In this document: positions 1 to 9,512 of the stretch, piece after piece
How positions within the stretch are numbered: position 1 is the first letter of the stretch
Layout of the letters: each line of letters begins with the position of its first letter
Origin: Dictyostelium discoideum
Taxonomy: Eukaryota
Reading direction: 5' to 3'
Length of the DNA stretch: 9,512 nt
NCBI GenBank assembly: GCA_000004695.1
Contig: CH709158.1
Location: 1-9,512 of the forward strand
Made by a program: the position numbers and the translations under genes
Notes under the pieces: generated by a model
What the model was told of the DNA's origin: nothing
The model's input: only the letters and a program-made list of their open reading frames with translations
Database searches by the model: none

Positions 1-230
1 GCATATTACATTACTAATTATAGTTGACACACATTTAAATAATATAATAATAATAATAATAATAATAATACTGTCGACTCATTATGAATAATATAAATAC
101 TAAAGAATAATTTTATAAACAATATTGAATATTATAAATATAAATTAATATTAAATAAAGATAACAAAGTATTATTCAATTATATAATTATTAATTATAT
201 ATATTTATAAAGCTAACAAGCTTTATTACA
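1..230 (+). repeat. 5' LTR (partial), ending with ATTACA.
   Basis: Near-identical to 4772..4998. The only differences are one G/A SNP (pos 76 vs 4846) and one extra AAT unit in the (AAT)n tract 46..70. Confidence 0.9.
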
Positions 231-232
231 TT

Positions 233-249
233 TGGCGACATCGTCTTTC
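233..249 (+). promoter_or_regulatory. Candidate primer binding site (TGGCGACATCGTCTTTC), 2-3 nt after the 5' LTR end.
   Basis: It begins with TGG, complementary to the tRNA 3' CCA, and sits immediately 3' of the LTR terminus ATTACA. I could not identify the cognate tRNA from memory. Confidence 0.45.
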
Positions 250-250
250 A

Positions 251-343
251 AAAAAAAAAAAAAAAAAAAATATACTATAAATATAAAGTTATCAAATTAT
301 TCAATCAATTAAAATTTTACATTAGATTAAATTTAATTTAATA

Positions 344-430
<87 letters not shown>
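251..430 (+). repeat. Oligo(dA)-rich leader of the retroelement.
   Basis: A-runs at 251..271 and 351..429. The second is about 80 nt of nearly pure A interrupted by g/ttt. Confidence 0.8.
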
Positions 431-431
<1 letters not shown>

Positions 432-605
432 TTTTTTATGAAAACCGTATTTTTTTCGGGTAATGGAAAGGGTTAATCATTCTTTAATTTCAACCACTAA
501 CTCTTATTAATTCATGGCGAGGAAATATCGAAAGCTGATATTATTAGAAAACTAAGAAACAATGCATTGGAATATGCCGCAACATTGGATACAGACTTAA
601 CAGCA

Positions 606-3600
606 ATGGAGATAATTGAAGATCTTAAAGATGCTTTTGATATTGGTGATAGTGATGATTTATCAGATTTAACAAAGTTAGGAGAATATAAATACAATAC
701 ATTAGATATATTAATTGGTAAATTTCTTTCAAAATGTTCAGCAGTTGATATTTCAGAAAAGTTTAAAATACAATTGTTTTATTCAGCTGTTGGTATTGAA
801 TTGGGTATTGAAATTACAAAATGTGCACCAAAATCATTAAAAAGAGCAATAGACATTGCAAAGTCTTGTGAAGATGGTTCAATTCGTATGAGAGGTAGAT
901 CAATGTATACTGGTCAATTGGTTGCAAAAACATTACAAGAATTTGGAACTCAAAAGTATCTTGGTTCTGGATCTGGTTATACAACATCACCACAGTACGT
1001 TACATCTCAAACTGAACAATCTACTGAAACTGAAGTATTAGCAACTCCAATTTATAAAAATCAAACATATTCACCACCACCATCACCTTATAAAGCACCA
1101 CAAAATCAAGTAAATTCAATCACAAAATTTTGTAAATATTGCAAAAAGAAAGGTCATGTAATTCAAGAGTGTTGGTCTAAAGATAAAAAGAATAATTATA
1201 ATGAGAATAAACAATCATATAATAATCATAGCACTAATGCAATTACAATGGTTAATGATAAAACGATTAATTCTATTGGAACTGATAGTATGAATGCAGC
1301 ATTATTAATAAATGATAAGAATGTTAGAGGTTTAGTTGATACTGGTTCTTCTCTTACCATCATTTGGGAAAGTATTGCTAAAAAATTAAATTTAAAAGTT
1401 GAAGGTAAATCATTTTCAGTTAATTCAGCATCAAATAATGAAATTAAGATAGTTGGTAGTTGTGATACCATAATTAAATTAGGTAAAGCATCCGCAAAAG
1501 TTAATGTTAATATTGTTAAAGATAATGATACTTCAATCGATTGCATTTTTGGTGTAGATACACTTATTGGATTGAAATTAATAATTGATTGCAAGGAAAT
1601 GATCATTAAGAATCTTGAATTTAATGTTGGTACAAGATTAATCACCAGAGAAACCAAACCAATTGTTTGCAAAATTGATCTAAATATATTAGAAAAAGTA
1701 TCAAAACCAATGGCTGAGTTATTAATCAAAAATGAAGAGATTTTTGAAACCAAATTGTCAAAACCAGGATCATTAATAGATGTTGAACATTCAATTAAAT
1801 TAACTGATGAAAATGTTTCTGTTTATACTCCACCATACAAAACTAGTCCAGCTGATAAAGAATTCATTGAAGAATACATTAAAGATGCATTAGATAAAGG
1901 TATAATCGAGAAATCAGATTCATCACAATACGGTTCTCCAATAGTCTTATCCAGAAAGAATGATAAAATTAGATTTTGTGTTAATTATAAAAAACTAAAT
2001 GACCTCACAATTAAAGATAGATATCCACTTCCATTAATTTCTGATTGTTGGTATTATCTCAAAGATGCAAAAGTTTTCTCAAAAATTGATCTTACTTCTG
2101 GTTATTATCAAATCAAAATGAAAGAAGAGGACAAGGATAAAACAACCTTTGTCTCTCATATGGGTCAATTTAGATATGTTGTAATGCCATTTGGATTATG
2201 TAATGCACCAGCAACTTTTCAAAGATACATGAATGAATTATTAAAGGATGAATTAAGAAAAAGTAATATTGGGTTTATTGACGATTGTATAATTTATAGC
2301 AAGAATAATGAATATCATATTGAACATGTCAAACTATTATTCGAAAAATTCAAAGAAAAAGGTGCAAAGTTACAAATAACTAAATGTGAGTTTGAAAAAG
2401 AAGAGATCAAGTTTTTGGGATATATCGTTTCAAAGAATGGTATTACTTATGATAGTTCAAAGTTTAATGAATTATTAAAAACACCACCTCCATCAAATCA
2501 AAAAGAATTAATGAAATTACTCGGTACTGTCAATTACTTTAGAACATTCATTAAAAATTTCACTCATTTAACTTCATCATTTTATCCACTATTAAAGAAG
2601 GGTGTTAATTTCAAATGGACTGATGAATTGGAAAATGATCGTGTAAAATTATTTACTACATTAGCACAAACTAATCTTTTAAGTTTTCCACAAGATACAG
2701 ATGATAATGTTATTGAAACTGATGCTTCAATTATTGGTATTGGTGGTGTAATGATTCAAAATGGTAAACCAGTTTCTTATTATTCAAGAACATTAAACAA
2801 CGCTGAAAAGAATTATTCTGTTACTGAAAGAGAATGTTTGGCAATCATTGAATCAATTAAATATTTTAAATCCTATATCAATGGTAGAAAAGTAAAAATC
2901 ATCACTGATCATCAACCTTTGAAATATCTCTTAACTGGTAAATTTACTGATCGTATTACAAGATGGACTGTATTACTTCAAGAGTATAATTACGAAATTA
3001 TATATAGACCTGGTAAAGAAAACTTTTTAGCTGATGCATTATCAAGATGTCCAGATAGAGATCAACAGCCAATTGATTGTGATATTCCAGAAAAGATATT
3101 TACAATTACTCACTATCCAGTAGCTTCACCATCAACTACAATTTTACCAAGAGTCTTACCATCAAGATCAAATCAAACATCTAATGTTTCACCAGCTACA
3201 ACAATTCAACCACCAAATTCATCAAGTTCAAATCAATCATCAAATATCCCACCAACAACAAACCAATCATCAAATATTACAAATCAACCAATAAATACTT
3301 CATCAATGAATTTAAATCAATCATTATCAAATCAAGCAACAACCGCTAGATTATTGAATAGTGTACCTATCTCAATCAACAATGATAATATTAATACAAC
3401 AACTCCACAATTTACACAAGAGTCAATAAGAAAAGAGTTGGAAAAAGAAAATTATTATAGAGCAATGTATAAATATCTTGAAGAAACAAGACTTCCAGAC
3501 AATGCACAAGCAGCAAGAAGAATTTTGTTCGAGTCTGAATTTTATTCAATGATTAATGGATTTCTTTGTCACGGTTTAAAACATACTTTATCAAGTAAGA

Positions 3601-4718
3601 AATCTCATTTTAAACATCTTCAAATTGTAGTTCCAAAAACTATGACTAAATGGATAATGGAAATATTTCATGATTCGCCACTTACTGGAGGACATTTTGG
3701 ATTATTAAAAACTGTCGCAAAAATCAAAGAAAGATTCTATTGGATTGGTATGATTAAGGATATAAAAGAATTTATCGATAAATGTACAACTTGTTTACAA
3801 ATTAAAAGAAAGTATGGTCCAAAAGAAGGTTTACTCATTCCAATTGAGATTGAACCTGAACCATTTAATACAATTGGTATTGATTTTATTGGTCCAATTA
3901 CAAAAGATAATGCTCAAGTTTATTTGTTGGTTGTTATGGATTATTTTACTAAATGGCCAGAAGTTTTCTTTACCCTTGATATGGAAGGGGAGACTGTAGC
4001 TCAATTATTGTTGTATGAAATCTATACTAGATATGGGGTTCCAAAGAAGTTGGTTTCTGATCGTGGTAAGAATTTTTTAAGTAATGTAGTCTCTGGTGTT
4101 AATAAATTATTCGGTGTTCACAAATTAACAACTACTGCTTATCACCCACAATGTGATGGTCAAACTGAAAATTTCAATAATACATTAATTAAGATGCTCA
4201 AAGCTTTTATTGGTAATGAATTGTATGGCAATTGGGGTGAATTATTAAGATGTGTTTTATACTCATACAGAATTACACCACATGTTTCAACTGGTTTTTC
4301 ACCCTTTTTCTTACTTTTTAATCGTCAACCAACTTTACCATTAGATACAACTTTAAATGTAAATTTTTATTCAAATTCACTAAGATTAGATTTCGCTGAT
4401 AATTATGCACAATCCGTAAATAATAATCTTAAACGTGCCTTTTGGTTTACAAAGAATAATCTCGATAAAGCTCAAGAATTACAAAAAACAAATTATGATA
4501 AAGGTCGTCGTCCAACAAATATTCAAACAGGTGATTTTGTTTATTTACATACACCATATTCACAAACTTCTATTGGTCCAAAGAAATTCTATAAACCTTG
4601 GAGAGGTCCTTTTAAAGTTCAAGAAAAAGTTAGCGATGTTACATTCAAATTAGATATGGGTAATCTTAGAGATCATAAAGTAGTCAATATTGAAAGATTG
4701 AAAAAAATTTTCAACTAA
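606..4718 (+). CDS. Gag-Pol polyprotein of the LTR retrotransposon. The frame is open from 501 and the ORF-track start is TTG 567.
   Basis: First in-frame ATG at 606 and TAA stop at 4716..4718. There are no internal stops or frameshifts between the gag and pol parts. Confidence 0.9.
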   Translation: MEIIEDLKDAFDIGDSDDLSDLTKLGEYKYNTLDILIGKFLSKCSAVDISEKFKIQLFYSAVGIELGIEITKCAPKSLKRAIDIAKSCEDGSIRMRGRSMYTGQLVAKTLQEFGTQKYLGSGSGYTTSPQYVTSQTEQSTETEVLATPIYKNQTYSPPPSPYKAPQNQVNSITKFCKYCKKKGHVIQECWSKDKKNNYNENKQSYNNHSTNAITMVNDKTINSIGTDSMNAALLINDKNVRGLVDTGSSLTIIWESIAKKLNLKVEGKSFSVNSASNNEIKIVGSCDTIIKLGKASAKVNVNIVKDNDTSIDCIFGVDTLIGLKLIIDCKEMIIKNLEFNVGTRLITRETKPIVCKIDLNILEKVSKPMAELLIKNEEIFETKLSKPGSLIDVEHSIKLTDENVSVYTPPYKTSPADKEFIEEYIKDALDKGIIEKSDSSQYGSPIVLSRKNDKIRFCVNYKKLNDLTIKDRYPLPLISDCWYYLKDAKVFSKIDLTSGYYQIKMKEEDKDKTTFVSHMGQFRYVVMPFGLCNAPATFQRYMNELLKDELRKSNIGFIDDCIIYSKNNEYHIEHVKLLFEKFKEKGAKLQITKCEFEKEEIKFLGYIVSKNGITYDSSKFNELLKTPPPSNQKELMKLLGTVNYFRTFIKNFTHLTSSFYPLLKKGVNFKWTDELENDRVKLFTTLAQTNLLSFPQDTDDNVIETDASIIGIGGVMIQNGKPVSYYSRTLNNAEKNYSVTERECLAIIESIKYFKSYINGRKVKIITDHQPLKYLLTGKFTDRITRWTVLLQEYNYEIIYRPGKENFLADALSRCPDRDQQPIDCDIPEKIFTITHYPVASPSTTILPRVLPSRSNQTSNVSPATTIQPPNSSSSNQSSNIPPTTNQSSNITNQPINTSSMNLNQSLSNQATTARLLNSVPISINNDNINTTTPQFTQESIRKELEKENYYRAMYKYLEETRLPDNAQAARRILFESEFYSMINGFLCHGLKHTLSSKKSHFKHLQIVVPKTMTKWIMEIFHDSPLTGGHFGLLKTVAKIKERFYWIGMIKDIKEFIDKCTTCLQIKRKYGPKEGLLIPIEIEPEPFNTIGIDFIGPITKDNAQVYLLVVMDYFTKWPEVFFTLDMEGETVAQLLLYEIYTRYGVPKKLVSDRGKNFLSNVVSGVNKLFGVHKLTTTAYHPQCDGQTENFNNTLIKMLKAFIGNELYGNWGELLRCVLYSYRITPHVSTGFSPFFLLFNRQPTLPLDTTLNVNFYSNSLRLDFADNYAQSVNNNLKRAFWFTKNNLDKAQELQKTNYDKGRRPTNIQTGDFVYLHTPYSQTSIGPKKFYKPWRGPFKVQEKVSDVTFKLDMGNLRDHKVVNIERLKKIFN
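1131..1172 (+). other. Gag CCHC zinc knuckle (CKYCKKKGHVIQEC).
   Basis: C-X2-C-X4-H-X4-C pattern at aa 189-202 of the ORF. Confidence 0.85.
1284..1601 (+). other. Aspartic protease domain, with active site LVDTGSS (DTG at 1338..1346).
   Basis: Retropepsin D-T-G-S motif followed by the hydrophobic stretch IIW, plus a later GVDTLIGL-like flap region. Confidence 0.85.
1749..2441 (+). other. Reverse transcriptase domain.
   Basis: Motif A KIDLTSGYYQI, the PFGL.NAP motif, and FIDD (a YXDD variant) at 2274..2285. Confidence 0.9.
2679..2936 (+). other. RNase H domain.
   Basis: IETDASIIGIGGV (catalytic D at 2721), TERECLAI (E around 2826) and ITDHQPL (D at 2907), in typical Ty3/gypsy RH arrangement. 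Confidence 0.85.
3117..3416 (+). other. S/T/N/Q/P-rich low-complexity linker between RNase H and integrase.
   Basis: About 100 aa (aa 851-950) dominated by S, T, N, Q and P, with SSNQSSNI-type repeats. Confidence 0.8.
3669..3794 (+). other. Integrase N-terminal HHCC zinc-binding domain.
   Basis: H1035, H1043, C1073 and C1076 (HDSPLTGGH...CTTC). Confidence 0.85.
3849..4346 (+). other. Integrase DDE catalytic core.
   Basis: D at 3882 (IGIDFIG), D at 4059 (LVSDRGKNF) and E at 4167 (GQTENFN). Confidence 0.85.
4524..4715 (+). other. Integrase C-terminal GPF/Y module. There is no chromodomain.
   Basis: WRGPFKV...HKVVNIERLK matches the GPY/F motif. It lacks the aromatic-cage spacing of chromodomains. 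Confidence 0.7.
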
Positions 4719-4730
4719 AAGGGGGGGATA
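4717..4730 (+). promoter_or_regulatory. Polypurine tract (AAAAGGGGGGGATA) abutting the 3' LTR.
   Basis: A pure purine run overlaps the stop codon and is directly followed by the LTR start TGTAAT at 4731. Confidence 0.85.
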
Positions 4731-4998
4731 TGTAATAAAGTTACTCTATAAAATTAATAGATATTAAATATGCATATTACATTACTAATTATAGTTGACA
4801 CACATTTAAATAATATAATAATAATAATAATAATAATACTGTCAACTCATTATGAATAATATAAATACTAAAGAATAATTTTATAAACAATATTGAATAT
4901 TATAAATATAAATTAATATTAAATAAAGATAACAAAGTATTATTCAATTATATAATTATTAATTATATATATTTATAAAGCTAACAAGCTTTATTACA
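4731..4998 (+). repeat. 3' LTR (TGTAAT...ATTACA).
   Basis: It matches the 5' LTR. The 6-bp terminal inverted repeats are TGTAAT and ATTACA, and it contains (AAT)7 at 4817..4838. Confidence 0.9.
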
Positions 4999-5452
4999 TT
5001 TTGAAATATTTTTGAAATATTTTTGCACCATTACGTTTTATTTCCATTCCAAAAAAAAAAAACGTTTTATTTTTCATTGGGAAGAAACTAATAATTGTGT
5101 TATCCAATTCAAAAAAGTATTTTTCATTTAAATTATTTTTTTTATATAATTCTACAGTATTTCATGAATGTTCATTTTTATTCTTTATTATTTTTTTTTT
5201 TTTAATTTTTAATTTTTTTTTTTTTTTTTTTTGAAAATTAAAATCAAAACCAAGATATTTTTTTTTTTTTCTTCCCTTATTTTTTTTTTTTTATTTTTAT
5301 AACTATTCTTTAATAGAATTCTTTTTTTAAAAAAAAAGAACACCATGGAAGCTTTTTTGTTTTTTTTTTAAAAATGGATATAAATTATTATTTTTTTTTT
5401 TTAAAAAAATAAAACAAGATAATATCCAAAAATAAATAAAACAGAAAAAAAA

Positions 5453-5968
5453 ATGCCTCCAAAGATTAAAATAATTACAGGTCCAATCGGTTCTGGAAAA
5501 ACAACAATTTTAAATAGAATCAAAGAGTCATATGAAAGAAAAGAAATCTTTATTGGTCAAAAGGTTGGATTTTTTGGTGAACCTACTGATTCCACTGTAG
5601 CTAATGCTCTCCTAAAGGATATGTACTCAAAGTTTCCATTTGCTAATGATCAGTTTGAAACTTTACAAAAATACCTAATGGCTGTGGAAGCTAATGATTT
5701 ATGTAATGCTTTGTCATCGTCAGAGTATGATATTGTTTACTTTGATACATCGGTTTTGTATGGAGTTGTATTTTTACAAACTGCTAATGATTTGAAAATC
5801 ATAAACAATCAAACCTATTCAAATTGTCTAACGTTTTACTATCAAATGATTTCAAATATTAATTTCGAAAATGCTGAAGTAACCAATTTAAAAGTCATAC
5901 CACACATAGGTGTATGGAGCAAATTAACCAAAGAGGTAGAGCCTTTGAAGTCGGTAGTTTATCTATAG
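5453..5968 (+). CDS. P-loop kinase-like protein, possibly a deoxynucleoside or nucleotide kinase family member. The reading frame appears interrupted.
   Basis: Walker A motif GPIGSGKTT at 5480..5506, then a GEP motif about 27 aa later and an FDTS motif reminiscent of dNK ERS. AAAAATG start context. Dictyostelium-like codon usage. Confidence 0.5.
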   Translation: MPPKIKIITGPIGSGKTTILNRIKESYERKEIFIGQKVGFFGEPTDSTVANALLKDMYSKFPFANDQFETLQKYLMAVEANDLCNALSSSEYDIVYFDTSVLYGVVFLQTANDLKIINNQTYSNCLTFYYQMISNINFENAEVTNLKVIPHIGVWSKLTKEVEPLKSVVYL

Positions 5969-6059
5969 ACTATGTTTCCAAATTAACCGATAAAATTCGA
6001 TCTCATTGTGTTAGCCAAGTTTATCAAGACTTGAAAAACCAATAAAATGCTGTATCCAT

Positions 6060-6239
6060 AGAGAATACAAAAGCAATGATGACCTGTTCAATGACATTTT
6101 CTTTAATGAAAATCCAAACTCAATTCCCACACCATCAAATACTCTAACTCAATCTCTTCAAAGTTCACACTCAAATCTTAGTTTTTATTACCCATCGAAT
6201 CAAGAGCAATATTTTAATATTCAAGATTATTTGAATTAA
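6060..6239 (+). CDS. Possible 3' part of the same kinase-like gene in a different frame (REYKSNDDLFNDIFFNENPNSIPTPSNTL...QDYLN*), reached via an intermediate segment 5968..6047.
   Basis: Coding-like, less AT-rich sequence continues to TAA 6237..6239 in frame 0. The segment 5968..6047 is open in frame 1 (DYVSKLTDKIRSHCVSQVYQDLKNQ). No AT-rich GT..AG introns were recognisable between the pieces. Confidence 0.3.
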   Translation, partial: REYKSNDDLFNDIFFNENPNSIPTPSNTLTQSLQSSHSNLSFYYPSNQEQYFNIQDYLN

Positions 6240-6321
6240 TAAAACTAAATTCTAAATAATACTATAAAAAAAAAAAAAAAAAATAAAAATATATTTAAAT
6301 TAAATAAAAAAAGAAAAAAAA

Positions 6322-6507
6322 ATGTCTACATTTGCCGATCTTCGTTCTGTTTCAGGTGGCTTACTAGGTGGTATGGGTAGTATTGGTGTTGCCGCTCTTG
6401 GTGCCTACTTTATTTATACAAGTGAAATTGGAAGCGTTGATTTCAATATGGGTGTTGGTTTTGCTGCCTTTGGTTGTCTCTTAGTCTCAGATCATTATTC
6501 AAAATAA
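6322..6507 (+). CDS. Small glycine-rich hydrophobic protein (61 aa), a putative membrane micro-protein.
   Basis: AAAAATG start context. The product carries GxxxG-like repeats (GGLLGGMGSIGVAALGAYF, GVGFAAFGCLLV). GC content is higher than the flanks. Confidence 0.45.
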   Translation: MSTFADLRSVSGGLLGGMGSIGVAALGAYFIYTSEIGSVDFNMGVGFAAFGCLLVSDHYSK

Positions 6508-6666
6508 AAATGATTAAAGAAAAATGATTAAAAGAAAAAAAAATAAAATAAAAATTTTTAAGATAACTAGATTTCAATGATTTTTTTTTCAATTATTATT
6601 TATCAAAATTATTTATTTATTTAAAATAAAAACAAAAATAGTTGATGGTTTTATTTGTTTTTTTCT

Positions 6667-6918
6667 TCATTTTCTTTTGGCACATAATCTAACAACTTTT
6701 CCATCTATATACTGAAGATTTGTTAATAATTCAGTTCTTTCTTTAAAACGATTTTTTTTTACGATTTTTTCTTTACAGTCAGCTGTACATACACAAGGTT
6801 CAAACTTGGGGAATTCATCTGGATCTGTTAATAGCCACATGTATTTACTCTTTTTTTCCTCAGCTTCTTCAATGGATAAATTTGAATGTGGGCACTTATT
6901 AGTAGTTCTTTCTTCCAT
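6667..6918 (-). CDS. Hypothetical 83-aa protein with a CPH...CVC..C cysteine cluster and a basic C-terminus.
   Basis: Clean ATG..TGA ORF on the minus strand with Dictyostelium-like codon usage. The coding-like composition contrasts with the AT-rich flanks. Confidence 0.45.
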   Translation of the reverse strand: MEERTTNKCPHSNLSIEEAEEKKSKYMWLLTDPDEFPKFEPCVCTADCKEKIVKKNRFKERTELLTNLQYIDGKVVRLCAKRK

Positions 6919-7167
6919 TATTTAAGTTGTAACTATAAATATGTTTGTGCGATAATGTTTTATTTTTAATGTTAGTAAAATAAGTATTAAAAAAAAATTA
7001 AATTATTATTTAAAAAAAATAGAAAAAAACTGTGGGTGTGGTGTTTTAATGATTCCAAAAAAAAAAAAAATCAATAATAAAATAAAAAATTTTATAAATA
7101 AAATCTTTAATCTTTTTTAAATTAACTCTTATATAATTATTTTGTAAATGGTTATTTCAAAATTAGA

Positions 7168-7415
7168 CCTAATGATCATGAGACCCTACGCTCTACCAAT
7201 TGTGCCAACCCGACATGTTGATATTTTTTGACAAAAAATGCTCAATCTGGTGTTATCCAATTCAAAAAAAAAAAGTTTCTTAATGATTTACCTTAGGATT
7301 ATGAGACCTGCACTATACCAACTTAACCAAACTGATATGTTGATATTTTTCCTTAGAAAAATGACTAACCAGATATTTTTTAATGTTGAAAAACTCAACC
7401 ATCTGGAATTCAAAA
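7168..7415 (-). repeat. Degenerate tandem duplication of two ~123-bp units, each carrying a tRNA-Met-like fragment covering the D-arm and a CAT anticodon arm.
   Basis: Minus-strand reads GGCACAATTGGTAGAGCGTAGGGTCTCATGATC (7168..7217) and GGTTAAGTTGGTATAGTGCAGGTCTCATAATCCTAAGG (7291..7334). Each is followed on the + strand by a shared GATATGTTGATATTTTT and a CTCAA..CTGG..TTCAAAAAAAA motif. No T-arm or acceptor 3' half is present. Confidence 0.6.
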
Positions 7416-7498
7416 AAAATTATAACCTTTACATCAACACCCCAAAAATTGAGGCTAATTCAATACCAACTACATAAGGTTAAGTTTAAAACAAAATA

Positions 7499-7545
7499 AT
7501 AAAAATTAATAATAATAATATTAACAATAATAATAAGAAATAAAA
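7499..7545. repeat. AAT/ATA-rich microsatellite-like tract.
   Basis: Imperfect (AAT)n: aataataaaaattaataataataatattaacaataataataag. Confidence 0.6.
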
Positions 7546-8249
7546 AAAATTTATTAAAAAACAATATCAAAACTCTGAGGCTTTGGGTTATATTATGGAA
7601 TTTCTTTTGGCAAAAAGAAAAAAAAAAAAAAAAATAAAATTCTAAGAAAAACTTACATAATTTAGAATAAGTAATTAAGAGATAATAGATAACACTATAT
7701 GTATGTTTTAGTGTAAAATTTCTTTTATAACCTTTAATTAAAATTTTTATTTTTCTCACCATTTTTCGTTTTTTCAAAAAAACTTAAAATGCATAATTTG
7801 GATAGTCTTTATTTGAAAGTAAAAAACCAGGAATGATAAGAAAAATAAAAATTTAAAATAAAGATTATAAAAAATAATTAACACACCAAAACATACCATA
7901 TGTTATTTATTATCTCTTAATTATTTACTTAATCTAATAGATATTCTAACAAAACATTTAAAAATAATTAGTTATGAAATACAAATATATGAATTAAATA
8001 TATGTTTAGAAATAAAACAAATAATTAAAACAAATAAAAGATTTATTATTGTTATGGAAATTGTAAAATAAAAACTGATGTTAGTCTCATTACAATTATG
8101 GGCGATGGTTTTTGCTAATAAAATTTAATAAGGCTTTAAAACTTTTTTTTTTTTTTTACATCTCTTTAAAAATTCCAATTTTCTTGCAACTTTCTTCCAA
8201 ATTTTAAGAAAGGTGATCATTTCCAGTATTTAAAATAAATTTCCATCAA

Positions 8250-8323
8250 GCCTTAGTAGCTCAGTTGGTACGAGCGTGAGACTGAAGATCTTAAGGTCGC
8301 TGGTTCGATCCCGGCCTGAGGCA
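8250..8323 (+). tRNA. tRNA-Phe (anticodon GAA).
   Basis: Acceptor GCCTTAG/CTGAGGC plus discriminator A. D-arm GCTC-AGTTGGTAC-GAGC. Anticodon loop CTGAAGA. T-arm GCTGG-TTCGATC-CCGGC (B box GGTTCGATCC). No encoded CCA. Confidence 0.9.
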
Positions 8324-8327
8324 AATA

Positions 8328-8333
8328 TTTTTT
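8328..8333 (+). terminator. Pol III oligo(dT) terminator.
   Basis: TTTTTT begins 5 nt after the tRNA 3' end. Confidence 0.75.
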
Positions 8334-8393
8334 GATGGTTTTCCAATGGCTGATGATCACTCCGCCGAAAAGACACAGTCTGATCACAGGTAA

Positions 8394-9071
8394 AAAAAAA
8401 AAAAAAAAAAGTTAAATCATACAGATAACAACACAACCAATACAAATAATACCTCCACAACCTCAACAACAAAAAACGAAAGTGCAAAAATCGACACACC
8501 TAAAAAACAAACCCTAACAAACCAACTCTCACTAAACAAAGGACTTGATAATCAATTAGATATCATTGCACCTCCATCAATCACAAGACCACTCTCCTTC
8601 TTAGAAAAAAACAATAACACCATCAACATTAAGTGTTACTTTAATCAACCACACATCCATGAAGAATTAACCTCTAAAGATGACACAAGAATCCAACAAA
8701 TTCACAAAAATATTCACAAACTCTTCGAAGATATACTGTCGCCATCAGCATTTAAAATAATTGGTGCAACAGCCTTGGTAAATTGCAACGTTGATAAATT
8801 AACTTCAATAATCAACCTTCAAAACCAACTTGCACTAAATATAGACAAACTCAACTATAGATTCGATATATCATCAAATGATTATGCAACCATTAAAACA
8901 TTCATTAAAACGTACTCACCCAAACATGCAAACGATGCAATTATAAACAACCTCACTAAATTCACCAGTTGTACATCAATTGAATCATTTACTGTCACAT
9001 ACTCATATGCTGTTGCGTTTAAAAGCTACATTATAACATATCATCTAATTGATCACACACAACATTGTTGA
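8394..9071 (+). CDS. Open frame without an ATG inside an A+C-rich, T-poor block. It is candidate ORF sequence of a tRNA-gene-associated repetitive element (TRE3-like) or a 5'-incomplete gene.
   Basis: Frame 0 is open from the TAA at 8391..8393 to the TGA at 9072..9074, about 226 codons. There is no in-frame ATG. It starts with poly-K from a 19-nt A-run. Strong strand asymmetry (A about 50%, C about 25-30%, very few T) begins abruptly at 8411, 88 bp after the tRNA end. Confidence 0.35.
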   Translation, partial: KKKKKKLNHTDNNTTNTNNTSTTSTTKNESAKIDTPKKQTLTNQLSLNKGLDNQLDIIAPPSITRPLSFLEKNNNTINIKCYFNQPHIHEELTSKDDTRIQQIHKNIHKLFEDILSPSAFKIIGATALVNCNVDKLTSIINLQNQLALNIDKLNYRFDISSNDYATIKTFIKTYSPKHANDAIINNLTKFTSCTSIESFTVTYSYAVAFKSYIITYHLIDHTQHC

Positions 9072-9369
9072 TCAAAAGATCGAACAACCATCTGGTATCA
9101 CAAGATATATCAAAGCTGCAACACGTAGTGTCACTAAACACAAAATTCAACATGCAAAAAATGCAGATATGGCAACAACTATAAAAAATGCTCTCACAAA
9201 CCCAAATATTAACAAAAACTATCAACCACCAAAAAACAACATTAACACCCCACCAATCAACGAAATTGCAAATTCCAATCGCAATAATAACCCACTTCAA
9301 AATAGTGGTTCAAAAGCTACACTAAATGAATCACTTAATAATAACGGGAAAAACTCATTATCAATGTGA
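9049..9369 (+). CDS. Overlapping downstream ORF in frame +1 (N/P/Q-rich, 106 aa) within the same A+C-rich block.
   Basis: ATG at 9049 and TGA at 9367..9369. It overlaps the upstream frame by 23 nt. This layout fits either an ORF1/ORF2-type overlap or a frameshifted pseudo-ORF. Confidence 0.25.
   Translation: MITHNIVDQKIEQPSGITRYIKAATRSVTKHKIQHAKNADMATTIKNALTNPNINKNYQPPKNNINTPPINEIANSNRNNNPLQNSGSKATLNESLNNNGKNSLSM
9230..9345 (+). repeat. Left arm of a large imperfect inverted repeat (palindrome).
   Basis: The reverse complement of 9238..9345 matches 9398..9505 at about 92% identity. The mismatches are gaaccactattttgaag vs gaacaactatttggaag, gggtt vs gggct, and tgcg vs tgtg. Confidence 0.85.
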
Positions 9370-9397
9370 GATTTCATTATTGTTTTGGGATTGATTG

Positions 9398-9512
9398 TTA
9401 TTATTAAGTGATTCATTTAGTGTAGCTTTTGAACAACTATTTGGAAGTGGGCTATTATTGTGATTGGAATTTGCAATTTCGTTGATTGGTGGGGTGTTAA
9501 TGCTGCTTTTTG
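9398..9512 (-). repeat. Right arm of the inverted repeat. It runs to the window end.
   Basis: gttattattaagtgattcatttagtgtagcttttgaac... is the reverse complement of ...gttcaaaagctacactaaatgaatcacttaataataac. The spacer is 9346..9397. Confidence 0.85.

What the first reader, a model, noticed from the sequence alone, without database searches (positions are those of the whole stretch)
1..4998. Young, apparently intact LTR retrotransposon with a single uninterrupted 1383-codon gag-pol ORF
The two LTRs differ only by one SNP and one AAT-unit indel across ~230 comparable bp, so the insertion looks recent. One ORF with no stop or frameshift carries gag (CCHC), PR (DTG), RT (FIDD), RH (D-E-D) and IN (HHCC+DDE+GPF). 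A PBS-like site and a PPT are also present. Together this suggests a potentially retrotransposition-competent copy. The fused single ORF and missing chromodomain separate it from Skipper-type elements and point to a DGLT-A-like family.
Basis: partly seen in the sequence, partly recalled or inferred. Interest (0 to 1): 0.5.

Follow-up and report, generated by a model that had tools for sequence, protein, structure and literature searches.

The report
Known Dictyostelium DGLT-A retrotransposon copy
This is a copy of DGLT-A, an already described Ty3/gypsy-type retrotransposon of the social amoeba Dictyostelium discoideum that inserts just upstream of tRNA genes. As written in this contig its reading frame is broken near the start, most likely by old sequencing errors.

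Summary
There are two near-identical LTRs, a PBS, a PPT and a long ORF with CCHC, PR, RT, RNase H and IN motifs and no chromodomain. The guess "DGLT-A-like" is correct.

The window is a whole 9,512-bp unplaced contig of D. discoideum AX4 (genes DDB_G0294236 and DDB_G0294238). The polyprotein is 98% identical to the published DGLT-A polyprotein, and the PBS is the published one.

"Uninterrupted" is only partly right. The family ORF has 1,437 codons and starts at ATG 429. In this contig it is hit by in-frame TAA codons at 474 and 498, and the first ATG after them is at 606.

Those stops lie in a cluster of 18 contig-private differences (432-499) directly after a 36-A run. In 15 of the 18 the called base equals the next true base, which is the signature of Sanger slippage. 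A block in gag (663-1085) also carries the sequence of paralogous copies.

The same locus in an independent assembly (flank 0 differences in 4,453 bp) holds a complete 5,044-bp element. It has an intact 1,437-codon ORF and LTRs that differ by one 3-bp unit. It has a 4-bp target duplication (TTTT) and sits 13 bp upstream of a tRNA-Met gene.

The family and this copy are already known. The modest point of interest is that D. discoideum does hold a structurally intact DGLT-A, contrary to published statements.

The parts
1..230 (+). 5' LTR of DGLT-A, cut by the contig end (first 41 bp missing). It ends in CTTTATTACA.
   Evidence: It aligns with 4772-4998 with one substitution (G76) and one 3-bp unit. 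The full 271-bp LTR is seen at the orthologous locus, L001 9551-9821.
233..249 (+). Primer binding site TGGCGACATCGTCTTTC, 2 bp downstream of the LTR.
   Evidence: Read directly. It is identical to the PBS published for D. discoideum DGLT-A, for which no matching tRNA is known (PMC5006619).
250..428 (+). A-rich leader with A-runs of 21 (250-270), 33 (351-383) and 36 (394-429) bases.
   Evidence: The run lengths differ between assemblies.
429..500 (+). Start of the canonical gag-pol ORF (ATG 429), with two in-frame TAA stops (474-476, 498-500). There are 18 contig-private differences here, and they are probable Sanger slippage errors.
   Evidence: Comparison with P0001/P0123 and with L001, L002 and L003. 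In 15 of the 18 differences the window base equals the next reference base. P is about 4e-6 at p=1/3.
501..4718 (+). Open part of the gag-pol frame. The first ATG is at 606 and the stop at 4716-4718. It is annotated in AX4 as DDB_G0294236, 'partial'.
   Evidence: P0125 equals the window translation from 558.
663..1085 (+). Gag block whose about 50 variant sites and three indels match paralogous copies (L002/L003). They do not match the orthologous copy (L001) or the published consensus.
   Evidence: Variant-site table and protein comparison.
1131..1172 (+). Gag zinc knuckle CX2CX4HX4C (CKYCKKKGHVIQEC).
1305..1559 (+). Aspartic protease (LVDTGSS at 1332-1352).
   Evidence: Pfam PF13650, E=4.7e-11; motif.
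1956..2429 (+). Reverse transcriptase (FIDD at 2274-2285).
   Evidence: Pfam PF00078, E=6.6e-30.
2616..2987 (+). RNase H. In DGLT-A this is the domain reported to bind the TFIIIC subunit Tfc4.
   Evidence: Pfam PF17917 and PF17919. The function is taken from PMC6101501 and was not tested here.
3630..4706 (+). Integrase: HHCC 3669-3794, catalytic D-D-E 3873-4172, GPF 4599-4613, and a short SH3-like C-terminus with no chromodomain.
   Evidence: Pfam PF17921, PF00665, PF22938 and PF24626, and no PF00385.
4717..4730 (+). Polypurine tract AAAAGGGGGGGATA, immediately upstream of the 3' LTR.
4731..4998 (+). 3' LTR, 268 bp, TGTAATAAAG...CTTTATTACA.
4999..5002 (+). 3' copy of the 4-bp target-site duplication TTTT. 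The 5' copy lies outside the contig.
   Evidence: The 5' flank at L001 ends ...GATATTTTT and the 3' flank starts TTTTG. Other copies show 4-bp duplications: TGAA (L003) and ACCT (L006).

Best explanation
The region 1-4998 is one genomic copy of DGLT-A, the tRNA-gene-targeting Ty3/gypsy LTR retrotransposon of Dictyostelium discoideum. It lies on a 9,512-bp unplaced contig of the AX4 reference assembly, and the contig's left end cuts the 5' LTR.

How the element works (established for this class and from the literature, not tested here):
- The LTR drives a genomic RNA that encodes a single Gag-PR-RT-RNH-IN polyprotein.
- Reverse transcription is primed at the PBS next to the 5' LTR and at the PPT next to the 3' LTR.
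- The integrase inserts the cDNA about 13-18 bp upstream of a tRNA gene.
- The published model is that the element's RNase H and the IN N-terminal domain bind the TFIIIC subunit Tfc4.

This insertion sits 13 bp upstream of a tRNA-Met(CAT) gene that lies just beyond the contig end. It is flanked by a 4-bp duplication (TTTT).

In the contig as written, the canonical 1,437-codon ORF is interrupted by two TAA codons at codons 16 and 24. I infer that these stops, and the 16 other private differences in 432-499, are base-calling errors caused by polymerase slippage on the preceding 36-A run. I also infer that the gag block 663-1085 came from reads of a paralogous copy.

The real copy would then be structurally intact. 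It is intact at the same locus in an independent long-read assembly of what is probably the sister lab strain AX2.
For: Identity of the element and the contig:
- The polyprotein is 98% identical over its full length to DGLT-A polyprotein AAG37039/Q9GQ51.
- P0125 (DDB_G0294236) and P0128 (DDB_G0294238) are both recorded on a 9,512-bp AX4 contig, and P0125 equals the window translation.
- The PBS, the single ORF, the missing chromodomain, the PPT and the LTR length all match the published description.

Orthologous locus:
- Window 1-9512 is collinear with L001 9592-19108.
- There are 0 differences in the flank 4999-9451.
- At L001 the element is 5,044 bp, the ORF is 1,437 aa and intact (P0123), and the LTRs differ only by one 3-bp unit.
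- A tRNA-Met gene lies at 9463-9537 on the minus strand, 13 bp from the LTR start at 9551.

Artefact inference:
- All 18 differences in 432-499 are private to the window, while L001, L002 and L003 agree with each other.
- In 15 of the 18 the window base equals the next reference base, against 2 that equal the previous base. The binomial P is 4.5e-6 at p=1/3 and 1.2e-3 at p=0.5.
- The cluster starts right after a 36-A run.
- Positions 1852-4998 have no difference from L001.

N-terminus:
- The first 59 residues are conserved in relatives down to about 52% identity, so this is real coding sequence.
Against: - No AX4 reads or quality values could be examined, so the artefact and chimera inferences are indirect.
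- A real ectopic gene conversion in one lab lineage cannot be excluded for the 663-1085 block.
- That assembly GCA_054883475.1 is AX2-214 is an inference from zero flank divergence and from the strain list in PMC12745789. It was not read from the record.
- No functional evidence for retrotransposition of any D. discoideum DGLT-A exists in the papers read.
- No tRNA matching the PBS is known.
- Identical LTRs date the insertion only weakly in an organism with a very low mutation rate (my own knowledge, not tested here).
Confidence: 0.8

Rival explanations
1. The sequence is correct as written. The AX4 copy at this locus is a dead DGLT-A with two genuine nonsense mutations at codons 16 and 24 and a gene-converted gag segment. 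At most it could express an N-terminally truncated polyprotein from ATG 606.
For: - The stops are in the deposited reference sequence.
- The AX4 annotation calls the gene 'partial'.
- Published surveys report no full-length or competent DGLT-A in AX4.
- Gene conversion between 98-99% identical copies is plausible.
Against: - There are 18 private changes in 72 bp and only one (G76) in the other roughly 4,900 bp of the element.
- There are none in 4,453 bp of flank.
- The changes belong to no single mutational class, yet 15 of 18 copy the following base, directly after a 36-A run.
- The published AX4-derived consensus has an intact N-terminus and the L001-type gag.
Confidence: 0.17
2. The contig is a wholesale assembly chimera. 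The element and the flank 4999-9512 are not really adjacent, so the copy as a unit does not exist.
For: - It is an unplaced contig and both of its ends lie in repeats: the LTR on the left and a repeated element at 8410-9512 on the right.
- Part of gag does look foreign.
Against: An independent assembly shows the same LTR-flank junction and complete collinearity over all 9,512 bp.
Confidence: 0.02
3. The element belongs to another Dictyostelium LTR family (Skipper-1, Skipper-2 or DGLT-P) rather than to DGLT-A.
For: They share the Ty3/gypsy domain order. The literature gives 34% identity to Skipper-1 in RT-RNH-IN.
Against: - There is no chromodomain.
- There is one ORF, not two.
- It has a TGG-type PBS rather than the polypyrimidine tract of Skipper.
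- It is 98% identical to the DGLT-A polyprotein.
- It lies upstream of a tRNA gene, not in centromeric clusters.
Confidence: 0.01

Closest known systems
DGLT-A of Dictyostelium discoideum (consensus 5,054 bp, LTR 265 bp, polyprotein AAG37039 / Q9GQ51, 1,437 aa; Glöckner et al. 2001 as cited in PMC5006619 and PMC6101501)
   Same: It has the same PBS sequence and position, the same PPT position, and the same LTR length and TG...CA ends. It has a single gag-pol ORF with CCHC-PR-RT-RNH-IN and a short IN C-terminus without a chromodomain. The protein is 98% identical. At the orthologous locus the insertion is 13 bp upstream of a tRNA gene.
   Different: As deposited, this copy has two in-frame stops at codons 16 and 24 and a gag block of a second subtype that is 8 codons shorter. 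The contig end removes 41 bp of the 5' LTR. The published surveys state that no D. discoideum copy is full length, whereas the same insertion in an independent assembly is full length and open.
Ty3 of Saccharomyces cerevisiae
   Same: It is a Ty3/gypsy element with the order PR-RT-RNH-IN. It integrates about 15 bp upstream of the mature tRNA coding sequence at Pol III-transcribed genes (PMC6101501, PMC5006619).
   Different: Ty3 has separate GAG3 and POL3 frames joined by a +1 frameshift, whereas DGLT-A has one frame. Ty3 targeting works through IN binding to TFIIIB, whereas DGLT-A is reported to use RNH/IN-NTD binding to Tfc4 of TFIIIC. Ty3 makes 5-bp duplications (my own knowledge). The three DGLT-A copies examined here show 4 bp. 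RT/RNH identity is only about 35%.
Skipper-1 of D. discoideum (chromovirus)
   Same: It is a Ty3/gypsy LTR retrotransposon of the same host, with a CCHC gag and the same enzyme order.
   Different: Skipper has two ORFs, a C-terminal chromodomain, a polypyrimidine tract instead of a PBS, and a centromeric location. None of these applies here.

Membership tests
DGLT-A (D. discoideum) | High sequence identity to the DGLT-A polyprotein or consensus | tested here: met
   98% identity at 100% coverage to AAG37039/Q9GQ51.
DGLT-A (D. discoideum) | All functions in one ORF: Gag(CX2CX4HX4C)-PR-RT-RNH-IN | tested here: met
   All motifs lie in one frame. The frame carries two stops at codons 16 and 24 in this deposit, and these are probably artefacts.
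DGLT-A (D. discoideum) | No chromodomain and a short IN C-terminal extension after GPY/F | tested here: met
   There is no PF00385 hit. GPF lies at aa 1393-1395 of 1,429, leaving 34 residues after it. The literature gives 32 aa.
DGLT-A (D. discoideum) | [quoted passage not shown] | tested here: met
   PBS at 233-249 and PPT at 4717-4730.
DGLT-A (D. discoideum) | Integration 13-33 bp upstream of a tRNA gene | tested here: met
   This cannot be seen in the window, because the contig ends inside the LTR. At the orthologous locus L001 the LTR starts 13 bp upstream of tRNA-Met(CAT). In L003 the LTR ends 13 bp upstream of tRNA-Gln.
DGLT-A (D. discoideum) | Targeting through binding of RNH/IN-NTD to TFIIIC subunit Tfc4 | not testable with these tools
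   Literature only (PMC6101501). The RNH and IN sequence of the window is identical to that of L001 at the DNA level.
Retrotransposition-competent ('intact') LTR element | Uninterrupted full-length ORF from the family's start codon | tested here: not met
   There are TAA codons at 474-476 and 498-500 downstream of ATG 429. The feature is met by the same insertion in L001 (1,437 aa).
Retrotransposition-competent ('intact') LTR element | Two complete LTRs flanked by a target-site duplication | tested here: inconclusive
   The 5' LTR is cut by the contig end. In L001 both LTRs are complete and flanked by TTTT/TTTT, a 4-bp match inside a T-run that is weak on its own. It is supported by TGAA and ACCT at two other copies.
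Skipper (chromovirus) | Chromodomain C-terminal to IN, two ORFs, and a polypyrimidine tract instead of a PBS | tested here: not met

The most novel reading that the evidence does not exclude
D. discoideum lab strains (AX4 and, probably, AX2) carry a structurally complete DGLT-A at the tRNA-Met locus. It has two LTRs identical except for one microsatellite unit, a PBS, a PPT and an open 1,437-codon ORF. This could be a still-active master copy. It would have been overlooked because in the AX4 reference it sits on an unplaced contig, cut at the LTR and damaged by sequencing errors. That would overturn the published statement that no full-length DGLT-A exists in D. discoideum and that the family can no longer amplify there. 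A wild D. discoideum isolate also holds an intact copy with identical LTRs (L006).
Probability: 0.3. Interest if true: 0.4.

Novelty: already known. Interest (0 to 1): 0.25.

Why it matters
DGLT-A is the amoebal counterpart of yeast Ty3 and a model for convergent evolution of tRNA-gene targeting. Work on it has relied on a derived consensus, because the reference genome was thought to lack any full-length copy.

If the copy on this contig is intact in reality, as it is at the same locus in an independent assembly, a natural source element is available for retrotransposition assays. The claim that the family is extinct in D. discoideum would also need revising.

The case also shows how a homopolymer-induced Sanger artefact in a reference contig can make a live-looking element appear dead. 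A naive ORF scan hides this, because it reports the long downstream ORF as 'uninterrupted'.

Tried and rejected
- **Exact-protein look-ups of window products.** The products tried were 606-4718, P0125, 5453-5968 and 6667-6918. The aim was to recover the contig's genomic neighbourhood. None was on record. P0122 (AX4 chromosome 3 copy) was also not on record.
- **Search for an empty (pre-insertion) site in a wild strain.** I used the neighbouring dNK-like gene. The best candidate, L004, shares only 1.4 kb at 94.6% and has no tRNA, so it is a paralogue. No empty site was obtained.
- **Tf1-like self-priming as an answer to the missing primer tRNA.** The window holds no complement of the PBS within 3 mismatches apart from the PBS itself. 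The best PBS-LTR RNA duplex is -5 kcal/mol, weaker than most shuffles. Rejected.
- **The repeats at 7185-7228 and 7307-7350 as complete tRNA genes.** ARAGORN and Rfam find only tRNA-Phe. The repeats are truncated 5' parts.
- **A 5-bp target-site duplication.** TTTTT vs TTTTG, TTGAA vs TGAAA and AACCT vs ACCTT all fail at 5 bp and match at 4 bp.
- **Glöckner et al. 2001.** The paper could not be read because it is not held.
Full report
**What is in the sequence**

The window is AT-rich: 14-32% G+C in 500-bp windows.

- Positions 1-230 and 4772-4998 are direct repeats. They differ by one substitution (G76 vs A) and one 3-bp ATA/AAT unit.
- The 3' LTR runs from 4731 to 4998 (268 bp) and has 10-bp inverted ends, TGTAATAAAG...CTTTATTACA.
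- The 5' LTR is cut by the start of the window and lacks its first 41 bp.
- Two bases after the 5' LTR lies TGGCGACATCGTCTTTC (233-249).
- Directly before the 3' LTR lies AAAAGGGGGGGATA (4717-4730).
- Between them one frame is open from 501 to the stop at 4716-4718.
- Pfam finds an aspartic protease, RVT_1, two RT-associated RNase H models, the integrase H2C2 zinc domain, the rve core and a short Tf2/p58-type C-terminal SH3. It finds no chromodomain.

The descriptive part of the finding is therefore confirmed.

**What it is**

- The polyprotein is 98% identical over its full length to UniProt Q9GQ51 / GenBank AAG37039, 'polyprotein [Dictyostelium discoideum]', 1,437 aa.
- The literature gives 1,437 aa as the length of the single DGLT-A ORF (PMC6101501).
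[quoted passage not shown] The window matches this letter for letter.
- The published consensus length is 5,054 bp and the LTR length 265 bp, which also agree.
- Two proteins of the collection are recorded on an AX4 contig of exactly 9,512 bp: DDB_G0294236 ('partial', 1,386 aa) and DDB_G0294238. The first equals the window translation from position 558.

The family and this copy are already in the databases.

**The ORF is not uninterrupted**

- The figure of 1,383 codons corresponds to a TTG start at 567 under bacterial rules. The first in-frame ATG is at 606.
- The family ORF starts 177 nt further upstream. P0001 begins MSNNENIIFSGDGKGLSFRKFKHLLLLIHGEEISK....
- The same frame in the window, read from ATG 429, gives MFFMKTVFFSGNGKG*SFFNFNH*LLLIHGEEISK. 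There are TAA codons at 474-476 and 498-500.
- The N-terminal 59 residues are conserved in DGLT-A relatives down to about 52% identity. They are therefore genuine Gag sequence.
- Taken literally, this copy cannot make the full polyprotein.

**The same locus in an independent assembly**

- Protein P0123 (1,437 aa) led to locus L001 in assembly GCA_054883475.1.
- The whole window is collinear with L001 9592-19108.
- The flank 4999-9451 shows no difference at all in 4,453 bp. Three mismatches occur only in the last 60 bp, inside a repeat at the contig end.
- That assembly belongs to a project that sequenced the lab strain AX2-214 and wild isolates (PMC12745789). Given zero flank divergence I infer that it is AX2-214, but I could not read the strain name.
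- In L001 the element is complete: 5,044 bp (9551-14594), LTRs of 271 and 268 bp that differ only by the 3-bp unit, a PBS, a PPT and an open 1,437-codon ORF.
- A tRNA-Met(CAT) gene lies at 9463-9537 on the minus strand. Its 5' end is 13 bp from the first base of the LTR. This is the published DGLT-A target distance of 13-18 bp.
- In the window this tRNA gene would lie 54 bp beyond the left end.

**Target-site duplication**

- The 5' flank in L001 ends ...GATATTTTT. The 3' flank, identical in the window at 4999 onward, begins TTTTGAAAT.
- A 5-bp duplication fails (TTTTT vs TTTTG). A 4-bp TTTT duplication fits, but within a T-run that is weak evidence on its own.
- Two other copies settle the length:
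  - L003 has TGAA|LTR...LTR|TGAA, with the LTR end 13 bp upstream of tRNA-Gln.
  - L006, from another D. discoideum strain, has ACCT|LTR...LTR|ACCT.
- At 5 bp both of these fail.

**Where the window differs from its orthologue**

A four-way alignment with L001 and two paralogous copies from the same assembly (L002, L003) shows a sharply structured pattern.

1. *G76 is private to the window.* The 'one SNP between the LTRs' is therefore not seen in the other assembly.
2. *Positions 432-499 hold 18 differences that are all private to the window.* L001, L002 and L003 agree with each other there.
   - The cluster begins immediately after a run of 36 A (394-429) and includes both stop codons.
   - There is no net length change.
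   - In 15 of the 18 differences the window base is the next base of the reference. Only 2 equal the previous base.
   - The binomial P is 4.5e-6 at p=1/3 and 1.2e-3 at p=0.5.
   - This is what a Sanger trace looks like after slippage on a homopolymer, when a one-base-shorter product is superimposed on the in-phase signal.
   - The changes fit no single mutational class.
3. *Positions 663-1085 carry about 50 variant sites and three indels (24 nt in total).* At all of them the window agrees with L002 and L003 and disagrees with L001.
   - The published consensus, derived from AX4 data, has the L001 type there.
   - At three more sites (810, 1715, 1851) L001 alone differs from the window, L002 and L003. 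At 810 and 1851 the published consensus protein also agrees with the window, so these two look private to L001.
4. *Positions 1852-4998 are identical to L001.*

With zero divergence in the flank, natural divergence cannot explain (2) and (3).

- The most economical reading is that roughly 430-1100 of this low-coverage repeat contig was built from poor or paralogous reads.
- A real gene conversion in one lab lineage remains possible for (3).
- I consider real mutation very unlikely for (2).

**How it works**

Shown here: the anatomy (LTR-PBS-gag/pol-PPT-LTR), the target position, and the duplication length.

From established knowledge of LTR retrotransposons:
- The element is transcribed from the 5' LTR.
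- The polyprotein is translated and cleaved by PR.
- Minus-strand synthesis is primed at the PBS and plus-strand synthesis at the PPT.
- The IN-mediated staggered cut gives the short duplication.

From the literature: DGLT-A RNase H and the IN N-terminal domain bind TFIIIC subunit Tfc4 at TPR 7/8. This is proposed to place the intasome about 15 bp upstream of tRNA genes, convergently with Ty3, which uses TFIIIB.

The primer remains unknown. The literature found no tRNA complementary to the PBS. I found no support for Tf1-like self-priming.

**Is it young and competent?**

- LTR identity is effectively complete. However, 268 bp in an organism with a very low mutation rate (my own knowledge) gives only a loose upper bound on age.
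- The insertion is shared by the two assemblies, so it predates their split.
- Three copies in one genome are 98-99% identical to each other.
- A wild D. discoideum assembly holds a 5,095-bp copy with LTRs without a single mismatch and an open 1,451-codon ORF.
- This argues that the family was active recently in the species.
- Published surveys state that no D. discoideum copy is full length and that the family may no longer amplify.
- L001, and by inference the true AX4 copy, contradicts the first half of that statement. Competence itself is untested.

**Verdict**

It is an already known element in a reference genome.
- The claim of an uninterrupted ORF is wrong for the sequence as deposited, but it is probably right for the real locus.
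- Interest is low to moderate. The only non-trivial outcome is that a structurally intact DGLT-A exists in D. discoideum, and that its apparent defects in AX4 look like sequencing and assembly artefacts.

Noticed in passing
window 7165-7228 and 7290-7350, minus strand: There are two truncated tRNA-Met(CAT)-like fragments. Each holds about 47 nt of the 5' part, through the anticodon arm, with no T arm. Each is preceded by the same 14-nt upstream flank (AAAAATATCAACAT) that separates the intact tRNA-Met gene from the DGLT-A LTR in L001. ARAGORN and Rfam do not call them (D16, 7, 11, 18, 30).
   Followed up: partly
window 8250-8323 (+): An intact tRNA-Phe(GAA) gene (ARAGORN; Rfam 62.5 bits). The ORF list shows a spurious 89-aa ORF on the opposite strand across it.
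   Followed up: yes
window 8410-9512; L001 8301-9238, 18006-19108 and 18826-19926: The right end of the contig, from 87 bp downstream of tRNA-Phe, is a repeat that occurs three times in L001. One of these occurrences lies in the 5' part of a 1,529-aa APE+RT (non-LTR retrotransposon) gene next to tRNA-Met. By its position downstream of tRNA genes it is probably a TRE3-type element, but the family name was not verified. Both contig ends therefore lie in repeats.
   Followed up: partly
window 9230-9345 / 9397-9512: A 116-nt inverted repeat, 95% complementary, with a 51-nt spacer. In L001 it is the centre of a much larger palindrome: two copies of the 1.1-kb repeat head to head, 94.7% identical. 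The only three mismatches between the window flank and L001 (9452, 9503, 9506) lie here (I1, 29, 43).
   Followed up: partly
window 5085-5112 and 7262-7285; L002 about 5545-5571; L003 about 10530-10560: The motif GYGTTATCCAATTC followed by an A-run recurs near the tRNA-Met units. The same motif plus A-run is the end of the insertions that truncate the 5' LTR in L002 and interrupt the 3' LTR in L003. It is probably the 3' end of a poly(A) (non-LTR, TRE-type) retrotransposon. DGLT-A here would then lie between tRNA-Met and an older remnant of that kind.
   Followed up: partly
window 5453-6239 (+): A host gene, DDB_G0294238, with a P-loop (GPIGSGKTT). Some relatives carry the deoxynucleoside kinase Pfam domain. 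It belongs to a multi-copy family in Dictyostelium genomes. The closest copy in another D. discoideum strain (L004) is not syntenic.
   Followed up: partly
AX4 chromosome 3 copy DDB_G0280521 (P0122) vs L003 (P0124): The AX4 protein differs from its counterpart in the other assembly at only 2 of 1,422 residues (G301R and V358G). Both copies share a 15-codon deletion in the IN C-terminal region, and the 3' LTR (seen in L003) is interrupted by a 2.2-kb insertion. That copy is defective, unlike L001.
   Followed up: partly
window 3160-3277 (+): A short imperfect 28-30-nt repeat lies in the Ser/Asn/Thr/Pro-rich linker between RNase H and IN. The linker varies in length among DGLT-A copies: there is a 21-nt indel at 3327, and the linker is longer in P0126 and P0002 (D14, 21, 37).
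   Followed up: no

What the first reader, a model, noticed from the sequence alone, without database searches (positions are those of the whole stretch)
7168..7415. Tandem pair of ~123-bp units built around tRNA-Met-like anticodon-arm fragments
Two diverged copies on the minus strand resemble the D-arm plus anticodon arm (loop CTCATAA, anticodon CAT) of a methionine tRNA. Both lack the T-arm and acceptor 3' half. They are embedded in a duplicated unit that also shares GATATGTTGATATTTTT and CTCAA-CTGG-TTCAAAAAAAA motifs. This could be a tRNA-derived repeat or SINE-like relic, or a footprint of tRNA-primed reverse transcription such as a strong-stop DNA remnant. It lies 800 bp upstream of a real tRNA gene.
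Basis: seen in the sequence. Interest (0 to 1): 0.5.

Follow-up and report, generated by a model that had tools for sequence, protein, structure and literature searches.

The report
Decayed tRNA-Met gene halves, duplicated
Two side-by-side copies of the front two-thirds of a methionine tRNA gene, one carrying the tail of a tRNA-targeting jumping gene (TRE5) just upstream, are dead leftovers in a Dictyostelium discoideum intergenic region and look like ordinary genome debris.

Summary
The window is a complete 9512-bp unplaced contig of Dictyostelium discoideum AX4. On the minus strand, 7336->7290 (unit A) and 7214->7166 (unit B) are positions ~1-48 of an elongator-type tRNA-Met(CAT) gene. They cover the acceptor 5' strand, D arm, anticodon arm and variable loop. 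No T arm or 3' acceptor strand is present anywhere nearby. The start-to-start spacing is 122 bp.

GTGTTATCCAATTC+A12 lies at 7250-7275. The same terminus ends six TRE5 copies in other Dictyostelium loci, always upstream of a real tRNA gene and in the same orientation.

Best model: a tRNA-Met gene was hit by TRE5, lost its 3' third, and the module (TRE5 tail/A-run, 5' flank, tRNA 1-48) was duplicated in tandem and drifted towards AT.

There is no support for a dispersed SINE-like family or for a strong-stop or primer footprint. No whole-genome search was possible. The feature is a new instance of known kinds and of low interest.

The parts
7290..7336 (-). Unit A: positions ~1-47 of an elongator-type tRNA-Met(CAT) gene. 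It has the acceptor 5' strand ATCAGTT, the D arm, anticodon stem-loop AGGT-CTCATAA-TCCT and AAGGT. It is 38% GC.
   Evidence: nhmmer tRNA-Met profile E=2.4e-8, profile 9-47. 39/47 identical to a real tRNA-Met gene (L015), with 7 of 8 substitutions GC->AT. Best phage hit is an annotated tRNA-Met gene, in register 10-47. Rfam tRNA model 14.7 bits.
7166..7214 (-). Unit B: positions ~1-48 of the same kind of tRNA-Met(CAT) gene. It reads GTCGGGT TG GCAC AATTGGTA GAGC G TAGGGT CTCATGA TCATT AGGTC. It carries one inserted G in the anticodon stem and G37. It is 51% GC.
   Evidence: nhmmer E=1.4e-8, profile 3-48. Profile of positions 1-27 alone gives E=0.014 in register. 41/47 identical to L015.
7337..7350 (-). 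5' flank of unit A, AAAAATATCAACAT, directly upstream of position 1.
   Evidence: Identical in A and B. (C)ATCAA(C) sits at -12..-1 in 4 of 14 real Dictyostelium tRNA genes sampled.
7215..7228 (-). 5' flank of unit B, AAAAATATCAACAT.
   Evidence: Same evidence as for the flank of unit A.
7250..7263 (+). TRE5-family retrotransposon 3' terminus GTGTTATCCAATTC. Its truncated 5' end faces the 5' end of tRNA relic B, with the junction 35-36 nt upstream of B.
   Evidence: GTTATCCAATTCAAAAAA occurs twice in the window against 0 in 200 shuffles. It occurs in 6 TRE5 copies in L004-L009 and in none of 120 metagenome loci. Each of the 5 copies checked against a tRNA gene has its poly(A) pointing away from, and its 5' end facing, a real tRNA gene.
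7264..7275 (+). A12, the poly(A) tail of the TRE5 fragment. It reads as T12 on the tRNA strand and forms the border between units B and A.
   Evidence: A-runs of 6-20 nt of varying length follow the same terminus in every TRE5 copy, and unrelated sequence follows them.
7407..7419 (+). AATTC + A8, the counterpart of the TRE5 tail/A-run in unit A. It is 8 nt (GGATAACA) shorter than in B and marks the upstream border of unit A.
   Evidence: A and B share T-run, GAATT and CCAGAT(G)GTTGAG. Tail-only insertions of 5-7 nt plus an A-run lie upstream of real tRNA genes in L006 and L008.
7276..7289 (-). 14-nt filler (AAATCATTAAGAAA, followed by C and then the T-run) where the T arm of relic A should start. 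It may be a local repeat of the anticodon-stem 3' strand.
   Evidence: Read from the sequence. The Rfam alignment places 29 unmatched nt here in place of the T arm.
7150..7162 (+). GGTTATTTCAAAA, possibly a third, degenerate TRE5-tail/A-run border just downstream of relic B. Support is weak.
   Evidence: Read from the sequence only. The alignment is not significant. Homology to the paralogous locus L001 ends at about 7134.
8250..8323 (+). Intact tRNA-Phe(GAA) gene (context).
   Evidence: ARAGORN. Rfam 62.5 bits.
5079..5116 (+). Second, independent TRE5 tail fragment (GGGAAGAAACTAATAATTGTGTTATCCAATTC + A6). It is flanked by the target-site-duplication-like repeat TATTTTTCATT at 5068-5078 and 5118-5128 (context).
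   Evidence: 92-97% identical over 36 nt to TRE5 ends in L004-L007. Sequence read.
1..4998 (+). DGLT-A Ty3/gypsy retrotransposon (context). The 5' LTR is cut by the contig end (1-230) and the 3' LTR is about 4732-4998. The ORF is 98% identical to Q9GQ51, with two in-frame stops near its start.

Best explanation
The locus is non-functional debris of one tRNA-Met(CAT) gene.

1. A Pol III-active elongator tRNA-Met gene once sat here on the minus strand. This is inferred.
2. A TRE5-family non-LTR retrotransposon integrated upstream of it. [quoted passage not shown] Only the last 14 nt plus the poly(A) were copied or have survived. The sequence and orientation are shown. That it is an insertion is inferred.
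3. The gene lost everything 3' of position ~48, including the T arm and so the B box. The loss is shown. Its mechanism is unknown.
4. The module (A-run, TRE5 tail, 35-70 nt of flank, tRNA 1-48) was then duplicated head to tail at the DNA level. Unequal exchange or slippage between the A-runs that now mark each unit border is the most likely route. This is inferred.
5. Both copies have since diverged to about 67-75% identity by substitutions biased towards AT and by small indels. This is shown.

Without a B box, T arm or 3' acceptor strand, neither copy can yield a tRNA.
For: tRNA-Met origin and a common truncation point:
- Searches show the origin. Both units stop at profile position 47-48.
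- The scan that found the units also picked up the T arm of the real tRNA-Phe, and no other T-arm match appeared in the window.

Genomic rather than cDNA origin:
- The 14 nt upstream of position 1 are identical in A and B, and similarity runs to about -25.
- The flank resembles the ATCAA(C) 5' flank of 4 of 14 real Dictyostelium tRNA genes.

TRE5 tail:
- The 18-mer occurs twice in the window against 0 expected.
- It ends 6 TRE5 copies, and each of the 5 checked against a tRNA gene faces that gene's 5' end.
- The L004 copy has the target-site duplication GAAAGCAAAAGTG and a junction at -47 of tRNA-Gly.
- The neighbouring ORF fragments match a D. discoideum protein named reverse transcriptase by UniRef.
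- Tail-only insertions of 5-7 nt plus A12-15 lie at -44 and -48 of real tRNA genes.
- The orientation and the 47+-3 bp rule are documented in PMC3159450 and PMC5391098.

Duplication after truncation:
- Both copies share the same end point, the same flank and the same T-run-GAATT-CCAGAT-GAG motif.
- A-runs sit at the unit borders.

Decay: 7 of 8 substitutions in A are GC->AT, and A is 38% GC against 52% in a real gene.

No dispersal was seen in about 200 kb of Dictyostelium loci.
Against: - The TRE5 junction in unit B is at -36, not at the modal 47+-3. It falls within the experimental range of 23-181 and just outside the reference-genome range of 37-211.
- No target-site duplication can be recognised.
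- The last copy (B) is not followed by the missing tRNA 3' part, so truncation must have preceded the duplication, and how it happened is unexplained.
- The host's own tRNA-Met genes could not be fetched, so the parent gene is not identified.
- Only about 0.6% of the genome was sampled for other copies.
- The reference tRNA-Met genes were selected with a 20-mer from unit A.
Confidence: 0.6

Rival explanations
1. Each unit is an independent retro-copy made by the TRE5 machinery. A transcript started on the antisense strand inside a tRNA-Met gene. It ran through the 5' flank into a tail-only TRE5 fragment and its poly(A) site (5' transduction). It was then reverse-transcribed and inserted repeatedly next to itself.
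For: - On the plus strand each unit reads antisense tRNA 48->1, then flank, then TRE5 terminus, then A-run. That is the layout of a poly(A) retro-copy.
- The A-runs differ in length (12 and 8).
- Both units begin within about 12 nt of the same tRNA position.
- TRE5 elements are known to stack in tandem at one tRNA gene.
Against: - TRE5-A retrotransposition needs a hairpin inside the last 54-87 nt of the C-module. Here only 14 nt (B) or 5 nt (A) of the tail are present.
- TRE5 targeting needs a functional B box, and the relics have none.
- No target-site duplications are recognisable.
- No other copy was found in about 200 kb of loci rich in TRE5 and tRNA genes.
Confidence: 0.12
2. Two complete tRNA-Met genes once lay in tandem. 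Each was hit by its own tail-only TRE5 insertion, and each lost its 3' third independently.
For: - Tail-only TRE5 insertions are common; 2 of 14 sampled tRNA genes carry one.
- The tail in A (AATTC) differs in length from that in B (14 nt).
- TRE5 needs an active gene as a target.
Against: - The starts are only 122 bp apart. Once the TRE5 tail, A-run and a target-site duplication are subtracted, there is no room for the 3' third of gene A, a terminator and the flank of gene B.
- Both relics stop at the same tRNA position.
- Both share flank motifs on either side of the tail. One ancestral truncated module explains this more simply.
Confidence: 0.12
3. The units belong to a dispersed tRNA-derived SINE-like family.
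For: They have a tRNA-derived head and a 3' tail shared with a LINE-like partner (TRE5), as SINEs do.
Against: - The tRNA head is antisense to the poly(A) strand.
- There is no B box.
- No other copy appeared in about 200 kb of Dictyostelium loci.
- The protein search with the overlapping 79-aa ORF gave only one weak, unrelated repeat protein.
Confidence: 0.03
4. The units are expressed short Pol III genes, that is, genes for tRNA 5' halves or another non-coding RNA. They would use the A box and the T-run 15 nt after relic A as terminator.
For: Unit A keeps a good A box (TGGTTAAGTTGGTA), has a conserved 5' flank and is followed by T11.
Against: - There is no B box or external B box. Real genes in these loci have GGTTCGATTC-like boxes downstream.
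- B has only T4 downstream.
- Substitutions follow the neutral AT drift and break stem pairs.
- No Rfam family matches.
Confidence: 0.03
5. The units are a footprint of tRNA-primed reverse transcription: strong-stop DNA or a primer-binding-site remnant of an LTR element such as the neighbouring DGLT-A.
For: A DGLT-A element lies 2.2 kb away.
Against: - The relics hold tRNA positions 1-48, not the 3' end used as primer.
- They carry genomic 5' flank.
- No LTR sequence adjoins them.
- The primer-binding-site-like sequence of DGLT-A at 231-245 is different.
Confidence: 0.01

Closest known systems
Eukaryotic elongator tRNA-Met(CAT) gene, as a truncated pseudogene or gene relic
   Same: Positions 1-48 align in register, covering the A-box region, D arm, anticodon stem AGGT/TCCT with the U31-U39 mismatch, loop CTCATAA and AAGGT(C). 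Identity to a real gene is 83-87%. The 5' flank is typical of a tRNA gene.
   Different: There is no T arm, B box or 3' acceptor strand. ARAGORN does not call either unit, and the Rfam score is below threshold. B has G37 and an extra G in the stem. A has drifted to 38% GC.
TRE5 family of tRNA-gene-targeted non-LTR retrotransposons of D. discoideum (TRE5-A/-B/-C; formerly DRE)
   Same: The terminal G(C/T)GTTATCCAATTC plus poly(A) is identical to that of TRE5 copies in six other loci. [quoted passage not shown] Tail-only copies exist at real tRNA genes (PMC3159450).
   Different: Only 14 nt (B) or 5 nt (A) are present. The junction is at -36 instead of 47+-3. No target-site duplication is recognisable. 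The subfamily cannot be assigned.
tRNA-derived SINEs with a LINE-matching 3' tail
   Same: A tRNA-derived segment is combined with the 3' end of a LINE-like partner and an A-run.
   Different: The tRNA part is antisense to the A-run strand and lacks a B box. The units are tandem, not dispersed. No other copies were found in the sample.
Split or circularly permuted tRNA genes (Nanoarchaeum; Cyanidioschyzon)
   Same: A tRNA 5' portion is encoded without a contiguous 3' portion.
   Different: No matching 3' half exists anywhere in the window. The break is at position ~48, not in the anticodon loop. The sequences are decaying.

Membership tests
tRNA gene (functional tRNA-Met) | Complete cloverleaf found by a tRNA detector or covariance model above threshold | tested here: not met
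   ARAGORN finds only tRNA-Phe. Rfam RF00005 gives 14.7 bits for A against a gathering score of 29, and nothing for B.
tRNA gene (functional tRNA-Met) | T arm with the internal B box (GGTTCGANNCC) and a 3' acceptor strand | tested here: not met
   The nhmmer hits stop at profile position 47-48. No other hit to the 3' part appears in the window.
tRNA-Met-derived sequence (pseudogene or relic) | Significant in-register similarity to bona fide tRNA-Met(CAT) genes, including the CAT anticodon | tested here: met
   E=1.4e-8 for B and 2.4e-8 for A. 118 of 125 segments matching the anticodon-arm 20-mer are ARAGORN tRNA-Met genes.
tRNA-Met-derived sequence (pseudogene or relic) | Closest to the host's own tRNA-Met genes | not testable with these tools
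   No D. discoideum tRNA-Met gene lay in the 9 loci fetched. The AX4 assembly could not be reached.
TRE5 non-LTR retrotransposon (fragment) | Family-specific 3' terminus followed by poly(A) | tested here: met
   GTTATCCAATTC+A12 lies at 7252-7275 and is identical to 6 TRE5 ends. None is expected by chance.
TRE5 non-LTR retrotransposon (fragment) | 5' end faces the 5' end of a tRNA gene | tested here: met
   The tail is on the plus strand and relic B on the minus strand to its left. Five TRE5 copies in L004, L006, L007 and L009 have the same geometry (rule in PMC3159450).
TRE5 non-LTR retrotransposon (fragment) | Integration 47+-3 bp upstream of tRNA position +1 | tested here: not met
   The junction is at -36 for B and -70 for A. 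This is inside the experimental range of 23-181 bp but outside the modal window.
TRE5 non-LTR retrotransposon (fragment) | Target-site duplication of about 12-16 bp | tested here: inconclusive
   None is recognisable around 7250-7275. Duplications are clear for the copies at 5079-5116, in L004 and in L005.
tRNA-derived SINE | tRNA-related head with A and B boxes in the same sense as the 3' tail and A-run | tested here: not met
   The tRNA sense is on the minus strand and the tail plus A-run on the plus strand. There is no B box.
tRNA-derived SINE | Dispersed multi-copy family | tested here: inconclusive
   No other copy was found in 199,455 bp of Dictyostelium loci, and the protein search found none. 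The whole genome was not searchable.
LTR-retroelement primer or strong-stop footprint | Sequence of the tRNA 3' end adjoining LTR U5 | tested here: not met
   The relics are tRNA positions 1-48. No LTR similarity adjoins them. The DGLT-A primer-binding-site-like sequence at 231-245 is different.

The most novel reading that the evidence does not exclude
The unit is a small non-autonomous retro-copy born by 5' transduction. It would consist of an antisense tRNA-Met gene fragment and its flank fused to a minimal TRE5 tail, mobilised in trans by TRE5 and inserted repeatedly beside itself. It would be the first SINE-like, transduction-born element described in Dictyostelium. It would also show that far less than the C-module hairpin is enough for TRE5 recognition.
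Probability: 0.1. Interest if true: 0.45.

Novelty: new member of a known kind. Interest (0 to 1): 0.17.

Why it matters
The interest is mostly in annotation.
- tRNA-like half-sequences in Dictyostelium intergenic DNA can be read as relics of Pol III genes that were once targets of TRE5.
- Tail-only TRE5 insertions of 5-14 nt plus an A-run are a recurrent feature that is easily overlooked.
- Such relics mark former Pol III loci. They could be used to date tRNA gene turnover and TRE5 activity.
- If the units proved to be retro-copies, they would bear on the minimal 3' signal that TRE5 reverse transcriptase needs.

Tried and rejected
- **ARAGORN with relaxed thresholds, intron mode and mitochondrial mode.** It returned only noise and did not call the units.
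- **Permuted or split tRNA gene, with the 3' half upstream of the 5' half.** I considered this because of the TTTGAATTCC-like strings. I rejected it because no T-arm or acceptor match exists and the strings are the TRE5 tail.
- **A third copy at 7424-7485 and a partial fourth at 7100-7162.** The alignments are not above shuffles, the tRNA-Met profile finds nothing and the Rfam tRNA model finds nothing in 7385-7520.
- **Finding other genomic copies through spurious ORFs.** An exact look-up of the 79-aa ORF at 7238-7477 found nothing. An exhaustive HMMER search gave one weak hit (E=4e-5) to an unrelated tandem-repeat protein.
- **Orthologous or paralogous locus.** The 83-aa gene DDB_G0294240 has a paralogue in D. 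cf. discoideum (L001). Homology stops at window ~7134 and that locus has no array.
- **AX4 proteins and window ORFs.** They are not indexed for contig look-up.
- **Fetching a host tRNA-Met gene.** The nine Dictyostelium loci held Phe, Gly, Ser, Leu, Glu, Ile and Val genes but no Met.
- **Literature string search for the TRE5 terminus.** It gave only unrelated papers.
- They gave z = 6-13. I used this only as a lead and replaced it with tool-derived genes.
- **Extended similarity of the 49-nt spacer of B to a TRE5-B-like 3' UTR in L006.** I judged it unsafe beyond the terminal 14 nt, because the sequence is AT-rich and of low complexity.

Full report
**Source and context**

The 83-aa ORF at 6667-6918 (minus strand) is 100% identical to DDB_G0294240 of Dictyostelium discoideum AX4. 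That protein is recorded on a contig of exactly 9512 bp, so the window is a complete unplaced AX4 contig. Its GC content is 14-37%.

- Positions 1-4998 are a DGLT-A Ty3/gypsy retrotransposon.
  - Direct repeats 1-233 and 4772-5001 are 98% identical.
  - The 1383-aa ORF has protease, RT, RNase H and integrase domains.
  - It is 98% identical to Q9GQ51.
  - Two in-frame stops lie near its start.
- An intact tRNA-Phe(GAA) gene lies at 8250-8323 on the plus strand.

**The observation**

On the minus strand, 7336->7290 (unit A) and 7214->7166 (unit B) start 122 bp apart.

- They align over 72 columns, made up of 25 nt of upstream flank and the tRNA-like part. The score is 51, against 17.0+-2.6 for shuffles.
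- The tRNA-like parts alone beat all 500 dinucleotide shuffles.
- A global alignment of the whole units gives 67% identity, with several indels. These include about 31 extra nt in the spacer of A.

**Are they tRNA-Met?**

General detectors fail. ARAGORN calls nothing. The Rfam tRNA model reaches 14.7 bits for A, with 29 unmatched nt where the T arm belongs. It finds nothing for B.

Isotype-specific evidence is clear.

- I scanned metagenome contigs for the anticodon-arm 20-mer of unit A. Of the 125 matching segments, 118 are ARAGORN-called tRNA-Met(CAT) genes, giving 71 distinct sequences.
- A profile built from them hits only three places in the window:
  - the real tRNA-Phe, as a cross-hit;
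  - unit B, with E=1.4e-8 over profile positions 3-48;
  - unit A, with E=2.4e-8 over profile positions 9-47.
- Against the most similar real gene (L015), A is 39/47 identical and B is 41/47 identical. Seven of the eight substitutions in A are GC->AT.

The references were selected with part of unit A, so I ran two controls that do not share this bias.

- A profile of positions 1-27 only still finds B in register (E=0.014). In the window it is second only to the real tRNA-Phe.
- The best hit of unit A in 2.3 Gb of phage genomes is an annotated tRNA-Met gene. It is in the sense orientation and in register at positions 10-47.

Both units end at profile position 47-48. No T arm or 3' acceptor strand exists nearby. 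A third copy at 7424-7485 is not supported.

**The other shared motif is a retrotransposon tail**

Read on the plus strand, unit B ends with GTGTTATCCAATTC followed by A12 (7250-7275). Unit A ends with ...GGAATTC followed by A8 (7407-7419).

- The 18-mer GTTATCCAATTCAAAAAA occurs twice in the window, at 7252 and 5099. None is expected by chance.
- It occurs six times in the Dictyostelium loci fetched through DGLT-A and reverse-transcriptase fragments, and never in the 120 metagenome loci.
- In all these copies a conserved sequence precedes the A-run. The A-run varies from 6 to 20 nt, and unrelated DNA follows it. This is the signature of a poly(A)-tailed non-LTR element.
- In L004 the element is flanked by the target-site duplication GAAAGCAAAAGTG, and its 5' end lies 47 bp upstream of a tRNA-Gly gene.
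- In L006, L007 and L009 the same end belongs to elements whose 5' ends face tRNA-Leu, -Glu, -Ile and -Leu genes.
- The ORF fragment inside the L004 element matches a D. discoideum protein that UniRef names a reverse transcriptase.
- This geometry is the published hallmark of the TRE5 family: about 47+-3 bp upstream of tRNA genes, 5' end facing the gene, and tandems at one gene (PMC3159450; PMC5391098).
- Extremely short tail-only copies are common:
  - 38 nt at window 5079-5116, with TATTTTTCATT on both sides;
  - 57 nt in L005, with TTTTGAGATGACAAC on both sides;
  - 5-7 nt plus A12-15 at -44 and -48 of tRNA-Phe (L006) and tRNA-Leu (L008).
- In the window the tail at 7250-7263 is oriented the same way towards relic B, with the junction at -36.

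**Flank**

The 14 nt upstream of position 1 (AAAAATATCAACAT) are identical in A and B. They resemble the (C)ATCAA(C) box found at -12..-1 in 4 of 14 real tRNA genes in these loci. The relics therefore carry genomic flank, which a cDNA of a mature tRNA would not.

**Model**

1. An active tRNA-Met gene was targeted by TRE5. Targeting needs a B box according to PMC5391098, so the gene was complete at that time.
2. The 3' third of the gene was lost.
3. The module bounded by A-runs was duplicated in tandem.
4. Both copies then decayed towards AT.

The tRNA-Met origin, the common truncation point, the TRE5 terminus with its orientation, and the AT drift are shown. The order of events and the duplication mechanism are inferred.

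Weak points are the junction at -36, the lack of a recognisable target-site duplication, and the unexplained loss of the 3' third.

**Rivals**

- **TRE5-mediated retro-copy by 5' transduction.** It fits the plus-strand layout. It conflicts with the need for the C-module hairpin and for a B-box target, and with the absence of other copies in about 200 kb.
- **Two independent full genes.** They do not fit in 122 bp.
- **SINE family, strong-stop footprint, expressed half-tRNA gene and chance.** Each fails on a tested feature, as set out in the membership table.

**Limits**

- The host genome could not be searched as a whole.
- No host tRNA-Met gene was recovered.
- The AX4 assembly is not indexed for contig look-ups.

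**Verdict**

They are best read as duplicated, truncated tRNA-Met gene relics with TRE5 tail debris. This is an ordinary by-product of tRNA gene turnover and tRNA-targeted retrotransposition in Dictyostelium.

Noticed in passing
window 1-4998: A nearly complete DGLT-A LTR retrotransposon. It has both LTRs (the 5' one cut by the contig end), a primer-binding-site-like TTTGGCGACATCGTC at 231-245 and a polypurine tract AAAAGGGGGG at about 4717-4727. Its 1383-aa ORF is 98% identical to Q9GQ51, with two in-frame stops in the first ~55 codons. The literature says D. discoideum has no full-length DGLT-A copy (PMC5633606), and this one comes close.
   Followed up: partly
window 5067-5128: A 38-nt tail-only TRE5 fragment (5079-5116, ending GTGTTATCCAATTC+A6), flanked by the target-site-duplication-like repeat TATTTTTCATT. 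It lies 80 bp beyond the DGLT-A 3' LTR. Its orientation predicts a tRNA gene on the minus strand to the left, beyond the DGLT-A and the contig end.
   Followed up: partly
window 9230-9512: A near-perfect hairpin at the contig end, with 116-nt arms (9230-9345 and 9397-9512) that are 95% complementary and a 51-nt loop. It gives a weak chance-level hit to a plant miRNA model. It could be a real palindrome or an assembly or cloning artefact of this unplaced contig.
   Followed up: no
window 7668-7927: An inverted repeat with 107-nt arms that are 77% complementary and 46 nt apart. It lies between the tRNA-Met relics and tRNA-Phe. Part of it (7838-7961) is 72% similar to DNA 230-345 bp downstream of a tRNA-Gly gene in L005. 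It may be a small foldback or MITE-like repeat.
   Followed up: no
window 8143-8157: A T15 run lies 93-107 bp upstream of the real tRNA-Phe gene, followed by ACATCTCTTTAAAAATTCCAATTTTC. It may be the poly(A) end of another, different retroelement fragment facing the gene. It has no TRE5-type terminus.
   Followed up: no
window 7012-7068; L001 9744-9880: The promoter region of the 83-aa gene DDB_G0294240 carries the motif AAAACACCACACCCACAGTTTTTTTCTA (read on the minus, gene-sense strand). In the paralogous D. cf. discoideum locus the homologous motif, AAAAACACCACA(C/T)(C/T)CAC(A/G)GTGTTTTTTCTATTTTT, is repeated three times in tandem.
   Followed up: no
L006 10551-10670: A TRE5-type element whose ORF2 C-terminus is only 63% identical to the others has a short 3' UTR. 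It shares just the terminal ~18 nt (AAATTGCGTTATCCAATTC) with the C-module-type ends. The terminal 17-18 nt therefore seem to be what is conserved across TRE5 subfamilies, and this copy may be TRE5-B.
   Followed up: partly
P0113: The only protein hit to the spurious 79-aa ORF is a 268-aa translation of a ~53-aa tandem repeat (YYLRIITEALWKLSH...) from an unknown source. It may be another tRNA-derived repeat read in antisense.
   Followed up: no

Follow-up and report, generated by a model that had tools for sequence, protein, structure and literature searches.

The segment located at positions 8339–9366 of the window, i.e. of the 9,512-nucleotide stretch of Dictyostelium discoideum DNA that we have analysed, is very probably the dead 5′ remnant of a non-LTR (LINE-type) retrotransposon of the TRE3 family, with TRE3-B as the most likely subfamily. 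This fragment, which we refer to as “copy A”, covers element nt about 146–1206, i.e. about 1 kb from the 5′ part of the element; it is unable to transpose, as the promoter region, an intact ORF1 and ORF2 are all missing, and it is an ordinary repeat relic of an already known kind. The first-pass annotation had proposed a TRE3-like, tRNA-targeted element at this site; the proposal is borne out, as the element is multi-copy and its full-length relatives are non-LTR retrotransposons located downstream of tRNA genes. For the family to which the element belongs, the identity, the structure, the number of copies and the association with tRNA genes are shown.

Anatomy of copy A and its relatives

The presumed targeting landmark of copy A is a tRNA-Phe(GAA) gene that is located at 8250–8323 of the plus strand (ARAGORN; Rfam RF00005, 62.5 bits), with the internal B box GGTTCGATCCC read from the sequence at 8302–8312 of the same strand. 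The gene is followed by its host 3′ flank (8324–8338, plus strand), which the repeat consensus leaves unmatched in the multiple alignment and which contains a T6 run at 8328–8333 that resembles a Pol III terminator. The alignment assigns the next stretch (8339–8362, plus strand) to the end of the TRE3 5′ UTR and to ORF1 codons 1–6 (MADDHS, ATG at 8346); within this stretch, CAATGGCTGATGATCACTC (8344–8362) is an exact 19-nt match to the ORF1 start in every other copy. The sequence places the real 5′ junction of copy A at about 8339–8344, and approximately 140 nt of upstream 5′ UTR are missing from it. The mini-ORF MADDHSAEKTQSDHR, with its ATG at 8346 and its TAA at 8391, does lie in the same frame as the long ORF and is followed by an A19 run, as had been noted; it is the true N-terminus of the element's ORF1 (consensus MADDHSTELQLNHTDN).

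The ORF1 region of copy A, probably of TRE3-B, resumes at 8411–9366 of the plus strand (element nt about 188–1206), as seen in the alignment and in the protein matches P0001–P0005; its identity is 97.3 % to nt 188–1125 of the first element at locus L003 (L003 el1), 97.1 % to the tRNA-Met copy at locus L001 and 93.5 % to the copy at locus L002. The switch in composition that had been placed at 8411 agrees with the alignment, where G8411 is the first base past the A19 run and the repeat consensus resumes. The block at 8412–9369 has a composition of A 0.444, C 0.236, G 0.088 and T 0.233, compared with A 0.44, C 0.10, G 0.089 and T 0.371 in the upstream intergenic DNA (7800–8249) and with C 0.137 and G 0.124 in the whole window; in the sliding skews at 8401–8600, the GC skew moves from about 0 to −0.64 and the AT skew rises up to +0.49. 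The block is A/C-rich, as described, while its description as T-poor holds only relative to the flanks (T 0.233 vs 0.371).

The long open frame without an in-frame ATG is present at 8412–9068 (219 codons), and an open frame resumes in another frame at 9049–9369 (106 codons); the frame changes near 9054–9061 because a CA dinucleotide of the (CA)n run located there has been lost relative to the intact copies. Between 9345 and 9346, copy A further lacks 60 nt of the element, a deletion that preserves the frame. The end coordinate 9369 has proved to be a real boundary, namely the junction with an inverted copy of the element.

The block is neither a single-copy host gene nor devoid of repeat similarity: the suggested check of copy number shows that one D. 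discoideum repeat has several copies with 93–97 % identity to it. Its ORF1 translation matches five D. discoideum proteins with 85–96 % identity, which are encoded on four large contigs (two from strain AX4 and two from a second assembly), the ORF2 of the element belongs to 90 % clusters with 13 and 29 members, and L001 alone holds three copies of the element. Full-length relatives, with ORF1, ORF2 in the −1 frame and poly(A), are located at L003 (3842–9157) and on the minus strand of L001. In the intact reference, L003 el1 (3842–9143, 5302 nt, followed by A14), ORF1 encodes 402 aa, and ORF2, which is in the −1 frame and overlaps ORF1 by a stop/start ATGA, encodes 1275 aa; Pfam places Exo_endo_phos at residues 8–231 (E = 1.2e-12) and RVT_1 at residues 502–732 (E = 3.4e-31) of ORF2, and a CCHC motif (CPIC...H...C) is seen in the ORF2 translation. 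The two-ORF and domain features have been assessed on these intact relatives, the window fragment comprising ORF1 only.

Similarly, the features of the 3′ end have been read on the copies at L002 and L003, since the 3′ end of the window copy is lost. In the L002 copy, a terminal A22 and a flanking 10-nt duplication, TCATCATTTC, are hallmarks of target-primed reverse transcription, and the L003 copy ends in A14 and reuses the same target sequence. Pfam returned nothing significant for the window ORFs and for the intact ORF1, a PDB sequence search with ORF1 returned nothing, and AlphaFold2 on the 219-aa ORF1 part of the window (six-sequence alignment) gave an unusable model with a mean pLDDT of 35. 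In the databases, all family proteins are named either “hypothetical protein” or “pol”.

[quoted passage not shown] The window element is located on the same strand as tRNA-Phe, and the distance of 88 bp that had been given holds for the main, A/C-rich block; the repeat-derived sequence itself begins earlier, 16–21 bp past the tRNA (8339–8344). Full-length relatives follow tRNA-Met and tRNA-Lys genes at 40–62 bp on the downstream side, oriented like the tRNA: the L001 copy starts about 40 bp past tRNA-Met, and the L003 copy starts 62 bp past tRNA-Lys and is followed by a tandem second copy. Tandems of elements are known to arise at a single tRNA gene (PMC5006619). Of six family copies examined, two are located away from tRNA genes, namely the inverted copy described below and the L002 copy, which lies inside a polyketide-synthase gene.

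The filler and the A19 run within ORF1

The two element-derived stretches of copy A are separated by a 29-nt filler, CGCCGAAAAGACACAGTCTGATCACAGGT (8363–8391, plus strand, delimited by alignment), which supplies the TAA stop at 8391, and by the A19 run (8392–8410, plus strand), which we read from the sequence as the poly(A) tail of a short inserted sequence. Together, these 48 nt stand in for 12 nt of the ORF1 consensus, AACTGAATTACA, and the A-run occurs in the window copy alone, being missing from all other copies aligned. The TAA and the A-run had been considered either a poly-Lys tract or the 5′ junction of the element; as part of a 48-nt replacement inside ORF1, they are neither.

Searches with the 10-mers and 11-mers of the filler against six loci (about 86 kb, including TRE3-B-like, TRE3-A-like, TRE5-A-like and DGLT-A elements) gave only chance matches of 10–11 nt. 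We also considered the filler as the 3′ end of a TRE3-B-like, TRE3-A-like or TRE5-A-like element and rejected this origin, as it differs from the 3′ ends examined. No target-site duplication surrounds the filler. Its end, ...AGGT(A)n, resembles a mini-insert at L003, TACACCGCTTTTAGGT (9175–9205), which consists of 16 nt and A15, carries a 12-nt target-site duplication and is located at a TRE3 target site. Such short polyadenylated mini-inserts at TRE3 target sites suggest abortive integrations, or other RNAs mobilised in trans.

For the general route of integration, the RNA of a TRE3-type element is made from a master copy, and the ORF1 and ORF2 proteins (with endonuclease, reverse transcriptase and zinc knuckle) assemble on this RNA; the Pol III transcription complex of a tRNA gene guides this assembly to a nick some tens of bp downstream, where target-primed reverse transcription copies the element RNA into the DNA, oriented like the tRNA. 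Copy A would have followed this route. For the subsequent rearrangements, we infer the following order and mechanism. In a first step, copy A would have integrated downstream of tRNA-Phe, either 5′-truncated by about 140 nt or losing its 5′ UTR later. In a second step, the polyadenylated 29 nt and A19 would have entered 40–52 bp from the tRNA, the preferred TRE3 distance, replacing 12 nt of ORF1; they may stem from an aborted integration of the TRE3 type or from a cDNA captured in break repair. In a third step, the 2-nt CA slippage and a repeat-mediated deletion of 60 nt would have damaged ORF1 further.

The filler and the missing 5′ UTR may alternatively both date from the original retrotransposition, with the reverse transcriptase switching template to another polyadenylated RNA and back, and with no later insertion. 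Chimeric 5′ ends produced by template switching are known from LINE elements, and sequence of one element, properly ordered and oriented, does flank the filler on both sides, without a target-site duplication. We consider this course unlikely, as it needs two switches, with a return within 12 nt of the point of departure; furthermore, the comparable mini-insert at L003 arose in an event of its own, marked by a 12-nt target-site duplication at the TRE3 target site, and the distance between tRNA and filler is the one preferred by new TRE3 integrations (PMC5911963).

Assignment to a TRE3 subfamily

The element probably belongs to TRE3-B, on the basis of its length, its relative abundance and the “pol” entry AAD43057.1. 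The consensus lengths are 5229 bp for TRE3-A, 5279 bp for TRE3-B and 4734 bp for TRE3-C (PMC5006619); the L003 copy of 5302 nt, minus 21 nt in two private indels, comes to about 5281 nt, which fits TRE3-B, and a separate TRE3-type family of 5231 nt (L004 2052–7282), with a 79-member cluster, fits TRE3-A. The ORF2 cluster of the element includes the GenBank entry AAD43057.1 (“pol”, 1275 aa). In pairwise comparisons with families that carry no subfamily label, ORF2 is 44–53 % identical to other D. discoideum families located downstream of tRNA genes, and 31–37 % identical to a TRE5-A-like family that is located upstream of a tRNA gene in the opposite orientation.

With TRE3-B (Szafranski et al. 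1999; Glöckner et al. 2001, cited in PMC5006619), the element shares the two ORFs with ORF2 in the −1 frame, the order endonuclease–reverse transcriptase–zinc knuckle, the oligo(A) end of intact copies, the length of intact copies (about 5.28–5.30 kb vs the 5279-bp consensus), the rank of second most abundant TRE3 family and an ORF1 without relatives. The window copy itself departs from TRE3-B in lacking the 5′ UTR and in carrying the 48-nt foreign replacement, the frameshift, the 60-nt deletion and the fusion to an inverted copy, and its 5′ junction is nearer to the tRNA (16–21 bp vs the reported 34–188 bp).

Assignment to another TRE3 subfamily (TRE3-A/Tdd-3, TRE3-C or TRE3-D) is, in our judgement, distinctly improbable. 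The distance of 16–21 bp is within the TRE3-A range (14–228 bp) and outside the TRE3-B range (PMC5006619), and so fits TRE3-A better, and the lengths of single copies differ by tens of nt. The niche and orientation of integration, the domain order and the composition are shared with TRE3-A. Against TRE3-A stands the distinct, more abundant family of 5231 nt, which nearly equals the TRE3-A consensus of 5229 bp: this presumed TRE3-A family (L004/L005), located 67 bp downstream of tRNA-Thr, has an ORF2 only 44 % identical to that of the element, an unrelated ORF1 (BLASTP E = 0.37) and different 5′ and 3′ UTRs. TRE3-C (4734 bp) is excluded by the intact copies of 5.3 kb, and so is TRE3-D, for which full-length copies are not known (PMC5006619). 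TRE5-A (DRE) is a related L1-clade element that shares the order of the ORF2 domains and also targets tRNA genes; unlike the element, it is located about 50 bp upstream of them in the opposite orientation, and TRE5-A-like elements have an ORF2 about 33 % identical to that of the element, an ORF1 that is unrelated in BLASTP and a 3′ end of the form ...CTCTTTTAGAGACCCTGT(A)n. The lack of ORF1 similarity to TRE3-A-like and TRE5-A-like elements agrees with the literature. A TRE5-A-like example is located at L006, with fragments at L003–L005.

The inverted second copy and the gene models across the repeat

Comparison of both arms with intact copies places the junction of copy A with a second copy of the element, which we refer to as “copy B”, at a 2-nt (TG) microhomology at 9365–9366, and the TGA at 9367–9369 that closes the open frame is a product of this junction. 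Copy B occupies 9365–9512 on the minus strand, as identified by blastn and by the inverted repeat, and runs from element nt 1157 to nt 1010 at the end of the window; the arms of the inverted repeat within the window (9230–9345 and 9397–9512) are 95 % identical. In L001, copy B extends to a complete canonical 5′ UTR (L001 12720), and a tRNA scan of L001 found no tRNA gene adjoining it.

A 5′ fragment without a 3′ end is atypical for a LINE insertion and would need an additional rearrangement at the DNA level, which we infer here. In this fourth step, the sequence 3′ of element nt about 1206 would have been lost and copy A joined at the 2-nt microhomology to the oppositely oriented copy B (nt 1157), the likely cause being a near-symmetric central deletion between two convergent copies. 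Other origins have been considered and rejected. Derivation of copy B as the outermost element of a tandem array, by an inversion or by fold-back of copy A is in each case at odds with its canonical full-length 5′ end, with its flank, which is neither the tRNA-Phe flank nor a TRE3 3′ end in inverted form, and with its surroundings, where neither a tRNA gene nor a reverse transcriptase gene adjoins it. Twin priming and cDNA snap-back have the wrong topology for the inverted junction, where the RNA 5′ ends face outwards.

The two TRE3-B 5′ fragments facing each other across a 51-nt spacer might form a natural hairpin-RNA gene that silences active TRE3-B copies in trans, a reading that we hold to be improbable. 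The facing arms are about 0.94 kb long and 95–97 % identical, and the predicted fold of window 9230–9512 (minus strand) has −177.9 kcal/mol and z = −27. A transcript starting at the 5′ end of copy B, with its complete 5′ UTR and presumed promoter, would extend past the junction and through copy A in antisense, and the resulting long double-stranded RNA could enter the Dictyostelium RNAi machinery; were this so, the presence of an identical structure in two strains would point to retention rather than to mere survival. A parallel exists in maize, where Mu killer (Muk), a naturally occurring inverted duplication of 5′ MuDR sequence, makes a hairpin RNA that silences MuDR. Both loci consist of two inverted 5′ fragments of one transposon with a short spacer; here, copy B (in L001) retains its own 5′ UTR with the presumed promoter, and the predicted transcript is a long hairpin. 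Muk is a derivative of a DNA transposon, and the arms of the present locus, unlike those of Muk, are 95–97 % identical rather than identical. Small RNAs from TRE3-A have been reported in D. discoideum (PMC6161686). If transcribed, such a head-on pair of 5′ fragments could yield a hairpin RNA, which may be of interest to transposon specialists, speculative as this is.

It is highly improbable that the head-on arrangement is an assembly artefact caused by a chimeric or fold-back read where the window ends. Inverted repeats at contig ends are a classic artefact, and all three differences from the other assembly fall within the last 60 nt of the window; nevertheless, the independent assembly of the other strain (GCA_054883475.1, D. 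discoideum), with which the window aligns over its full length at 98.9 % (L001 2208–11724), has the same junctions, filler and inverted copy, with only three differences in 1.3 kb. The copy A/copy B junction is identical there (L001 11575–11585), and the sequence runs via copy B into unique flanking DNA and genes. In addition, the arms are 95–97 % identical and carry different indels, where a fold-back would give identical arms.

That the block might instead be a host gene for a poly-Lys or Asn/Thr-rich protein, which a stop codon has interrupted and which is located beside the tRNA by chance, is barely conceivable in spite of its long open frames, its N/T-rich low complexity, usual in Dictyostelium proteins, and the “hypothetical protein” genes P0001–P0005 that automatic annotation gives in the other assembly and in AX4: this alternative is refuted because of the copy number and the continuity with ORF2, as near-identical sequence occurs at many loci and, in intact copies, runs straight into the endonuclease/reverse transcriptase ORF, poly(A) and a target-site duplication. 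The A-run is missing from every other copy, ORF1 has no Pfam or PDB relatives, and the gene models are spliced fusions that span the frameshifts and deletions of repeat copies. The “hypothetical protein” models over this region and its relatives, such as ACTFIT_003714/003729, DDB_G0268596 and DDB_G0290713, are artefacts; annotation should treat the region as a TRE3 repeat and mask it, and it has little significance beyond annotation.

The locus is a compact textbook case of tRNA genes accumulating retroelements in the gene-dense Dictyostelium genome. A nearby tRNA-Met gene has retroelements on both sides, with a DGLT-A element 13 bp away on the upstream side and, on the downstream side, a TRE3 element at about 40 bp, while tRNA-Phe is followed by the present fragment.

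A LINE-type element downstream of tRNA-Phe

The only tRNA gene of the window, tRNA-Phe(GAA), is located at 8250-8323 on the forward strand (ARAGORN; Rfam tRNA, 62.5 bits), and the switch in base composition that the first-pass annotation had reported after this gene is borne out by base counts and skew: the intergenic DNA upstream of the gene contains 10 % C, 9 % G and 37 % T, 8412-9369 contains 44.4 % A, 23.6 % C, 8.8 % G and 23.3 % T, and the skew extremes (GC -0.64, AT +0.49) occur just after the gene. The long open frame described there was also recovered, comprising 219 codons from 8412 with no in-frame ATG, as was the 15-codon mini-ORF MADDHSAEKTQSDHR (ATG at 8346, TAA at 8391), located in the same frame and separated from it by the TAA and a 19-nt A-run (A19, 8392-8410).

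The translated block matches only five proteins, all of D. discoideum, at 85-96 % identity, and these are encoded on four separate large contigs (two from AX4, two from the second assembly); because their N-termini read MADDHSTELQLNHTDN..., the mini-ORF is the true start of the element's ORF1 protein. Its in-frame link to the long ORF stands; the alternative of a host gene with a poly-Lys tract is rejected. The models ACTFIT_003714 (P0001) and ACTFIT_003729 (P0002) of GCA_054883475.1, located at 10001-12572 of L001 (the same locus in this second assembly; about 7790-9512 of the window and beyond), are spliced fusions over damaged TRE3 ORF1 copies, likewise the AX4 models DDB_G0268596 and DDB_G0290713; these four are not real genes.

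The entire window aligns with the second D. discoideum assembly at 98.9 % over L001 2208-11724, and complete relatives were taken from L001 and three other loci. The best relative, 5302 nt in length (L003 3842-9143, plus A14), has a 5' UTR of ~160 nt, an intact ORF1 of 402 aa and an intact ORF2 of 1275 aa in the -1 frame, the ATG of which overlaps the ORF1 stop as ATGA; ORF2 contains an Exo_endo_phos endonuclease (residues 8-231, E = 1.2e-12), a reverse transcriptase (502-732, E = 3.4e-31) and, near the C-terminus, a CPIC...H...C knuckle. The related copy at L002 ends in A22, with a 10-nt target-site duplication, TCATCATTTC, on both sides. The window's family is a LINE-type retrotransposon, integrating by target-primed reverse transcription, and it is abundant: at 90 % identity its ORF2 groups into clusters with 13 and 29 members (AX4 and the second D. 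discoideum assembly).

Association with tRNA genes and subfamily

The L001 copy starts ~40 bp after tRNA-Met, the L003 copy 62 bp after tRNA-Lys (with a tandem second copy next to it), and the window copy follows tRNA-Phe, in each case in the orientation of the tRNA gene. [quoted passage not shown] The window's family matches this published placement and orientation. Its ORF1 is unrelated to the TRE3-A-like and TRE5-A-like ORF1, in agreement with the literature, in which the ORF1 proteins of the various TRE elements are not related to one another. The earlier proposal of a TRE3-like, tRNA-targeted element is upheld by the intact relatives, the tRNA placement and the orientation, with its boundaries and details corrected here; the family is almost certainly TRE3 in the general sense, and neither this family nor its behaviour is new.

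The subfamily was assigned from element length and relative abundance. A second family also occurs downstream of tRNA genes, with a copy in L005 at 67 bp from tRNA-Thr and a fragment in L006 at 125 bp from tRNA-Ala. With the tail excluded, this family is 5231 nt long (L004 2052-7282); its cluster is the larger one, with 79 members, and the family fits TRE3-A (consensus 5229 bp, 67 copies; PMC5006619). The L003 copy has two private indels relative to L002 (10 and 11 nt), without which its 5302 nt become ~5281 nt; TRE3-B has a consensus of 5279 bp and 43 copies, TRE3-C measures 4734 bp, and TRE3-D has no known full-length copy (PMC5006619). The last two do not fit the window's family, which by length and abundance is quite probably TRE3-B; the GenBank 'pol' AAD43057.1 (1275 aa) shares its ORF2 cluster.

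The L002 copy, TRE3-B-like (9852-16247), interrupts a ketoacyl-synthase (polyketide synthase) gene, with no tRNA gene closer than 10 kb, and is an off-target integration; it carries an internal insertion of 1.13 kb (11998-13127). Downstream of tRNA-Lys, the target sequence TTTTAGTATTACCAAAA(G) (L003 9157-9226 and 3813-3841) has received three integrations: a TRE3-B copy, the mini-insert TACACCGCTTTTAGGT and another full TRE3-B copy. The site records targeting that was both repeated and precise in position, as well as integration products of very short length. A B-box-like 13-mer, GGTTCAAATCCCA (L003 3829-3841), separates the apparent target-site duplication, in its 5' copy, from the first base of the full-length TRE3-B element; it may be the external B box of the tRNA gene, or additional 5' nucleotides brought along from the source locus by 5' transduction. 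In L001, a TTCGAA motif is similarly placed ahead of the copy at tRNA-Met.

Structure and origin of the rearranged copies

After a host flank with a T6 run (8324-8338), the window's fragment, copy A (8339-9366), begins with the end of the 5' UTR and ORF1 codons 1-6 (8339-8362; identical to other copies over the 19 nt of 8344-8362). Some 140 nt of 5' UTR in front of this are absent, either by truncation at integration or by later trimming. Alignment to other copies delimits a foreign stretch at 8363-8410, composed of a 29-nt filler, CGCCGAAAAGACACAGTCTGATCACAGGT, and A19, which stands in for 12 nt of consensus, AACTGAATTACA, and brings in the TAA. The filler has no second occurrence in the 86 kb of retrieved loci, and a TRE 3' end is ruled out for the three TRE families inspected. 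From G8411 onwards, ORF1 follows the consensus at 97 % identity (nt 188-1125 along the L003 reference); the (CA)5 of intact copies is reduced to (CA)4 at 9054-9061, a frameshift that accounts for the stop at 9069 as well as for the second ORF (9049-9369). Further downstream, a deletion at 9345/9346 has removed 60 nt (20 codons) between two AATAATAAC repeats, and at 9365/9366 copy A (element nt ~1206) is joined through TG microhomology to nt 1157 of an inverted second copy, copy B, the TGA at 9367-9369 being a product of this junction. In L001, copy B extends as far as ~12720, where its canonical 5' end, AAAAAAAACGAAACAAAGAAATAAAC..., is complete, with no tRNA gene or RT gene beside it. The filler, the deletions and the junction are identical in the second assembly, which differs at 3 positions over 1313 nt; this shows that the structure is real and predates the split of the two strains. 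Lacking a 5' UTR, an intact ORF1 and any ORF2, copy A is a dead relic.

The origin proposed here for REARRANGEMENTS is a probable one. The 29 nt and A19 look like a retro-inserted piece of polyadenylated RNA, located 40-52 bp from the tRNA end, in the expected zone of new TRE3 integrations. Since the analogous L003 mini-insert (16 nt and A15, within its own 12-nt target-site duplication) sits at the target sequence of two full TRE3-B integrations, we favour, by analogy and at about even odds, a later TRE3-type integration, either abortive or mobilised in trans, which would have deleted 12 nt of target. Template switching during the original integration is unlikely; cDNA capture in break repair is a further alternative.

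For the head-on fusion, the simplest account would be two convergent insertions, the 3' halves and spacer of which were removed by a near-symmetric deletion. Long inverted repeats are unstable, and the offset of the breakpoints, 49 nt in element coordinates, fits such instability. The CA loss is common to copies A and B, as are eight substitutions that are private relative to four outgroup copies; six of the eight are within the 345 nt closest to the junction, a pattern that would fit either gene conversion from arm to arm or descent from one variant master copy. A single retrotransposition product is excluded because the RNA 5' ends face outwards, as is a fold-back copy, since the arms are 5 % divergent and copy B possesses a separate canonical 5' end beside an unrelated flank.

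The central 283 nt of the inverted pair have a predicted fold of -177.9 kcal/mol (z = -27). Small RNAs from TRE3-A are reported in D. discoideum (PMC6161686). A role as a source of double-stranded RNA, should the pair be transcribed, is the sole functional possibility left for it, and an improbable one. The sole differences from L001 across 8200-9512, at 9452, 9503 and 9506, are all inside the inverted arm, the window having C where L001 has T (A to G on the copy B sense strand), and all retain G-U pairs in the predicted hairpin; sequencing error near the repeat, gene conversion and clustered mutation are possible causes.

Other features of the window

A DGLT-A-type Ty3/gypsy LTR retrotransposon occupies 1-5001, with LTRs of ~270 bp (1-233 and 4731-5001), set 4771 bp apart, and an open frame of 1405 codons (501-4718) for protease, RT, RNase H and integrase; apparently its one stop is near the N-terminus, after an ATG at 429. 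In L001, the left LTR of this copy starts 13 bp upstream of the tRNA-Met gene, in agreement with the 13-33 bp reported for DGLT-A (PMC5006619). None of the DGLT-A copies of AX4 is full-length according to PMC5006619, and this nearly intact copy may therefore be notable. Between it and tRNA-Phe, a 171-aa ORF (5453-5968, forward strand) with weak P-loop / deoxynucleoside-kinase-like Pfam matches, all under the curated cut-offs, presumably represents exon 1 of a host gene.

An AT-rich inverted repeat (7668-7774 / 7821-7927; 107-nt arms, 77 % complementary, 46-nt spacer), also kept in L001, is located ~320 bp upstream of tRNA-Phe. Within 8100-8200, a stretch with T15 (8143-8157) reads on the minus strand as ...GGAATTTTTAAAGAGATGT followed by A15 and ends 50-100 bp upstream of tRNA-Phe, where TRE5 elements integrate; its likeness to the 3' end of TRE5-A in L003-L006, ...CTCTTTTAGAGACCCTGT(A)n, is weak, and could reflect either a tiny remnant of TRE5 type or chance.

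What the first reader, a model, noticed from the sequence alone, without database searches (positions are those of the whole stretch)
9230..9512. Large imperfect palindrome: tail-to-tail inverted duplication of the A/C-rich element with a 52-bp spacer
Arms of at least 115 bp (9238..9345 vs 9398..9505, about 92% identical) continue to the window edge. The sequence after 9398 is therefore the reverse complement of the upstream element read backwards. This also explains the mirrored minus-strand ORF 9031..9300. Such palindromes can arise from template switching during reverse transcription, from nested or inverted insertions, or from hairpin-mediated rearrangement. They are fragile, recombinogenic structures and are often misassembled.
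Basis: seen in the sequence. Interest (0 to 1): 0.6.

Follow-up and report, generated by a model that had tools for sequence, protein, structure and literature searches.

The report
Inverted pair of truncated TRE3 retrotransposons
The palindrome is real: two different, 3'-truncated copies of the front end of the Dictyostelium TRE3 retrotransposon are joined tail to tail just downstream of a tRNA-Phe gene, which is an ordinary transposon rearrangement scar that could make a long hairpin RNA if transcribed.

Summary
Arms 9230-9345 and 9397-9512 are 116 nt long, 95% complementary and 51 nt apart (DNA fold z = -23.5).

The window appears to be a complete 9512-bp Dictyostelium discoideum AX4 record that ends inside the right arm. 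A second assembly (L001) carries the whole structure: 934-bp arms, 97% identical, with the same centre.

The "A/C-rich element" is the ORF1 (gag) region of a TRE3 non-LTR retrotransposon.
- The left copy (L) starts about 20 nt after tRNA-Phe, in the same orientation, as TRE3 normally does.
- The right copy (R) is inverted, reaches the canonical TRE3 5' end and has no tRNA gene beside it.
- Both copies lack everything 3' of ORF1 nt ~1000-1047.
- The "spacer" is TRE3 sequence: 21 nt from L plus 30 nt from R, with a 2-nt junction overlap.

The arms are not a fresh duplication. They differ as much as any two family copies (2.9% against 2.7-3.3%), and 5 of the 27 mismatches are polymorphisms shared with other copies.

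My preferred origin (confidence about 0.45) is reverse transcription of a TRE3 RNA primed from a broken end inside L. The main rival is two convergent insertions followed by a deletion.

Interest is modest. This is a new example of a known kind.

The parts
8250..8323 (+). tRNA-Phe(GAA) gene, the RNA polymerase III gene that the left TRE3 copy sits behind.
   Evidence: ARAGORN. Rfam tRNA hit, 62.5 bits.
8344..8362 (+). First piece of the left TRE3 copy (L): ORF1 start (CAATGGCTGATGATCACTC, ORF1 nt about -2 to 17). It begins about 20 nt after the tRNA, and the roughly 140-nt 5'UTR is absent.
   Evidence: Alignments with canonical copies and with the Logan consensus.
8363..8410 (+). 48-nt foreign insert in L (CGCCGAAAAGACACAGTCTGATCACAGGT + A19). 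It replaces ORF1 nt 18-29 and matches the ORF2 end / A-run of a different TRE-type element at L004 5084-5145.
   Evidence: Motif search and blastn. The L004 segment encodes a distant TRE3 ORF2 relative (29% identity, E = 3e-10).
8412..9345 (+). Left arm: TRE3 ORF1 nt 31-966, sense strand. It is frameshifted by a 2-nt deletion near 9053. The part paired within the window is 9230-9345.
   Evidence: 96% protein identity to Gag Q9Y1H6/AAD43056.1. Inverted-repeat coordinates. Alignment.
9346..9366 (+). Segment D: GGGAAAAACTCATTATCAATG = TRE3 ORF1 nt 1027-1047, still in L orientation. ORF1 nt 967-1026 (60 nt) are deleted in L between two AATAATAAC repeats.
   Evidence: Alignment with canonical copies. 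Consensus coordinates.
9365..9366 (.). Junction between the two copies. The TG here can be assigned to either copy (2-nt microhomology).
   Evidence: Read directly from the sequence against the consensus.
9367..9396 (-). Segment B': the reverse complement of TRE3 ORF1 nt 967-996/998 (AATCAATCCC...TCTCA[CA]). It is the inner end of the right copy (R).
   Evidence: Minus-strand frame reads ...NNNQSQNNNEISH.
9397..9512 (-). Right arm (R), in-window part: TRE3 ORF1 antisense on the + strand. In L001 it continues to ORF1 nt 31 (window-equivalent about 10330), the ATG (about 10360) and the canonical 5' terminus GAAAAAAAACGAAAC (L001 12721, window-equivalent about 10509).

Best explanation
What it is (shown): a quasi-palindrome of about 2.17 kb built from two different copies of the 5' part of a TRE3 non-LTR retrotransposon of Dictyostelium discoideum. 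Copy L lies about 20 nt downstream of tRNA-Phe in the tRNA's orientation, which is the normal TRE3 position. It is cut off at ORF1 nt 1047. Copy R is inverted, runs from ORF1 nt about 998 out to the canonical TRE3 5' terminus, and has no tRNA gene, poly(A) tail or 3' part. The 51-nt 'spacer' is leftover TRE3 sequence from both copies.

How it arose (inferred): L was an ordinary tRNA-targeted insertion that later suffered a break near ORF1 nt 1047. The exposed 3' end of its sense strand primed reverse transcription on a TRE3 RNA from another copy. Priming used only a 2-nt match, about 50 nt out of register. The cDNA ran off at the RNA's 5' end and was joined to the DNA on the far side of the break. 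L's 3' 4 kb was lost. This is an endonuclease-independent, break-repair style of insertion, and it resembles half of a twin-priming event.

What it does: it has no demonstrated function. If it is transcribed from R's 5'UTR, the RNA would fold into a hairpin with a stem of about 914 bp.
For: Identity: ORF1 is 96% identical to D. discoideum Gag Q9Y1H6. Canonical copies carry Exo_endo_phos and RVT_1 domains and sit behind tRNA-Met and tRNA-Thr. [quoted passage not shown]

R matches the published criteria for endonuclease-independent L1 insertions, namely 3' truncation, no poly(A) tail and no target-site duplication, together with target deletion (PMC1920257):
- It is 3'-truncated with no poly(A).
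- A candidate target-site duplication is not significant (163 of 2000 controls score as well).
- The junction has 2-nt microhomology.
- L's 3' part is missing.
- An AT-rich tandem (TTTTGATAT)n lies at R's outer junction.

R ends at the canonical 5' terminus shared with three other copies, as run-off on an RNA template would give. No tRNA-like sequence lies next to R.

The arms derive from different sources. There are 27 mismatches in 934 nt: 10 private to L, 12 private to R, and 5 at sites where both states occur in other copies. Pairwise distance equals family-wide distance.

Both truncation points lie within about 50 nt of each other in a 5.2-kb element. That argues for one templated event rather than random breaks.

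The family shows other marks of RT template jumping: the chimeric 48-nt insert in L and a 5'-end/3'-end fused mini-copy at about L004 10025-10085.
Against: No empty or intermediate site could be recovered, so a post-insertion deletion cannot be excluded. PMC1920257 itself warns that such deletions mimic this architecture.

The TRE3 copy in L003 has a clean 10-nt target-site duplication (TCATCATTTC) and no tRNA gene nearby. R could therefore be an ordinary in-situ insertion.

L and R share 3 substitutions seen in no other sampled copy, and a 2-nt deletion shared with one other copy. They may therefore be closer relatives than 'independent' implies, but only 5 other sequences were compared.

The 60-nt deletion in L, 21 nt from the junction, needs an extra template jump or a separate event.

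Break-primed retrotransposition has not been shown in Dictyostelium. Which arm primed which cannot be decided.
Confidence: 0.45

Rival explanations
1. Two independent TRE3 insertions in convergent orientation: L behind tRNA-Phe, and R inserted in place at a non-tRNA site. One or more later deletions, perhaps driven by hairpin or cruciform instability of the long inverted repeat, removed both 3' parts and the DNA between them. A roughly 1-kb quasi-palindrome stabilised by a 51-nt asymmetric centre was left behind.
For: The arms look like separate family members. R has a complete canonical 5' terminus, as a full-length insertion would. TRE3 can insert away from tRNA genes with a normal target-site duplication (L003 copy), and only 60 of the 67 TRE3-A copies in PMC5006619 Table 1 have a tRNA distance listed. 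The spacer consists of unequal leftovers of both arms, as an asymmetric central deletion would leave. The 2-nt junction overlap fits end joining.
Against: It needs at least three or four events: two insertions, a large deletion and the 60-nt deletion. The two breakpoints fall within about 50 nt of the same element position out of 5.2 kb, which is unlikely for a random deletion unless hairpin-guided. After resection the two 3' tails are both sense strand, so they cannot anneal in register. No remnant of either 3' end, poly(A) tail or target-site duplication survives.
Confidence: 0.33
2. DNA-level fold-back (hairpin-primed or replication template-switch) inverted duplication of a single TRE3 copy. 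The two arms then diverged, and gene conversion with other copies followed.
For: The truncation points are nearly symmetric with short microhomology, which is typical of fold-back inversions. L and R uniquely share 3 substitutions, two of them next to the centre.
Against: R carries about 140 nt of 5'UTR that L lacks. R stops at the element terminus instead of continuing into an inverted tRNA-Phe flank. L has a 48-nt insert and a 60-nt deletion that are absent from R. The arms are no closer to each other than to unrelated copies, and at 4-5 sites each arm carries a state shared with other copies.
Confidence: 0.1
3. Assembly artefact: a chimeric or collapsed join of reads from two dispersed TRE3 copies at the end of a Sanger contig.
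For: The window ends inside a repeat. Its last 60 nt carry 3 bases (9452, 9503, 9506) that disagree with the second assembly and with all other copies.
Against: A separate assembly places the same centre, 100% identical over 8330-9400, in the middle of a 4.89-Mb contig with unique DNA on both sides. The arms differ at 27 sites, which a fold-back read artefact would not produce.
Confidence: 0.02

Closest known systems
TRE3 tRNA-gene-targeted non-LTR retrotransposons of D. discoideum (TRE3-A/B type; ORF1 = GenBank AAD43056.1)
   Same: Both arms are TRE3 ORF1 sequence, 96% identical at protein level. L has the canonical position and orientation behind a tRNA gene.
   Different: Neither copy has ORF2, a 3'UTR or a poly(A) tail. 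R is inverted and not next to a tRNA gene. Non-LTR elements are normally 5'-truncated, not 3'-truncated. The subfamily (A or B) was not resolved here.
Endonuclease-independent (non-classical) L1 insertions at DNA breaks (Sen et al. 2007, PMC1920257)
   Same: 3' truncation, no poly(A) tail, no target-site duplication, loss of target DNA, a short microhomology, and AT-rich simple repeats at a junction.
   Different: Here the 'target' is another copy of the same element, hit almost in register, so the result is a palindrome. The pre-insertion site is unknown. The host and element family are different.
L1 twin priming (5' truncation/inversion)
   Same: An inverted segment arises because a second DNA 3' end primes internally on the element RNA.
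   Different: Twin priming joins two different, adjacent parts of one RNA and keeps the poly(A) tail and target-site duplications. Here both arms cover the same region (ORF1 nt 31-966), and there is no poly(A) or target-site duplication.
Hairpin-forming transposon fragments proposed as small-RNA sources: the partial Skipper fragment in D. discoideum (Hinas et al. 2007, PMC2175303); maize Mu killer (from my own knowledge)
   Same: An inverted repeat of a retroelement fragment that could give a long fold-back RNA. TRE3-A small RNAs exist in D. discoideum (PMC6161686). The predicted transcript pairs 914 of 934 arm positions.
   Different: No transcription or small-RNA data were examined for this locus. 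The Skipper hairpin has a stem of about 320 bp and a loop of about 900 nt; this one has a 934-bp stem and a 51-nt loop.

Membership tests
TRE3 non-LTR retrotransposon | ORF1 (gag-like) sequence of the family. | tested here: met
   96% identity over 99% of the query to Gag Q9Y1H6. DNA is 97% identical to copies that continue into an Exo_endo_phos/RVT_1 ORF2.
TRE3 non-LTR retrotransposon | Sits 14-228 bp downstream of a tRNA gene, in the same transcriptional orientation. | tested here: met
   Met for L: the tRNA-Phe gene ends at 8323 and L starts at 8344, both on the + strand. Not met for R: no tRNA or tRNA-like hit within 500 bp.
TRE3 non-LTR retrotransposon | Intact 3' end with poly(A) tail and flanking target-site duplication (the signature of target-primed reverse transcription). 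| tested here: not met
   Both copies end at ORF1 nt about 998-1047. The candidate target-site duplication is not above background (163 of 2000 controls).
Fold-back inverted duplication (true DNA palindrome) | One arm is a copy of the other, including its outer flank, and the arms are each other's closest relatives. | tested here: not met
   The outer ends differ: R has a 5'UTR, while L has tRNA flank plus the chimeric insert. L-R distance is 2.89%, against 2.68-3.32% for the other pairs. Five mismatches are polymorphisms shared with other copies.
L1-type twin-priming inversion | An inverted 5' segment abuts a direct 3' segment with poly(A). The two segments cover different parts of the element, and target-site duplications are present. 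| tested here: not met
   Both arms cover ORF1 nt 31-966. There is no poly(A) tail and no target-site duplication.
Endonuclease-independent / break-primed non-LTR insertion | 3' truncation, no poly(A) tail and no target-site duplication. | tested here: met
   R meets all three. The criteria are those of PMC1920257.
Endonuclease-independent / break-primed non-LTR insertion | The reconstructed pre-insertion site shows that the 3' truncation is original rather than a later deletion. | not testable with these tools
   Attempts to fetch the orthologous locus returned only paralogous loci (L005, L006) or nothing. The Nek-kinase search was swamped by unrelated kinases.
Hairpin-RNA (siRNA-generating) transposon locus | A read-through transcript exists, and about 21-nt small RNAs map to both arms and the loop. 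| not testable with these tools
   Only the folding potential could be computed. The literature reports TRE3-A small RNAs but not their locus of origin.

The most novel reading that the evidence does not exclude
The locus acts as a natural hairpin-RNA gene against TRE3. Transcription starting in R's intact 5'UTR would read through R (sense) into L (antisense). This would give a double-stranded RNA of about 930 bp that Dicer processes into the TRE3-A small RNAs reported in D. discoideum. It would be a 'Mu killer'-like self-made silencer, created by a retrotransposon-mediated break repair.
Probability: 0.15. Interest if true: 0.6.

Novelty: new member of a known kind. Interest (0 to 1): 0.3.

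Why it matters
- Reference genome: the palindrome explains why this 9.5-kb AX4 contig ends where it does and probably why it stayed a short separate record. It can now be anchored inside a 4.89-Mb contig of a newer assembly.
- Retrotransposon biology: a 3'-truncated TRE3 copy that is complete at its 5' end is a candidate footprint of break-primed (endonuclease-independent) reverse transcription in an amoebozoan. So far this process has been documented mainly for mammalian L1.
- Annotation: two gene models in the newer assembly (P0002 and P0004) are built on the two arms, and one is spliced across the tRNA-Phe gene. They should be treated as transposon fragments.
- RNA silencing: if the locus is transcribed, it is an obvious candidate source of TRE3 small RNAs.

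Tried and rejected
- Target-site duplication. The left flank (ATTTTTTGATGGTTT) resembles the right flank (ATTTTTGATAGTTT), but 8% of control AT-rich intergenic stretches score as well. Rejected.
- Orthologous or empty site. Look-ups via the neighbouring dNK-like gene returned paralogous loci only (L005, L006). Exact look-ups of window ORFs and AX4 proteins found nothing. The last protein search, with the Nek kinase right of R, was flooded by unrelated kinases and did not return the Dictyostelium orthologues.
- Metagenome scans for the junction and for a conserved arm segment gave 0 hits.
- Degenerate tRNA next to R or next to the L003 copy: none at E <= 1.
- Twin priming, nested insertion of one copy into the other, inversion between two copies, and break-induced copying from an ectopic DNA donor were all considered. 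They were rejected on geometry: they predict a poly(A) tail, the other half of a split element, or an inverted tRNA flank next to R. None of these is present.
- Subfamily assignment (TRE3-A or TRE3-B) could not be made. Glockner et al. 2001 is not held, and accession searches found nothing.
- A first alignment of the outer flanks was made in the wrong orientation and redone.

Full report
**Observation.** The inverted repeat is present as described. The arms are 9230-9345 and 9397-9512: 116 nt, 110 matches (95%), 51 nt apart, and the right arm runs to the last base of the window. As single-stranded DNA the 283 nt fold into one hairpin at -117.3 kcal/mol. Shuffled controls give -26.1 +/- 3.9 (z = -23.5).

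**Source and setting.** The window is Dictyostelium discoideum. It appears to be an entire 9512-bp AX4 record, because the longest contig on record for the AX4 protein DDB_G0294238, encoded at 5453-6240, is 9512 bp. From left to right it contains:
- A Ty3/gypsy LTR retrotransposon with the DGLT-A layout (1-5001; 1383-aa ORF; 271-bp LTRs).
- A few small genes.
- tRNA-Phe(GAA) at 8250-8323 on the + strand.
- The A/C-rich element.

**What the A/C-rich element is.** A conceptual translation of 8411-9345, with one frameshift repaired, is 96% identical to D. discoideum 'Gag' Q9Y1H6/AAD43056.1. The same DNA, at 97% identity, forms the 5' part of elements that continue into an ORF2 with Exo_endo_phos and RVT_1 domains. 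These sit behind tRNA-Met (L001) and tRNA-Thr (L004) in the tRNA's orientation. This is the TRE3 family of tRNA-gene-targeted non-LTR retrotransposons. [quoted passage not shown] I could not decide between subfamilies A and B.

**The whole structure.** Protein P0002 led to locus L001 (GCA_054883475.1, contig JBTAPE010000033.1, 4.89 Mb). L001 covers the entire window at 98.9% identity, is identical from 1852 to 9451, and continues beyond the window's end. In L001 the palindrome has 934-nt arms (10624-11557 and 11609-12542) that are 97% complementary, with the same 51-nt centre. Window 8330-9400 is 100% identical to L001. The centre is therefore supported by two assemblies. In the second it lies deep inside a multi-megabase contig with unique genes on both sides. 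It is not an artefact.

**Anatomy.** Coordinates are ORF1 nucleotides on the Logan consensus L007.
- *Left copy L (+ strand).* It starts at 8344, about 20 nt after the tRNA, with ORF1 nt -2 to 17. It has no 5'UTR. Next comes a 48-nt foreign piece (8363-8410). L then continues with ORF1 nt 30-966 (8411-9345), skips nt 967-1026 (60 nt, between two AATAATAAC repeats), and ends with nt 1027-1047 (9346-9366).
- *Right copy R (- strand).* It starts at the junction with ORF1 nt 996/998 (9367-9396 is the reverse complement of nt 967-996). It runs outward through the arm, the ATG and about 140 nt of 5'UTR. It ends at GAAAAAAAACGAAAC (L001 12721), which is the same 5' terminus as in three other copies.
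- *Junction.* The TG at 9365-9366 fits either copy.

The '51-nt spacer' is therefore not foreign DNA. It consists of 21 nt of L plus 30 nt of R. Both copies are truncated within about 50 nt of the same element position and lack the remaining roughly 4 kb, including any poly(A) tail.

**Are the arms a duplication?** The evidence says no.
- The arms differ at 27 of 934 positions (2.89%). The nine other pairwise comparisons among five genomic copies give 2.68-3.32%.
- Against five other sequences, including two consensus contigs, 10 differences are private to L and 12 are private to R. Five lie at sites where both states occur in other copies (8526, 8867, 8907, 8944, 8957). Point mutation after a duplication would not produce that pattern.
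- The outer ends also differ. R has the 5'UTR and then unrelated DNA. L has the tRNA flank, the chimeric insert and no 5'UTR.
- A fold-back copy of L would have carried an inverted tRNA-Phe, and none is present.
- Against full independence, L and R share three substitutions seen in no other sampled copy (8597, 9337, 9341) and a 2-nt deletion also found in the L004 copy. They may belong to the same sub-lineage. The sample of copies is small.

**Mechanism.** Three classes of origin remain.

(1) *Break-primed reverse transcription, my preferred model.* L was a normal tRNA-targeted insertion. A break near nt 1047 exposed a 3' end that primed cDNA synthesis on a TRE3 RNA from another copy. The cDNA ran to the RNA's 5' end and was joined to the far side of the break. 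This explains several features in one event:
- R's inverted orientation.
- R's 3' truncation without a poly(A) tail.
- R's exact canonical 5' terminus.
- The missing tRNA gene next to R.
- The lack of a target-site duplication (candidate not significant, 163 of 2000 controls).
- The 2-nt overlap at the junction.
- The loss of L's 3' part.
- The sequence difference between the arms.

These are the criteria used for endonuclease-independent L1 insertions, which are also associated with target deletions and AT-rich simple repeats at junctions (PMC1920257). An AT-rich (TTTTGATAT)n run lies at R's outer junction. Template jumping is visible elsewhere in this family. The 48-nt insert in L matches the ORF2 end of a different TRE-type element, and L004 holds a mini-copy in which the TRE3 5' end is fused to the 3' end.

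(2) *Two convergent insertions followed by deletion.* This is plausible because the L003 copy shows that TRE3 can insert away from any tRNA gene with a clean target-site duplication, TCATCATTTC. It needs more events, and it has to explain breakpoints only about 50 nt apart in element coordinates. PMC1920257 notes that such deletions mimic the break-primed architecture unless the pre-insertion site is known, and here it is not known.

(3) *DNA fold-back duplication.* This is disfavoured by the outer-end structure and by the shared polymorphisms.

I put these at about 0.45, 0.33 and 0.10, and assembly artefact at 0.02.

**Function.** None is demonstrated.
- *Computed here.* A transcript starting at R's 5' terminus and reading through would pair 914 of the 934 arm positions with their mirror partners (-1586 kcal/mol).
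- *From the literature.* D. discoideum makes TRE3-A small RNAs (PMC6161686). A partial Skipper fragment with a stem of about 320 bp was proposed as the source of Skipper small RNAs (PMC2175303).

Whether this locus is transcribed was not testable here.

**Side claim.** The minus-strand ORF 9031-9300 lies inside the left arm, antisense to ORF1. It is not a product of the palindrome. The mirror-image coding frame is on the minus strand of 9397-9512.

**Verdict.** This is a real, well-defined rearrangement of a known transposon family. It is ordinary in kind, with one mildly interesting mechanistic reading and one speculative functional reading.

Noticed in passing
window 1-5001: An LTR retrotransposon with the DGLT-A layout: a single 1383-aa uninterrupted ORF (567-4718) and 271-bp LTRs, with the left one cut by the contig start. 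In L001 its left LTR starts 14 bp upstream of a tRNA-Met gene and the gene model is 1437 aa with protease/RT/RNaseH/integrase domains. One review states that all D. discoideum DGLT-A copies are incomplete (PMC5633606), so an apparently intact ORF is worth a look.
   Followed up: partly
window 250-1085: Almost all differences between the window and L001 (about 95 of 103 differing columns) are packed into the 5' part of the DGLT-A copy. Positions 1852-9451 are identical. This suggests either a mosaic or consensus assembly of the repeat in one record, or gene conversion.
   Followed up: no
window 8363-8410: [quoted passage not shown] The insert is 48 nt (CGCCGAAAAGACACAG/TCTGATCACAGGT + A19). It matches the ORF2 end and A-run of a different TRE-type element (L004 5084-5145), minus an 18-nt hairpin-forming stretch, and it replaces ORF1 nt 18-29. 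This looks like reverse-transcriptase template switching between RNAs of two subfamilies.
   Followed up: partly
window 7668-7927: A second, weaker inverted repeat lies about 320-580 nt upstream of tRNA-Phe: 107-nt arms, 77% complementary, 46-nt loop. As RNA it folds at -74.8 kcal/mol (z = -11.0). It has no Rfam match and no copy in the other loci fetched. The gene model P0002 starts in its loop. It could be a MITE-like element or a hairpin-RNA precursor.
   Followed up: partly
window 9452, 9503, 9506: The window has C at three right-arm positions where L001 has T. The L001 bases agree with the left arm and with all other TRE3 copies. These are probably low-quality bases at the end of the Sanger contig, which makes the in-window arm identity 95% rather than about 97%.
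   Followed up: partly
window 5407-6622 (gene 5453-6240, DDB_G0294238): The deoxynucleoside-kinase-like gene lies in a 1.2-1.4-kb segment that recurs at about 94% DNA identity at unrelated loci in other D. discoideum and D. cf. discoideum assemblies (L005, L006). Many paralogous proteins exist. It is a dispersed repeat or a young gene family.
   Followed up: partly
window about 9053 (also R and the L004 copy): A 2-nt (CA) deletion that frameshifts ORF1 is shared by L, R and the L004 copy. It is absent from the consensus and from the tRNA-Met and L003 copies. It marks a defective sub-lineage that nevertheless spread.
   Followed up: partly
L003 5857-12247: A TRE3 copy with a complete 5' terminus, a poly(A) tail and a 10-nt target-site duplication (TCATCATTTC). 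No tRNA or tRNA-like sequence lies nearby; it sits about 70 bp from a polyketide-synthase gene. It is an exception to the tRNA-targeting rule.
   Followed up: partly
L004 about 10025-10190: Directly after the poly(A) tail of a TRE3 copy lies a mini-element in which the TRE3 5' terminus (AAAAAAAAACCGAAACAAAGAAATA) is fused to the 3' terminus (GTTTATTTTATATC + poly(A)). It is followed by a near-perfect palindrome of about 100 nt whose arms contain a B-box-like GGTTCGACTCC motif.
   Followed up: no
L001 10001-11537 and 11573-12572: The two annotated 'hypothetical protein' genes of GCA_054883475.1 (ACTFIT_003714 and ACTFIT_003729; P0002 and P0004) are built on the two palindrome arms. P0002 is spliced from the upstream hairpin loop across the tRNA-Phe gene into TRE3 ORF1. 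They are likely annotation artefacts.
   Followed up: partly
L001 12722-12790: Immediately outside R's 5' terminus there is an AT-rich tandem array of about 70 nt, (TTTTGATAT)n. It may be original intergenic DNA or filler created at the junction.
   Followed up: no
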